A DNA stretch of 64,000 bases from Candidatus Eiseniibacteriota bacterium (GTDB lineage Bacteria; Eisenbacteria; RBG-16-71-46; JABDJR01), in assembly GCA_963762255.1 (NCBI GenBank), contig CAVXKA010000003.1:32001-96000 (forward strand), in the 5' to 3' direction. Under the pieces are notes generated by a model, which was not told the DNA's origin, ran no database searches, and was given only the letters and a program-made list of their open reading frames with translations. The first letter of the stretch is position 1, and every line of letters starts with the position of its first letter. Positions 1 to 64,000 of this stretch are shown piece after piece. A program made the position numbers and the translations under genes.

Positions 1-309
1 ATAGTCCTCGTACCGATCGTCGGCTTTGCTCTTGAGCCAGGCGGCGAGACCGACCCCCGCGGCGAGCCCGACCCCTGAAGCCACGATTCCCGCGATGGGA
101 CGCGACGATGCAGAAGGCAGCGCGAATGCGCGCGCGCTGTCCGCGGGTGCCGCCCCGGGATACGCGAGCGCTGCGGGCGAGGATTCCGGGTATGCAAGCG
201 ATGCCTGCGACTTGGCCGGCGGAGCGGCGACGCCCATCGCCGGGATCGCGAGCGCGCAGACCTGCGCGATCAGGCAGATGAGGGCGGCCCGGCACCGGCG
301 CGATTTCAT
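1..309 (-). CDS. Hypothetical membrane/secreted protein, 3' end outside the window
   Basis: ATG at 309 overlaps the upstream stop (ATGA). It reads MKSRRCRAALICLIAQVCALAIPA...GIVASGVGLAAGVGLAAWLKSKADDRYEDY, i.e. a signal-like N-terminus plus a hydrophobic helix. Not in the ORF track. Confidence 0.6.
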   Translation of the reverse strand, partial: MKSRRCRAALICLIAQVCALAIPAMGVAAPPAKSQASLAYPESSPAALAYPGAAPADSARAFALPSASSRPIAGIVASGVGLAAGVGLAAWLKSKADDRYEDY

Positions 310-1388
310 CGTTCTCTCCGGTAGACGATCAAGGTTCCCTTGGCTCCGCCTGCGACGAGGAAATCCCCGAGGACGAGCGGTGCGGCCAGGAGCAGTTCCG
401 AATGATGATACGTCGCGCCCGGCTGCCCGTCGGCTCCGACCGCGGCCAGGGTCCCGCGCGGGCAGGCCTGGACCACGCCATCGCCGTCCGGCGCGGGCGG
501 CGTCACCAGCGGCGACGCCAGCGCGCGCGACCACACGATCTCCAGTCCGGCGGCGCGAAGTCGCAGGAGGCGACCGTCGCGCAACGCGACGGAGACCGAT
601 TCGCCGAACACGATCGGAGGTCCGGCCGGCGCGCCTCCCAGATCCCGCCGGGCGATCGGCTCGCCGGTCAACGGATCGAGGAGCATGAGTTCGCCCGTCT
701 CGGTCAGCGCGGCGAACGGATCGCCGCTCGGCGCCAACCACGGAAGCCCGCCGAGGCTCCGTCCCCACACGCGCTTCCCCGTGGCCAGATCGAGCGCCAC
801 CAGCGAGTCGGGGCGCACCGGCACCAGGACGCTCCCCTCGGCGGGCCGCACGACCGGAGGCCTCCAACCCGCACCGGGAAGACGCGCCTCCCATCGACGC
901 GCACCGGTGGCCGCGTCCAGGCGCACGATGCGCCCGCCGCGCGCGACGACCACCAACGCGGTGTCCGCTGCTGCAGGGACCGCCGGAAACGCGAAGGACT
1001 CCTTCCAGAGAACTTCGCCGGTCTCGAGGTCCACTCCCTCCACGATGTAGCGCGGAGCGTCGGTGGCGACCACCACTGTCGACCCGCACACGAGCGGACT
1101 CGCCATGGGCGATGAGAAGAGCTTGCACTTCCAGCGCTCTGCACCGTCGTCCAGAGCGAGCCGCCACAACTTGCCGTCCGTGGTGGCGGCGAGGAGCGTG
1201 CCTCGGGCGACGACCGGCGGGTGCTCGAGCGCGCGACCGAGGTCTCGTGACCACACCCGCGCGGGGCCCGTTGCGTCCGGCATGCCGAGCGGATCTCGCA
1301 ACTCAAGATCGGGCCGCCCCGCGCAGCCGGCCAGCGCCGCCGCCGCCGCGCACGCGAGGACGACCTTCCTAGTAGTTGTAGCCCACAA
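306..1388 (-). CDS. PQQ-like beta-propeller lipoprotein (BamB-like)
   Basis: Lipobox LAGC and repeated 'D..tG...W' PQQ-type blades (ALDDGAERW, DLETGEVLW, DAATGARRW, DLATGKRVW). The TTG start at 1388 is inferred. Confidence 0.8.
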   Translation of the reverse strand: MWATTTRKVVLACAAAAALAGCAGRPDLELRDPLGMPDATGPARVWSRDLGRALEHPPVVARGTLLAATTDGKLWRLALDDGAERWKCKLFSSPMASPLVCGSTVVVATDAPRYIVEGVDLETGEVLWKESFAFPAVPAAADTALVVVARGGRIVRLDAATGARRWEARLPGAGWRPPVVRPAEGSVLVPVRPDSLVALDLATGKRVWGRSLGGLPWLAPSGDPFAALTETGELMLLDPLTGEPIARRDLGGAPAGPPIVFGESVSVALRDGRLLRLRAAGLEIVWSRALASPLVTPPAPDGDGVVQACPRGTLAAVGADGQPGATYHHSELLLAAPLVLGDFLVAGGAKGTLIVYRRER

Positions 1389-4182
1389 AGAAGTCCACCT
1401 CCGTGCGGGGCCACACCCGCGTGAAGTCGGTGCGCTTGGCCAGGTCGAGCCGCAGCACCAGGAAGCCTGCGAGGTTCGTTCGGAACCCCAGCCCGAAGCT
1501 CCCCAAGACGTCGTCGACGTGCTCCCCTTCCTCCCACGCTTGCCCGGCGTCGAGGAACAGCGCGCCCTGCACTCCGGGCAGTCCGATCGCGCCGATGGGA
1601 AGCCCGAGCACGATGCCGTCCAACAATGGGAACCGCCATTCCTGGTTGAGGAGCACCGCGCGCGTTCCAACCAGTCCACGCCGCGGATAGCCGCGGAAGG
1701 ACCACGAGCCGCCGAGCAGAAACCGCTGCGGAAGCGATCCCTCGGAGATACGGCCCTGCGCGCGCACCGCGTAGGCGGTGCGCAGCCCCGTGCGGAAGTA
1801 GCGCCGCACGTCCACCAGCGCGAAGACGTTCTCGACTTCCACCCGCTCCAGGTTCGTGTGAAGCCCGACGGTCAGGTTGGTCCGCATGCCGTCGATGGGG
1901 CCGGTGTCGAACCACAGCGAGGTGTCGTGGACATAGGAGAGCGTGTTCTGAACCAGCACCGCCGAGCGCGCGGGGCGGAACGAGTCGGCCTCGCGATCGG
2001 AGTGAAGGAAGCCGAGGCTCGATTCGATGCGGGTGTAGCGGGAGTACGGATAGGAGCCGATCACCGAGGCCCCCGCGCGCCGCTCGAAGTACCACTGCCC
2101 CAACTCATCGAGAAAATCCCCCGCGAAGTGATAGGCGGAGACTCCATAGTTGAAGCGGCGCTTCATATTGAAGTAGGTCACCCCCAGGTTGAAGCGACTC
2201 ACGAGATCGCCGAACTCCTGCGCGGTGTTCGCCACCTGCACGAAGATGAGCCGATCCCCGAGTTGATCGGAGAAGAGCGCCTGCAACCCTTCCGCCGACC
2301 CCACCGAGGGCTCGACGGCGATGCCCCCCTGCGCGAGGTCGAGCGTGAACCGACTTCGATAGGGCGACTCGCGGGCGACCAGGCTGTCGGCGCCCCCGCG
2401 CCAGGTCCAACCGGGCCATCTGAGCGCGGGGAGGCTCGGCGCCAGCGTGTCCCCCTTGGCCTCGACGCGTCCCTTGTAGATCCCGAATCGCCCTTTCGCC
2501 ATGCCGGTGAAGAGGAGTTCGCGGCCGTTCGGACGCCACACCGGGTCGGTCGCTCCGCCCAGGAGCGCTGTCACGCGTGTCGATGCGCCTGTCGAGTCGG
2601 CCACATAGATCTGCGAGAACCCCTCGCGCGTGGACGCGTACGCGAGTCGCTCCCCGTCCCACGACCAGGACGGCGCACTGTCCTCCCAGCGCCCGAAGGT
2701 GAACGGCTTCACCGTCCCCGCGGCCACGTCCAGGAGAAAGATGTTGCGCGCCCCCTCCTCACCCCATGGCACGCGGTCGGAGACGAAGGCGATCGTTCGC
2801 CCGTCCGGGGACCAGGCGGGGTCGTCGTCCTGATAGCGATCCGCCGTGACGGGACGCAGCGACTGGGTGTCCAGGTCGAAGAGGTAGAGATCCTGCATCC
2901 CCAGACCGGAGAGCCCCACGAACACGACCTCGCGGCCGTCGGGACGGAACGCGGGCGAACGCAGAGAGATCAGCCCCTCGAACTGCCACTTCCCCACCAG
3001 CCGGTCGGCGCGCAGGTCGTAGAGGAAGAGGCCGTCCCTCTCGTGGAACTTGCTCACGAAGGCGAGCAATCCGTCCTTGCTGATCGACATCCGGCTTTCG
3101 AACCCGTGGAATGACTCGAATTCCGGGCGGCGCTGTCCGCGCACCACTTCCTCGACATCCTTCTCCTCGCCGCGCAGCGACCCGCGGTAGATGTTCATGA
3201 AGCCGTTGCGGGGAGAGAGGAAGTAATAACGCTCGGAATCGAGCGCGCTCCCCGGCGGAGGAACGGCGGCCTGGAAGTTCGCGCCCTGCTTCACGGCGAG
3301 CGGAGCGGCGGCGAGCTTGAGCGGTTCGCCGCTCTCGACACGCGGGTAGTAGCGGCGGTGGAGATCGTGATGCCAGCGTTCGCTCAATTGATCGAGCGGC
3401 GTCTCGGTCACGCGCGCCAGCGCTTCCTCGAAAGTCGCCGACCGCCACAGTTCGTCATAGAGGGCCGGCACCACATCCGGCCCGAACTCGCGCTCCAGAA
3501 AGCGCACGAGATCCTGGCCGATCTTGTAGATGACGAACGTTCCCGAGTATCGCCAGAGGCCGTCGATGGGGGGCAAGAGATCGTTGAGAACGAGATCGCT
3601 CAGGAAGAGATCGCCGGTCGCATCCCATTCCGCCGACCAGGCCTCGGCCATCCCCTCCGTGAGCCAGAGCGGCGGGCCGGCGTACGCGTTCCGGTAGTGC
3701 AGGCGGAAATCCTCCGCCGAGCGGGAGAGCTGGAACACGTGCACCAGCTCGTGGTGGATCACCTGCTCGAAATCGTGGTAGGAGCCGTTGAAGGGAATCG
3801 CTACGCGGCCCTTGAGGAATTCGGTGAACCCGGCCACGCCTTCGGGGAGGAAATAGGACGAGACGTTCGTCTGCTGAAACTCGTGGTGACTGGAGTAGAT
3901 GATGAGCGGGATCTTCCGCGCGACCTCGTGGCGGAAGCGCGCCGAGATGTCGCCGTACGCCTCTTCGGCGATGCGCAGCGCGGTGTGAGCGAGGGTGTCC
4001 TCTCCGGTGTAGAAGTAGAGCTGCAGGTGCTCGCTCTCCAGCACGCGCCAGGTGAAGTCGACGTACTGGATCTTGTTCTTGCCGAAGAGCGCGGTCTGGG
4101 CATGCGCGGCGCGCGCGCCGGCGGACAGGGCGAGGGTGACGGCGAGGACGACGATGCCCCGACTGCCGAGACGGCTCAGGAT
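1369..4182 (-). CDS. Omp85/BamA-family protein with N-terminal zinc metallopeptidase and TolB-like PD40 propeller
   Basis: FGKNKIQY N-terminus, HELVH...WLTEGMAE, PD40 repeats (PAWSPDG, PSWSWDG), FRGY loop motif and C-terminal FFVGYNY. The frame extends through a signal peptide to ATC 4182/CTG 4179, just behind SD GAGGAGG. Confidence 0.85.
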   Translation of the reverse strand: MLSRLGSRGIVVLAVTLALSAGARAAHAQTALFGKNKIQYVDFTWRVLESEHLQLYFYTGEDTLAHTALRIAEEAYGDISARFRHEVARKIPLIIYSSHHEFQQTNVSSYFLPEGVAGFTEFLKGRVAIPFNGSYHDFEQVIHHELVHVFQLSRSAEDFRLHYRNAYAGPPLWLTEGMAEAWSAEWDATGDLFLSDLVLNDLLPPIDGLWRYSGTFVIYKIGQDLVRFLEREFGPDVVPALYDELWRSATFEEALARVTETPLDQLSERWHHDLHRRYYPRVESGEPLKLAAAPLAVKQGANFQAAVPPPGSALDSERYYFLSPRNGFMNIYRGSLRGEEKDVEEVVRGQRRPEFESFHGFESRMSISKDGLLAFVSKFHERDGLFLYDLRADRLVGKWQFEGLISLRSPAFRPDGREVVFVGLSGLGMQDLYLFDLDTQSLRPVTADRYQDDDPAWSPDGRTIAFVSDRVPWGEEGARNIFLLDVAAGTVKPFTFGRWEDSAPSWSWDGERLAYASTREGFSQIYVADSTGASTRVTALLGGATDPVWRPNGRELLFTGMAKGRFGIYKGRVEAKGDTLAPSLPALRWPGWTWRGGADSLVARESPYRSRFTLDLAQGGIAVEPSVGSAEGLQALFSDQLGDRLIFVQVANTAQEFGDLVSRFNLGVTYFNMKRRFNYGVSAYHFAGDFLDELGQWYFERRAGASVIGSYPYSRYTRIESSLGFLHSDREADSFRPARSAVLVQNTLSYVHDTSLWFDTGPIDGMRTNLTVGLHTNLERVEVENVFALVDVRRYFRTGLRTAYAVRAQGRISEGSLPQRFLLGGSWSFRGYPRRGLVGTRAVLLNQEWRFPLLDGIVLGLPIGAIGLPGVQGALFLDAGQAWEEGEHVDDVLGSFGLGFRTNLAGFLVLRLDLAKRTDFTRVWPRTEVDFFVGYNY

Positions 4183-4246
4183 GCGGTACCTCCTCGAACG
4201 ACGGTCGGCCGCGCGAGGGGTGCGCGACGCAAAAGAAAGATCGCGG

Positions 4247-4630
4247 CCGAGACTTCCATAAGCCGAATTCTGTCGAGCCCGAGGCCTCTTTGGGAAGCCC
4301 CGAGCCGGATGGTCATTTCTCTAGGAGGCGCGTTACCGCGCCCCTCAAGCGACCTACCCGAGGGTCATAGCGAGGCGGGCCACCTCATCCCCTCCTATTT
4401 GGTCTTGCTCCGGGTGGGGTTTACCGAGCCGCCGGAGTCGCCCCCGACGCTGGTGAGCTCTTACCTCACCGTTTCACCCTTACCGGCGGGCTTGCGCCCG
4501 CAGGCGGTTTGCTTTCTGTTGCACTTTCCGTGGGATCGCTCCCCCTGGGAGTTATCCAGCACCCTGCCCTGTGGAGTTCGGACTTTCCTCAGCGCCCTCA
4601 AGGAGCGCCGCGACCATCTGGAAGTCTCGG
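4247..4630 (-). ncRNA. rnpB: RNase P RNA (class A)
   Basis: Hallmark motifs GAGGAAAGTCC, GGAAAGTGCAACAGAAA and ACAGAATTCGGCTTA. The P1 ends CCGAGACTTCC and GGAAGTCTCGG are complementary. Confidence 0.97.
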
Positions 4631-5094
4631 TTCGCGAGAGCCTTGCGGCTCGCGCCTGAGTATACGCTAGAAGTTGCGGGGATGGGGCACCAGGGAGCCG
4701 TCGGGTACCGCCCTGTTCAGTTCGTGTCGATCCGCGCGAACGTGTCAAAGATCACCCGGGTGAGCATCGTGTCCAGCCGAGCGGACTGTTGCTTGCGCGG
4801 GCGCGGCGCAGCCGGATCGCCCCGCGAACGACGAAGGGCCTCTGAGGCGCGGCGGGCGCGACGCGGCGCCGTTGAACTAACGCCGGGCGGCACGAAATTG
4901 AAACGCAGAAATGCGCCATTTTCCCCGGGGAAAGTGCGCCGCGAAGCGGGGGCCCGCCGCGGCGAAGGAGCGAGCGATGAACGCTCCAGCGGAGCGTTCG
5001 CGCGAGCGCGCCCGAGGAGGGCGCGGGGCGAGATGGCGAGAGCCGCGCTCCGCGCAACGCGCGGGGCGAGACGGCGACAGTCGCGCCCGCGTGC

Positions 5095-5505
5095 CTAGCG
5101 CCGCTTGTCCAGCGCCTCGTTCGCCAGCTCGTCCGCACGGGCGTTCTCTTCGCGCGGCACGTGCCGGAACTTCGCGACCAGGAAGCGCGTGAGCTTGCGG
5201 CGCACCTGCTCGTTCAGGAACTTCATCTTCGCGTCGCGCACCTTGTACTCGCCGTTCATCTGCTTGACGATCAACTCGGAGTCGAGCAGGAACTCGGCAT
5301 GGCGCGCGCCGAGGTCGATAAGCAGCTCCACCGCGCGCAGGAGTGCGCGATACTCGGCCACGTTGTTCGTGGCGAAACCGATCGCCTCCGAGGCGGTGGC
5401 GATCTCGGTTCCCGCCTCGTCCTCGATCGTCACCCCGAGCGCGGAGGGGCCGGGGTTTCCCCGCGAGGCCCCGTCGGTGCGTGCGCGATAGAGCGGAAAA
5501 CTCAA
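5095..5505 (-). CDS. rnhA: Ribonuclease HI
   Basis: Motifs TDGASRGNPGP, TNNVAEY, DSELI and HVPREENARADELAN. The TTG start overlaps the upstream stop. Confidence 0.92.
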   Translation of the reverse strand: MSFPLYRARTDGASRGNPGPSALGVTIEDEAGTEIATASEAIGFATNNVAEYRALLRAVELLIDLGARHAEFLLDSELIVKQMNGEYKVRDAKMKFLNEQVRRKLTRFLVAKFRHVPREENARADELANEALDKRR

Positions 5506-6227
5506 AAGGTAGCCTCGGCCACGTCCCACACCAGGAACCGGCCGCAGCTCTCGCAGGTGTACACCACCAGTTCCTTGCGAATCTCGTTCACCTTCTGCGG
5601 CGGCTGCTGCGTGAAGCACCCGCCGCAGGAGCCGCGCACGATCGGGACCACCGCGGTGCCGCGGTTGCGGACGCGGACGGCGTCGTAGCGGCTCAAGAGC
5701 TTGGGATCGACCGAGGTCACCGCGGTCAGCCGCTGGGCCTGGAGTGCCGCCAGCCGCTTGCGATCCTCCTCGGAACGCTCCACCAACTCCTTCTCGCGCG
5801 CCTTCACCGCTTCCGTCACGTGCACAAGGTCGTCCTTGATCTGCTTCACCCGCTTCGTCGCGCCATCCTCCACCTCGAACGAGGCCAGAACCTGATCCTC
5901 CAGCTCGGATCGGCGGTGCTTCTCGTGCGCGATCTGGTGGTTGAGGGCGGTGTACTCCTCGTTGGTCTTCACGCTCAACTTCTGGGTCTCGAATTTGGCC
6001 ACGTTCTGCTCGGCGGTCTTGATCTCCACTTCGAGGGCCCGGCGCTGTTTGAGGACCTCCTGCAGAGCGGCATCGGCGGCCTTGAGCTGGGCCTCCACCG
6101 CTTGCTGGTCCTCGCGGGCCGCTTCGAGGTTGAGGGGAAGCTGAGCCAGCTCCTCCTCCAACCCCTTGATGCCTAGATCGATCGCTTGCAGGACACGAAG
6201 GCTTTCCAGAGTCTCACTTACGGACAA
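5502..6227 (-). CDS. Coiled-coil protein with C-terminal C4 zinc ribbon (DUF164 type)
   Basis: Long coiled coil followed by CGGC...CESCGRFL. SD AAGGAG precedes TTG 6227. Usual position before rnhA/rnpB. Confidence 0.9.
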   Translation of the reverse strand: MSVSETLESLRVLQAIDLGIKGLEEELAQLPLNLEAAREDQQAVEAQLKAADAALQEVLKQRRALEVEIKTAEQNVAKFETQKLSVKTNEEYTALNHQIAHEKHRRSELEDQVLASFEVEDGATKRVKQIKDDLVHVTEAVKAREKELVERSEEDRKRLAALQAQRLTAVTSVDPKLLSRYDAVRVRNRGTAVVPIVRGSCGGCFTQQPPQKVNEIRKELVVYTCESCGRFLVWDVAEATF

Positions 6228-6320
6228 GGCGGTTCTCCTTTGCACGGGGGACAGGCAAGGTGGACCCGGGTGTCGGGAACCCGAGTCGGAGACCCGGCAT
6301 TCGGGCACAAGAAGGGGCAC

Positions 6321-6351
6321 AAAAAAAACGTGCGCCCGAGGGCACACGTTT
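6321..6351 (-). terminator. Intrinsic terminator downstream of tRNA-Val
   Basis: Hairpin ACGTGTGCCC-TC-GGGCGCACG(T) followed by T8 on the minus strand. Confidence 0.75.
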
Positions 6352-6466
6352 GGGGGGGGATCCGCACCCGCGCCGCACCGCGCTTGGGGCGGGCGGACCG
6401 GGCCGGCGTACCGCGCCGCTCGCAGCAGGCTGGGGATCCCCGCGCCTCGAGAGGCGCAGCAAAATA

Positions 6467-6542
6467 TGGTGGGCGAAAGAGGACTTGAACCTCTGACCCC
6501 GTGCATGTGAGGCACGTGCTCTGCCAACTGAGCTACTCGCCC
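6467..6542 (-). tRNA. tRNA-Val(CAC)
   Basis: 76-nt cloverleaf GGGCGAGTAGCTCAGTTGG...anticodon loop CTCACAT...GGTTCAAGTCC...CACCA. Confidence 0.96.
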
Positions 6543-6556
6543 GCATAGAGCGGAAG

Positions 6557-6585
6557 ACTGTAGCACGCGTTCCCGGGTCTGACAA
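6557..6585 (-). promoter_or_regulatory. Sigma70 promoter of tRNA-Val
   Basis: TTGTCA-17 nt-TACAGT with extended TG. Confidence 0.65.
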
Positions 6586-6657
6586 GGAGGCCGCGCCCGG
6601 GATCGGCCTCCGCGAGCCCGTGGGGCGGGCCCGAGTCACCGTAGGCGGCCGGAAACC

Positions 6658-8420
6658 TCAGGGCTCCGCCTCCGGCTCCCGCTCCGGTGCGGGGCCCTCC
6701 CGGCGTAACAGATAGACGACCCGCTCCCGCGAGCGGTTCCAGACCTCGGCGCGCTCCTCGAAGAACGCGGTCACCTGCTGCCAGGCCTCGGTGGGCACGC
6801 CGGCACGATGCAGAACGAAAAACGCGACGCCGATGCGTCGCATATCGTCCAGAGCGGCGCCCGCCGTGGCCGCGTGGGTCAGACGGCCGCGAAGGTCCAG
6901 CTTCGCTTCCAACTCCAACGCGGGCATGGATACGCGTGGAAGATGGCCGCTCACGAGCGGACGCCGGTGCACGATCTGGCGGAAGGCGTAGATGTTCGGA
7001 TTCTCCCGCTGCAACGTGAGCTCGAACACCGCCCCCGGCGAGGGATCCTCGAGCATCTCGACGTAGAGGTTCTCCGTGCGGACGGCGTCGTATCCGCGCG
7101 GAATCACCAGCGATTCAGCGAGTGCGAGCGGCACGAGGAGATACGCGAGCCTCCCCCACCTTCCGCGCACCGCCGCGAAGCCCGCCGCAACGAGCGGGGC
7201 CAGGGCGATGAAGATCATCGGGACGAATCGCGAGGGGACTCGGCAGGCGCCTACGAACGGGAAGATCTTCTCGAGCGCGGCGTAGAGGGAGATGGGCGCG
7301 TCGAGGCGCTTCCCGCCGATCCAGACTCCCGGTCCCAGCGCAAGCAACAACCCGGTGGCGGCGGTGAGGAGCAGCACGAGCCCGGGGCGTCCCATCCGGC
7401 GCGCGCCCAGGACGGCCAGCACGGTGAAGACGATCCCCAGGAACACCTCGTTCCCGCCGACGCCGTGAAGGCGACCCGCCCACGCGCGCGGAGACCCCGC
7501 CAAGGAGCGCCGCCCTGCGGCGGCGTAACGAATCCCAAGAGGTCCGGAGACCAGCGGGTAAGTTCTTCCGCCGACCAGGTTTGTGCCCGAGACTTCACAA
7601 GCCACACCAACCATTCCCAGATGAAGGGAAGGGTCCCGATCGCGACCGCGGCGCCCGCGACGGGGATGCGCCAGCGCCAGCCCGTGCGGATCCGACTCCG
7701 ATCCAGGATCGCCGTCCAGATCAGCCATACGCCGATCAAGGTCGCGGTCACCGCGAGGTTGGTGAAGCTCGTTCCGGCAAGACCGGCGCCGCACCCGACC
7801 AGCGCGAGGAGGGTCCACCCCGGCTTGCGCTCTTGTGCGCGCGGGCCTCCCATGCCGAAGTCGAAGATCCACGGCGTGACGGCCAGCGCGGCGAGCGGGA
7901 TCCAGTAGTTGGAGAGGAGGTTCAGGTGCTCGAGGTGATGGATGCGAAACGGCGAGAAGGCGACCAGGAGCCCGGCCAGCATCGCGCCCGCCGTGGAGCC
8001 GGACAGGCGGCGCGCGAAGAGGAAGGTCGCGACTCCGCAGAGCACGAAGGTGACCGACACCCAGAGGTTGTGAGCGAAGGCGGCAGTGGCGATGGAGTTG
8101 GAGATCGCGAAGAACGGCACGGAGAGGAGCCCGTAGAGCGGACCGAACTCGGTGAAGGAGAGGCTCGTTCCCGCCGGGTAGTAGAGCAGGTTCGTGAAGA
8201 AGATGCTGCGGCCCTGGGAGATCGCCTCGTGGACCCACCACAGGTTCCAGAAGTCCGCGAAGTTGTCGCCGGAGAAGCTGCGGAAGGTGCGGTGGGCAAG
8301 GTCGGGCATCACCGCGGAGAGCACGACGAGGGTCGCGACGACGTACACGGCGAGTGCGACGAGATGGGGACTCGTCTGACGCCCGCCGGCGCGGGTCTTG
8401 TCGCCGTTCGCTCGTGCCAA
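6658..8420 (-). CDS. GT-C-like polytopic membrane glycosyltransferase (frameshift at ~7480-7510)
   Basis: GD...NLWWVH, FFTNLLYYPAG, HLEHLNL and RVPSRF motifs with many TM helices. Split between ORFs 7251..8420 and 6658..8427. Confidence 0.65.
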
Positions 8421-8441
8421 CCGTCACCCCGGAGAGAAGAG

Positions 8442-8518
8442 TGGTGGGCCCAGTTGGACTCGAACCAACGACCAGCGGTTTATGAGACCGCCGCTCTAAC
8501 CACCTGAGCTATGGGCCC
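8442..8518 (-). tRNA. tRNA with CAT anticodon, probably tRNA-Ile2 (lysidine)
   Basis: 77-nt GGGCCCATAGCTCAG...CTCATAA...GGGCCCACCA. It lacks initiator features and resembles ileX-type tRNAs; Ile2 versus elongator Met is inferred. Confidence 0.9.
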
Positions 8519-8536
8519 GTCGTAACGCGGTAGAGG

Positions 8537-8565
8537 AGGCTAACAGGCGCACCGGGCCCCATCAA
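8537..8565 (-). promoter_or_regulatory. Sigma70 promoter of tRNA(CAT)
   Basis: TTGATG-17 nt-TAGCCT with extended TG. Confidence 0.55.
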
Positions 8566-8614
8566 CTCAGCGATGCCGGCGTGTACAAGTTCGGGAATTC
8601 CCCGACGCCGCCCC

Positions 8615-9971
8615 CTACCAACCCTTGGTCTCTACGCCCAGCTCCCCCAGGCGAACATCGACCTGCCGGCGAGAGGTCTCCGCGAGCGATTCATCGACGA
8701 GGACGGGGGTGAGAAAGACGAGCAGCTCCACCTCGCTCTGCTCGGTGCGCGTGGAGCGGAAGAGCGCCCCGATGATCGGAAGGCTCCCCAGAATCGGCAG
8801 GCGCCGCACCGTCTCGGTGCGAACGTGGCGCTTGAGCCCGCCGATGACGAGCGTCTCGCCGTCGCGGACCATCACCTCCGTGCTCGCCTCTCGCGTACCG
8901 ATCCGCGGCACGCCCTGCACGGCCGTGTCGAGCACCTCGCTCACTTCGGGGTGCACCGTCATGGTGATGAGGCCGTCCTTGGCGATTCGAGGCGTCACCT
9001 CGAGCCGGACGCCGACCTCGACGAACTCGATCTCCTGCAGGGTGCCTCCGGTTTGGGTCTCCGTCGTGGCGCGCGGGTAGGGTACGCGCTCGCCCACAAG
9101 GATCTCCGCGGTGCGCCCGCTCGCGGTGACCACGCGCGGACTGGAGAGGATCTTCGATTCCACCACTTCCTGCAGGGTGCCCAGGAAGGCCCGGAATTCG
9201 TTGGTCCCGAGCCGGGCGTAGCTGAGCGCGAAGTCGGTCACGGAGGTGAGAGGGTTGCCGGTCGCGTCCACGTCGTGGTTCACACCGTCACGGGTCTGAT
9301 TGAGCCGATACTCCCAGTTGATTCCGATCTCTTGGTCGTCGCCCAGATTCACTTCCATGATGTCGGCGCGGATGAGGATCTGGGGAACGGAAATGTCCAT
9401 GCCCGCGATCATGTCTCCGATCATCCGGATCTGCGAGGGGACGCCCTGGACGATCAGGGAATTGGTGCGAGCGTCGGCGGCGATGGTCGAGCCACCGAAG
9501 GCCTGTACGAGAATCGGGGCCATCTCCGCCGCGCTCGCGCGCTGCAGCGCGAACCCGCGACTCACGGGCTGATCCGCGGCGCAGACCATCAGATGGCGCC
9601 CCACCACGAAGCCGTCGTAGGAAGTGCCGGAGAAGATCAGCCGGAGCGCGCTGTCCGCGTCGATGTCATGGACCCTGAGCGTCACCGGGGTCTGCGGGAG
9701 GTCGATGCCGGCCAGCACGAGATCGGCCTGGTCGGCGAGAAGACGCAGCACCTCGGGAAGCGGCACGCCGGAAACATCGAGGGTCACCCTTCCCGCTCCA
9801 GGGTCCGCGCTCACGATCGCCGGCGCCTCGGAGAGCGGCTCCGGCGCCTCGGGGAGCGCGGGCGAGCGACTGCGCACTCACCGGCGAACAGGCCAAGAGC
9901 AGCATCGCGGCAACGGTCGAGACGATCCACCATCCGCGGGCCGCAGGGCTCCCGTTTGCTGGCGTCCTCAT
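8615..9971 (-). CDS. Secretin (PilQ/GspD family; frameshift at ~9865 after the signal peptide)
   Basis: ADARTNSLIV N-domain, GVRLEVTPRI, DGETLVIGGL, PILGSLPIIGALFR and ELLVFLTP. The signal peptide lies in ORF 9666..9971, whose ATG overlaps the upstream stop. Confidence 0.9.
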
Positions 9972-10735
9972 GATTCATCCTCCGCCGGGGCAAGAAGCGC
10001 CCGGCCATCCTCGATAGCCACGAGCCGCCGGCCGGCCACGAACTCACCAACTCGATACGCCCGCCCTCCGAAGAAGGCGATCGGAACTCCGCCCAGCGTG
10101 CCGGTTCCCTGGAACGCGGGGCGAAGCTCCTCTGCGGGCGCGCTCTCGACGGGGCCTTCGCCGAACGATTGCGGCGCGAGCCCCGCGATCTCGTTGCCGA
10201 AACGGAACGGGTCCCTCGCGGGAGCGTCGGAGAGCGGGCCCGATTCGCCGAGCGAGGCGGCGGGCACGTACCCCTGAAGCGCAAGGCTTCCCTTGAGGGA
10301 GACGTGGAGCCCCTCCCCCTCCGGGATTTCCTCCAATTCGAGATCCGCGAGCTGCACCGCCGGCCACAACCCTCCGAGGCGCTCCAACGTGTGGTAGAGC
10401 TGGCCGAAGCTCGCCTCTCCCTCGACGGTGAAGGAGACGCGATCGGGAGCCTCTTCCGTCGCCGACTCTTCGATCTTGAGATCGCCGAGACGGCCGGGCG
10501 AATCCCCTGCCACGGTGGCGATCAGCCGCTGCGTGAGATCGGCGCGGTGGATCTCCACGTAGTCTCTTCCCGGGGAGCGACGGTCGTGCAGAACGTTTGC
10601 GGGAACGACTTCCGCCGCGAGGGCGTCCATCGCGCGTTGCATCCGCGCCGCGCGAACGAGCCGTGGAACGACCAGCATGCCGAGCGCGGCCGCGGACAGA
10701 CAGACGATGACCAGCTTGAGAAGTCTGGGGTTCAC
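9968..10735 (-). CDS. PilO-like plus PilP/GspC-like fused alignment protein
   Basis: N-terminal TM helix, PilO-like segment (FTVEGEASFGQLYHTLERL), RDPF motif and C-terminal beta domain (YRVGEFVAGRRLVAI). GTG overlaps the upstream stop. Confidence 0.65.
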   Translation of the reverse strand: MNPRLLKLVIVCLSAAALGMLVVPRLVRAARMQRAMDALAAEVVPANVLHDRRSPGRDYVEIHRADLTQRLIATVAGDSPGRLGDLKIEESATEEAPDRVSFTVEGEASFGQLYHTLERLGGLWPAVQLADLELEEIPEGEGLHVSLKGSLALQGYVPAASLGESGPLSDAPARDPFRFGNEIAGLAPQSFGEGPVESAPAEELRPAFQGTGTLGGVPIAFFGGRAYRVGEFVAGRRLVAIEDGRALLAPAEDES

Positions 10736-12477
10736 GACCGTGCCTCCGGCGCCGGCTGCCCACCGGCAACAAGCACCAACACCGAGAAGCCCATGTACCG
10801 ACCGGAATCGCCGAGCTGATCGGCCACGGGGCGCTGAGTCCACTCGAGTCGCACGCCCGCAAACGCTTGCTCCTTGGACAGGGCTTCCAGGAAGCTCACC
10901 AGGTCCTCCCTTCCCCGCGCCCGTCCTTCCAGACGAAGCAGCAGCGCGCCGGGATCTCCGGGCGGCGGGGAAACGAAGAGACGGTCGAGCTCGGGATCGA
11001 GAAATCGGGCGCCGGCGTCCGCCGATTCCTCGGCGGAGAGGCGCGCGCTCCCGATCCGCTCCAGACGAACGCCCGCGGGCATGCAGGATGCGAGAGCGAG
11101 AATGGCGGGAACTCCGGGATCGGCCCGGAGCGTTCCTTCCTGCGACGAGACGGAAACCTCGGTCGACGCAGCGACCTCATTGTTGGCCCGGGCTTGCAGG
11201 AGCGCTTGATAGCTCCGGGAGAAATAGCGCTCCGTGGAATGAGCAAGAACCGTCAGCGCGAGGATCAAGAGCGCGGCATAGACGGACACTTTCACCAGAC
11301 CCCTCGGGGAAGCGCGCATCGCCCTCGGGGTCTTGCGAACCGATTGCCTCCTGAGGAGGTTGAGCTTCCGACTCGGAAGCGCCTGAATGCCCAAGTAGGC
11401 GGCGCCCACGGCCTGGGTCAGCCGATGAGAAACGGATTGCAGGAGCGGGCTGTTCACCCCTTCGGCAACGTCGTTCAACACCGCGAGAGGATCGGCCACG
11501 CCGGTCTGGATGGTGTTGGGAAGGTTCAAGTATCCGACGAGGCCTCCCAACCGGCTGCCTCCTCCGGTCAGCACCAGCCGTGAGATCGGCAGGCCCACGC
11601 GATCCTGGATGTAGCGAAGCGTACGGAGAAGCTCCTCCCGCATCTGATGCATGGACTCGATCCGCGCGGGATCGAGAACGTAGGGCTTGCCGCCGAGCAA
11701 GATCGGTTGAAGTTCTTCGCCGGGGGCAGGAAGCACCCAATTTCTCTTGAGCGACTCAGCGAGGGCCCGATCGCCATCGAACATCTCGGCGATCTCGTCT
11801 GTGATCGGATCGCTTCCCACGCGGGTGTCACGTGCATAGAGAAGCCGCTCGCCCTGGAAAACGGCTACGGCGGTGGACCTGGCCCCGATGTCCATGACTA
11901 CTACGTTTCCACGCGTTTCCCCTTCGGGGACCAGCGTGCCGAGGGTGAGCGGCGCCACCGTGATGAGATCCAGGCTCAGCCCGGCTCCGCTCATCACTCG
12001 CTCCAGCTCCGTCACGTCCGCGAGAGTACTCACGGCCACAAGCGTGGGAGAGACGTCTCCGGAGCCCGGGCCCTGGCGAACCGCGTCCCAGGCGGTGGTC
12101 TCGGGATCGAAGGGGACCAGCGAGGCCGCTTGCAAGAGCGCCGCCTGCTTGAATTCCTTCTCCGGGATGCGGCCGGGAACTTGAACGAAGTTCACGTCCA
12201 CATGCGCGCCGTCGATCACGAGACAGGTGCGAAGTCCCTTGCGGTCGATGCGCGCGGTGAGTTCCTGCAACGCATCGGCCACGGCGTTGGCCCGCCCTTC
12301 CGCCCCCGGGGGCACCACCTCCATGAATCCGAAATCTTCGAGGACGATTCGGTCGCCCTCCTTGCGGAGCACCGCCGTCTTGACCGCGGTCTGCCCCAGC
12401 TTGACCCCCAACCAACGGTTTCCCTTCGGGAACATGGGGTCCCGGCGACGGAGGCGGAGATGCTCACGTCCGATCAT
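10732..12477 (-). CDS. pilM: PilM (actin-like) fused to a PilN-like domain
   Basis: DIGARST and LTGGGSRL actin-fold motifs, then LNLL, a TM helix and a periplasmic domain (LRLEGRA...FLEAL). Confidence 0.8.
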   Translation of the reverse strand: MIGREHLRLRRRDPMFPKGNRWLGVKLGQTAVKTAVLRKEGDRIVLEDFGFMEVVPPGAEGRANAVADALQELTARIDRKGLRTCLVIDGAHVDVNFVQVPGRIPEKEFKQAALLQAASLVPFDPETTAWDAVRQGPGSGDVSPTLVAVSTLADVTELERVMSGAGLSLDLITVAPLTLGTLVPEGETRGNVVVMDIGARSTAVAVFQGERLLYARDTRVGSDPITDEIAEMFDGDRALAESLKRNWVLPAPGEELQPILLGGKPYVLDPARIESMHQMREELLRTLRYIQDRVGLPISRLVLTGGGSRLGGLVGYLNLPNTIQTGVADPLAVLNDVAEGVNSPLLQSVSHRLTQAVGAAYLGIQALPSRKLNLLRRQSVRKTPRAMRASPRGLVKVSVYAALLILALTVLAHSTERYFSRSYQALLQARANNEVAASTEVSVSSQEGTLRADPGVPAILALASCMPAGVRLERIGSARLSAEESADAGARFLDPELDRLFVSPPPGDPGALLLRLEGRARGREDLVSFLEALSKEQAFAGVRLEWTQRPVADQLGDSGRYMGFSVLVLVAGGQPAPEARS

Positions 12478-12893
12478 GAGGGCCATTCCCATGCGCGCGG
12501 GTCCTGCCACGCGGTCACTTCGACCTCACCGGCGGGATCCCTCTCCAGCGTGACACGAATTCCAAGAGTGTCGGTGCCGACCCACCCGAAGGCGGTGACG
12601 ACCGCTCGGTCCGTCTCCAAGAGGAACGCCTCCACTCTCATGTATCCCCCCGCGAGGGCCGTTTCCGGCAGAGGCGGGTTCGAGACCGTCGTCCAGTCCG
12701 CGCTGGCCGAGAAGACATCCCCGACCGCCGCTTCCAGTCCCGCCTGCGCGAGGTAGAGCGCCCGCTCGGAGCGGTGACGCCGGAAGACCGAGTCTTCCAC
12801 CAGTGTGGAAAGCTCCAGCGCGGCAATCACCAAGGCGGTGAGCACGGTGAGGATCATCAACGCCAGCATGAGGGCGGAGCCTTTGGAGTTCAC
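12474..12893 (-). CDS. PilX/GspK-like minor pilin
   Basis: KGSALMLALMIL (no Glu at +5) and ALYLAQAGLE. Confidence 0.8.
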   Translation of the reverse strand: MNSKGSALMLALMILTVLTALVIAALELSTLVEDSVFRRHRSERALYLAQAGLEAAVGDVFSASADWTTVSNPPLPETALAGGYMRVEAFLLETDRAVVTAFGWVGTDTLGIRVTLERDPAGEVEVTAWQDPRAWEWPS

Positions 12894-13366
12894 GGTGCGA
12901 CGCTCCGAAAGGCCACCACCGCGCGCAGCGGTCGTTCCAGACCCAGGACTGCGATCTCCGCCGAACCGGCAGACACTTGAAAGGTCAGGGTGGTCCCTGC
13001 TTCCAGGCAGGCCAGGGGCCGCATCGGGACCGCTTTCCAGGCAACGATCCCCGTCTTGCGCATCTCGCGATACACATCCGCTCCCTTCACCAGATAGCGG
13101 ACCTCGCCATCGCTCCGCGTGAGGACGACGCCATCGGTGATCCCAATCCCCGTCTGGGCTCCGGCGACATCCAGGGCCCATTCCTCGAACAGCACTCCGT
13201 ACGTCAGCTCGCGATGCACGCTCTCGCGCTGGCGGGTCAACCCGGCGAACCCGGTGTCCATCAGTACCGGCACCGAGGCCGCCACCAGACCCAGGATCGC
13301 GGTGGAGACCAACAGCTCGACGAGCGTCAGCCCCCCTTGGTCGACGGAGCGGCGCAGCGCACGCAT
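12890..13366 (-). CDS. Minor pilin (PilW/GspJ-like)
   Basis: Class III signal peptide GG|LTLVELLV. Confidence 0.8.
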   Translation of the reverse strand: MRALRRSVDQGGLTLVELLVSTAILGLVAASVPVLMDTGFAGLTRQRESVHRELTYGVLFEEWALDVAGAQTGIGITDGVVLTRSDGEVRYLVKGADVYREMRKTGIVAWKAVPMRPLACLEAGTTLTFQVSAGSAEIAVLGLERPLRAVVAFRSVAP

Positions 13367-13367
13367 A

Positions 13368-13739
13368 TCAGGGACTCCTGCGTCCCTTGAGACAGGTGAG
13401 CGTCGACTCTTCGTCTCCCACGCGAACCTCGATCGTGATCTGCCGAACTCGCGCGCTCCAGGCCGCTACGGTCACGGTCCTCGTCGCGTCCGGATACCCG
13501 GAAATCGCGGACGGGCCCAGCGTGCCGGGAGCGAGATCCTCGAAATCCAGACCCAGCACCTGCTCCAGCGTCGACCGGGCCTCCCGCTCGGCGCTCAGCC
13601 GCTCCTCGCGCCGCTCCCCGTTCCGCGTGGCGGGGATCACGGCGCCTGTGACAAGGAGCACAGCCAACCCGAGGACCAGGACGGTCACCAGGACTTCGAC
13701 CAGCGTGAAACCGGCGGACCCCGGGACGGATCTGCGCAC
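13368..13739 (-). CDS. Minor pilin (PilV/GspI-like)
   Basis: Class III signal peptide AG|FTLVEVLV. Confidence 0.8.
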   Translation of the reverse strand: MRRSVPGSAGFTLVEVLVTVLVLGLAVLLVTGAVIPATRNGERREERLSAEREARSTLEQVLGLDFEDLAPGTLGPSAISGYPDATRTVTVAAWSARVRQITIEVRVGDEESTLTCLKGRRSP

Positions 13740-13742
13740 GGG

Positions 13743-14270
13743 CTAGAAGCCCGCGTACACCGCGGAGTAGGTCCTTCCAAGATTGGCGACGATGTTGCCG
13801 CTCTTGGCCTCGTAGTACCAACCGCCCGTCCCCGTCCCCGCGGCCACCGCGGTTGAGACCGCCGACAGGATGCGCTCGTTGGTGATGTTGACGGTGACGG
13901 TGCCCAGCCCGGAGATGCTCTCCGTCGGCCACTTCTTCAGGTAGGGGCCCAAGCGCGCCGTGGTCGTGCGGGTGAGGCTCGGCCGGCCGGCGCCGTCGGT
14001 GTACTGGGTGAGCTGGTTCACGAAGATCGTGGGGTCAGCGCCGACATTGAAGTCGCGCGGATCGCAGGGGTACCAGCCATGATCCGAGCGATACAGGTTC
14101 AGGGCCTCCCGAAGCCCGGCCACGTTGGACTTCAGGGTCGATTCTTTCGCCCCTTGATCCGAGCCGGCCAAGTTGAAGATCACGACGCCGGCGAGGATGC
14201 CAAGCAGCGTGATGACCACCAGGATCTCGGCCAGCGTGAAACCTCTCTGGTTTCGAATATGCGCCATCAT
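13743..14270 (-). CDS. Major (pseudo)pilin, GspG-like
   Basis: QRG|FTLAEILVVITLLGIL, ALNLYRSDHGWYP and GPYLKKWP. SD precedes ATG 14270. Confidence 0.85.
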   Translation of the reverse strand: MMAHIRNQRGFTLAEILVVITLLGILAGVVIFNLAGSDQGAKESTLKSNVAGLREALNLYRSDHGWYPCDPRDFNVGADPTIFVNQLTQYTDGAGRPSLTRTTTARLGPYLKKWPTESISGLGTVTVNITNERILSAVSTAVAAGTGTGGWYYEAKSGNIVANLGRTYSAVYAGF

Positions 14271-14450
14271 GCGAAGAACCCCCTTGGGTGGGAGCGGGTC
14301 GGGGTGAAGCGACCAGCACTCTGCGTGGCCTTCAGCCCTCTCGGTCATGGATTGATCGGCATCGGGGACGATCGCCTTAGTGCGAATTGCGATTCCGGGA
14401 GCATTAGTTCGCGAATCGCACGATTCCGGACGCACGGAGGGCGTCCCGGG

Positions 14451-15665
14451 CTAACCCTGGAAGCTCTTTGTGGCCCGCAACATGGGGAGGATGAGGGACA
14501 GCGCGACGATCCCGATGACCACCCCCATGAACACGATCAGGACGGGCTCCACCAGCGTGACAAGACGTTGGTAGTGGCGGCGCACCTCGTTGTTGTACGA
14601 GCGCCCGATGCGGGAGAGCATCTCGGGGAGGCGCCCCGTCTGCTCCCCCACCATCACGATGCGCGCGAGATCCGGGGGGAAGTGGTTGGCTTGGGCCATC
14701 GCCTCGTGCAACGAGGAGCCGTTCTCCACTCGGTCGCGCGCGTCGCGGATCTCCGCCTCCAGGCGGAGGTTTCCCATCGCTTCTCCGCAGAGGTCGAGGG
14801 TTTCGAGCAGAGGAACTCCGCTCGAATGAAGCAGGCTGAAGGTGTTGGCAAACCGAGCGGTCGCGCGGCGACGGATCAAGTGGCCGGCCACCGGCAGCCT
14901 CAGCGCGAGATCGCAGAGGAGCAGTTTCACCCGGCGATCGCGGCCGGCGAGAGCCAGTGCGCCGATCCCGAGCGCGATTCCCACCCCGGCCAGGAGCCAG
15001 TTGTCGCCAACCCAGGACGAGACGGCGAGCAGGATCCGGGTGATCTGCGGGATCTCCACGTTCATCCCTTCGAGTTGCTCGACATATCGGGGAAGAATCC
15101 AGCCCGTAAGAAAGGTCACCGAGGCCAGCGTCATCAATACGAGGACACAGGGGTATACCAGAGCGGTCCGAAGATCGGAGGTGAGCTTGGACTGCTCCTC
15201 CAACTGCTCGGAATACTCCTGAAGGATCACGTCCAGCTTGCCGCTGTTCTCCCCCGCCTTGAGAACGCTGATCAGCAGATCGCCGAAGGCATAGCGATAG
15301 CGACGGAAAGCCCCCGCCACGCTGTTCCCTTCCTCGATGTCCTCGGTGATGCGAAGGAGGGTCCGCGAGAGGGCCGCATTGCGGGTCCGTCCCGCGAGGA
15401 TCCCCATGGTCTCGTGCAACGAGAGCCCGGCGGAGATCATGGACGACATGTGGAAGCACAGGTCCGCGATCTCCCGCGCGCTCGCCGCCAGCTTCAGGTT
15501 GAATTTGCTCCAGGTCGAGGTGCGCACGACGCACGGGCTGATCTCGATGGGATACTGCTCGCGCGCCTTGAGAATGCCGAGCATCTCCTGCATGGAGGCC
15601 GCCACGAGTTCGCCGTGGGAGTGCGTCCCCTCTCGATCCCGAGCCTCGAATCTGAAGCGCGGCAT
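14451..15665 (-). CDS. pilC: Platform protein PilC/GspF
   Basis: AGENSGKL, VGEQTGRL and LVEPVLIV; two T2SSF domains. Confidence 0.93.
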   Translation of the reverse strand: MPRFRFEARDREGTHSHGELVAASMQEMLGILKAREQYPIEISPCVVRTSTWSKFNLKLAASAREIADLCFHMSSMISAGLSLHETMGILAGRTRNAALSRTLLRITEDIEEGNSVAGAFRRYRYAFGDLLISVLKAGENSGKLDVILQEYSEQLEEQSKLTSDLRTALVYPCVLVLMTLASVTFLTGWILPRYVEQLEGMNVEIPQITRILLAVSSWVGDNWLLAGVGIALGIGALALAGRDRRVKLLLCDLALRLPVAGHLIRRRATARFANTFSLLHSSGVPLLETLDLCGEAMGNLRLEAEIRDARDRVENGSSLHEAMAQANHFPPDLARIVMVGEQTGRLPEMLSRIGRSYNNEVRRHYQRLVTLVEPVLIVFMGVVIGIVALSLILPMLRATKSFQG

Positions 15666-15666
15666 G

Positions 15667-17403
15667 TCAGGAAGCCACCAGCGTCACCCGAGCCACTTCC
15701 TCCAGGGAAGTCACGCCCAGGCGAGCCTTCGCCACCGCGTCTTTGCGGAGGGTGGACATCCCCTCCTCCACCGCACTGGCTCGCACGGTGGCGGAGTCCG
15801 CGTTCTGCAGCATGAGGCGGCGGATGCCGTCGCTCATCCGCATCAGCTCGAACACTCCGATTCGCCCCGCATACCCCACGTTCAGACAGCGCCGGCATCC
15901 CGACGCGGCGAAGAAGGGGCCCCTCTCCTCCCCGGGCTCCAGCACCCGGTTCATCAGGACCTCGTCGGGCCGCGTCTCGTGCCGGCAGTGCGGGCACAGG
16001 ATGCGCACGAGCCGCTGCGCGAGCACCGCGCGCACGCTGCTGGCCACAAGGTAGGGCTCCAGCCCCATATCGCGGAGCCGCATCAACGTCCCCGCCGCTT
16101 CCGTGGTGTGGAGCGTGGAGAAGACCAGGTGACCGGTCAGAGCGGCCCGGATGGCGATGTCCGCGGTCTCCTGGTCTCGGATCTCACCGACCATGATGAC
16201 ATCGGGATCCTGACGGAGAATGGAGCGCAGGCCGGTGGCGAAGGTCACCCCGGCGCGCGGATTCACTTGGATCTGCCCGATGCTGGGGAGCTTGTACTCG
16301 ACCGGATCCTCCACGGTTACGATGTTCAGTTCCGGGCTGTTGATCTCGTTGAGCGAGCCGTAAAGGGTCGTCGACTTGCCGCTTCCGGTGGGGCCGGTCA
16401 CGAGAAGGATGCCCCCGGGGAGGCGAATCAGGTCCCGCCAGATCCGAAGTTCGTCGGGGCCGATCCCCGTGTTGTCCAGGCCCACGAGCACGCTCCGCGA
16501 GTCCAGGATGCGCATGACCACCTTTTCCCCGCGAACGGTGGGCAGCGTGCTCACCCGCAGGTCGATTCGATGGCCGCGAAAGGTGACCGTGAACTGCCCG
16601 TCCTGTGGAGCGCGCTTCTCGGAAATGTCCATGCGGGAAAGGATCTTCACGCGCGTGACGATGCCGGAGTGCAAGGGCTTCGGAGGGTGCGCCTTGTCCT
16701 GCAAGACGCCGTCGATGCGAAACCGGACGCGAACGTGGTCATCCTCCGGTTCTATGTGGATGTCGCTCGCCCGATCCTTCAGGGCTTGATTGAGGAGGAG
16801 GTTCACGATCTTGACCACGGGGGCGTCCTCGGAGCGCGAGGCGACCTCATCCATGATCATGAGGTCCTCGTCCGTCTCGTCGAGGTCGAGATCGGTGTCG
16901 CTCTCCCGGCGTCGTGCGGCGTCCACGAAGGCCGCCTGCATCGTGGCGTTCACCGAGTAGAAGCGCGCGATGGCGTCGGTGATCTCTCCGGCGAGACCCA
17001 CCGCCGGTTTCACTTCCAAGCCGGTCAGGAACCGCACGCGGTCGATGGCCACCACGTCGAGCGGGTCCACCATGGCCACCGTCAGCCAGGAACCCCGGCG
17101 ATAGACGGGCATGATCTGTAGCTCGCGGGCGAGCGATTCCGGCACGTCATGCGTGACGTCCGAGTCGATCGACTCCTCGTCGAGTCGAATCGCCTCCACT
17201 CCGAGCACCGCGCTCCAGTGTTCGAGCACGATTTCGCGCGCCAGCCCCGCCTGGTGGACCAGGTAGTCCCCGGGTGGGTCTGCGGACTGCGCCATTCCCC
17301 TGGATAGCACATCCATTTTCTCGCGGGTCAGGTGCTTGTACTTGACGAGGCGCTCCAGGAGTTCATACCCCTGGGTATGCAAGCTGGTTTGAGGCATGGA
17401 CAA
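15667..17403 (-). CDS. pilB: Assembly ATPase PilB/GspE
   Basis: ASDIHIEP, Walker A GPTGSGKST, LRQDPDVIMVGEIRD and Zn motif CPHC...CRRC. Confidence 0.95.
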   Translation of the reverse strand: MSMPQTSLHTQGYELLERLVKYKHLTREKMDVLSRGMAQSADPPGDYLVHQAGLAREIVLEHWSAVLGVEAIRLDEESIDSDVTHDVPESLARELQIMPVYRRGSWLTVAMVDPLDVVAIDRVRFLTGLEVKPAVGLAGEITDAIARFYSVNATMQAAFVDAARRRESDTDLDLDETDEDLMIMDEVASRSEDAPVVKIVNLLLNQALKDRASDIHIEPEDDHVRVRFRIDGVLQDKAHPPKPLHSGIVTRVKILSRMDISEKRAPQDGQFTVTFRGHRIDLRVSTLPTVRGEKVVMRILDSRSVLVGLDNTGIGPDELRIWRDLIRLPGGILLVTGPTGSGKSTTLYGSLNEINSPELNIVTVEDPVEYKLPSIGQIQVNPRAGVTFATGLRSILRQDPDVIMVGEIRDQETADIAIRAALTGHLVFSTLHTTEAAGTLMRLRDMGLEPYLVASSVRAVLAQRLVRILCPHCRHETRPDEVLMNRVLEPGEERGPFFAASGCRRCLNVGYAGRIGVFELMRMSDGIRRLMLQNADSATVRASAVEEGMSTLRKDAVAKARLGVTSLEEVARVTLVAS

Positions 17404-17538
17404 CCCTCCAGATCCGGTATCGGCCTTCCAAGTACGGTCCTGAACCGCGGCCCGGCAAGCGAGGTCGGAGGCGGCCCGGGGTCGGCGGGCGAAGATTCAC
17501 CTTTGCCTCCCGCGCGCGCTTGGCTACGGTGTTGGCCC

Positions 17539-19524
17539 ATGAACCCGGCACCCAGTTCGACCCAGGCCCCCGATGCTCACTCCCCCTCGGCGAGCCGCGC
17601 CACGGCGGCGATCTGTGTGGCCGCGGCGCTTCTCATGGCATTCTTCGCAGCGGTCCCCCTGGAACGGTTTCCACACAGCGGCGACGAGTACGCCTACCAG
17701 TACCAGGCGCGCACGTTTCTCGCCGGGCGGGCGGTGAACCCCCCCGCTCCCGACCCGGCGGCGTACGAGCAGGTCCACATCATCAGCACGCCCGAGCGCA
17801 TGTACTCCAAGTACCCGCCCGGGTGGCCCGCGGTGCTGGCTGCCGGCGAGGCGGCTCGAGTTGGGTTCCTGGTCAACCCGCTCCTCGCCGCGCTCACGCT
17901 GTGGGTCGCGTTTCGCCTCGCAAGACGAGTCGCCGGCGACACCGTCGCGCTGGCGTTTCTCCTACTTCTCGCGACCAACGGGTTCTACCTGCTCAACGGC
18001 GCCACGTTCTTCTCGCACCCGATGGTCGGATTGGCGCTCGTCCTCGGACTGGATGCACTCTACCGATACAGCGCAGCGCCCCGCTCTCGGTATGCGCTCG
18101 CCGCCGGTGCGTGCCTCGGCGCGATCCTCCTCACGAGGCCTCAGGATGCGTTGCTCGTCGGCGCGGGGTTCGCCGTCGCCGGGATCGCGCTCCTGCGGCA
18201 GGCGCCCCACTCGTCACGACTCGCCCATGGTCTATCGGCGCTGATCGGTCCGGCGCTGGCCCTCGGGGCGTTCCTTCTCTACAACCGCGCAACGACCGGC
18301 GACGCCCTGCTCTTCGGCCACATCGCCCGCAGCGCGAGCGACCGGCCGACATGGAACCCGCTTGGATCGGTGCTGTCCACGGTGAACCGGCTGCAGGAAT
18401 ACGTGGTCGTCGCTTCGGTGGGATTGGCGGCGTTTCTGCTCCGGCCTCGATCTTCCGGCTCGGCCGCCGAGCGCCCGCCGGCACGCATGCTGGCCCTCGC
18501 AGCGCTCATCGTGTTCCTCTACTGGTTGGGCTACTCGACCTACACGCAGCCCGACGGCCCGCCGCGCTTCGGCCCGCGCTACCTCTATCCCGCGCACATC
18601 CTCACGTTCTTCCTGGCTGCCACCGCACTGGTGCGGTCGCTGCGACCGGGCGCGCTGCGTCCTCTATTGCTTCTCGTCGTCGCGGCGCAGCTTGTGCAGA
18701 CCGGGGTCGTGATCGACTCCGCGCACAAGACCATCCATGCCGCCACAGGGCCGGAGCGCGCGGCGAACGTGCTCGCCAAGGCGATCGCTCCCAATCGTGC
18801 GATGGTCCTCGTCGAGGGCCCGGCGGGATCCGTGCCGACGTACGATCTCATTCGCAACGGCATCGACTACACGCACCCGGTCGTATTCGTGGGGCGAGTG
18901 CCCCAGGCGGGGGCGATGGATCGCATCCCGTATCTCTGGGACGGAGCCGGCGGGCTCCCGATGCTGCGCTCCCTCGACCCGCACGCCGACGTGCAGGCCG
19001 TGGCCCTCACCCAAACCGGGGCCACCGTCCTGCGGCCCGAACCGCAGCAGGGGTGGATCGTGACCCGCGGCTCCAACCGGTGCTCGAAGTACTTCTGGGA
19101 GTTCCCCGGATCGAGGCCCACGGATTGGTCGACGCTGGGACCCTGCGGCGAGGGCATCGTGCAGGCGGGACATCCGCCCGCGCCGGGAGAAGCCTGGGAA
19201 GATACGGGGCGCAAGTGGTTCTTCGCGGTCTTTCGGACATTCCTGGATCTGGACGAACCCGGGTCCTACGCCTTCCATCTCCGCGTCGCCGGCGCGATCC
19301 GGCTCCGCCTGGATGGCCGGACGCTTCTGGAGACGCAGGCCGCAATCGGCGATTGGGCCCCGGAGATGCGTGTGGACCTCGATCCCGGCATCCACCGGGT
19401 TGAACTCTCGTACTTCACCACGCGACGGCCGGCCCTCCTCGAGTGGTCCGCGCGCGGGCCGAGCGGCGAAGAGCTGGAATCCTGGCGCTACTCCGCGCTC
19501 CGAGCGATGGCCGGACCCCGCTGA
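17539..19524 (+). CDS. GT-C glycosyltransferase (PMT/ArnT-like) with C-terminal PA14-like domain
   Basis: SGDEYAY and SKYPPGWP motifs, multiple TM helices, C-terminal PGSYAF...IRLRLDG...LDPGIHRVELSY. Confidence 0.75.
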   Translation: MNPAPSSTQAPDAHSPSASRATAAICVAAALLMAFFAAVPLERFPHSGDEYAYQYQARTFLAGRAVNPPAPDPAAYEQVHIISTPERMYSKYPPGWPAVLAAGEAARVGFLVNPLLAALTLWVAFRLARRVAGDTVALAFLLLLATNGFYLLNGATFFSHPMVGLALVLGLDALYRYSAAPRSRYALAAGACLGAILLTRPQDALLVGAGFAVAGIALLRQAPHSSRLAHGLSALIGPALALGAFLLYNRATTGDALLFGHIARSASDRPTWNPLGSVLSTVNRLQEYVVVASVGLAAFLLRPRSSGSAAERPPARMLALAALIVFLYWLGYSTYTQPDGPPRFGPRYLYPAHILTFFLAATALVRSLRPGALRPLLLLVVAAQLVQTGVVIDSAHKTIHAATGPERAANVLAKAIAPNRAMVLVEGPAGSVPTYDLIRNGIDYTHPVVFVGRVPQAGAMDRIPYLWDGAGGLPMLRSLDPHADVQAVALTQTGATVLRPEPQQGWIVTRGSNRCSKYFWEFPGSRPTDWSTLGPCGEGIVQAGHPPAPGEAWEDTGRKWFFAVFRTFLDLDEPGSYAFHLRVAGAIRLRLDGRTLLETQAAIGDWAPEMRVDLDPGIHRVELSYFTTRRPALLEWSARGPSGEELESWRYSALRAMAGPR

Positions 19525-19604
19525 CGGGAGGCCTGGAACCGGGTACAATGCCGCCCGCGGTCTCGAAGCGAGACGATCCTCCACGCCTGCACACGGGAAC
19601 GATC

Positions 19605-20255
19605 ATGAACCACTTCGAAAACCTGTTCATCGGCATCGCCGGCATGATCGGCGCCGGCAAGTCCACCCTCGCCACCTCCCTCGGCAAGCACCTCGGCATC
19701 GACGTGTACTACGAGCCGGTGGAGAACAACGAGTACCTGGAGGACTTCTACCGCGACACCAAGCGGTATTCCTTCGCCACCCAGATCTACCTCCTCAACA
19801 AGCGATTCCAGCAGCACCAGGAAATCATCTGGCGCAAGCGTCCCGCGGTGCAGGACCGCACGATCTACGAGGACTCGGTGTTCGCTAAGATGCTGGCCGA
19901 GACCGGGCTCATGGAGGAGAGGGACTACCGCACCTACGTCGAGCTGTTCCAGAACATGAGCAACTTCATGCGCAAGCCCAACGTGATCGTCTACCTGGAC
20001 GTGTCGCCGGCGCGGTCGATGGAGCGCATCAAGGCGCGGTCGCGTGGCGTGGAGAGCGGCATCACGCTCGACTACCTTCACGCTCTCCACCAGGGATACG
20101 AGGACTTCATCGCCGAGATCTCGCGCGTCATCCCGGTAATCCGCGTGGACTACGACCGGTTCGCCACCGCGGAGGAGATGACCGAGGTGATCACCCGGGA
20201 CTACCTCAAGCAGAGCTTTCTGCGCGAGGCGACGCGCTTCGATCCGGTTCGGTGA
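19605..20255 (+). CDS. Deoxynucleoside kinase (dAK/dGK family)
   Basis: GMIGAGKST P-loop, QDRTIYED and lid ERIKARSR. Confidence 0.92.
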   Translation: MNHFENLFIGIAGMIGAGKSTLATSLGKHLGIDVYYEPVENNEYLEDFYRDTKRYSFATQIYLLNKRFQQHQEIIWRKRPAVQDRTIYEDSVFAKMLAETGLMEERDYRTYVELFQNMSNFMRKPNVIVYLDVSPARSMERIKARSRGVESGITLDYLHALHQGYEDFIAEISRVIPVIRVDYDRFATAEEMTEVITRDYLKQSFLREATRFDPVR

Positions 20256-20296
20256 CGGTGTATACTCCTGTCATCTCCCATGCGACGAGGTGGTGT

Positions 20297-20851
20297 ATGC
20301 GCTTGCTTGCTCTGGTGGTCGTGGTGGTGGTCCTTGCGGTCGTGGCGGCGCCGTGTCAGGCAGCCGGGTTCCGGATCGAGGCCGAGTCGTTCATCGATGC
20401 CAACGACCTCGGCGGCACTCAGATTGTTGTTGTTGGCTGCACCTACGCATCGGGCGGGGTGGCGGTCGGGGGGCTCGACGGCCCGGGCGAGTGGATCGAG
20501 TTCCGCCTCGAACTCTCCTCCACGACCACCTTCGTCGACTCCCTCCGCAGTGCAGGTCTCGTCGGCGAGGTCCGCCACTTCAGCGTCCTCTTCCTGAGCG
20601 GAGGCGATCCCGTCGGAGCCCCCGGCGACACCGTCACAAGCGGGCCGGGTTTAGGATTCAGTTGAAGGTACTCCAATTACGACTGGGTCCAGTCGTCCCG
20701 AGTCCACACCCTCCCCGCCGGCTCCTACTCCGTCCGCGTCACCTGCCTCGACACGAGCTCCTCGCGCGTTGATTGCCTGGACTTCTCAACCAATCCGGTG
20801 GCCGTCGAGCCCGCGACCTGGGGAAGGATCAAGACCTTCTACCTGCCCTAG
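20297..20851 (+). CDS. Secreted CBM6/35-like beta-sandwich protein with in-frame TGA (20663-20665), putative selenoprotein of 184 aa with Sec123
   Basis: Signal peptide, IEAE and GEWIEF motifs. After the TGA the frame stays open for 61 codons (RYSNYDWVQ...LPAGSYSVRV...VDCLDF...VAVEPATWGRIKTFYLP) to TAG 20851. A SECIS-like hairpin follows and selC is in the window. Confidence 0.8.
20666..20705 (+). promoter_or_regulatory. Bacterial SECIS-like element
   Basis: Apical hairpin ACGACTG-GGTC-CAGTCGT (20679-20696) with the loop starting GG 20 nt after the UGA. Lower stem GG(T)ACTC/GAGTCC. Confidence 0.75.
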
Positions 20852-20867
20852 CGCTCGCGCGCGGGCG

Positions 20868-21332
20868 CTACCAGCGATGGTAGGCGGGATGGCCGGGCTG
20901 CACGGAGACGAAGGTTCCCCGGCAGGTGGCGCACACGTCTCCGTCCGCCTCCACGCTCGCTTCCACCTCGGCGCGGTTCCCATCCACGGAAACAACGCGG
21001 GCCCGCAGCGTGAGCATGCGGTCGGAAGGTGTCGGCTTGCGGAGCTTGATCGCGTACTGCGCCGTCACCGTGCTCGGCAGATGGTCGAGGCCCTGCGTCT
21101 CCATGAGGCGTAGCGCCGCCGCCCAGTTGGAGTGGCAGTCCATAAGGGCGCCGATGATCCCGCCGTTGAGCGATCCAGGGAAAGCCTGATGATGCGGTTC
21201 CGGTTTCCACGTCGCCAGCAACTCCTCCCCGTGGAGGAAACTTCGAATGCGCAGCCCTTTCGGGTTGGCCGGGCCGCATCCGAAGCAGATGTTGTCGGGG
21301 GCGTAACGCTCCTGCACGCTTTGTTCGGTCAT
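20868..21332 (-). CDS. PaaI-family hotdog thioesterase
   Basis: CFGCGPANPKGL and HHQAFPGSLNGGIIGALMDCH motifs. Confidence 0.9.
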   Translation of the reverse strand: MTEQSVQERYAPDNICFGCGPANPKGLRIRSFLHGEELLATWKPEPHHQAFPGSLNGGIIGALMDCHSNWAAALRLMETQGLDHLPSTVTAQYAIKLRKPTPSDRMLTLRARVVSVDGNRAEVEASVEADGDVCATCRGTFVSVQPGHPAYHRW

Positions 21333-21386
21333 ACAACCTCCGGCGCACGAGTATAGTGCAGCGCGCAGGACTCGCTCAGGGCTTCC

Positions 21387-24267
21387 TCACGGAGCGGCCT
21401 CGGGGGCGCCGGGGAGCAGGAAAGAGAGGGTGGCCCCTCCGTCCTCAACGCCCTCGGCCCAGACCCTCCCCCCATGGCGGCGAACGATGCGTTGCACCAG
21501 GGCGAGGCCGATTCCGGTCCCTTCGAACTCCTCTTGAGAGTGCAGACGCTGGAAGACGCCGAAGAGTTTCTCGGCGTGGCGCATGTCGAATCCGATTCCG
21601 TTATCGCGCACGGTGTAGACCGTCCCATCTTTCTCCGCCCGAGCCCCGATCTCGATCACGCGCCGTTCCCGGGGTGCGCTGAACTTGAGTGCGTTGTCGA
21701 TGAGGTTGACCCAGACCTGTCGGATGAGGGTCGCGTCCGCCCACGCCTCGGGTATCTCTCCGAGCCGCAGTTCCACCGAGGGTTGCTCCGCCGGCGGGCA
21801 CAGCTCATGGAAGACCGAGTGGGCCAGCGTGCGCATGTCCACACGGTGCCGGTCGATCTCGTGTCGCCCAACGCGGGAAAGATCAAGCAGGCCGTCGATG
21901 AGACGCTGCATGCCGGCAGCGCTCTCGCTCACGATGCGGAGCAGCCGGCGGCCTTCCTCATCGAGCGCACCCTGGTGATCCTCGATGAGGATGCGGCTGA
22001 AGCCGTCGATGGCCCGCAGCGGGGCCCGCAGGTCATGGGAGACGGAGTAGCTGAAGGCCTCCAGCTCGTGGATGGAGGCGGCGAGTTCGGCCGTGCGCTC
22101 TTCCACGCGCCGCTCCAACTCCTGATTGAGGCGGCGGATTTCATTCTCCGCCCGCTTGCGGCGCCCGATATCGATGACGTAGGCCACCGAGCGCTCCCGC
22201 TCCGCCTCCAGGAGCGCAAACCCCAGTTGAACCCAGATCCTGCTTCCGTCTTTGCGTATGCACTCCTTCTCATAGGGGGCGCACACGCCCCGCAGCTTCG
22301 CCTGGGCGATCGCCTCATCGTCGAGCGCCAGATACTCCGGCGGGGTGATGTCCACCCACCGTATCCGCCCCTCCTCGAGGTCGGTGCGGGAATAGCCGAT
22401 GATGCGCAAGAACTCGTCGTTGGCCTCGAAGACCGAACCATGGATGTCGCCGAAAAGCATCCCAAGGGCCGAGGCACGGAAGAAGAGGTCCAGCTTCTCC
22501 TGGGCCTCATGGGCACGGCGCTCGGCGCGGTCACGCTCGGTGACATCCACCTGGAGCGTGAGGATACCGGTCACCTCGGCGCCCCGCTCCCGGAGGGGAG
22601 CCACGGTGAGAAGCACGTGGACGTCCCGCCCATCCTTGTGACGCCGAAGCTGCGGCAAGTTGATGAGAACCTCCCCACCCCATGCTCGCTCGAGCAGCTT
22701 TCGGAACGTTCCATCGTCCGCCTCCCGGACAACAGGGCAGGACTGTCCCACAACTTCCCCGGCTTCCCACCCGAACACGCGCGTCGCCGCGGGGTTCCAG
22801 AACACGACTCGGCCATCGCGGTTCAGGGTCACGATAGGGATCGGGGAAGACTCCACCATGGCCCCAAGCGCATCCGTCGTCGAGCGCAACGACTCCTCCG
22901 TCTGCCTGCGCAGGGTGATATCGCGCACCACGGAAACGATGTATTGCTCGCGGCCCTCCGCGACCAGGCGGGAACTCACTTCCACGGGGAAGTTCTCTCC
23001 GTCCCCCCGTCGGTGGGACGTCTCGAAGAGCGTCCAGCCGTGCTCGATGACGGTCTGCATCTGAATCCGACAAGCCGGTTGCTCGACTTCCGGGCAGAAA
23101 TCCTGCACCAAATTTCTCGTCATCAATCGTTCGGCGGGTTCGCCGTACAGCTCTTCCGCCCGCAGGTTGAGACGGAGGATGGTGCCCTCCAGGTCCGTGA
23201 CGAGGATGGCATCGTGCGTCTGCTCGAGTAGCCGGGTCAGCCGGGCTTCCCGCGCCCCCAGGGAAGCCGCCCGCAGGCGGCGCCGGCGCGCGCTGAGGCT
23301 CGCGGTCGTCATCGAGAAGACCATCGCCACCGCCGTCCAGGCCAGGACCGCGAGCCAGGCGACTCGAATCGGGGAGCGCAGCACTTCTTCCCGGTCGACC
23401 TTGATTACGACTTGCCATGGGACGAAAGGAAGGCGAGAGACGGCAACGAGGAGCGGCGCGCCACCGTCGTCCCTCGCCTCCGATGTGCCCTCGGGAAACG
23501 CGGCGGTGGCGGAGCCTTCCCCGGGCATCGCGCACCGCCCGGCGCGGTGTGAGCCCTGCGGAAGTGCCCCCGGGCGATAGCGAGAAATACTGCACGCTGT
23601 CCGATAGAATTCGGGCGAAGAGGAACTCCTCGCTGCGGAACGACCATGGCCGCCGGTTGAGAAACGGCGTCAGCCACCTCCGCACGTCCATCTCCGCCAG
23701 CACCCATCCCCACGGCGGTCTGCCGGTCGATGTCGACTCGGGGACGGCGAACAGGAAGACGGTCTCGCCAGATGCGTCGGCGTGAAGCCCGCTGAATGGA
23801 GCGTTCGCGTCCATGGCGCTCCGTAGGTCCTCTCGGCACCCGGGTTCCAGTTCGGCGGAAGCAGGGCTCGCGAAGCGGGGTTCTCCGGCAGAGCCGATGA
23901 GGAAGATCCGGGAAAGCCCTTGGAGGCCCCTCAGGCGGTCCAGCACCACCGCAAGGTGTTCCTCGCTCCCCTCGCCATGCAGCGGGGGCGGGGGCGCCCC
24001 CGCGAGGATCGCCTTCACGGAGGGGAAGGACGCGATAGTGGCCACGTCGCCCAGCGCATCCTCGGTGATTAGATCCACCGACTCGGAAACCGCGGCCGCA
24101 TGTTCGAGGAGCTCCTGGCGCCAGTGGGCGAGCGCGTCGGCGCGAGCGTGAGGCACGTACCATGCTGCCCCGAGCAGCGCGACCGAAGCGGGTAGGCCCA
24201 GGGCCAGCAGGAACTCCCGCAGTCCCGAGCGGCCAAGAAAAATCCATGCTCGGGCGGTTCGTTTCAT
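21387..24267 (-). CDS. Membrane sensor histidine kinase with Cache-like domain and three PAS domains (frameshift at ~23540)
   Basis: H-box FSYSVSHDLRAPLR, NLIDNALKF, DNGIGF and GTGIGL. The N-terminus lies in ORF 22531..24360. Confidence 0.88.
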
Positions 24268-24455
24268 GGTCCCGTCCTCCCCACAGGGCGGCGCACCCGC
24301 GGTCCCACACTCGCATCCACCCGGGCCGGGGGTCCCGTCCCGCTTGATTGTGACAGTCATTTTTGATCGCGGCGCGCAAGAGTGCTAGCCTATATGTTCC
24401 GGGCCGGCCCCCGGCCGGACCCGGGGATTCCCCACCTCACCACGGGGAGGGCTCC

Positions 24456-25604
24456 ATGCATGGCCACGTTTTGATCGTGGATGACGAGAAGGATCTCGCC
24501 GCCTGGATGGCCGAGGTCCTGGGCGGAGCGGGCCTGGAAGCTAATCCCGTGTCAGAGGCGACGGAGGCGATGGATCGCGTCCGGAGCGGAGGATACGACG
24601 TCGTCGTCTCGGACATCATGATGCCCGATATGGACGGGATCCAGCTTCTCTCGGCGGTCCGCGCTTTCGACCCGGATCTCCCGGTCATCCTCGTCACCGG
24701 CAAACCCACGCTCGATTCCGCGATCCAAGCCCTCGATCTGGGCGCGGTTCAGTATCTGCTCAAGCCGGTCTCGGCTGACGAACTGGAAGCGTCTGTGGCC
24801 CGCGCCTTGCGCATGCGCCTCCTGGCCAAGGTTCGCCGGGACGCACTCGGCTACATGGCGCGCCATCGGCGGGCCGGCGGCCGGCGGCTCGCCCTGTCTG
24901 CTGCGTTCGACCGCGCGATGAGCACGCTCTGGATCGCCTACCAGCCCATCCTGCGCGCCGAGGACCGATCCGTTTACGGCTATGAGGCGCTCCTGCGCAG
25001 CGAGGAGGAAGACCTCCTCCGGCCCTCACCCTTGCTCGATGCGGCCGAAAAACTCGGCAGAATACCCGAGCTTGGCCGGGTGGTGCGGAACACGGTGGCG
25101 ACGGCCATCGCGGCGGGCGCCGTGGGGGAGACGGCCTTCGTGAACATCCACGCTCTCGACCTTCTCGACGAGCACCTGGCTTCCCCGACGTCTCCCCTCT
25201 CCGCTCACGCCGGACACGTCGTCCTGGAGATCACCGAGCGGGCCTCGCTGGATGAGATCCCCAACGCGAGGGCTCGCGTGAGGGCACTGCGAGCCCTCGG
25301 GTACCGCATTGCGGTCGACGATCTCGGAGCCGGCCACGCGGGTCTGTCCAGCTTCGTCGCCCTGGAACCCGACGTCGTCAAGCTCGACGCCTCGCTGGTG
25401 CGCGGCGTCAACGCCCAGCCCATGAAGCAGAAGCTTCTCCGCTCCATGGCCGAGTTGGGCCGGGACCTGGGGATCCTCACCGTAGCCGAAGGCATTGAGA
25501 CCGCGGAGGAGTGCGACGCGGTGCGGATGCTGGGTTGCGATCTCCTTCAGGGGTTTTTCCTCGGACTTCCGGAGAGCCGACGCGCCGGAGTCGTCGCAGG
25601 CTAG
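24456..25604 (+). CDS. REC-EAL response regulator (c-di-GMP phosphodiesterase)
   Basis: LIVDD...SDIMMP receiver, then YEALLR, LEITE, DDLGAG, AEGIET and LLQGF. Confidence 0.9.
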   Translation: MHGHVLIVDDEKDLAAWMAEVLGGAGLEANPVSEATEAMDRVRSGGYDVVVSDIMMPDMDGIQLLSAVRAFDPDLPVILVTGKPTLDSAIQALDLGAVQYLLKPVSADELEASVARALRMRLLAKVRRDALGYMARHRRAGGRRLALSAAFDRAMSTLWIAYQPILRAEDRSVYGYEALLRSEEEDLLRPSPLLDAAEKLGRIPELGRVVRNTVATAIAAGAVGETAFVNIHALDLLDEHLASPTSPLSAHAGHVVLEITERASLDEIPNARARVRALRALGYRIAVDDLGAGHAGLSSFVALEPDVVKLDASLVRGVNAQPMKQKLLRSMAELGRDLGILTVAEGIETAEECDAVRMLGCDLLQGFFLGLPESRRAGVVAG

Positions 25605-27536
25605 GACGCCATCGCCTTTCGGACGGCCTGGAGCAGAGCGGTTTCGGTGAAGGGCTTGAGCAGCAGCCGCACCTCTGGCTCCAGGACTCCTCGGCGCACG
25701 AGGGCTTCGTCGGTGTATCCGGAGATGAAGAGGACTTTGACCCCGGGATAGTGACGTCGAAGGACCCGCACGAAGTCGGGGCCGCTCATCCCCGGCATGA
25801 TGACGTCGCTGATGACCAGGTCCACCATGGTCCCGTGGGCCGCCGCGACTTCGAGGGCGCCGATCCCGGTCGGTGCGACACGAACCGAGTACCCACGACC
25901 GGTGAGGAGTTCGCGGACGAGGTCACGAAGGGTATCGTCATCCTCCACGAGAAGGATGGTCTCCCCCTTCCCCGAAGGAATGTCCTCCCCCACCGTCGAT
26001 TCCGGAGGCGCTGACCGGCTCGTCCACCCTGGGGAAGCAGACCTTGAAGGTCGTGCCGATCCCCTCCCGGCTGTCGACCCAGATGTGCCCCCCGCTTTGA
26101 TTCACGATCCCATAGACGGTGGCCAGGCCGAGGCCGGTCCCCTTGCCGATCCCCTTGGTCGTGAAGAACGGCTCGAACATGTGTGCCTGGATCTCCGGGA
26201 CCATCCCGCAGCCGGTGTCCGTGATCGAGATCGAGACATAGGGTCCGGGTGCGACCTCCTCATGAGCGGCATCGTGACCGCCGAGGAGATCCACGTCCGC
26301 AAGCTCGATGGTGAGCGCGCCCCCGTCCGGCATCGCGTCCTTGGAGTTGACCGCTAGGTTCATGAGGACCTGCTCGACTTGGCCGGGATCCGCCTTGATC
26401 CTGCCCACCTGGGCCGGGCTGACCACGCTGAACAGGATGTCCTCGCCGATGAGCCGCCTCAACATCTTCTCCAGGTCGGCCACGAGGACGGAGAGGTCCA
26501 CGACCCGGGGCTCCAGGATCTGCCGCCGGCTGAACGCCAGAAGCTGGCGCGTAAGGTCCGCGGCGCGACGCGATGCTTTGAGGATCTGCTCGACCCTCTC
26601 CCGCACCTTCGGATCCTCGCTCTCCGCGCGAAGCAACAATTCGGCGTAGCCATGAATCACATTGAGCAAGTTATTGAAATCATGGGCCACGCCGCCCGCG
26701 AGCCTGCCCACCGACTCCAGCTTTTGAGCCTGAATGAGTTGCTCCTGCGTCCTCCGATGCTCGGCTTCCGCCAACTTGCGCTCGGTGATGTCCTCCTTGA
26801 TGGCCAGGAAGTGGGTGATGCGCCCGCCGGGATCCCGGATGGCGCTGATGGCCGCGCTCTCCCAGTACAATTCTCCCGACTTCTTTCGGTTCTGGAACTC
26901 CCCCCTCCATTCAAACCCCGCGGTGATCGTCTCCCACAGGTGCCGGTACTCCCCCGGCAGGGTCGTGCCGGACTTGAGGATGCGCGGGTTCTTTCCCTGC
27001 ACCTCGTTGCGCCGGTAGCCCGACACTTGCGTGAACTTCGGGTTCACGTACTCGATCTGCCCCTCGGCGTCGGTGACGATGATGGAGGCCGGACTCTGCT
27101 CGACCGCCCGCGAGAGCTTGCGCAACTCCTCCTCGACGCGGAGCTTCTGCTCCAGGATGCGCCCTCGCTCCAGGGCCCCGATCACGGCGGGGACCAGTCG
27201 AGCGATGTGCTCCTTGAGCACGTAATCGAAGGCTCCTGCCTTCATGCACTCCACCGCGGTCTCCTCGTTCATGGAGCCGGTAACGACGATGAAGGGGATG
27301 AGAGGCGCTCGCTCCTGCGCGATGCGCAGTGCGGAGAGCCCGTCGAAGGTAGGGAGCCGGAAGTCGGATAGGATGAGTTCGGGCCGAAATTCTTCAATGG
27401 CAGCGAGGAAGGCGTCTTCGGTATCCACCAGCAGCGAGACGAATTCGAACCCTCCACGCTTGAGTTCGCGCTCCATCAACTCCGCGTCGGTGGGCAGATC
27501 CTCGATGATGAGGATCCTCAGGTGCTTCGGCGTCAT
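25601..27536 (-). CDS. Hybrid histidine kinase REC-PAS-HisKA-HATPase-REC (frameshift at ~26000)
   Basis: [11 protein letters not shown] and FEPFFTTKG...GTGLGL. The final receiver domain lies in ORF 25601..25993. Confidence 0.9.
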
Positions 27537-27693
27537 CGGTCCGCGACACGAGTCATCCGGGTCTCCTCAACCGCGGCGGGTTCCGAGTCCGGGCGCGGCA
27601 ATGCCGGCCGCGATCACGCCCCCGGGGGATGGGGGCGGCGGCAGGCCCAGCCACTGCACTCTAGCCCCCTCCCCGCGCGCGAGCAAGCCCCGC

Positions 27694-29448
27694 TCATGGC
27701 TCCGGTTCATCCGGGGATCCCGCCGAGAGGTGGATCACCTGGAAATAGACCAAGTCCTCGGGTAGCCCGGGGATGGAGGCTCCGTCCGGAGGCGGGGCGC
27801 CCCGCAGCCGTGCGGCCGTCGCCTCCGCTTCAGCGAAGTACCGAGCGTAGTCATCCTTTCGGGAATCCGCCGACGGCTGCCCCGTCGGCCGTGCCGATGC
27901 CGCGAGCGCCTCGCGGATTCCGAATCTGGGTGTTTCCCCGCCGCACTCCTTTTCGTGGCACCAGGCCCCGGTTGCCATATCGAACCGGTAGAGCGGTAGG
28001 AACAGGTGCCCCACCTCCGCCAGGAACTCCACCGCCCGGCCGATGTAGTCCACGTCCTCGTCGTCCATACAGTAGTGCAACGATAACCGCACCCAGCCGG
28101 GTTTGATCCCCTGGCATCCGGCGTGGATCGCGTCGCGGTAGCGATGCGACTCCTCCGGGCCGATGTTCAGGAGTCGATGCCCGTACGGTCCCGCGCACGA
28201 GCATCCCGCGCGGGACTGAATGCCGAAGAGATCGTTGAGGAGCCGCGTCACCAGCTTGGGGTGGAGGTAGCGGTCCTTGTGGCGAAGATTGAACGAGACG
28301 ATTCCGATCCGCCGGTCGGGGTCGGGATTGCCGAGAACTTCGATCCCCGGGTGGCGCAGCAAGCGCTCCATCATCCGCCGCGTCAAGTCCCGCTCGCGGC
28401 CCTCGATGACGTCCTGCCCGATCGCTTCCTTGAGTTCGATGGCGAGCATGGCCTTGAGGAGTTGCAGCGTACCCGGCGTGCCCGGCTTTTCGCGGGTCTC
28501 GATGTCCGCCGTGTAATCCTGATCGTCTGGACCGACGTAGTCCACGGTGCCGCCGGATGCAAACGTGGGAGGGAGATCGTCGCGGTAGATACGACGGTTG
28601 AAGAGCAAGAGCCCGCTCGTGCCCGGCCCGCCCAGGAACTTGTGCGGCGAGAAGAACACGGCATCGAAGTAGGCTTCAGAGTCCCGATTCATGTCGATCG
28701 TGACGTAGGGCGCGCACGCGGCAAAGTCGAAGCAGGCCAGGGCGCCGTGGCGGTGCAAGATGCGCGCGGCATCGTAGACCGGGGTGCGCATGCCGGTGAC
28801 GTTGGAGGCCGCCGAGAGCGACCCGATCTTGAATCGTCCCTCGTACCTCGGATCGCCCGCCTTGCGATCGAGGTCGACCATGTCGAGGCCTCCGTCCGGA
28901 GCAAGACCGATCTCCACCACCTCGGCCAGCGACTCCCGCCACGACACTTCGTTCGAATGGTGCTCGTAGGGGCCCACGAACACGACCGGACGGCAAAGTC
29001 GGATGTGGGCCATGAACGAGCCGAAGGCGTCGACACCGGTGGTCTCGGCCTGCACCCGACCTTCGCGCTCCAGGAACGCGCGGGTAGCCGGCGGGATGTA
29101 CACCCCGAGGATCTCCTGCAAGCGCTTGATCGCGCCGGTGGCTCCCGTCCCCACCGCGATGATGCGGGTGTCGGCATCGCCGTTCACCGAGCGCTTGATC
29201 ACGTCCTCCGCGTGGTGGAGCATGCGAGTGGTGCTGCGGCCGGTGACATCGTCTTCCGTGTGGGTGTTGGCGTAGCTCTCCTGGATGCGGACGAGATGAT
29301 CCTCGATGAAGCGCACGCCACGCCCGGAGGCGGTGTAGTCGGCGTAAACCATCCGCCGTTCTCCGAACGGGGTCCGGAAACGGAAGTCGCAACCCAGGAT
29401 CTCCTCGCGGAGCCGATCGATGTCGAGCCGAGGCAGGGCAACGTCCAT
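27694..29448 (-). CDS. Class V aminotransferase (cysteine desulfurase/Sec lyase-like PLP enzyme)
   Basis: YADYTASGR, EHHSNE, SPHKFLGGPG (PLP lysine) and RAGCSCAGPY. Confidence 0.9.
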   Translation of the reverse strand: MDVALPRLDIDRLREEILGCDFRFRTPFGERRMVYADYTASGRGVRFIEDHLVRIQESYANTHTEDDVTGRSTTRMLHHAEDVIKRSVNGDADTRIIAVGTGATGAIKRLQEILGVYIPPATRAFLEREGRVQAETTGVDAFGSFMAHIRLCRPVVFVGPYEHHSNEVSWRESLAEVVEIGLAPDGGLDMVDLDRKAGDPRYEGRFKIGSLSAASNVTGMRTPVYDAARILHRHGALACFDFAACAPYVTIDMNRDSEAYFDAVFFSPHKFLGGPGTSGLLLFNRRIYRDDLPPTFASGGTVDYVGPDDQDYTADIETREKPGTPGTLQLLKAMLAIELKEAIGQDVIEGRERDLTRRMMERLLRHPGIEVLGNPDPDRRIGIVSFNLRHKDRYLHPKLVTRLLNDLFGIQSRAGCSCAGPYGHRLLNIGPEESHRYRDAIHAGCQGIKPGWVRLSLHYCMDDEDVDYIGRAVEFLAEVGHLFLPLYRFDMATGAWCHEKECGGETPRFGIREALAASARPTGQPSADSRKDDYARYFAEAEATAARLRGAPPPDGASIPGLPEDLVYFQVIHLSAGSPDEPEP

Positions 29449-29652
29449 GCGTGGTGTCCTCCGAGACCGCGCAGAGAATACCCGCACCGCGGGAATCAGG
29501 CCACACCACCGCACCGGCCGCCGCGGCACCACCTGGTTGCCTCACGACCCGGGCCCGGTTACGGTTATGCTCCTCGGTCGGTCCCGAGGGCCCGATTCCG
29601 CCGGCGATCGCGCGAGGGTCGCCGTACCCCCTTGCATGGAGGAGGCAACGCT

Positions 29653-30909
29653 GTGTTCGGAAAGCACGAGACGGAGATCCTGGTCGTCGGTGCGGGCCCG
29701 GTGGGTCTGTTTGCCGCGGCGGAGTTCACTCGGCGCGGGTTGAAGACCGAGATCGTCGAGGCCGAGTCCCAGGGGGCCGGCTTGAGCTACGCCCTCGCCC
29801 TCCATCCCCGCTCGGTCGAGCTTCTCGAGCCGCTGGGCCTGGCCGACGACGCGGTGCGGGCCGGATACCGCGTGGACCGCCTCGCGTTCTACGAGGGGGC
29901 CGCGCGCCGGGCCGATGTCGATCTCGCCGCGATCGGCGGCAAGCATCCCTACCTCACCATCGTCCCGCAGAGCCTCCTCGAAGCCGCTCTCGAAGAGTGG
30001 CTCCACCGGCACAAGGTCCAGGTCCAATGGCGACACAGGGTCACCGGAATACGCCAAGCGGACAGCCCCGCCGAGGTCACCCTTGAGCGCTGGGGCGAGG
30101 ACATGGTGGGCTACGCGGTAGCCCGCCGCACCCGCGTGATCGAGAAGACCTTTCCGATGCGGGCGCGTTTCGTCCTCGGCGCCGACGGGCACAGCTCGGT
30201 CGTTCGCCGCCGTCTCGACATCGGCTACCCCGAACTCGCGCCCCCAGCGCTCTTCGCCGTGTTCGAGTTCGAAACCGACGCGGACCTGCAGCACGAGGCG
30301 CGGGTCATCCTGGACGACGGCGCGACGAGCGTGCTCTGGCCCTTGCCGAACGGCCGCTGCCGCTGGAGCTTCCAGCTCACCGATCCCGAGGCGTTCGAGG
30401 GGGAACGCGTGAAGAACCGCCTCTCCGAGATCGGCCGCTGGGTCTTCCCCACGTTGGACGAGGATCGTCTGCGGGCTCTCATCGCCGAGCGCGCGCCTTG
30501 GTTCACGTACGCCATCAAGGATGTCATCTGGTCGGTGGCGATCAAGTTCGAGCAGCGGCTGGCATCCTGCTTCGGGCGCGGCGGCCTCTGGCTCACAGGC
30601 GACGCCGCCCACCTCGCCGGCCCGGTTGGCGTCCAGAGCATGAACGTGGGATTCCAGGAGGCGCACGACCTGGCCAAGCGCTTCGAGTCCATCCTGCGCG
30701 GCGGCGCTTCACCGGCGACGCTTGCCGAATACGACACGATGTGGCGCAGGGAATGGCGGCGATTGCTCAACCTGGACGGGGCACTGCGGGTAGGGGCCGG
30801 CGCCTCCCCCTTCGTGGGCAGGAACGCGCCGAGGATCCTCTCCTGCCTGCCGGCCTCCGGCGCGCACCTCGATGCACTGCTCCGGCAGCTCGATCTCACC
30901 GTCGGCTAG
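29653..30909 (+). CDS. FAD-dependent monooxygenase (PheA/TfdB family)
   Basis: GAGPVG, GADGHSSVVR and GDAAH...GVQSMNVG. SD GGAGG precedes the GTG. Confidence 0.88.
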   Translation: MFGKHETEILVVGAGPVGLFAAAEFTRRGLKTEIVEAESQGAGLSYALALHPRSVELLEPLGLADDAVRAGYRVDRLAFYEGAARRADVDLAAIGGKHPYLTIVPQSLLEAALEEWLHRHKVQVQWRHRVTGIRQADSPAEVTLERWGEDMVGYAVARRTRVIEKTFPMRARFVLGADGHSSVVRRRLDIGYPELAPPALFAVFEFETDADLQHEARVILDDGATSVLWPLPNGRCRWSFQLTDPEAFEGERVKNRLSEIGRWVFPTLDEDRLRALIAERAPWFTYAIKDVIWSVAIKFEQRLASCFGRGGLWLTGDAAHLAGPVGVQSMNVGFQEAHDLAKRFESILRGGASPATLAEYDTMWRREWRRLLNLDGALRVGAGASPFVGRNAPRILSCLPASGAHLDALLRQLDLTVG

Positions 30910-30929
30910 CCTTCAGCCGGAGCGATCGA

Positions 30930-33900
30930 TCACTGGACCCTCTCGGCCTCCCGGCGCGCCCGCTCGCCTCGCGTGAGTCGCATCTTCACCGCGTTTCCGA
31001 GATCGTCGAAGAACGTGTAGACCACCGGGAGCACGACCAGAGTCAGGATACTGCTGGTGATGAGCCCGCCCACCACGGCACGCGCCATCGGCGCGCGGAA
31101 CTCCGCACCCGCCCCCAGAGCCAGTGCCAGCGGCATCATGCCGAAGATCATCGCGAGGGTCGTCATGACGATGGGCCGGAGCCGGATCTCCCCGGCGTCG
31201 ATGAGCGCGGTGCGCCGGTCGATCCCCTTCGCCCGCCTCTGGTTGGCGAACTCGACCAGGAGGATCGCGTTCTTGGTCACGAGCCCGATGAGCAGGATGA
31301 CTCCGATCATGCTCATGAGGTTGAACGTGCTGCCGCTTACCAAGAGGGCGATCATCACGCCGACCATGGACAGCGGCACCGCGACCATGATCGCCAACGG
31401 GTGGAGGAACGATCCGAACTGACTGGCCAGCACCAGGTAGATGAAGATGATGGCCAGGATGAGACTCTCGACGATGTATCCGACGGTCTCCGCGAAGTCC
31501 TCGCTCTCCCCTCCGAAGGCCACTCCGTAGCCTGTGGGAATCGCGATCGACGCGATGTTCTTCTTCATGTCCCCGGTCACCGCCGTCATGGAGCGACCGT
31601 CGTAGTTCGCCTCCACCATCACGACCCGTTGCATGTCGCGCCGGTCGATCTTCTGCGGGCTGGCGCCCGGGATGATCGACGCCACGTGGCCGAGACGGAT
31701 CACCCGGGACGCTCCGGTCGCGGGATCGATCCCGCCCGCCGCCAGAGGCAGCGAGGCGAGCTGCTCCACCGAGCGGCGCGCCGTCTCCGGCAGGCGAACG
31801 ATGACGTCGTGCTGTTCCCCGCCGGGGTCCTCCCAGGTCGAGACCTTTTCAGAAGCCATGGCGGGTCGGAGCATCTGCGCCACCGCGCCCACCCCCACCC
31901 CCAACTCGCTCGCCTTCTGGCGGTCGATGCGCACCTGGACCTCGGGGCGGTCCTCCTCCAGGCCGGACTGCGCTTCGATCGCGCCGGGCGTGGACCGCAC
32001 CGCGGCCAGTACCTCGTCCGAGATCCGGCGCAACTCGTCGATCTGGTCTCCCTTGACGTAGATCTGGAGCGGACGTTGCTCCCCTCCGAAGCCTCCGGCG
32101 GGAAGAACCGCCACCGTCACCCCGGCGAGGCCTTCCATGTCCCGCCGGAGCACACGCTGCAGCTCCTGCTGAGAGAGATCGCGATCCCCCTTGGGCACGA
32201 GCTTCACGTAGACGTTCGCCTCGTTCACCTGCGCGGTCCAACCCCCACCGATGGTCTCGTAGGTATAGGCGACCTCGGTGCGGCGGCGCACGACGGCGGA
32301 GACCTCCCGCAAGCGGTCACGCGTGTAATCGAGTGTGGAGCCCACCGGGGCCTTCACCAGCACCGCGAGTTGCTCGTCGTCGGAATCGGGCATGAACGTG
32401 CCGCCCACGAACGGGAACAGCGCGAGACCGGCCACGAACGCCGCCACCGCGATGGCCACGGTGAGGCCTCGGTGGGAGAGCGCCCATCCGACCACTCCGC
32501 GGTACCACTTCCCCAATCCCACGAAGCTGTCGTTGAACTTCACCAGCGCGCGCCCGATCGGCCCGCGCGCGGTGTGTCCGGCCGCGACCGGGTCGTACCA
32601 CACCGAGGAGAGCATCGGGTCGAGGGTGAAGGAGACGAAGAGGCTCACCGCCACCGCGGCGGCCACCGTCACTCCGAACTCGCGGAAGAACTTCCCCACG
32701 ATGCCGCCCATGAACGCCACCGGGACGAACACGCAGAGCGTGGCGGCGGTGGTGGCGAGCACGGCGAGGCCGATCTCGTTGGTGCCGAGGCGGGCCGCCG
32801 TGTGGTGATCCTCCCCCATGCGCCACGTGCCGCACGATGTTTTCGCGCACCACGATCGCGTCGTCGATGAGGATGCCGATGGCCAGCGAGAGCGCCATCA
32901 GGGTCATGGTGTTGAGCGTGTAACCAAAGGCGTAGATGGCCAGGAACGCCGAGATCACCGCCACCGGCAGGGTGAGCCCGGTGATGACGGTGGAGCGCCA
33001 CGAGTTGAGGAAGGTGAACACCACGATCACGGTGAGAAGCGCCCCGAGCAGGATCGTGATCTTCACGTCTTCGACCGAGTCCCTGATCCACACCGAGTCG
33101 TCGCGCACGATCGAGAGTTCGATACCGGGCGGCAGCTCGCGGCGGAACTCCTCTACCGTGGCCTTCAGGTTCTCCGCGATCTGGACCGTGTTTCCACCCC
33201 GCACCTTGCGGATGTCGATGCCGATGGCCGGCACCCCGTCCACCATCGCCGCCGAGCGCGGATCCTCGGCGTCGTCCCGGGTGACCGCGACGTCACCCAG
33301 CCGGATGGGCACCCCGCCGCGCATGTCCACCACGAGGCGGTCGAATTCCGCCGGGTCCTGCAACCGGCCCGCCACCCGCACCAGCCGCTCGCCGGGTCCG
33401 AACTCGAGCCGACCCGCCGGAACCTCGCGATTCTCCGAGGCCAGCGTGGCCATGATCTGCGCCACCGTCACCGACCGGGCCGCCATGCGCTCGGGGTCCA
33501 TCTCCACCGCGATCACGCGCTTCTCCGCGCCGATGACCGTGATCTGGCCCACGCCGTCCACGCCCTCGATCCGTTTCTTCAGGGTCTCCTCGGCGAGGCT
33601 CGTCAGCTCGCGCAAGCTGCGCGTGTCCGAGCGCAGGGCGAGGGAGATGATCGGGAGATCGGCGAGGCTGAACCTCAGAACCTTTGGCTCCTCGGCCTGC
33701 TCGGGCAGAAGTTCGCGAATTTCCTCGATCTTGGATCGCACGTCCTGCTGCGCGTCGAGGTCCTTCACGTTGAGCTCGAACTCGATGAAGATCGAGGAGA
33801 GGCCTTCCTGCGACGTCGAGGTGAGTTGCCGCACCCCCGCGATCGGGTTCACCGCCTCTTCGATGGGCCGTGTGAGTTCCCGCTCCACCGCTTCCGGCGA

Positions 33901-34062
33901 AGCGCCCGGATAGATCGTCTGCACCACGATGAACGGGAAGGTGACGTTCGGCCATTGATCGATGGCCAGGCGCCGGTAGGAGAAGAGTCCCAGGGTGAGG
34001 AGCGCACCCATCATCATGGTGGCGAAGACCGGCCGCTTGATCGAGAGCTCGGAGAGGAACAT
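30930..34062 (-). CDS. RND efflux permease (AcrB/MdtB family; frameshift at ~32820)
   Basis: [22 protein letters not shown] and [11 protein letters not shown]. Confidence 0.93.
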
Positions 34063-34071
34063 CGTCTGCCC

Positions 34072-35251
34072 CTACTGCCCCGACGCCGGGTTCGGGGTGG
34101 CGGCCAGAACCTGGACTGCCACGCCGTCGCGAATGCCCGGCAGCACCCCGGTGAGGAGCGAGTCGCCTGCCGCCACCTCCGCCATGAGTTCCACCAGTCC
34201 CCTCTCTTCATCCCGGAGACCGATGCGCACGGGCAAGCGCTGGGCCTTACCGTTGCGGACACGGTAGACGACGTCCTCGGCGCCCTCCCGCCGCAGCGCG
34301 GCGACCGGCGCCGCCAGCGCGCTGTCGCGTGCCGCGTCGATCACGCGGCCGCTGGCGAACATCCCGCCCACCAGCCGACCGTCCGGGTTCGGGATCCGCG
34401 CGTACACCCTCACCTGCCGCGTGCCCGGCTCCGTCGTGGGGTTCACGCGGTCCAGACAGCGCCTCGAAGCTCTCGTTCGGGAACGCGTCGATGCGGAAGC
34501 GCATGATCGCGCCGACCCGAACCCGACCCAGGGCCTCCGACGGCACCGTCCCCGAAAGCTCCAAGGTATCCGTGTCCACCACGGTGAGCAAGGGATCGCC
34601 GATGGCGGTGCGACTCCCCTCATGGACGAAGATCTCGCTGACGGCGCCGGAGAACGGGGACGGCACGCGAAGCCGATCGGCGTTCTCTCGCGTGTGACTT
34701 TGAACCGCCTCCGCCGCTTGCACGCGCGCTTCGGCGGCCGAACGCATCGCGGTGGCCGTTTCCAGATCGCTCGGCGAGGCCGCGCCCGCATCCAGGAGTC
34801 GCGCCGCCCGCCGCTCCGCGTTCTGCGCGGCGAGGAGCTGCGCCTGCGCGGCAAGGAGATCCGCGTCCGCGGCCTGGTTCACATCCCGGATGTCCCGCGC
34901 CTCGTACTGTGCGAGCGCCTGGCCGCGCCGGACGGACTCCCCTTCGCGCACGAACACCTTGCGGATGTCGCCGTCGAAGCGCGCGATCACCTGCGTCGTT
35001 TCCTGGGGGCGCAGATCGCCGGTGAACAGCACCCCCGACTCCAGCCGCTGCGCTTCCACCCGCGCGATGTCCCCCGCGCTGACCAAGAGCGCCGCCGGGG
35101 CCACGCTCTCCGCAGATGAACCCCCCTTCGAGCAGCCCGCGACCATCGCCAGAATTACCAGCATGGCCGCGGTGTGCAGCGCGCGCGTCGCGGCGGAGAC
35201 AGGCCTCCGCAGGGTCGGCATCGCTCGATCGGGGGAGTAGACGTGCGTCAT
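34072..35251 (-). CDS. RND membrane fusion protein (frameshift at ~34455)
   Basis: Lipobox VAGC, barrel-sandwich/hairpin motifs and PNPDGRLVGGMFA. Confidence 0.9.
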
Positions 35252-36684
35252 GGTCCGGTCTCCTGCGGCGCGGTCGCCGTGAACAGCGGCCGCCCCGTGT
35301 AGCGCTCGATCAGGGCCAGCGCGAGGAAGTAATCGCGGCGCGCCTCGGCTTCGTTGTTGAGCGCGATCTGCCAGGCGATGCGCGCGTCATTCACCTCGAG
35401 CTGGCTCGCCGCCCCCTCTTCGTAGCGCAGGTTGGCGAGGTACAGGGTGCGCTCGGCCAGCTCCACCGTGCGCGTGCGCGCGCGGAGGTCGGCGGCGGAG
35501 CGCTCCATCTCCAGCCGGCCCTGCAGCACGGCTTCCCCGACCAGTTCGCGTAGGCCGGCAAGATCGTGGCGCGCTCGATCCCGGTTCGCCTTGGCCTCGC
35601 GGATCGCGCCCTTCGTGAGAAAACCGTCGAAGATGCTCCAGCTCACCATGACGCCGACGTTCTTGTCGCGGATCCAGTCCCGCCGCGCCGGAAACACATC
35701 TTCCGGGAACGCCTGCTGCGACACTCCGCCGAAGAGGGAGAATTCCGGGTAGAGGGCCGCTGCCGCCACCGGGACCGCATGCTCGCGGGCCTTGAGCGCT
35801 TCCTCCGCCGCGATGACGCCGGCGTGATGCATCGCTTCCTCGGCGATCCCGACCGTATCGACCCGAGCGGGGTCGTCCGGCACAGCCCGATCCTCCAGCA
35901 GGGGCGAGGTCAGCGCGAGGGGTCCCTGCCCGAAGTTGCACACCCGTCGCAACTCCAGGTACGCAAGCTGTCGCGCCTCGTGCACGGCCTTCACCTGCGG
36001 AATCTGGTTATCGCGCGCGACCTCCGCCTGCAAGAGCTCGTACTCGGAGGCATCGCCGGCCTCCTGGCGCAGCCGCACCCGCGTCAGGTGCGTCTCGGCC
36101 TGGTCGAGCCCAAGGCGCACGATGCGCTCCCGACGGTCCGCGAGGAGCGCGTCGAGGTACGTCTGGCGCACGATCAGCGTCACGTCCTCGGTGCGGTCCT
36201 CCCGCAGGAGATCCGCCGACTTGAGCGCGTGTTTCGCCGCGGCGATGGCCCCCCAGATCGAGCCTCCCTGAAAGATCTTCTGCTTCACGGTGAGGCCCAC
36301 CACCCAACTGTTCTTGCTGGCGAATGAGCTCTGGCTGAAGAGTTGGGAGAGGGCATAGAAGCCCGAGCCGGGAAGGGCATCCTCCAGGGCGCGCACTCGA
36401 TCCTCGATCGACGAGGTGGTGTCGGGCTCGAAGGACGGCCCGCCCGAATCCTGCTGCCCGAAGACGCTCTCGATCTGGCGCGTATAGGTGGCGTTGAGCG
36501 AGATCTGCGGAAGCGCGGTCGAGCGCACTTGCAAGTAGCGCGCGCTGGCCACGCTGCGGTCGACCTCGGCGAGGCGGATCTCCTCGCCGTGCGCGAGCGC
36601 GTGCGCCACGCATGCGTCGAGGGAGACTCGCAGCGTATCCGGGGATGGCGCGGGTTCCGCGGCCAGGCCCGCCGATGCGCACAC
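35248..36684 (-). CDS. TolC-family outer membrane efflux protein (start uncertain)
   Basis: Two OEP repeats (LPQISLNA, RYEEGAASQLEV), upstream of the MFP and RND genes. Confidence 0.88.
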   Translation of the reverse strand: MCASAGLAAEPAPSPDTLRVSLDACVAHALAHGEEIRLAEVDRSVASARYLQVRSTALPQISLNATYTRQIESVFGQQDSGGPSFEPDTTSSIEDRVRALEDALPGSGFYALSQLFSQSSFASKNSWVVGLTVKQKIFQGGSIWGAIAAAKHALKSADLLREDRTEDVTLIVRQTYLDALLADRRERIVRLGLDQAETHLTRVRLRQEAGDASEYELLQAEVARDNQIPQVKAVHEARQLAYLELRRVCNFGQGPLALTSPLLEDRAVPDDPARVDTVGIAEEAMHHAGVIAAEEALKAREHAVPVAAAALYPEFSLFGGVSQQAFPEDVFPARRDWIRDKNVGVMVSWSIFDGFLTKGAIREAKANRDRARHDLAGLRELVGEAVLQGRLEMERSAADLRARTRTVELAERTLYLANLRYEEGAASQLEVNDARIAWQIALNNEAEARRDYFLALALIERYTGRPLFTATAPQETGP

Positions 36685-36910
36685 CGAGAGCGCGAGGAAC
36701 GCGCACGCCCATCGGGGCGCACGCCCATACCGCGGCGCCTCTCCGCTCGGCGTCCGACTGAGAACGGCGAATCAATAGAAGTTCTGGCACCACCCATCCC
36801 CTCCCGCTCGATGGATCGCGGCCCCCGGAGTCCGCCGGGGGCCCGAACCCCGGCCTGACCCTCGGGTCTCAAGAGGGGTCGGGCGCGTCGTCGGGTAAGA
36901 AAACGCGGAG

Positions 36911-36939
36911 AGCCTAGGGGGATAGAGGAGGACTGTCAA
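36911..36939 (-). promoter_or_regulatory. Sigma70 promoter of the efflux operon
   Basis: TTGACA-17 nt-TAGGCT. Confidence 0.65.
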
Positions 36940-36990
36940 GAAAGCAGCTTGGAAATCGAGCGCTCACGAAAGCGAACGCCGTCATGAAAG

Positions 36991-37027
36991 AAGGAAGGGC
37001 CCCCTGCCGAAGCAAGAGGCCCTCCTT
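36991..37027 (-). terminator. Terminator after sod
   Basis: AAGGAGGGCCTCTTGC-TTCG-GCAGGGGGCCCTTCCTT followed by CTTT. Confidence 0.65.
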
Positions 37028-37043
37028 GGCGACCGCGCTGCGC

Positions 37044-37652
37044 CTACCCCTTCAGGGTCTTCGCATCCTTGAGTCGGCGATTCACGTCATCCCAGTTCAC
37101 GAGGTTCCAGAAGGCGCTCACCCACTCCGCCTTGCGGTTCTCGTACTGCAGGTAGAACGCGTGCTCCCAGACGTCGCACACGAGAACCGGCACGGCCCCC
37201 TGCGCGTGCTCGGCCTGGTGATCGTAGACCTGCTGCACCAGGAGCTTCCCCGCCAGCGGTTCCCAGGAGAGCACTCCCCATCCGGATCCCTGCACGCCCA
37301 GCGTGGCGGCGTTGAACTGCTTCTGGAACGCGCCGAACGCGCCGAAATCGGTCTCGATCTGTCCCTTCAGCTCACCGGTCGGCTCGCCGCCCCCCTTCGG
37401 CTTCATGTTGGTCCAGAACATCGAGTGGAGCTTGTGACCGGAGACGTGGAAAGCGAGGCTCTTCTCGAGCTGGTTGATGGCGCCGAAGTCGTCTTTCTGG
37501 CGCGCCTCGTGCAGCTTCTCCAGGGTCTGGTTGGCGCCGGCCACGTACGCGGCATGATGCTTGTCGTGATGAAGCTGGAGGATCTTGGCGATCAAATGAG
37601 GCTCGAGAGCGTTGTAGTCATAGGGAAGATCGGGCAGGGTGTACACGGGCAT
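37044..37652 (-). CDS. sodA: Fe/Mn superoxide dismutase
   Basis: LPYDYNALEP, HHDKHH and DVWEHAFY motifs. Confidence 0.96.
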   Translation of the reverse strand: MPVYTLPDLPYDYNALEPHLIAKILQLHHDKHHAAYVAGANQTLEKLHEARQKDDFGAINQLEKSLAFHVSGHKLHSMFWTNMKPKGGGEPTGELKGQIETDFGAFGAFQKQFNAATLGVQGSGWGVLSWEPLAGKLLVQQVYDHQAEHAQGAVPVLVCDVWEHAFYLQYENRKAEWVSAFWNLVNWDDVNRRLKDAKTLKG

Positions 37653-37728
37653 GATTCAACTCCTTCTTCGATAATCGGACAATTGCGGACGATGACGAAA
37701 CGATTATCCCGTCGGCTCACGTGCATTG

Positions 37729-38253
37729 TCAACGCGCCACGAGAGTCCCGAGTCCCTCCGAACCGAACCGCGTCGTGTCCCACTCCGCGCTCACCAGGCT
37801 GTCGCGCGAAGCGACGAACGCGAATTTCGTCTGTTTTGACGGATCGCGCGGCGGACCGATCACGATTCTCACCAGCGCGCCGTCCCGACTCCAGCGGCCG
37901 CTCTCCACGCGCTGCCCCTTGCCCACGAACTCCGTCTTGAAGACGCATGTGCTGTCGGGGCGCAGATCCAGGCTGATCCGCCGCAGGGACGCGTCCGCGG
38001 CCGGGAGTTCGACCACGTACTTCCCCGTCGGCAAAGCCGCGGGGAGGGACTCCGCCGAGGGCGGCGCAACGGCGATGTGCGCGGAGGGCGCCGAAATCAC
38101 CGAGTCCTCGGAGACCGCCCGCTGACGATCCGCCGCCTGTTGATCAGCAGCTTGTTGATCCCCGGCCGGACGATCCGCCGCCTTCGGCGCCTCCTGGCAA
38201 CCGGCAAGAAGAAGCGTCAACGTCAGAGCGCCCGAAGCGATGCCGTGAACCAT
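37729..38253 (-). CDS. Lipoprotein with NlpE N-terminal-like domain
   Basis: Lipobox LAGC and GKYVVELPAAD...SLDLRPD...ESGRW. Confidence 0.65.
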   Translation of the reverse strand: MVHGIASGALTLTLLLAGCQEAPKAADRPAGDQQAADQQAADRQRAVSEDSVISAPSAHIAVAPPSAESLPAALPTGKYVVELPAADASLRRISLDLRPDSTCVFKTEFVGKGQRVESGRWSRDGALVRIVIGPPRDPSKQTKFAFVASRDSLVSAEWDTTRFGSEGLGTLVAR

Positions 38254-38299
38254 TCTCAGTCGACCTCCTCGCCAGACCGCGGCCTGAGATTCCGATCCC

Positions 38300-39517
38300 C
38301 TATAGCTTCACGAGCTCGACGCGTCGATTGTTCGCCTTGCCCTCGGGAGTGTCGTTGGTGTCGATCGGCTGACCTTCGCCCCACCCCTTGCTCTCGAGGC
38401 GGGAGGCATCGACCTTGTAGGTGTCCACCAGGTAGGTCCGCGCCGCCGCGGCCCGCTTCTCGGAGAGGGTCTGGTTGGCCGCGTCGGCGCCGTCGCTGTC
38501 GGTGTGGCCTTCAATGGATAGGCGCAGCGTGGGATTGTCGGTGAGCATCGCGCCGATGTCGGCGAGGGTCTTGTACGACTCCGCCTTGATCTTGTCCGAA
38601 CCGGAATCGAAGAGGATGCCGTGGGTGACGATGCGCCCCGCCTCGTCGAGCTGCTCCTTGAGCGTCTTGCCGCCCTCGGCGTAGCGGAATGTTCCGAGCA
38701 GCATCGGATTCTCCGCGTTGTGGTGTCCGGGCCACACCAGCACACGGAGGGCGACCGGCTTGAAGTCGTCCACGGCGGGTATGTTGCCGACGCGCTCATT
38801 GTCGATGTAGCACTTCATCGTGGTCTTCGTGGCCATGACGCGCATCGTGTGGGGCGACGAGGCAGATACCGCAACATCCTTGTTGGCCAGCTCCTTTCCC
38901 AGGATCCTCACACCCGTACCGTCATTGTTTCCAATGAAGAACTCGCCGATCACACCACCATCGGCATCGAGCCACTGGATGCAATAACGGTGCCCCCAGG
39001 CCTCCACCTTCTTGGGCAGGAAGTCCCACTCGACGGTGTACTTGGGCGGCAGCGGCGCCGGTGCGATCTTGGGACGGATGTATCCCTGATCGCTGCACAT
39101 GATCCACTTTCTGTCGCCCATCTTCGTGATCTCGAAGACGCCTTGGTCCAGGTTCCAGCGCGAGGGAAACTCCCCCATCTCCTCGCCCGAGAGGTCGTCG
39201 TAGAAGATCACCTTGTCCCCGGGGATGAAGTCGTACTTCGTATAGAGGGTCATGCTCTCCGAGGTCGCGGTTCCCCCCTTGGCCCCCTCCGCCGGCTTGG
39301 CGCCCTCTTCTTCCGCCTCCGCGCCCTCTCCTTCGGCCGGAGCGGGTTCCTTCTTCGATCCGTCGAGCGCCTCGTCGACCTTCTTGTCGACCTTTTCCTC
39401 GGCCTTCTTCTTGGCCTTGTCCTTGAGCTTCCCGAACTGGGCCTCGGCCGGGCTCAGGGCGGCAAGGACGGCAACCGACATCATCGCTAGGACCAGCAGG
39501 CTCAGGAATCTGCGCAT
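38300..39517 (-). CDS. OmpA-family peptidoglycan-binding protein
   Basis: Signal peptide, [29 protein letters not shown] and NRRVE. Confidence 0.92.
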
Positions 39518-39581
39518 CACATTCTCCTCCAGGATCCGTTTCGTTTTGCTTCCCACGGGCTCCGGGTATCCGTCGCGAATC

Positions 39582-41387
<1,806 letters not shown>

Positions 41388-41444
41388 ACCCGTTCCTCCT
41401 TGCCGAGGCCTAGCCGCGAGTTCGCGGCCCAATGCCTGCGGCCG

Positions 41445-43142
41445 CTACCGCTCGCTCCCTTTCAACGTCTGCAGCTCTCTGAGCAACCGCTCCACCGTCT
41501 CGGCGTCGCCCCGTGCTTCCGCATCGCGGATCGCGTCGCGCAGCTCCGCGCCCCGCACGCGGCTCACCCGCTCCCGCAATCGCCTCACGACGGCATCGAT
41601 TTCGGCGCCTTCGTCGTCTTCGGCCAGCAGCTCCGCCACCAGGGGGCGCTGCGCCGCATCGTCCATCAGGCGGGCCAGGGCGCTCCCCGCATGCTCCGCG
41701 CGCAAGGCGCGCCAGCGGGCATACAGCTCCCGCACCTGCGTCTCACGGAGAGCCTCGTCCGGCAGCAGCTCTTCGTCCGCGACGTCACCCCCGCCGAGCG
41801 CCCATGCCGCGTACAGCCGCCCCAACCGATCGCGCTTCTCCGCCGTCCCGGCCGCTTTCGCGGGCACGCGCGCCGCTCCCGCGGCTTCACCGCGGAGCCG
41901 CCCCGCCTCCCGCACCAGCGTCGCCTCGTCGAACCGAAAACTCTCCGCCGCTTCCTGCAGCAGGATGCGCCTGCGGATCGGGTCGTCGATGCGCGCCCCC
42001 AGATACGCCAGCGCCTTGACCAGATCCTCGCGCTTCTCAAGCCGTCCCAGAAGCGTCTCGCGCGCGAAACTCACCACCCCCGGCGCCTCTGCGCGCAGCG
42101 CCTCCATGGCCTCGGTCCCGCGCTCCCGCACGAACGAATCGGGGTCGTGCCCGTCGGGGAGCGCGATGACCCGCACCTCGAGCCCCTGTCCCAGGAACAC
42201 GCCCGCGCTCTTCCACGCCGCGCGGATGCCCGCGAGATCGCCGTCGAAGAGAAGCACGACCTTGTCCACGTAACGGCGCAGCACGCGCGCCTGGTCCTCG
42301 GTGAACGCGGTGCCGCACGAGGCCACGACCTGCCGAAAACCCGCCTGCGCAAGGGTGAGGGCATCCATGTACCCCTCCACCACCAGCGCTTCAGCCGTGT
42401 CCTTGAGAGCCTCCTTGGCCTCGGCGAGGCCGTAGAGAACACGCCCCTTCGAGAAGACCTCGGTCTCCGGGCTGTTCAAGTATTTCGGCTCTTCATCCCC
42501 CAACGTGCGGGCCCCGAACCCTATCGTGCGGCCCAGCGCGGATCGAATGGGGATGATGACCCGACCCCGAAAGCGGTCGTAGTGACCCCCACGATCGTTG
42601 GGAATCACCAGCCCCGCCCTTTCGAGGAGCGAAAGAGAATACCGCTTTCCGGCCGCTTCCAACAGGTTTGACCAGCCCGTGGGCGCCCATCCGACCCCGA
42701 ATCGCTCCAAAACCCCCGATTCCAGCCCCCGGCTCGCCAGGTAGTCGCGGGCCGGGCCCCCGGTTCGCCCGGCCAGCTCGCGCCGGAAGAACTCCGCCGT
42801 CCACTCCAGCGGGGGGTAAACGCTCTCCTCCTCGGGTCCCGTCCACCCCTTTTGCGGGAGGGGGATACCCGCCCGGGTGGCCAGGTACTCCACCGCCTCG
42901 GGGAAGGACATCTTCTCGAACTCCATGAGGAACCGGAACACGTCTCCCCCCGCACCGCACCCGAAGCATTTGAAGATCTGCCGATCCGGGTTGACCGTGA
43001 ACGAGGGGGTCTTCTCCTGGTGGAAGGGACAGTTCGCCTTCCACGTCCGGCCCGCCCGCTTGAGCTGGACATGCTCGGAGACCACCGACACGATGTCGCT
43101 GCCCTCTCGCACGCGCTCGATGAGATCCGGCGGGTACTTCAT
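41445..43142 (-). CDS. dnaG: DNA primase
   Basis: CPFHQEKTPSF...CFGC, KYLNSPET, VEGYMD and FDGD. Confidence 0.97.
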   Translation of the reverse strand: MKYPPDLIERVREGSDIVSVVSEHVQLKRAGRTWKANCPFHQEKTPSFTVNPDRQIFKCFGCGAGGDVFRFLMEFEKMSFPEAVEYLATRAGIPLPQKGWTGPEEESVYPPLEWTAEFFRRELAGRTGGPARDYLASRGLESGVLERFGVGWAPTGWSNLLEAAGKRYSLSLLERAGLVIPNDRGGHYDRFRGRVIIPIRSALGRTIGFGARTLGDEEPKYLNSPETEVFSKGRVLYGLAEAKEALKDTAEALVVEGYMDALTLAQAGFRQVVASCGTAFTEDQARVLRRYVDKVVLLFDGDLAGIRAAWKSAGVFLGQGLEVRVIALPDGHDPDSFVRERGTEAMEALRAEAPGVVSFARETLLGRLEKREDLVKALAYLGARIDDPIRRRILLQEAAESFRFDEATLVREAGRLRGEAAGAARVPAKAAGTAEKRDRLGRLYAAWALGGGDVADEELLPDEALRETQVRELYARWRALRAEHAGSALARLMDDAAQRPLVAELLAEDDEGAEIDAVVRRLRERVSRVRGAELRDAIRDAEARGDAETVERLLRELQTLKGSER

Positions 43143-43146
43143 ACTT

Positions 43147-45600
43147 CTAGCCTTCCAACTGAATCAGGGTGGCTCCGGTTCCACCATCCCACTGGTCGGC
43201 CATGCGGGCCGAGGCCACCCCCGTGTGCGCGCGACAGAATTCCTTTACCGCGTCGCGCAGGGCGCCCGTCCCCTTCCCGTGGATGACCCGCACTTCCTTG
43301 AGCCCGGCGAGCATGGCCTGGTCAAGGGCTCGATCCAGCTTCTCGATCGCCTCGTCCACCCGCATACCCCGAAGATCCACCTCCACGGGGGGACGCTCCA
43401 CCTCGGGGACGGTCACGCCCCCGCCCCGAACCGGCTTGGACTCAGTCGGGGCCGCGCTCTCGCCCACGATACGCAGCGATTCCAGGGGGAGTTCCACCTT
43501 GAGCCCCCCCTGCACGACCAGCACCCGTCCGGCGGCGTCCGGCGCCCGCGCGATCTCGACCTCACGCCCGAGGGCCTCCGCCCAGTAGCGCTCTCCCTCG
43601 CGCACGCGGTCGGGAACGCTCCCGTGCGCCGCGGCCGTCTTGCGCGGGGTTTCGAGACGGGCCAACTTGGCCTGCTCGCGCGCATGCTCGCGGGCAAGCT
43701 CGCGGCGCTCGGCGTCGGTGAGGCGGCCCTTGAGCCGAACCTGAGCCTCGGTGCGGCGCACCGACTCCTCCGCACGGCGCAGGATCTCCCGAGCTTGACG
43801 CGCGGCCCTGGCGCGCAACGTGCCGCGCTCCTCGAGGAGCCGCTCCAGTCCTTCCTTGCGCTCGCGCTCGAACCCCTGGGCGCTGTGCTGCGCGCGTTCT
43901 GCTTCCTCGCGAGCCGCCGCGAGCTTGCGGCGCTCCTCGGCGAGCTCGTCGAGGAGTCGGCTCACGTCGCGCTCCTCCTGCGGCAGGAGTGCCTCGGCGC
44001 GCGCCACGCGTTCTTCGGGGAAACCCAGCCGGCGCGCCATCTCCAGGGCGTGGCTCTTGCCCGGCACCCCGACGATGAGTCGGTAAGTGGGCCGGCGCGT
44101 GTCGGGGTCGAACACCATCGACGCGTTCTTCACCCCTTCCGCGGACGCCGCGAATCCCTTCAGCGATCCCAGGTGCGTGGTCACGAGTCCCATCGCGTGC
44201 TTCTCGAGCAGCCGCTCCAGCACGCTCTGCGCGAGCGCGGCGCCCTCGGCGGGGTCCGTTCCCGAACCCAACTCATCCAGCAGCACGAGCGTGCGGGGCC
44301 CCGCCTCGCGCAGCGCCTCGCCCCAGCGCTGGAGATGCGCGCCGAAGGTGCTGAGGTCGGCCGCGAGGCTCTGCTCGTCGCCGAGGCTCACCACCCAGCG
44401 ATCCACCCAGGGCAGCTCGCACTCGGGGTCGGCGGGGATGAGGCATCCCGACTGCGCCATCGCGCAGAGAAGTCCGACCGCCTTCAGCGCCACGGTCTTT
44501 CCGCCCATGTTGGGACCGGTCAAGAGGAGCACGCGCGTGCTCTCGTCGAGCGACACCTCAAGCGGCACCACCGCCGCGCGCGCTGCGGCGAGATCGCCCC
44601 CCGCCCGGCGCGCATCGAGCAGCAGCGGATGGCGCGCGCCCTTCAATCGCAGACGGCGATCCTCGGTCAGGGCCGGCCGCTCGCATCCCCAGCGCAGCGC
44701 GAGCAGCGCGCGCGCGCGCAGCGTGTCCAGCTCCGCGATGCGTTCCGCGTCGGCCTCCAGCGTCGCGCGCTCCAGGAAGAAACGCTTCGTGAGATCGGCG
44801 AGCAGGCGGCGGATCTCCGCGCGCTCCTCGGCATCCAGCTCGCGGAGCCCGTTGTTCGCCTCGACGATCTCCATCGGCTCGATGAAGAAGGTCTGCCCGG
44901 AGGCGGAGCGATCCTGCACGATCCCCGGGGTGCGGGCCTTGTGGGACTGCGGGACCGCCAGCACGTAGCGCCCCTCGCGCAGGGTGACCAGCGTGGCCGC
45001 ATCCTGCTCCACGATCTTCGCCGCGAGCCGCTCCATGCGGGCGCGCAGGTGCTCGCGGCGGCTCTCGCGATCGCGACGGATGCGGCGCAGGTCGGAACTC
45101 GCCGAGTCCTTGATCTCCCCGGAGGGATCGAAGGTCGCTTCCAGCGCGCGCTCGAGATGGGGAAAGGGAGTGAGGGGATCGCCGAGAGCGGCGAGATCGC
45201 GCCACGCCTCGCGCGCGGCGCCGAGCACGCTCTTGGACACGCGCACGGCGGCGAGCAAAGGAGCCAGAAGCTGAAATTCCTCCGCGGTGAGCACGCTCCC
45301 CTCGGCGCGCAGACGCGAGAAGGCCGCGCGCAGGTCGCCCACCTCGAACGGCGGAAGTCCTCTCCCCTCCTCGTGGCGCTGGCGCAGGGCGGCGACGAGA
45401 GAAAGCGTCTCCTCTGCATCGTCGAGATCCGCGAAGGGCGCAAGCGCGTCGAGGCGACGCCGCCCTTCATAGGAGGATGCGAGCCCGCTCAAGATCTCCC
45501 GCAGGCGGGGGAACTCGAGACGATCGAGCCCGTCTCCCGGCGCTTCGCCCCGTGGGGACGAGCGGCCGGGCTCAGTGGGGAGAGCGGTCTCCGGATGCAA
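43147..45600 (-). CDS. mutS2: Endonuclease MutS2
   Basis: TGPNMGGKT, LDELGSGTDP and C-terminal Smr domain IHGKGTG. Confidence 0.95.
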   Translation of the reverse strand: MHPETALPTEPGRSSPRGEAPGDGLDRLEFPRLREILSGLASSYEGRRRLDALAPFADLDDAEETLSLVAALRQRHEEGRGLPPFEVGDLRAAFSRLRAEGSVLTAEEFQLLAPLLAAVRVSKSVLGAAREAWRDLAALGDPLTPFPHLERALEATFDPSGEIKDSASSDLRRIRRDRESRREHLRARMERLAAKIVEQDAATLVTLREGRYVLAVPQSHKARTPGIVQDRSASGQTFFIEPMEIVEANNGLRELDAEERAEIRRLLADLTKRFFLERATLEADAERIAELDTLRARALLALRWGCERPALTEDRRLRLKGARHPLLLDARRAGGDLAAARAAVVPLEVSLDESTRVLLLTGPNMGGKTVALKAVGLLCAMAQSGCLIPADPECELPWVDRWVVSLGDEQSLAADLSTFGAHLQRWGEALREAGPRTLVLLDELGSGTDPAEGAALAQSVLERLLEKHAMGLVTTHLGSLKGFAASAEGVKNASMVFDPDTRRPTYRLIVGVPGKSHALEMARRLGFPEERVARAEALLPQEERDVSRLLDELAEERRKLAAAREEAERAQHSAQGFERERKEGLERLLEERGTLRARAARQAREILRRAEESVRRTEAQVRLKGRLTDAERRELAREHAREQAKLARLETPRKTAAAHGSVPDRVREGERYWAEALGREVEIARAPDAAGRVLVVQGGLKVELPLESLRIVGESAAPTESKPVRGGGVTVPEVERPPVEVDLRGMRVDEAIEKLDRALDQAMLAGLKEVRVIHGKGTGALRDAVKEFCRAHTGVASARMADQWDGGTGATLIQLEG

Positions 45601-45624
45601 AATGATTGCTCCAGACCTGAGAAA

Positions 45625-45658
45625 GAACGGAGCCCGCTCGTGGAGTCGGGCTCCGTTC
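45625..45658 (-). terminator. Terminator after rpsU
   Basis: Perfect 12-bp stem GAACGGAGCCCG/CGGGCTCCGTTC followed by TTTCT. Confidence 0.7.
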
Positions 45659-45747
45659 AGATGCTTCCCTTGGGCCGCACCGCCGCATTGAAGCTAGCGG
45701 CGCCGCTCTGGGACGAGTGTCTACTGTTTAACCGCAGCGCGCTGAAG

Positions 45748-45945
45748 CTAGCCCAGTTGTTGGGCCTGCTGCTTCAGCATCTTGCGCCGCGCCGCCGCGA
45801 CTTTGCGCTTGCGGCGTTCGCTGGGCTTCTCGAAGTGTTGGTGGCGGCGAAGATCCGAAAGGATCCCGGCCTTCTCGCACTTCTTCTTGAAGCGTCGGAG
45901 CGCCCCCTCAAAGGACTCTCCCTCCTTGACGCGGATTCCAGCCAT
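45748..45945 (-). CDS. rpsU: 30S ribosomal protein bS21
   Basis: [21 protein letters not shown]...FEKPSERRK. Confidence 0.96.
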
Positions 45946-45975
45946 GCAGTTAATCACCCCTAACTTCGTAAGCTT

Positions 45976-46161
45976 TTTCGGGAAAGAACCTAGCTCCTCT
46001 CCCTTCGACCTTTGTCTGAAGATCCGGCCCCGGATCGATCCCCATCGGCACCTCGCAATCAGGGCGCACTATCCCTGCGTCGCGAGTGCAGATGCCTGGA
46101 AAGCCAATGGTTGGGGGAACCACCGAGGGCAAACCAACAGCGGGAAAGAGGATACCCGAAA
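45976..46161 (-). ncRNA. Rod-shaped structured RNA (6S-like or rpsU leader)
   Basis: Nested stems TTTCGGG/CCCGAAA, TCCTCTTTCCC/GGGAGAGGA, GGCAT/GTGCC, CTCGCGA/TTGCGAG and CAGGG/CCCTG over 186 nt. Confidence 0.45.
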
Positions 46162-46174
46162 TCCCCTCTGGCTG

Positions 46175-46993
46175 TCAAACCCGATTTGGAGCGGAACCGA
46201 ACTCTCCCAGCACCGTTAGTGCCGCCGCCAGAAGGGTTTGGGAGGCTGTCTCGGCGCGGAGTCGGTGCCCCCCCAGGCGGACGAACCGGGCACCGGCCCG
46301 TTCCAGGATCCCCATCTCCTCCGGAGCCAGTCCTCCCTCGGGGCCGACCACCAGAACCAGGAGGCCCGACGGCGTTTGCCGCGCGGCCTCGGCGGGATCC
46401 TCTCCGGCCGGATCGGCGGCCCAGAGAGAGCGACCGGCGGGGAGCATCGCCAGGAACGTGTCGAGATCCGCCGGCGGGGCCACATCGAGGAGCCGCGCCC
46501 GCTTCGACTGCTTCAGAGACTCGATGGCGATGCGGTGCCAGCGTTCCTGCTTCGCGCCGTCTTCGTGCGGGCGCGCCACGCAGCGCTTGAGGAGAAGCGG
46601 AATGAACCGCGTCGCCCCCAACTCGCTCGCCTTCTCGATCACCGCGTCCATGCGGGTCGAGCGCAGAACGCCCGCGCCGAGCCAGATCGGACGCGATGGC
46701 CATTCCGAGAGCGCCTCCTCGCGTTCGATCTCGACATCCAGGCCGCGCCGGTCCAAGGCGGCGATGTGCCCGTGGTAGCGCTTCCCGCACCCGTCCACGA
46801 GCGAGACCGCATCGCCGCTACGCAGGCGAAGGCTGTTGACGGCGTGCGCCGCCTCTCCCCCCTCGATGCGCGCCCGCCGTCCGGCGCCGGATGGAGCATC
46901 GAGGTAGAGCACTTGCTCGGGCTCGCCGGCATGCATCGAGGATTCCCCGCGGCCTTCCTCGGATCCGCCGCGCCGATCCCGGCGCCCTCCCAT
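46175..46993 (-). CDS. rsmE: 16S rRNA m3U1498 methyltransferase
   Basis: [13 protein letters not shown] and LGGHRLRAETA. The start may be 46936. Confidence 0.93.
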   Translation of the reverse strand: MGGRRDRRGGSEEGRGESSMHAGEPEQVLYLDAPSGAGRRARIEGGEAAHAVNSLRLRSGDAVSLVDGCGKRYHGHIAALDRRGLDVEIEREEALSEWPSRPIWLGAGVLRSTRMDAVIEKASELGATRFIPLLLKRCVARPHEDGAKQERWHRIAIESLKQSKRARLLDVAPPADLDTFLAMLPAGRSLWAADPAGEDPAEAARQTPSGLLVLVVGPEGGLAPEEMGILERAGARFVRLGGHRLRAETASQTLLAAALTVLGEFGSAPNRV

Positions 46994-48102
46994 CAGCGAG
47001 AGTCCTTCCCGCCGCCCCGCTCCTCTTCGGCAAGAAGCTGTTCATAGAGCTTGCGGCGAGCGCGGTCGAGCGATTCGGGAATCGCGATCTCCACCTTCAC
47101 GAGTTGGCTCCCCCGCGAGCCGCCGTGCAGCGCGGGCAGACCCTTCCCCTTCAGGCGCAGCAGTGTTCCCTGCTGCACGCCGGTCGGCACGTCGAGGGTG
47201 GCGCTCCCATCCAGGGTCTCCACCGTCACCTTGCCGCCCAGAGTGGCGCGGGCGGGGCCGATGCGAAGCACGGTGACGAGATCCTTCCCGTGGCGCTCGA
47301 ACCCCTCGCGCTCCTTCACCTCGATCAGCACCTGAAGATCCCCCGCCGACGCTCCTCGCGCGCCCGCGTCACCCTGGCCGCGCAGGTTCATGTAGTCGCC
47401 GGTGCTCACACCCGGCGGGACCTCCACCGTCACCATCGACTCGCCCTCGACGCGACCGTCGCCGCGGCACGTCGGGCATGCACGCTTGTGGCTGCGCCCC
47501 CGTCCCTGGCACTGCGGGCACGCGCCCACGCTCACGAACTGACCGAGGAAGGAGCGCTGCACCCGCTGCACCCGACCGCTGCCCTTGCAGACGCTGCAGG
47601 TTTCGGGCTCCGCACCCTCCGCGCCACCCGTGCCTCCGCAAGGCTCGCACGCCAGCGCGCGCCGAACCTTGATCTTGCGGCTCGTGCCGGCCAGCACGTC
47701 CTCGAGGGCGAGCGTCAAACGGACGCGCCGATCGTCGCCGCGATCGAAGTCGGCCGGGCTCGGACCGCCCATGCCCATCCCCATCCCGAAAACGTCCCCG
47801 AAGTCGCGCATGAACCCGCGGAGCGCGTCCTGCAGATCGAACTCGGCGCCGAAGCCGGGGCCGGCGCCCGGGCCGGCGCGAAGTCCGGCGTGGCCGTACC
47901 GGTCGTAGACCGCGCGTTTCTCGTCGTGACCGAGAACCTCATAGGCCTCGGCGGCCTGCTTGAACATGGCTTCCGCCCCGTGGTCGCCAGGGTTGCGGTC
48001 GGGGTGGAACTGCATGGCGAGGCTGCGGTAGGCCTTCTTGATCTCTTCGACGGTGGCCGTGCGTTCGACGCCGAGCACTTCGTAGTAGTCGCGCTGGGTC
48101 AT
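46993..48102 (-). CDS. dnaJ: Chaperone DnaJ
   Basis: HPD motif, G/F-rich region and four CxxCxGxG repeats. Confidence 0.96.
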
Positions 48103-48109
48103 GTCCTGC

Positions 48110-49158
48110 TCACGATTGCGCGGGGGTCGGGGGGATCGCGTCGGCAGCGGCCAGCTCGCGGCGCAATCCCGCCAGCACCGCCTCGACCGCCTGGTCGAGC
48201 GGTCCCGGCATGGTTGCCCCCGATGCGAGCACGTGACCTCCCCCGCCGAAATCAGCCGCCACGCGGTTCACGTTCATCCGCCCGCGCGAGCGCAGGCTCA
48301 CCTTGATTCGACCGTCCTCGTGCTCCATGAGGAGCGCGAGCCCTTCGCACCCGCTGGCGCTGCGGGCGATGTCCACGAAACCCTCGGTATCCGCCGGCAC
48401 CGCGCCGCACTCGCGAACCAGTTCGCGCGGCAGGACGACGAGCAGGATGCGTCCGCCCTCTTCCGCGCGCATGCGGGTGAGGGCCGCCCCGAGGAGCCGC
48501 AGCCGCTCCATGCTCGAGTTGCCGTAGACGTTCTCGTAGGTTTCGTTGGGGTCGAGGCCCAGGCTCAGCAATTCCCCCGCCGCCACGTGCGCACGTTGGT
48601 CGGTGTTCGCCGAATCGGAACGAACCGGTGTCGGTCAGGATGGAGACATAGAAGCCGAGCGCCATCCGCCGGTCGACCGGATGTCCGAGCCGTCGGATCA
48701 ATTCGTAGACGAGCTGGCCGGTGGCGGCCGCCGAAAGATCCACCAGGTAGTGATCGGCCATCCCGTTGTTCTCGAAGGGATGATGGTCGACGCAGACCTT
48801 GAGCGCGTTCGAGGTGCGCAGCTTCGCACCCAGATCGCCCAGCCGCTCCCACCTCGAGATGTCCAGCACGACCACGACTTCGTTCAAGTCGATCGCCGCA
48901 TCGTGCGCGGCCGGATCGTAGACCTCGAACGGAGCCTCCCGGGCCAGGAATGCGTACCGCGCGGGAAGCGGGTCCGCGTTGAGGATTCGAGCCGTCCTTG
49001 CCGCGCGATTTCAGGTATGCCCAAAGGCCGAGCTCCGCCCCCAGGCCGTCTCCGTCCGGGTTGACGTGGGTCGTCACCACAAACCGGTGATGGCGGTCGA
49101 AGGCCTCGCCCACGGCCTCCCAGTTCAGGACGGGGGTGTCGTCTTTGCGTTCATGCAT
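48110..49158 (-). CDS. nrnA: DHH/DHHA1 oligoribonuclease/PAP phosphatase (two frameshifts)
   Basis: [22 protein letters not shown] and GGGGH spread across three ORFs. Confidence 0.88.
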
Positions 49159-49305
49159 AAGGGGAGGGAGTGTATCGAGGCGCCGTGGACGGGTCAACGA
49201 CTCCCACCCGACTTGTCCCTTGCGCGCGGCGGCGAATCACGGCACCATGGTGCGCTAACTTTTTCGCTCGAAAGAGCCATCGGGACACGGGAGGAGAGGA
49301 CGAGC

Positions 49306-50654
<1,349 letters not shown>

Positions 50655-50698
50655 ATCGCGCAACGGCTCGACACGTTCGCGCGATCGGTCGCACCGCG

Positions 50699-50724
50699 AG
50701 CGCCGCCCGGAAACGGGCGGCGCT
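50699..50724. terminator. Hairpin between convergent icd and EamA genes
   Basis: AGCGCCGCCCG-GAAA-CGGGCGGCGCT. Confidence 0.65.
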
Positions 50725-50759
50725 TCGCATTTTCGGAACGCGCGTCCCCACGGCTCCCC

Positions 50760-51593
50760 TCAGCGCCTCTCCGCCACCAAGATCCCGGCGAGGATGAGCG
50801 CGCCCCCCACCCACTGCACCGGCAGGAGCGTCTCTCCCAGGATCAGGTACGAGAAGACGGCGGCGAACACCGGCTCCGCGGCGAAGATCACCGCCGTCCG
50901 CGGGGCGGTCGTGTCTTTCTGGTACCGGTTCTGCAAATAGATCGACGCGCCAAGGATGGGACCGGTGACGATGATTCCCCAGATGAGCCCGGGTCCCCAG
51001 TGCACCGGCCCGTGCTGGAACAGCGCCATCGACGGGAAGAGGACGCACATCAGGAGGAACTGGTGCAGCACCAGATCCTCGTAAGGGTGCCGGCGCGAGG
51101 CGATCTCGAGATAGATGATGTAGAGCGCGCAGGAGAGCGCGGTGATCAGGGTGAGGGCATCGCCACGGTTGAGGCCTCCCGCCTCGGGGCGGGTCAGGAG
51201 ATAGAGCCCGCCACCGGCGATGGCGGCGCCCGTCGCGGGCCACAGCCCCGGCCGTCTCCGCGTGATGAGCGGATAGAGGAGCGGCGTGAGCACCACGGCG
51301 AGGCCGGTGATGAAGGCGCTTCGCGTGGAGGTGGTGTAGACGAGCCCGAGCGTCTGCGTGAAGAACGAGATCGCGAGAAAGGCGCTCAGGATCGCCCCTG
51401 CGCCCAGCGTGCGACGGCTCGGCCTCCTCCATCGCAACAGCGGCCAGAGGAGGAGCATCGCCAGCGGGAAGCGCACGGCGAGAAACACAAGAGGGGGAGC
51501 GTCGGCGAGCGCCCCCTTGATCATCGGAAACGTGAGCCCCCACGCCACCGTCACCAGGAAGAGCACCGCCTCTGCGCGGCGGGCGGGCGACAT
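50760..51593 (-). CDS. DMT/EamA-family transporter
   Basis: About 10 TM helices with WGLTF, SAFIT and EPVFA motifs. Confidence 0.9.
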   Translation of the reverse strand: MSPARRAEAVLFLVTVAWGLTFPMIKGALADAPPLVFLAVRFPLAMLLLWPLLRWRRPSRRTLGAGAILSAFLAISFFTQTLGLVYTTSTRSAFITGLAVVLTPLLYPLITRRRPGLWPATGAAIAGGGLYLLTRPEAGGLNRGDALTLITALSCALYIIYLEIASRRHPYEDLVLHQFLLMCVLFPSMALFQHGPVHWGPGLIWGIIVTGPILGASIYLQNRYQKDTTAPRTAVIFAAEPVFAAVFSYLILGETLLPVQWVGGALILAGILVAERR

Positions 51594-52042
51594 CAATAGT
51601 CCTGGAGGAGAACCTCTTTGGAGTAGATCATGTCGTCCAGCGACGTCGTGTTGAACTCGTACATCTTGCTCATCTCGATCGCGGCCTTGGGGCAGGCCTC
51701 CTCACAGTATCCGCAATTGATGCACCGGCCCATGTGGATCTTGAAATCGACCGGGTAGCGCTCCTTGACCCGGTCGGTCTCCCCCGCCTGCAATTCGATA
51801 GCGTTGGGGGGGCAGACCACCGCGCACAGCCCGCAGGCCACGCACTTCTCCTGGCCGTGCTCGTCCATGACCAGCCTCGGGTAGCCACGGAAGCGGGTGG
51901 CCATCTTCCACCGCTCCTCGGGGTACTGCATCGTGAACGGCTTGGAGAAGAACTGCCGCAGCGTAACGCTGTAGCCCCTCACCAGCTCGGGAAGGACGAG
52001 CCGCTCACCCAACGTCTGCCGGTATCTCTTTTCGATGAGCAC
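51593..52042 (-). CDS. nuoI: NADH-quinone oxidoreductase subunit I
   Basis: TMQYPEE, CVACGLCAVVCP and CINCGYCEEACP. Confidence 0.95.
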   Translation of the reverse strand: MLIEKRYRQTLGERLVLPELVRGYSVTLRQFFSKPFTMQYPEERWKMATRFRGYPRLVMDEHGQEKCVACGLCAVVCPPNAIELQAGETDRVKERYPVDFKIHMGRCINCGYCEEACPKAAIEMSKMYEFNTTSLDDMIYSKEVLLQDY

Positions 52043-52099
52043 GTTCTGGCCTTTCTTCTCGGATGCGCGAGCGCGCCGCGCCCGCCACCGACCTCGCCG

Positions 52100-54190
52100 C
52101 TAACGCGACCCCGCGGCAGTCAGGGCTTTAGCTCCCTCGCCGCGAGCACCGACCTTCATGATCTTGCCGTAGTCGAGTCCCGCGTAGGCGGGGACATCCC
52201 GCGAGAGCTCGCGGAAGACCTCTGCCGGCTGCGGTCCCTTGAGCTTCACCCCCACCGCCGCCGCCAACCGATGCAGGGTCTGCAGGAGCGTGGGAGCCAT
52301 GGGCGCGATGTTGCGGCGGGCGAGCTGCACCACGCCGTCGGCCGTCGTGTACGTGGCATCCATCTCGGCGAAGCTCGTGGTCGGGATCACCACATGGGCG
52401 AACTCCGACACCTCGTCCGCGAACAGATCGAAGGCGGCCACGAACGGCGCCCGAGCCAGCAGCGCCTTCTCTTCCGGGGAGAACTTCCATCGCGCCGGAC
52501 GTCCGGAGTTCACGAGGAAGAGAGCGCGGATCCTCCCGTCGCCGGCCGCCGCCATCATCTCGTTCCACTCGAACCCGTGCTCTGGGGTGACCCGACCGCC
52601 CCACTTCGTCTTCCAGACCTGCGCTTCGTCCTGCGCGATCGGGCGCTGCCCGGGGAAGTAGTGGGGCGAGATGCCGAGCATCGTCGCCGCCCCCGCGTTC
52701 CCCCCCTCATCGAGAACGAGGGTTCGCCAGGTCGCATCCTTGGCCCCGCTCCCGAGGAGCGACTCCAGCGCCTCGACGGACGCGATGTTCTGGACGCCGC
52801 CGTTCAGCAGAACCGCCAGCTTCTTGACCCCCGCCAGCTTTCCGGCCAGACCCTCGGTCGCGTGCCCCTGCAGCTTGGAGCCCAGCTCCTGGATCCAGGC
52901 GGCCAGGCGCGTGGGAGGCACGCGTTCGCTGTGGGCCGCATCGAGGTCGAGGCTCCCCGCGTCGGGAGTCGCCACGAAGAGCTGCACGCCCTTCTGGCGC
53001 GCGGCCTTGCGCACGCGCAGCGAGTACACGGGGTGGGTTCTTTCCAGATCGCCGCCGAGAATCAGAATGGCGTCGACACTCTCGATCTGCGTAATGGAAT
53101 CGAGAAGCCGCCCGCGACGGGCGAGCGCCGCCCGCGCCGACGTGAGCGTCTCGGTGCGGTCGGCGGCCAGGTGATTCGACCCGAGTCCGCTCCGCATGAA
53201 CCGCATGAAGGACCAGTACTCTTCGTTGGCAAGGTGGCGCGAGAAGAGCGCGCCCGCCTGATTCTGGCCGCGTGCCGCCAGCGGCTTCACAGCCTCGGTG
53301 AGCGCCGACAGGGCGTCGGTCCACTCGACCTCGATGAGCTTTCCGTCCACGCGCAGGCGCGGCAGAGCGAGCCGTCCGGGGTCGTTGATGAAGTCGATGT
53401 CGTAGCGGCCGCGGTCACAGAGCCAGTAGTCGTTGACCTGGAGGTTCGGGCGCGAGGTCTGGCGTTCGACCTTCCCCTTCTTGGACCACAGGTACGTGTT
53501 GCAGCCGACCGCGCAGGCGGTGCAGACGCTCTCGGCGGAGGTCATCTCCCAGACCCGGCTCTTGAAGCGGAACTCGCGCGAGGTGAGCGCGCCGACCGGA
53601 CAGAGATCCACCACGTTGCCGCTGAAGGGATCGTCGAAGATCTGACCGGGGGGTGTCCCCACCGTCGTGTAGACGCCGCGGTCGGAGAGCATCATCTGAT
53701 TCGAGCCCGACACCTCCTGGGTGAAGCGGGTGCAGCGCCAGCAGAGAATGCAGCGCTCCTCGTCCAGCATGACATGCTCGCCCAGCTCGACGCGCTTGCC
53801 CTTCTTGACCTTCGCGTCGTTGAGCCGGCTCACGCCGGGGCCGTGATCGAACGCGATGTCCTGGAGCGGGCACTCTCCACCCTGGTCGCAGACCGGGCAG
53901 TCGAGCGGGTGGTTGAGCAGCCAGAACTCGATCACCGACCGGCGGGCCTTTTCCGCCTCCGGTGTATAGAGCCCCACCTCCATGCCGTCCCGGATCTCGG
54001 TGGCGCAGGCGGGGGTCATCTTGGGCTGGCCCTTGATCTGGCAGAGGCACACACGGCAGACCCCCACCACGCGGAGCCCGGGGTGATAGCACATCTGCGG
54101 CACTTCGAGGCCGAGCTTTTCCGCCGCTTGCAGGATCGTCGTCCCGTTGGGAACCTCGACCTCACGCCCGTCGATCTTCACCTTGGCCAT
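52100..54190 (-). CDS. nuoG: NADH-quinone oxidoreductase subunit G
   Basis: HPLDCPVCDQGGECPLQD, CILCWRC, CPVGAL and CTACAVGC...WLCDRGR. Confidence 0.92.
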   Translation of the reverse strand: MAKVKIDGREVEVPNGTTILQAAEKLGLEVPQMCYHPGLRVVGVCRVCLCQIKGQPKMTPACATEIRDGMEVGLYTPEAEKARRSVIEFWLLNHPLDCPVCDQGGECPLQDIAFDHGPGVSRLNDAKVKKGKRVELGEHVMLDEERCILCWRCTRFTQEVSGSNQMMLSDRGVYTTVGTPPGQIFDDPFSGNVVDLCPVGALTSREFRFKSRVWEMTSAESVCTACAVGCNTYLWSKKGKVERQTSRPNLQVNDYWLCDRGRYDIDFINDPGRLALPRLRVDGKLIEVEWTDALSALTEAVKPLAARGQNQAGALFSRHLANEEYWSFMRFMRSGLGSNHLAADRTETLTSARAALARRGRLLDSITQIESVDAILILGGDLERTHPVYSLRVRKAARQKGVQLFVATPDAGSLDLDAAHSERVPPTRLAAWIQELGSKLQGHATEGLAGKLAGVKKLAVLLNGGVQNIASVEALESLLGSGAKDATWRTLVLDEGGNAGAATMLGISPHYFPGQRPIAQDEAQVWKTKWGGRVTPEHGFEWNEMMAAAGDGRIRALFLVNSGRPARWKFSPEEKALLARAPFVAAFDLFADEVSEFAHVVIPTTSFAEMDATYTTADGVVQLARRNIAPMAPTLLQTLHRLAAAVGVKLKGPQPAEVFRELSRDVPAYAGLDYGKIMKVGARGEGAKALTAAGSR

Positions 54191-54214
54191 AACGCGTTCA
54201 AACCTCCCGCCGTC

Positions 54215-55438
54215 TCAGCGGTCCACCTCACCCAGCACGATATCGATGGAGCCCAGACACGCAACCACGTCGGAGAGGAGCCGCCCCTCGACCATGACCG
54301 GCAGGGCCCGCAGGTTGATGAAGGAAGGCGAGCGAATGTGGAGCCGGTAGGCGTGGCTCGTGCCGTCGCCCACGATGTAGAAGGCCAGCTCGCCTTTGGG
54401 GTTCTCGTGAGCGAAGTAGACCTCGCCGGGAGGCGCGGCCACCCCCTCGCTCACGATCTTGAAATGATGGATGAGCTCCTCCATCGACCCGTACACCTTG
54501 TCCTTGGAGGGGAGGCTCACCTTCGGATCCTGGACCTCGAACGGCCCCTCGGGAAGCCCGTCCAGCGCCTGGCGGATGATGCGCAAGCTCTGCCGCATCT
54601 CCTCCATGCGCACCAGGTACCGATCGTAGACATCGCCCACGCTGCCCACCGGGACCTCGAAGTCGAACTTGTCGTAGACCATGTAGGGCGTCTTCTTGCG
54701 CAGATCCCAGTTCACGCCGCTCCCGCGCAACGAGGGACCGGTCAGCGACAGCGCGATCGCCTGGTCGGCGGTGATGATGCCCACGTTCTTCGTGCGCTCG
54801 AGCCAGATCCGGTTCTTGGTGAGCAGATCCTCGTATTCGTCGATCTTGTCAGGCATGTAGTCGAGGAAATTCCGGATCATCTGCTCGATCTCGGGGGTCA
54901 TATCGAAGGCCACGCCCCCGACGCGCGTGAACGAGGTCATCATGCGGGCGCCGGTCAGCGCCTCGAAGATGTTGTAGGCGACCTCGCGCTCGCGGAAGGT
55001 GAGGAAGAACACGGTCATGGCGCCGATATCGAGCGCCCACGTGCCCACGCCCACCAGGTGCGAGGCGACGCGCGCCATCTCCACGCCGATCGTGCGAATG
55101 TACTGCGCCCGGGGCGGGGCCTGAACACCGCAGAGCTTCTCTACGGTGAGCATGTAGGCGGTGTTGTTGGCGAGCTGCGAGAGATAGTCGAGGCGGTCGG
55201 TGTACGGAGTGAACTGGTGGAAGGTCTTCTCCTCCGCCAGCTTCTCCATCCCGCGGTGCAGGTGCCCCATATCGGGCATGCAGTTGATGACCTCTTCCCC
55301 GTCCAACTCGAGGAGCAGGCGCAGCACGCCGTGAGTAGCCGGGTGCTGGGGTCCCATGTTGAGGGTAAAGGTCTTGGTGCGCAGGCCCCTCTGACTGGAG
55401 TCGCGCGCCGCGACGGGTCTGACGTCGGTGGAACTCAC
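54215..55438 (-). CDS. nuoD: NADH-quinone oxidoreductase subunit D
   Basis: NMGPQHPATHGVLRL, DRLDY, ENPKGE and DIVLGEVDR; no NiFe-binding cysteines. Confidence 0.95.
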   Translation of the reverse strand: MSSTDVRPVAARDSSQRGLRTKTFTLNMGPQHPATHGVLRLLLELDGEEVINCMPDMGHLHRGMEKLAEEKTFHQFTPYTDRLDYLSQLANNTAYMLTVEKLCGVQAPPRAQYIRTIGVEMARVASHLVGVGTWALDIGAMTVFFLTFREREVAYNIFEALTGARMMTSFTRVGGVAFDMTPEIEQMIRNFLDYMPDKIDEYEDLLTKNRIWLERTKNVGIITADQAIALSLTGPSLRGSGVNWDLRKKTPYMVYDKFDFEVPVGSVGDVYDRYLVRMEEMRQSLRIIRQALDGLPEGPFEVQDPKVSLPSKDKVYGSMEELIHHFKIVSEGVAAPPGEVYFAHENPKGELAFYIVGDGTSHAYRLHIRSPSFINLRALPVMVEGRLLSDVVACLGSIDIVLGEVDR

Positions 55439-55458
55439 GAATCCCTCCCCCGCACGGG

Positions 55459-56196
55459 CTAGCTCTGCCCCTCTTCGAACTTCCACTCGCGCTGGAACCG
55501 GTTGCTGGCGAGATCGACGGACCCGCCCTTGACCGAAGCGATCGGGATGCCCATGGGCTTTTCGATCGGCGTGTAGGCGCCGGTCGAATCGACGGTCTCC
55601 GCCAACTCCAGGAGCCGCGACGGGCTCTTCACGACCCGGCCCTGGCGCTGCGCGCGCGCGGCGGCGAGCTTGTCGTAGAAGATGGCCGAGAGTTCCCACT
55701 GGCCCTCGTGGGCGGCGCGGGCCTTGTTCGGCGGCTCATCCGAGCTGATGAGATCCTGGATGTGCTGCAGCGCCGAGACCAGATTCTCCGGGCGCGGCGG
55801 GCAACCGGGAATGTACACGTCCACGGGGACGACCTGATCGAGGCCCTGCACGGTCGAATAGGAATGGAACATGCCCCCGGTGCACAGGCAGGTGCCCATC
55901 GCGATCACCCACTTGGGCTCGGGCATCTGCTCGTAGATCTTCTTCGCCACCGGGGCCATCTTATGAACGAGCGTCCCCGCGGTGAGCATGAGGTCGGCCT
56001 GCCGTGGCGAGAAACGCAGCACTTCGGAGCCGAACCGGGCCATGTCGTAGCGGCTCGCCGCCGCCGCCATCATCTCGATGGCGCAGCAGGAGATTCCCAT
56101 CGGCATGGGCCACACCGAGTTCTTGCGGGCCCACTTCAGGGCAAAGTCGAGTCTCGTGGTCAGGATTCTGCTCAGGACTTCTTTTTCGAGCCCCAC
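55459..56196 (-). CDS. nuoB: NADH-quinone oxidoreductase subunit B with C-terminal extension
   Basis: [14 protein letters not shown] and [13 protein letters not shown]. Confidence 0.95.
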
Positions 56197-56256
56197 GCGG
56201 TGCACCCCTTTCGAGCGGCAGCCCTGCGACCCGCGCGGGCTCCCGAATAGCCGACG

Positions 56257-56285
56257 AGTATAAGGGCATGTGAAAAGCGGCACAA
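56257..56285 (-). promoter_or_regulatory. nuoB promoter overlapped by a Rex/CRP-type palindrome
   Basis: TTGTGC-17 nt-TATACT, overlapped by TTGTGCCGCTTTTCACAT (56268-56285). Confidence 0.55.
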
Positions 56286-56358
56286 GTCCGCGGTCAATGA
56301 TGTACTTTAGCGCCGGGCATGGGGTTTGCAACCGCGCACACCACGCCCGCGACGCCGG

Positions 56359-56964
56359 TCAGGACGGCAGGAATCGCACGCGAGCCCAGAGGGCCAGGAG
56401 CAGCCAGAACTCCGCGTTGAGGGTCAGGGCCTCGACGCCCAGCGCCTTCCGCCAGCCCGGCCGGCCCGTTTCCCCCGCCTCGCCCGCTTGCGCCGGGCGC
56501 AAGCGCCACCACCAGGCGGGCACCGCACGGCGGTAGTCGGCTGCCTCGGTCGGGAAGGCGAGCGCGAGCGCGTGCTCCTCACGCCGGGCGTGCCCGACGT
56601 AGAGTGCGAGGAATCCGAGCCCCACCAGCGGCGCGAACCAGGGGCGACCCGCGCCGGTCATCAGCGTGAATCCCAGGGTGAGCGCGAAGTTCGCCCAGTA
56701 GAGCGGGTGGCGCGTGTGCGCGTACGGCCCGCGCGTGACGAGCTTGGCCGCGCGCGGCCGCGACGAGCGCGCGGTCTTCCCGAGGTGCGCCGCCGCCCAC
56801 AACCGCAGCGCTTCCCCCGCGGCCATGAGCGCCGCTCCCGGGACGACCCACTCCCGCTGCGGATCCGCGGCCCAGAGCGCATAGCCGATCGGCACGATCG
56901 GGACCAGCCCACGGTGCCGGTAGAGCCGCGCTCCGAGCGTGGCCTTCGGTTCCGTCACCGCCAT
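56359..56964 (-). CDS. Isoprenylcysteine carboxyl methyltransferase/PEMT-family membrane protein
   Basis: LVTRGPYAHTRHPLY, REEHAL and YRRAVP motifs. Confidence 0.88.
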   Translation of the reverse strand: MAVTEPKATLGARLYRHRGLVPIVPIGYALWAADPQREWVVPGAALMAAGEALRLWAAAHLGKTARSSRPRAAKLVTRGPYAHTRHPLYWANFALTLGFTLMTGAGRPWFAPLVGLGFLALYVGHARREEHALALAFPTEAADYRRAVPAWWWRLRPAQAGEAGETGRPGWRKALGVEALTLNAEFWLLLALWARVRFLPS

Positions 56965-56986
56965 GGCGTCCGTCCGCGCGGCGCCA

Positions 56987-58162
56987 TCACCGCTCCGGAG
57001 CGAACTCGGCGAAGACGGCGTCGCTCACGAACCGCGCATCCGGATGCAGCCGCACGCGTCCCCCTTCGCGGATCAGATGTCCCTGCGTCGCTAATCGGGC
57101 CGGCACCTCACCGAAGGCCCGGTCGATCGATTCACCCCAGGCCTCCTCGAACGCCGCCTCCGAGAATCCGCCGGCGAGGCGCAGTCGCAGGAAGACCCAC
57201 TCGAACCGCGCCTCGGCGCGGGGAACGGGTTGCGGAAGCGGAGCGCGTCCCCCCGGAGCGTAGGCCGCGACCCACGCGTCGAGCGTCGCCGGGTTCGCCC
57301 AGCGACGATTGCCGACCAGCGCGTGCGCCGAGGGCCCCAGCGCCATGAAGTCCTCGCGCCGCCAGTACTTCAGATTGTGCCGGCATTCGCGGCCGGCGCG
57401 GGCGAAGTTGGAGATCTCGTAGAGCGCGAGCCCCGCCGCCTCGGCGCGCGCCACCAGGAAATCGTACTGGGCACGCGCGACGTCGTCGTCCGGCCGCGGC
57501 AGCGCACCCGACGACACCGAGGCGGCCAGCGCGGTCCCCGGTTCGAGACCCAGGCAGTACGCGGAGAGGTGCTCGGGCGCAAGAGCCAGAATCCCTTCCA
57601 GCGACGCCGCAAACGTCTCCACGTCTTGCCCGGGCAAACCGTACATGAGGTCGAGGTTGAGATTGTCGAACCCCGCGTCCCGCGCGGTCCGTACCGCGCG
57701 CGCAACTTCCGCGACACCGTGAATGCGATCGAGCATGCGCAGTTCGCTCGGGTCGAGGCTCTGCACTCCGAGGCTCACGCGGTTCACCCCCGCGCCGCGC
57801 ATCGCCGCGGCGATCTCCGGGGTGAAGCTCTCTGGATTGGCTTCGCTGGTGAACTCGGCTTCGGGGAGAATCGTGAAACCCGCGCGCAGAATGTCGCCCA
57901 GTCGCGTCCACTGTCGCGGGGAGAGCGCCGAGGGCGTGCCGCCCCCGAGAAAGACGGTGTCCACCGCCGGCCGGTTGTTCCACGTTTCGCGCGCGCGGTG
58001 GGCGATCTCCGCGACGAGCCCCGCGAGCCAGGCCTCGGCGCGGCCAGCGTCGTACTCCCTCTTGGCGAACGCGCAGTAGCCGCACAGCGCCCTGCAGAAA
58101 GGGACGTGCACATAGAGTCCGGCCGCGGGGACTCCGGATGCCCGGAACGAGGGCTCGGTCAG
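56987..58162 (-). CDS. hemW: Radical SAM heme chaperone HemW
   Basis: LYVHVPFCRALCGYC, GGGTPS, YEISNF and HNLKYW. The start is inferred at a CTG overlapping the lepB stop. Confidence 0.88.
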   Translation of the reverse strand: MTEPSFRASGVPAAGLYVHVPFCRALCGYCAFAKREYDAGRAEAWLAGLVAEIAHRARETWNNRPAVDTVFLGGGTPSALSPRQWTRLGDILRAGFTILPEAEFTSEANPESFTPEIAAAMRGAGVNRVSLGVQSLDPSELRMLDRIHGVAEVARAVRTARDAGFDNLNLDLMYGLPGQDVETFAASLEGILALAPEHLSAYCLGLEPGTALAASVSSGALPRPDDDVARAQYDFLVARAEAAGLALYEISNFARAGRECRHNLKYWRREDFMALGPSAHALVGNRRWANPATLDAWVAAYAPGGRAPLPQPVPRAEARFEWVFLRLRLAGGFSEAAFEEAWGESIDRAFGEVPARLATQGHLIREGGRVRLHPDARFVSDAVFAEFAPER

Positions 58163-58862
58163 CGGATCAAGTCCCCGATGCGCGTCAGCCGTGGACGCAT
58201 CCGCTCTTTGTCCCAGGACCAGTAGATGAAGGTCGCCTTCCCCTTGATGAGGCTTCTTGTCGAGGAAGCCCCAGAAGCGGCTGTCGTCCGAGTTGTCGCG
58301 GTTGTCGCCCATCATGAAGAAGTGCCCGGGCGGCACGACCACCGGCCCGTAGTTGTCGCGATTCCCCGCGCCCGCCGGATAGATGCTGGGCTGCTTGTAG
58401 GTGATCGGCTCGATGCGCGAACTCGAGAAGTGAACGTAGGGCTCCGTCTGCGCGACGCCGTTGACGTAGACCACCTTGTCCTTGATCTGCAGGGTGTCAC
58501 CCGGCTCGCCGACCAGACGCTTGATGAAGTCACGGCTCGGGTCCTTGGGGAACTTGAACACGACGATGTCCCCGTGGCGCGGCTCGCGCAGCGCCGGAAG
58601 GCGCGCGTCGGTGAACGGAATGTGCGCGCCGTAGAGGAACTTGTTCACGAAGAGGAAGTCCCCCACGAGCAGGGTCTCCTCCATCGAGCCGGTCGGGATC
58701 CGGAACGCCTGGAACACGAAGCTCCGGATGAACACGGTGAGAATGACCGCGACGATGATCGCCTCCGCGTATTCGCGCAGGGTCGACTTCCTCTTCAGCC
58801 ACCGTCTTGGTCCCCGTTGCCCCGAGAGGGGCCGACTGGCCGGTCCGCAGTTCGTCGCTCAT
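58159..58862 (-). CDS. lepB: Signal peptidase I (two frameshifts)
   Basis: IPTGSM, FIKR and MGDNRDNSDDSRFWG; directly follows lepA. Confidence 0.92.
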
Positions 58863-60658
58863 CAGCGCTCCACCTTGAGGACGGCCAGAAAGGCGTCCTT
58901 GGGAATGGTGACGTTGCCCACTTGCTTCATCCGCTTCTTCCCCTCTTTCTGCTTCTCGAGGAGCTTGCGCTTGCGGGTGATATCTCCGCCGTAGCACTTG
59001 GCGGTCACGTTCTTGCGCATGGCCCCGATCGTCTCCCGGGCGATGATCCGGTTGCCGACCGTGGCCTGGATCGACACCTGATACATCTGCCGGGGGATCA
59101 GCTCCTTGAGCTTGGCGGCCACGCTCCGGCCCCATTCGTAGGCCTTGTCCCGGTGCACCAGGACCGAAAGCGCGTCCACCGAAGCATCGTTGAGCAGGAT
59201 ATCCATCTTGACGATGTGCGATTCCCGGTAGCCGATGTATTCGTAGTCCAGGGTCGCATATCCCCGCGAGATGGACTTCAATTTATCATAGAAGTCGAGG
59301 ACGATTTCGTTGAGGGGGAGCTCGTACACGAGCTTGACCCGCTCGGCGTCCAGGTAATGCATCTCGAGGTAGTTGCCCCGCCGTTCCTGGGCGAGCTTCA
59401 TGATGTTGCCGAGATAGTCCGTGGGGACGAGGATCGTCACCTTCACGAACGGCTCTTCCACGATCTCGATGCGCGACGGGTCGGGCATGCGGGCCGGGTT
59501 CTCCACCGAGATCACGTCGCCGGTGGTGAGCAGCACCTGGTAGCGCACGTTGGGCACGGTGGCGATCAGGTGGAGCCCGTACTCGCGCTCCAGCCGTTCC
59601 TGCACGATTTCGAGATGCAGCGGACCCAGGAATCCCGCGCGATACCCGAACCCCAGCGCCTCCGAGGTCTCCGGTTCGTAGGAGAGCGCGGCATCGTTGA
59701 GCGCGAGCTTCTCCAGCGCGGCCTTGAGCGCCTCATAGTCGTCGGTGTCGACCGGATAGAGCCCGCTGAAGACCATCGGCTTCATCGGCTTGTACCCGGG
59801 CAGGCGGCTCGGCGCCGGGTCCAGCGCGTCGACGACGGTGTCCCCCACCTTCGCGTCGCCGATGGTCTTCACCCCGGCGATGAGATAGCCGACGTCTCCA
59901 GGCTCCAGATGATCGCGCTTGATCATGTCGAGGCGGAACGTGCCGACCTCGAGCACCTCGTAGGTCTCCTCCGGATTCGAGAAGAACTTGATCCGCTGGC
60001 CCCGATCCAGCCGGCCGTCCACCACCCGCACGTAGGCCACCACACCCCGGAACTGATCGAAGACGGAATCGAAGATGAGAGCCCGCGTGCTGGCCTCTCC
60101 TTCCGCGGGGGGCGGCACCATGGCGATCACGCGCTCGAGAAGCTCCTTCACCCCCGAGCCGGTCTTGGCCGAGATGCGGAGGATGTCCTCGGGCTCCATT
60201 TCGAGGAGCAGCGCGAGCTGTTCGGCGATGATCTCCGGGTGAGCGCCGGGGAGATCGATCTTGTTCAGGCAGGGCACGAGGGTAAGGCCCGACTCCTTGG
60301 CCAGCAGCATGTTGGAGAGCGTCTGGGCCTGGATGCCCTGTGCGGCATCGACCACCAGGATCGCCCCCTCGCAGGCGGCGAGGCTGCGCGACACCTCGTA
60401 CGAGAAGTCGACATGGCCGGGGGTGTCGATCAGGTTCAACCGATACTCTTTCCCGTCCTCCGCCGTGTAATCCATGCTGATGGGGTGGGACTTGATCGTG
60501 ATCCCCTTCTCCCGCTCCAGATCCATGCTGTCCAGCACTTGGTCCTTCATCTGGTAGGAAGTGAGGGTGCCGGTCAGCTCGAGGAGCCGGTCGGCCAGAG
60601 TGGACTTGCCGTGGTCTACGTGGGCGATGATGCAAAAGTTGCGGACGTGATCCTTCAT
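58862..60658 (-). CDS. lepA: Elongation factor 4
   Basis: AHVDHGKSTLADR, DTPGHVDF and KCYGGDITRKRKLLEKQ. Confidence 0.97.
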   Translation of the reverse strand: MKDHVRNFCIIAHVDHGKSTLADRLLELTGTLTSYQMKDQVLDSMDLEREKGITIKSHPISMDYTAEDGKEYRLNLIDTPGHVDFSYEVSRSLAACEGAILVVDAAQGIQAQTLSNMLLAKESGLTLVPCLNKIDLPGAHPEIIAEQLALLLEMEPEDILRISAKTGSGVKELLERVIAMVPPPAEGEASTRALIFDSVFDQFRGVVAYVRVVDGRLDRGQRIKFFSNPEETYEVLEVGTFRLDMIKRDHLEPGDVGYLIAGVKTIGDAKVGDTVVDALDPAPSRLPGYKPMKPMVFSGLYPVDTDDYEALKAALEKLALNDAALSYEPETSEALGFGYRAGFLGPLHLEIVQERLEREYGLHLIATVPNVRYQVLLTTGDVISVENPARMPDPSRIEIVEEPFVKVTILVPTDYLGNIMKLAQERRGNYLEMHYLDAERVKLVYELPLNEIVLDFYDKLKSISRGYATLDYEYIGYRESHIVKMDILLNDASVDALSVLVHRDKAYEWGRSVAAKLKELIPRQMYQVSIQATVGNRIIARETIGAMRKNVTAKCYGGDITRKRKLLEKQKEGKKRMKQVGNVTIPKDAFLAVLKVER

Positions 60659-61209
60659 CGGGCCTCGCCTTGGGGCGGCGGTTCCAGGGGGCGGTCCCAG
60701 CGCAGCGTGAGGCGCGCGCCGAGCAGATCTTCATCCCGCGCGGGGATCCAGCCGACCTCGGCGTCCATGCGTCGATCGAAGTTCTTCAAGTGCGCATCCA
60801 CGTAAGCGTCCACCATGGATAGAATCGTTGTGAGCCCCATGAGCCAGTACTTGGCATTGCGATCGCTGTCGAAACGGTCGACCTCGGTCGTCCAGAACGC
60901 GAGGTCGGCGTCGGTCGTGGCGGCGTTCAGGCGCCCCACCGCGTCCATCTTGTCTTGATTGATCGAGATCGCCCAGCCGAGGAGACCTCCGTAGGCCCCC
61001 AGAAATCCCACGCTCTTGAGCCAGGCGTGGTTGGCGGCCTGACCCCACCCGGGGAGAATGAACGACCGCAGGGCGACGCTCCCCGGACTCGGTCCCGACC
61101 GTAGGGGTGCGGCTCGTCCCACCACCTCCCACGACTCGGACGTCCGAGGCACGGAGAGAGTATCGGCCGCCTGCGCCCCTGCCGGCCCCGCCGAGCAGGC
61201 GACCAGCAC
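60655..61209 (-). CDS. DUF5683-like membrane protein (start uncertain)
   Basis: RSFILPGWGQ and SMVDAYVDAHL motifs. Confidence 0.7.
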   Translation of the reverse strand: MLVACSAGPAGAQAADTLSVPRTSESWEVVGRAAPLRSGPSPGSVALRSFILPGWGQAANHAWLKSVGFLGAYGGLLGWAISINQDKMDAVGRLNAATTDADLAFWTTEVDRFDSDRNAKYWLMGLTTILSMVDAYVDAHLKNFDRRMDAEVGWIPARDEDLLGARLTLRWDRPLEPPPQGEAR

Positions 61210-61248
61210 CCCTGCCGCAGCCAGAGCAAGCGCCGCCCCCCTCCAAGC

Positions 61249-61346
61249 TGGCGGAGACGTGTGGGAATCGAACCCACCCCGAGCGTGATTAGCGCCCGGC
61301 ATAAGGATTTGAAGTCCTCGAGGCCCACCAGGGCCCGTTCGTCCCC
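61249..61346 (-). tRNA. selC: tRNA-Sec(TCA)
   Basis: 98 nt, anticodon loop CTTCAAA, 6-bp D stem with 4-nt loop (GGGCCC-TGGT-GGGCCT), long variable arm and GCCA end. Confidence 0.95.
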
Positions 61347-61361
61347 GTTGCAAGGCGAAAG

Positions 61362-61391
61362 AGTGTAGTGGGGATCGTGCCGGTGTGTCCA
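61362..61391 (-). promoter_or_regulatory. Putative selC promoter
   Basis: TGGACA-18 nt-TACACT, 15 nt upstream of the tRNA. Confidence 0.5.
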
Positions 61392-61396
61392 CGATA

Positions 61397-61783
61397 CTAG
61401 GCGAGCGCCACCACTTCGATTTCGACCCGCGCTCCCAGCGGCAGGGCCGCCACCTGTATGGTCGATCGGGCCGGGCGATGCCCGCCGAAGGCCTCGGCGT
61501 AGATCGCGTTCATGACCTGAAAGTCGGCCATGTCGGCCAGGAAGACGGTGGTCTTCACGACTCGGTTCAGGCCAGACCCCGCCTCGCTCAGCACGGCGGA
61601 GAGGTTGGCGAGAACCTGAACCGTTTCCGCCTCGACACCTCCCGGCACGAGCTTGCCGGTCGCGGGGTCGAGGGCAACTTGCCCGGCGGTGTAGACCAGC
61701 GAGGCCTCGGTGGACGGAAACTTGACCGCCTGACTGTAGGGACCTACCGCCTTGGGGGCGGCATCGGTGTGCACGAACTCCAT
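61397..61783 (-). CDS. ridA: RidA-family enamine deaminase
   Basis: APKAVGPYSQAV, VVKTTVFL, PARS and LPLGARVEIE. Confidence 0.93.
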   Translation of the reverse strand: MEFVHTDAAPKAVGPYSQAVKFPSTEASLVYTAGQVALDPATGKLVPGGVEAETVQVLANLSAVLSEAGSGLNRVVKTTVFLADMADFQVMNAIYAEAFGGHRPARSTIQVAALPLGARVEIEVVALA

Positions 61784-61852
61784 CGGCATTCTCCCGGGTT
61801 GATGCTCTCGCGCGCGCATGCGCGGCCACCGCTCACCGGGCCGCCGCGGTCG

Positions 61853-63681
61853 CTACTCCACGGTCACGCTCTTGGCCAGGTTGCGGGGCTGATCCACGTT
61901 GCAGCCGCGCTGCACGGCGATGTGATACGCCAGCAACTGCAGCGGGATCACGGTCAGGAGAGGATATAGCAACTCCTGGGTGCGCGGTACGTAGATCACG
62001 TGGTCGGCGCGATCACGGATCTCCTCGTCTCCCTCGCTCGCCACCGCGATGATCTTGCCCTTGCGCGCGCGGACCTCCTCCATGTTGGAGAGGACCTTGT
62101 CGTACGCGGAGTCCTGGATGCAGATGAAGACCACCGGCATGTTCTGGTCGATCAGCGCGATGGGCCCGTGCTTCATCTCCGCCGCCGGGTAGCCCTCGGC
62201 GTGGATGTAGGAGATTTCCTTGAGCTTGAGCGCGCCCTCCAGGGCCACCGGGAAGTTGAACCCGCGTCCCAGATAGAGGAAGTTGTTGTGATGGGCGTAG
62301 GCCTGAGCGATGGCCTTGATCTCCGCGTCGCTCTCGAGGATGCGCTCCATCTTGGCCGGGATCTCCTGGAGACCCTCGAACGATCCGCTGCCCCTGTTCG
62401 CGGCTCATGCCGCGCAGGCGCGCCATGCTCAGGGTGAGCACGGTCAGCGCCGCCACCTGGCTGGTGAACGCCTTGGTGGAGGCGACACCGATTTCGGGCC
62501 CGGCGTGGATGTAGACCCCGCCGTCCGACTCGCGCGCGATGGTGCTGCCCACGACGTTCACGACCCCGAGCGCGGGGGCGCCGCGCTTCTGGGCCTCGCG
62601 CATCGCGGCCAGGGTGTCGGCGGTCTCACCGGACTGGGAGATCACGAAGCAGGCGGTGCCCGCCTTGATGATCGGGTTGCGATAGCGGAACTCGGAGGCG
62701 TACTCGACCTCGACCGGGATGCCGGCGTATTCCTCGATGGCGTACTCGCCGATCATGCCGGCGTGCCACGAGGTGCCGCAGCCGATGATGATGATGCGGT
62801 CGATCAGTCGGAGCGCGTTCTTCTCCATGTTGAGCCCGCCGAGATGCCCCGTCCCCTCTTCGAGGAGGAGCCGCCCGCGGAACGCGTTCTGCACCGACTG
62901 GGGCTGCTCGAAGATCTCCTTGAGCATGAAGTGCTGCGAAGCCGCCCTTTTCGATCTGCTCCAGCTCCCACTCGACTTCCTGCACCTGCTTGGTCACGCC
63001 GCGCCCGTCGAGCGTGATGGTCTGAAACGAGTCGGGGGTGATGACCACCATCTCGCCGTCGTCCAGGTAGACCACGTTCTTGGTGTAGCGCAGGATGGCG
63101 CTCACGTCGCTCGCCACCCAGTACTCGCCGTCGCCCACGCCCACCACCAGCGGGCTCCCGTGGCGCGCGCCCACGATCTTGTTCGGCTCGCGCTCGCTCA
63201 CCACGGCGATGCCGTAGGTTCCCTCGACGAGGGCGAGCGCATCGGCCACCGCCTCCTCGAGGTTCCCCTGGTAGTACTTCTCGACGAGGTGGGCGAGCAC
63301 TTCGGTGTCGGTCTCGGTCTCGAAGACGTGTCCCTCGGACTGAAGCTTGCTCTTGAGGGTGCGGTAGTTCTCGACGATGCCGTTGTGGACGAGGGCGATC
63401 TCGCCGCTGCCGTCCGTGTGCGGGTGCGCGTTGGTCGTGGTGGGCGCCCCGTGGGTGGCCCAGCGGGTGTGGGCGATGCCGGTGGTGCCGGCCAGCGGGT
63501 GCTCCTTGAGGATCTCCTCGAGGGCGGAGATCTTCCCGGCCTTCTTGGTGACGTGGATCCCCGAGCCGTTGATGATCGCCACGCCGGCCGAATCGTAGCC
63601 CCGGTACTCCAGCCTTCTGAGGCCGTCCATGAGGATGGTCTGGCACTCCCGCCCACCCACGTAGCCCACGATACCGCACAT
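61853..63681 (-). CDS. glmS: Glutamine-fructose-6-phosphate aminotransferase (two frameshifts)
   Basis: [34 protein letters not shown] and [11 protein letters not shown]. Confidence 0.96.
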
Positions 63682-63732
63682 AAACAACTCCTTGCGATTC
63701 AGCCGATTACGGGCGAAGGCCCGCGTGAAACC

Positions 63733-64000
63733 TTAAGTCAGAGCCGTGCGCGCAGCCAGGATCAGCGCCCGGGCGCGGTCACGGGAGGGAGCCTCGGCGA
63801 TCACCCTTATGATCGGCTCCGTACCCGATTTCCTCAAGTGTACCCACTCCAGCCCCTTGGCCAGCCGGAGTCCGTCCCGGCGATCGATTTCCGGGCGATC
63901 CAGGAGCGCTCCCACCGCTGCCTCGGCCGCCTCCCAACGCGGCTCCGCGGTCAGCTCCACCTTCTCCTTGAGCATGACCAGGGCGGGCAAGGTCCCCGCC
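63733..64000 (-). CDS. glmM: Phosphoglucosamine mutase/phosphohexomutase C-terminus (partial)
   Basis: DGLRL...WVHLRKSGTEPIIRVIAEA, upstream of glmS. Confidence 0.8.
   Translation of the reverse strand, partial: AGTLPALVMLKEKVELTAEPRWEAAEAAVGALLDRPEIDRRDGLRLAKGLEWVHLRKSGTEPIIRVIAEAPSRDRARALILAARTALT

What the first reader, a model, noticed from the sequence alone, without database searches (positions are those of the whole stretch)
20297..20851. Hidden secreted selenoprotein: CBM6-like fold with in-frame UGA and SECIS
Seen: the ORF caller stops at TGA 20663-20665, but the frame continues 61 codons to TAG 20851. The extension completes the fold begun by IEAE/GEWIEF (LPAGSYSVRV...VDCLDF) and ends in a recognisable C-terminal motif. 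A hairpin ACGACTG-GGTC-CAGTCGT has its loop 20 nt after the UGA, and tRNA-Sec is at 61249-61346. Established: bacterial SECIS elements lie just 3' of the UGA with G at the start of the apical loop, and known bacterial selenoproteins are mostly oxidoreductases (Fdh, hydrogenase, SelD, Grd/Prd, Trx folds). Inference: a 184-aa exported carbohydrate-binding-like domain with Sec123 in the context GLGFS-U-RY, with no CxxU motif, possibly bonded to Cys48, Cys150 or Cys160. I do not recognise this as a described selenoprotein family. Unlike the other breaks here it is not an indel.
Basis: partly seen in the sequence, partly recalled or inferred. Interest (0 to 1): 0.92.

Follow-up and report, generated by a model that had tools for sequence, protein, structure and literature searches.

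The report
Secreted CBM6-fold selenoprotein family
The in-frame TGA encodes selenocysteine in a secreted sugar-binding-fold protein, revealing a large, apparently undescribed selenoprotein family that gene callers cut short at that codon.

Summary
Window 20297-20851 (+) is one gene of 184 codons with UGA at codon 123. Twenty-two further homologous places in 18 other genomes of the phylum (record titles: Candidatus Eisenbacteria) carry one in-frame TGA in the same motif. Both stop-free full-length genomic homologues, and 16 of 17 read-through database proteins, have Cys in that column. About 105 of 149 database cluster representatives end at or one residue before it.

A 6-8 bp hairpin with a G-first loop follows the internal TGA at 17-23 nt in 23 of 23 copies, but follows only 2 of 14 terminal TGA stops. 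It meets all four published bSECIS criteria, shows a compensatory C-G to G-C change, and freezes synonymous codons. The genome has tRNA-Sec, selA, selB and a Sec-containing selD.

The fold is CBM6/35 (Z 17.4), but the two ligand-stacking aromatic positions are small or aliphatic, and Sec takes the next ligand-contact position. Nearly invariant Cys48 is its likely partner. In 9 of 21 loci an exported TlpA-like C-P-x-C protein is encoded divergently upstream. I infer an extracytoplasmic Cys-Sec redox or capture site; the function is untested.

No Pfam or NCBIfam model matches, and none of the 119 families in the 2026 catalogue fits.

The parts
20297..20851 (+). Complete selenoprotein gene: 184 codons plus the TAG stop, with UGA-Sec at codon 123.
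   Evidence: Full-length in-frame homologues.
20297..20365 (+). Predicted signal peptide, residues 1-23 (MRLLALVVVVVVLAVVAAPCQAA). The cleavage site is inferred.
   Evidence: Hydrophobic leader read and modelled as a helix at residues 3-15. Homologues have equivalent leaders. No signal-peptide predictor was available.
20366..20791 (+). CBM6/CBM35-type beta-sandwich domain, residues 24-165.
   Evidence: Model pLDDT 82.8, pTM 0.76. Foldseek probability 1.00 to CBM6/35/36. VIA-align Z 17.4, rmsd 2.0 A, 131 residues aligned to the 137-residue chain 2cdo_B. The family profile also reaches true CBM6 repeat proteins.
20438..20440 (+). Cys48 codon (TGC), the inferred partner of Sec123.
   Evidence: Cys in 21 of 23 aligned homologues. 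The two exceptions have Cys at Sec+2. In four members, Cys48 and Sec are the only Cys-type residues in the domain.
20663..20665 (+). UGA encoding Sec123.
   Evidence: TGA in the same motif at 23 places including this one. Cys in both stop-free genomic homologues and in 16 of 17 read-through database proteins.
20679..20696 (+). SECIS hairpin: 7-bp stem ACGACUG/CAGUCGU, loop GGUC at 20686-20689, 20 nt after the UGA. It encodes the peptide YDWVQS.
   Evidence: It meets the four bSECIS criteria quoted in PMC13188914 section 5.
20795..20848 (+). C-terminal tag PVAVEPATWGRIKTFYLP, residues 167-184. Candidate sorting or anchoring signal.
   Evidence: 38 of the 41 occurrences of the W-G/S-x-[IVL]-[KR]-x-x-[YF] motif in the genome lie within 6 residues of a stop codon. 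Some homologues carry a FlgD_ig/Por_Secre_tail-type domain instead.
61249..61346 (-). tRNA-Sec (anticodon TCA), the decoder of the UGA.
   Evidence: ARAGORN.

Best explanation
Window 20297-20851 encodes a 184-residue exported selenoprotein.

Shown by computation: UGA123 is read as selenocysteine by the standard bacterial route (tRNA-Sec, SelA, SelB, SelD), directed by a SECIS hairpin that lies 20 nt downstream inside the coding sequence. That hairpin also dictates the peptide motif YDWVQS. The mature protein is a CBM6/CBM35-type beta-sandwich followed by a short C-terminal tag shared by about 38 ORFs of this genome.

Inferred: the canonical sugar-binding cleft A has been remodelled. Both ligand-stacking aromatic positions are now small or aliphatic residues, and Sec123 sits at the next ligand-contact position, at the end of a Gly-rich loop (P-G-x-G-x-G/S/T-U). 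Sec123 works as a pair with Cys48.

My preferred mechanism (about 0.4) is a redox-active selenylsulfide/selenolate-thiolate centre on the cell surface. An exported TlpA-like C-P-x-C thiol-disulfide oxidoreductase, which is encoded divergently next to the gene in many relatives, would keep it reduced or recycle it.

The stated confidence refers to the selenoprotein identity and the decoding mechanism, not to the function.
For: **1. The TGA is conserved.**
- Profile search of 206 genomes of the phylum: 23 places with exactly one in-frame TGA (own included), in 19 genomes, 16 genera and 8 families.
- All sit in the motif G-x-G-x-x-U.

**2. Sec/Cys pairs.**
- The only two stop-free full-length genomic homologues, L047 and L050, have Cys in that column.
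- 149 of the 150 listed hits from the 1.84-billion-protein search were aligned (P0009 was not, see full report). 126 lack the C-terminal half, and 105 of these end at or one column before Sec.
- Of the 17 that read through, 16 have Cys and 1 has Asn; that one is a 1613-aa true CBM6 repeat protein.
- All 10 of 10 hits in the 5.8-billion-sequence collection end right before the Sec column.

**3. SECIS.**
- A hairpin of at least 6 bp, with G in the first two loop positions and 17-23 nt spacing, follows the internal TGA in 23 of 23 copies. It follows 2 of 14 terminal TGA stops of the same genes.
- 95% of cells are paired, against 15-49% when the 3' arm is slid.
- Pair 18-33 is C-G in 18 rows and G-C in 2 rows. 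That change combines Tyr TAC to Trp TGG with a synonymous Ser TCG to TCC. A third copy with the same change, L051, is not in that alignment.
- RNAalifold recovers the same helix at -8.54 kcal/mol.
- The most distant member, L044, has a hairpin of different sequence at 23 nt.
- Codon choice is frozen in the hairpin: TAC 18/18, GAC 19/19, GTC 15/16, CAG 19/19, TCG 18/19. Other conserved Asp columns show GAC 10 / GAT 7 and GAT 11 / GAC 8. The five hairpin columns are among the six most codon-fixed of 34 degenerate conserved columns.
- In the Cys forms the hairpin is broken (L047) or its loop is changed to CGUC (L050). YDWVQS is absent from most Cys-form proteins.
- All four bSECIS criteria in PMC13188914 section 5 are met.

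**4. Machinery.**
- tRNA-Sec; SelA at E 1e-143; SelB domain at E 5e-18; selD with its own in-frame TGA.
- SelA is found in 189 of 206 genomes of the phylum.

**5. Independent sequence.**
- A 419-nt contig from an RNA library in another study spans 20372-20787 with 22 differences, none at the TGA or in the hairpin.

**6. Fold and site.**
- CBM6 fold.
- Mapping through a true CBM6 repeat to 2y8k/5la2 reproduces the published Trp424 and Phe478.
- It places Trp92/Phe478 on residue 122 (G/S/T in the Sec forms), Asn93 on Sec123, and Tyr34/Trp424 on G59/L60.

**7. The Cys48-Sec pair.**
- Cys48 is present in 21 of 23 sequences. The two that lack it have U-x-C.
- Four members have only Cys48 and Sec in the domain.

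**8. Extracytoplasmic setting.**
- A second Cys pair is present together in 15 of 23 and absent together in 8 of 23.
- Sorting modules are seen.

**9. Neighbour.**
- In 9 of 21 loci, spanning 5 taxonomic families, an exported AhpC/TSA-Redoxin domain with W-N-R-G/D-C-P-x-C-T is encoded divergently upstream.
Against: - No selenium incorporation, read-through product or peptide has been observed. All evidence is comparative.
- The single-sequence fold is not better than shuffles (z -1.02).
- No Rfam model matches, although Rfam's curated bacterial SECIS models cover specific families only.
- Five of the seven stem pairs never vary, so covariation rests on few changes. The three copies with the C-G to G-C change come from two genomes of one taxonomic family and may reflect one or two events.
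- The Sec123-Cys48 proximity is inferred from alignment and co-occurrence.
- Loop indels make the Cys48 mapping uncertain by 1-2 residues.
- One Cys-form database protein (P0014) has Ile in the Cys48 column and no Cys at +2.
- The U-x-C compensation rests on 2 sequences. Attempts to add more failed.
- The TlpA-like neighbour is not adjacent in this genome (its orthologue is about 620 kb away) or in 12 of 21 loci. Some of those loci have short flanks.
- The RNA-library contig may derive from contaminating DNA and shows nothing about translation.
Confidence: 0.88

Rival explanations
1. Function rival A: the Cys48-Sec123 pair is a soft-metal or metalloid binding site (for example Cu(I), Zn, Ni, Hg or As species) on the cell surface, not a catalytic redox centre. 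The TlpA-like neighbour only keeps the two ligands reduced, as TlpA does for copper-chaperone thiols (that role of TlpA is recalled, not checked here).
For: - Two conserved chalcogen residues sit on loops of the former ligand cleft.
- The catalogue lists several metal-related selenoproteins with CU, UxC or UxxC motifs.
- CBM35 and CBM36 relatives in the fold hits are described as calcium-dependent binders in their entry titles.
- The exported C-P-x-C neighbour is present.
Against: - No conserved His, Asp or Met cluster accompanies the pair. The other invariant residues are Gly, plus E28, E30 and D159.
- No metal transporter or chaperone is a conserved neighbour.
- The P-type ATPase next to the TlpA-like orthologue in G000 is a single observation.
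Confidence: 0.3
2. Function rival B: Sec123 only forms a structural selenylsulfide cross-link with Cys48 that stiffens the loops of an otherwise ordinary glycan-binding module.
For: - The protein has a CBM6 fold.
- A second, clearly structural disulfide exists in 15 of 23 members.
- Domain fusions are typical of surface glycan-binding proteins: fn3, Ig-like and FlgD_ig.
Against: - Both ligand-stacking aromatic positions of cleft A are replaced.
- The costly Sec is kept in roughly 105 truncated gene calls against 16 Cys forms among the 149 representatives aligned, which a purely structural bond does not explain.
- A redoxin neighbour is conserved.
Confidence: 0.12
3. Identity rival C: the TGA is a real stop. 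The gene would be a nonsense-mutated pseudogene, or two separate ORFs, and the downstream frame would be open by chance in GC-rich DNA.
For: - Table-11 gene calls stop there.
- Long spurious frames are common in this genome.
- Short ORFs starting after the TGA exist in databases: P0132, P0156 and P0157.
Against: - The same TGA is present at 23 places in 16 genera, with conserved protein sequence downstream in frame.
- The C-terminal 61 residues supply beta-strands that are required by the fold and modelled at pLDDT 86-96.
- Cys replaces the stop in 18 independent read-through homologues.
Confidence: 0.02
4. Identity rival D: UGA is read as another amino acid, either through a reassigned code (Trp or Gly) or through SECIS-independent near-cognate read-through.
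For: The frame is open under such codes.
Against: - 14 of 22 homologues that have a terminal stop end in TGA at the position where the window gene has TAG.
- Non-TGA homologues have Cys, not Trp or Gly.
- A hairpin accompanies the internal TGA only.
- A complete Sec machinery is present.
Confidence: 0.03

Closest known systems
Bacterial selenoproteins with an in-ORF bSECIS (prototype FdhA/FdhF; 119 families and subfamilies in PMC13188914 Table 1)
   Same: - In-frame UGA, with a stem-loop just downstream.
- G in the first loop positions and 20-nt spacing.
- Sec/Cys homologue pairs.
- tRNA-Sec, SelA, SelB and SelD in the genome.
   Different: - It matches none of the Pfam or NCBIfam models that define the catalogued families.
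- It has a lectin-type beta-sandwich fold, not a thioredoxin-like or enzyme fold.
- There is no CxxU or UxxC motif in most members.
- It is exported and carries a C-terminal tag.
CBM6 / CBM35 / CBM36 carbohydrate-binding modules (for example 2cdo, 5fui, 2w1w, 1uxz, 2y8k)
   Same: - Beta-sandwich fold: Z 15-17, rmsd about 2 A over nearly the whole module.
- N-terminal I-E-A-E strand, G-D/E-W motif and C-terminal R-x-D strand.
- Profile-level homology to true CBM6 repeats.
   Different: - No Pfam CBM_6 or CBM_35 hit even at E <= 1.
- Cleft A aromatic positions Tyr34 and Trp92 (CtGH11-CBM6 numbering, PMC10284105 passages) align to G59/L60 and to G/S/T122.
- Sec occupies the Asn93 position.
- It stands alone or with Ig, fn3 or FlgD-type domains, with no glycoside hydrolase seen.
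Exported or membrane selenoproteins in the catalogue: FCYXU-motif TonB-dependent receptor, SaoB/SaoX substrate-binding proteins, DsbA/DsbG-like proteins
   Same: It would be an extracytoplasmic selenoprotein, possibly involved in binding or redox chemistry outside the cytoplasm (Table 1 listing).
   Different: The folds and families are unrelated, and no sequence match was found. Their extracytoplasmic location is my reading of the family names, not something tested here.
TlpA/ResA-type exported thiol-disulfide oxidoreductases and their dedicated substrates
   Same: A divergent neighbour carries an AhpC/TSA-Redoxin domain with a C-P-x-C site behind a signal or membrane segment. This is the kind of pairing such reductases have with their substrates (recalled).
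   Different: - The neighbour is fused to a long conserved region that has no Pfam match.
- The substrate relation is not shown; the complex prediction gave no verdict and is listed under things tried.
- The two genes are not linked in the window's own genome.

Membership tests
Bacterial selenoprotein (Sec-decoded UGA) | The in-frame UGA is conserved at the same position in homologues. | tested here: met
   23 places, own included, in 19 genomes, 16 genera and 8 families. 105 of 149 database representatives end at or one column before it.
Bacterial selenoprotein (Sec-decoded UGA) | Homologues have Cys in the Sec column. | tested here: met
   L047 and L050. 16 of 17 read-through representatives.
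Bacterial selenoprotein (Sec-decoded UGA) | A bSECIS per the consensus model: loop of 3-9 nt, stem of 4-16 bp, G in the first two loop positions, 16-37 nt spacing, MFE <= -7.5 kcal/mol (PMC13188914 section 5). | tested here: met
   - Loop GGUC (4 nt), 7 bp, 20 nt spacing, -15.2 kcal/mol for the 66-nt stretch.
- Consensus helix at -8.54 kcal/mol.
- 23 of 23 internal TGAs against 2 of 14 terminal TGAs.
Bacterial selenoprotein (Sec-decoded UGA) | The genome has tRNA-Sec, SelA, SelB and SelD. | tested here: met
   All are over the curated cut-offs, and selD itself carries one TGA.
Bacterial selenoprotein (Sec-decoded UGA) | Selenium is demonstrably incorporated at the UGA. | not testable with these tools
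   This needs 75Se labelling or mass spectrometry.
Any of the 119 catalogued prokaryotic selenoprotein families (PMC13188914 Table 1) | A match to the family's defining Pfam, TIGRFAM or NCBIfam model. | tested here: not met
   - Zero Pfam families at E <= 1 and zero NCBIfam families at E <= 1 for the Sec form and four relatives.
- Table 1 was read in full. Entries defined only by cd or PTHR identifiers could not be scanned, but by their names they are thioredoxin-like, Fe-S, CopZ-like or BtuF proteins.
CBM6 / CBM35 carbohydrate-binding module | Beta-sandwich (jelly-roll) fold of the family. | tested here: met
   Z 17.4, rmsd 2.0 A, 131 residues aligned to the 137-residue chain 2cdo_B. The top 50 entries are CBM6/35/36 modules and structurally related domains.
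CBM6 / CBM35 carbohydrate-binding module | A sequence match to Pfam CBM_6 (PF03422) or the CBM_35 models. | tested here: not met
   No hit at E <= 1 for the window protein, nor at E <= 0.01 for the Cys forms P0013, P0014, P0017 and P0020. Only the family profile reaches true CBM6 repeats, at E about 1e-14 to 1e-17.
CBM6 / CBM35 carbohydrate-binding module | The cleft A aromatic pair that stacks on the sugar (Tyr34 and Trp92 in CtGH11-CBM6). | tested here: not met
   By alignment, Tyr34 maps to the invariant G59 or to L/V/M/F60. Trp92 maps to residue 122, which is G 13, S 5, T 3, N 1 and W 1 of 23. The single Trp is in the Cys form L050.
CBM6 / CBM35 carbohydrate-binding module | Binds carbohydrate. 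| not testable with these tools
   This needs glycan arrays or ITC.

The most novel reading that the evidence does not exclude
This is the founding member of an extracytoplasmic, selenium-dependent system. A lectin (CBM6) scaffold has had its sugar cleft converted into a Cys-Sec reactive centre. The protein is displayed on the cell surface through a lineage-specific C-terminal tag or a FlgD/T9SS-type domain. It is serviced by a dedicated exported TlpA-like reductase fused to a large uncharacterised domain. The centre would capture or transform an extracellular substrate (a chalcogen, a metal or a thiol-bearing ligand) rather than bind glycans. By my reading of the catalogue it would be the first selenoprotein with a carbohydrate-binding-module fold. 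With about 470 clusters at 50% identity, it would also be among the larger selenoprotein families absent from current catalogues.
Probability: 0.35. Interest if true: 0.8.

Novelty: new member of a known kind. Interest (0 to 1): 0.64.

Why it matters
- **Annotation.** At least about 105 of the 149 best database clusters of this family are stored as truncated "hypothetical proteins" of about 120-140 aa that lack a third of the fold. Recognising the Sec codon corrects the annotation across a whole candidate phylum. SelA is found in 189 of 206 genomes of that phylum.
- **Selenoproteome.** It adds a non-thioredoxin, non-enzyme, lectin-type scaffold to the bacterial selenoproteome. It places Sec outside the cytoplasm at a former ligand-binding site, and so raises a concrete question: what does an extracellular selenolate do on a CBM fold?
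- **RNA-protein overlap.** It is a clean natural example of an RNA element dictating protein sequence. YDWVQS is conserved in the Sec forms because it encodes the SECIS, and it decays once Sec becomes Cys.
- **Methods.** The family could serve as a test case for selenoprotein-prediction tools on metagenome-derived lineages.

Tried and rejected
- **De novo SECIS scan.** A scan of the genome for TGA plus a downstream G-loop hairpin in long open frames gave 798 candidates. It does not discriminate in GC-rich DNA, so I abandoned it. The hairpin after selD's UGA does not obviously share the GGUC loop, so I make no claim about a genome-wide SECIS consensus.
- **Rfam.** Scanning 20560-20800 at E <= 10 gave four chance-level matches and no SECIS family.
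- **PDB by sequence.** The family profile gave only 8zvk at E 0.1. I used it as an alignment hint only.
- **Complex prediction.** The Cys-form domain (A8) with the neighbour's TlpA-like domain (A9) gave no verdict (score 0.00). This is evidence neither for nor against binding.
- **More members lacking Cys48.** A phylum search with profile A5 returned only places already known. The U-x-C compensation therefore stays at 2 of 2.
- **Genome collection.** It worked with A4 but mostly returned loci I already had.
- **Sequencing runs.** DNA runs X2-X4 cover only parts of the gene upstream of the TGA, so they say nothing about the TGA. Small word shares were not used to name a habitat.
- **Cys form and the Sec trait.** I tested whether the Cys form goes with loss of Sec decoding. 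G154 still has a SelA fragment and G063 has both forms, so that idea is rejected.
- **Other partner residues.** Cys150 and Cys160 are rejected as Sec partners.
- **Lipoprotein reading.** Cys20 is present only in close relatives and is preceded by Pro, so I do not read the protein as a lipoprotein. This is inference.
- **Tools and papers that were unavailable.** PMC9879109 (Haft and Gwadz 2023) is not held. Supplements of papers were closed, so the family tables of BSepDB and deep-Sep could not be checked.
- **Literature searches behind "not in print".**, plus term look-ups inside PMC13188914, PMC13326102 and PMC12013277, found no CBM-type, carbohydrate-binding, secreted or Eisenbacteria selenoprotein.
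Full report
**Observation.**
- The window holds an ATG at 20297 followed by an open frame that meets TGA at 20663-20665. The frame then continues for 61 codons to TAG at 20849-20851.
- The mechanical ORF list under table 11 ends at the TGA.
- Read with TGA=U, the product is 184 residues with U123 in GLGFS-U-RYSNYDWVQSS.
- The inverted repeat ACGACTG/CAGTCGT with loop GGTC lies at 20679-20696, and the loop starts 20 nt after the TGA.
- ARAGORN finds tRNA-SeC (anticodon TCA) at 61249-61346 on the minus strand.
- Every coordinate in the finding is therefore correct.
- On its own the hairpin is unremarkable: -15.2 kcal/mol, z = -1.02, and 29 of 200 shuffles fold as well. The case has to rest on comparison.

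**Sec machinery.**
- The window is G000:C3:32001-96000, in a 4.14-Mb assembly of 3 contigs.
- The genome encodes SelA (E 1e-143) and a SelB winged-helix domain in a 644-aa open frame (E 5e-18).
- It also encodes a SelD (E 2e-115) that has one in-frame TGA, at ...GAG-U-ACK....
- SelA is found in 189 of 206 genomes of the phylum, and in 117 of 121 high-quality ones. The tally includes one unpublished genome, G054; without it the count is 188 of 205.
- By the record titles of related loci, the lineage is Candidatus Eisenbacteria. Of 11 loci, 5 are so named, 5 are "uncultured bacterium" and 1 is "Terriglobales". One database hit carries the Eisenbacteria name too.

**Homologues at the DNA level.**
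- A six-frame search that reads through stops found the gene once in its own genome.
- Among 60 relatives it found eight further places, each with exactly one TGA.
- A profile search of all 206 genomes of the phylum matched 23 genomes. There are 23 places with one TGA, own included; two are cut by contig ends. They lie in 19 genomes, 16 genera and 8 families.
- The same search gave two full-length places without any stop (L047 in G063 and L050 in G154), one short form (G006), and two matches to the C-terminal tag only.
- Translation shows U in one motif throughout: G-x-G-x-G/S/T-U, followed four or five residues later by Y/W-D-W-V/A/S-Q-S.
- The two stop-free genes read ...GTGVN-C-PVVFGWVHS... 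and ...GGGVW-C-VDAVYDCVRS..., so both have Cys in the Sec column. L047 lies in tandem with a Sec paralogue (L058).

**Homologues in protein databases.**
- In the 5.8-billion-sequence collection, all 10 hits cover at most 66% of the query. All 10 end with the Gly-rich motif immediately before the Sec column.
- The exhaustive profile search of 1.84 billion cluster representatives found 473 proteins at E <= 1e-3, 171 at E <= 1e-10 and 10 at E <= 1e-30.
- I aligned 149 of the 150 listed hits to an HMM of the 23-sequence alignment. P0009 was dropped by my id filter; it is one of the truncated forms already seen.
- Of the 149, 126 lack everything after the Sec column. Of those, 105 end at or one column before it, and 78 of them end exactly there at their own C-terminus.
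- A further 17 read through: 16 have Cys and 1 has Asn. The last is a 1613-aa protein that Pfam identifies as a seven-fold CBM_6 repeat protein.
- Three short proteins are the C-terminal remainders called as separate ORFs, and three are multidomain proteins with partial matches.
- No homologue has Trp at the site.

**The SECIS element.**
- Downstream of the internal TGA, 22 of 23 copies share the core (A/G)(C/G)GACUG-loop-CAGUC(G/C). The loop is GGUC in most copies, and GGCU, GGUU or GUCU in the others. It starts 17 or 20 nt after the UGA.
- The most divergent member (L044, about 25% identity) instead has GGCCGC-CGGGA-GCGGCC at 23 nt.
- I applied the published consensus constraints quoted in PMC13188914, section 5, with a minimum stem of 6 bp. 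The internal TGA then scores 23 of 23, and the terminal TGA stops of the same genes score 2 of 14.
- On an alignment of 20 Sec forms, 95% of cells pair, against 15-49% for the slid controls. I left out L033 (identical to L034 in this stretch), L051 (runs off its contig) and L044 (a different hairpin).
- Pair 18-33 is C-G in 18 rows and G-C in 2. Pair 17-34 has one A-U to G-C change and 7 unpaired rows. The five inner pairs never vary.
- The C-G to G-C change couples a Tyr-to-Trp replacement (TAC to TGG) with a synonymous Ser change (TCG to TCC). This is hard to explain at the protein level.
- RNAalifold, given no structure, returns the same six pairs at -8.54 kcal/mol.

**Codon usage as an independent test.**
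- I used 19 full-length Sec forms. I dropped L033, L044, the partial L051 and L059, and the two Cys forms.
- The hairpin codons are TAC 18/18, GAC 19/19, GTC 15/16, CAG 19/19 and TCG 18/19.
- Other equally conserved columns vary: Asp GAC 10 / GAT 7 and GAT 11 / GAC 8; Ser TCG 7 / TCC 4 / TCA 2 / TCT 1 / AGT 1; Tyr TAC 14 / TAT 4.
- The five hairpin columns are among the six most codon-fixed of 34 degenerate conserved columns.
- In the Cys forms the element decays. L047 keeps two pairs. L050 keeps five pairs, but the loop G becomes C.
- Most Cys-form database proteins have lost YDWVQS.
- The conserved peptide motif in the Sec forms is therefore largely the shadow of the RNA element.
- Rfam has no matching model, which I do not count against the element.

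**Independent sequence support.**
- A 419-nt Logan contig from a metatranscriptomic library in another study covers 20372-20787 with 22 differences. None falls at 20663-20665 or within 20679-20696.
- It comes from a close relative and bridges the UGA.
- It may derive from DNA in the library, and it says nothing about translation.

**Fold.**
- AlphaFold2 on the 23-sequence alignment gives pLDDT 82.8 and pTM 0.76. The strands after residue 123 are modelled at pLDDT 86-96.
- Foldseek and VIA-align place residues 22-167 on CBM6, CBM35 and CBM36 modules. The best match is Z 17.4 at rmsd 2.0 A, with 131 residues aligned to the 137-residue chain 2cdo_B.
- Pfam and NCBIfam give nothing for the family itself.

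**Where Sec sits.**
- Passages of PMC10284105 describe cleft A as lying in the loops between the two sheets. In CtGH11-CBM6 it is built from Tyr34 and Trp92 (stacking), with Asn93 and Asn120 (hydrogen bonds). The same passages give Trp424 and Phe478 as the equivalents in CtGH5-CBM6.
- The CBM6 repeat of P0134 that my HMM aligned to the family aligns to 2y8k/5la2 with its two Trp residues on chain indices 391 and 445. Adding the offset of 33 gives exactly Trp424 and Phe478.
- Carried over to the family, Trp92/Phe478 falls on residue 122, which is G 13, S 5, T 3, N 1 and W 1 of 23.
- Asn93 falls on Sec123. Tyr34/Trp424 falls on G59 or L60; the placement is ambiguous by one column.
- Cleft A has therefore lost both aromatic platforms, and Sec occupies a ligand-contact position at the tip of a Gly-rich loop. 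This is an alignment-based inference.

**A partner for Sec.**
- Cys48 is present in 21 of 23 sequences.
- The two exceptions (L037 and L042, a subfamily with D-x-H-A-S in place of C-x-x-A-S) have Cys two residues after Sec: U-A-C and U-T-C.
- In L040, L043, L057 and L044, Cys48 and Sec are the only Cys-type residues in the domain.
- Cys150 occurs only in the window protein. Cys160 alternates with L, F, V and Y, as a buried residue would.
- A separate pair, at window positions 78 and 138, is Cys-Cys in 15 sequences, absent in 8 and never single. That is the signature of a structural disulfide and of an oxidising, extracytoplasmic location.
- One Cys-form database protein (P0014) has Ile at column 48 and no nearby Cys. 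This does not fit a strictly obligatory pair.

**Export and sorting.**
- The N-terminus is a typical hydrophobic leader.
- The last 18 residues match a motif that occurs 41 times in six-frame translation of the genome. In 38 of those it lies within 6 residues of a stop, nearly always after P-V-x-x-x-S/T-T.
- Some homologues lack the tag and continue into a C-terminal extension. In the database Cys form P0015 the corresponding part matches FlgD_ig, and Por_Secre_tail just below its cut-off.
- Others are fused behind fn3 domains, precomputed Ig-like domains (P0008) or Cys-rich repeats.

**Neighbours.**
- In the window the gene sits between a deoxynucleoside kinase (19443-20255, +) and a 4HBT thioesterase-like gene (20868-21332, -). 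Neither is informative.
- Across 21 loci, 9 have a divergently oriented gene immediately upstream for an AhpC/TSA-Redoxin domain. These are L035, L037, L038, L039, L040, L047, L048, L049 and L050, from five taxonomic families. They include both Cys forms.
- That gene encodes a leader, the invariant motif W-N-R-G/D-C-P-x-C-T, and a long conserved C-terminal region without a Pfam match.
- In L038 the two start codons are about 100 nt apart.
- G000 has one orthologue, at C3:671477-672796, about 620 kb away. The linkage is therefore lost in this genome and its near relatives.
- The conserved pairing is the main reason I prefer a redox-cycled Cys-Sec centre (about 0.4) over a metal site (about 0.3) or a purely structural bond (about 0.12). 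The metal and redox readings are not exclusive.

**Novelty.**
- The 2026 review's Table 1, read in full, lists 119 families and subfamilies with their defining models. None is a carbohydrate-binding or lectin-type protein.
- The window protein matches none of the Pfam or NCBIfam models.
- Term look-ups in that review, in the BSepDB paper and in the deep-Sep paper found no mention of carbohydrate-binding, CBM, secreted or Eisenbacteria selenoproteins.
- Full-text searches combining selenoprotein or selenocysteine with carbohydrate-binding, CBM6 or Eisenbacteria returned nothing relevant.
- Haft and Gwadz 2023 is not held and supplements were closed, so a listing there cannot be excluded. The NCBIfam scan covers the models that the catalogue cites for that work.
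- I file it as a new member (a new family) of a known kind. The decoding mechanism is canonical; the scaffold, the location and the placement of Sec are new.

**Verdict.** This is a genuine selenoprotein gene (about 0.9) and the founding example of a large, systematically mis-annotated family. Its function is inferred, not shown.

Noticed in passing
window 20795-20848, and 37 other places in G000 (for example C1:1654099, C1:1655152, C3:324762, C3:325712, C3:328976): A recurrent C-terminal tag, P-V-x-x-x-S/T-T-W-G-[RKQA]-[IVL]-K-x-x-[YF], followed by 0-6 residues and a stop. 38 of the 41 motif occurrences in the genome are C-terminal. It looks like a lineage-specific sorting or anchoring signal. 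I found no name for it.
   Followed up: partly
L038:889-1374 (-), equivalents in L035, L037, L039, L040, L047-L050; G000:C3:671096-673403 (L094:2597-4903, P0161): An exported TlpA-like (C-P-x-C) domain is fused to a conserved region of about 450 aa with no Pfam match (...LLLQRWDxxDAPPLGGxSGC...). It is encoded divergently next to the selenoprotein gene in 9 of 21 loci, but about 620 kb away in this genome.
   Followed up: partly
L014:1471-1833 (same place as L052), genome G006: A 121-residue natural short form. It keeps the N-terminal two thirds of the domain up to about residue 97, joined directly to the WGRIKSLY tag. The whole Sec loop and the C-terminal strands are missing. It may be a deletion derivative.
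   Followed up: no
G000:C2:841489-842421 (-), locus L003: The genome's selD is itself a selenoprotein gene (...SHGAG-U-ACK...). The hairpin after its UGA does not obviously resemble the GGUC-loop hairpin of the finding.
   Followed up: partly
L009:58-1221 (-) in G039, and L012:1441-2136 (+) in G022: Some family members are fused to Cys-rich repeats of the type G-A-C-C-x-x-D-G-S-C...C-D-P-N-P-C. There are five copies N-terminal to the domain in G039, and one copy between the domain and the tag in G022.
   Followed up: no
L047 and L058, G063:C13:67535-68689: A Cys form and a Sec form of the family lie in tandem in one genome. This is a natural pair for comparing Sec with Cys.
   Followed up: no
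window 19443-20255 (+) and 20868-21332 (-): The flanking genes are a deoxynucleoside kinase (PF01712, E 6e-53) and a 4HBT thioesterase-superfamily protein. The kinase is also upstream in the congener G001. No functional link to the selenoprotein is apparent.
   Followed up: partly
phylum-wide (206 genomes): SelA is found in 189 of 206 genomes of the phylum, and in 117 of 121 high-quality ones. Sec decoding therefore looks near-universal in this candidate phylum, which is not mentioned in the selenoproteome papers I could search.
   Followed up: partly
window 17332-19524 (+): A 730-aa open frame just upstream has many hydrophobic segments in its N-terminal part. It was not examined.
   Followed up: no
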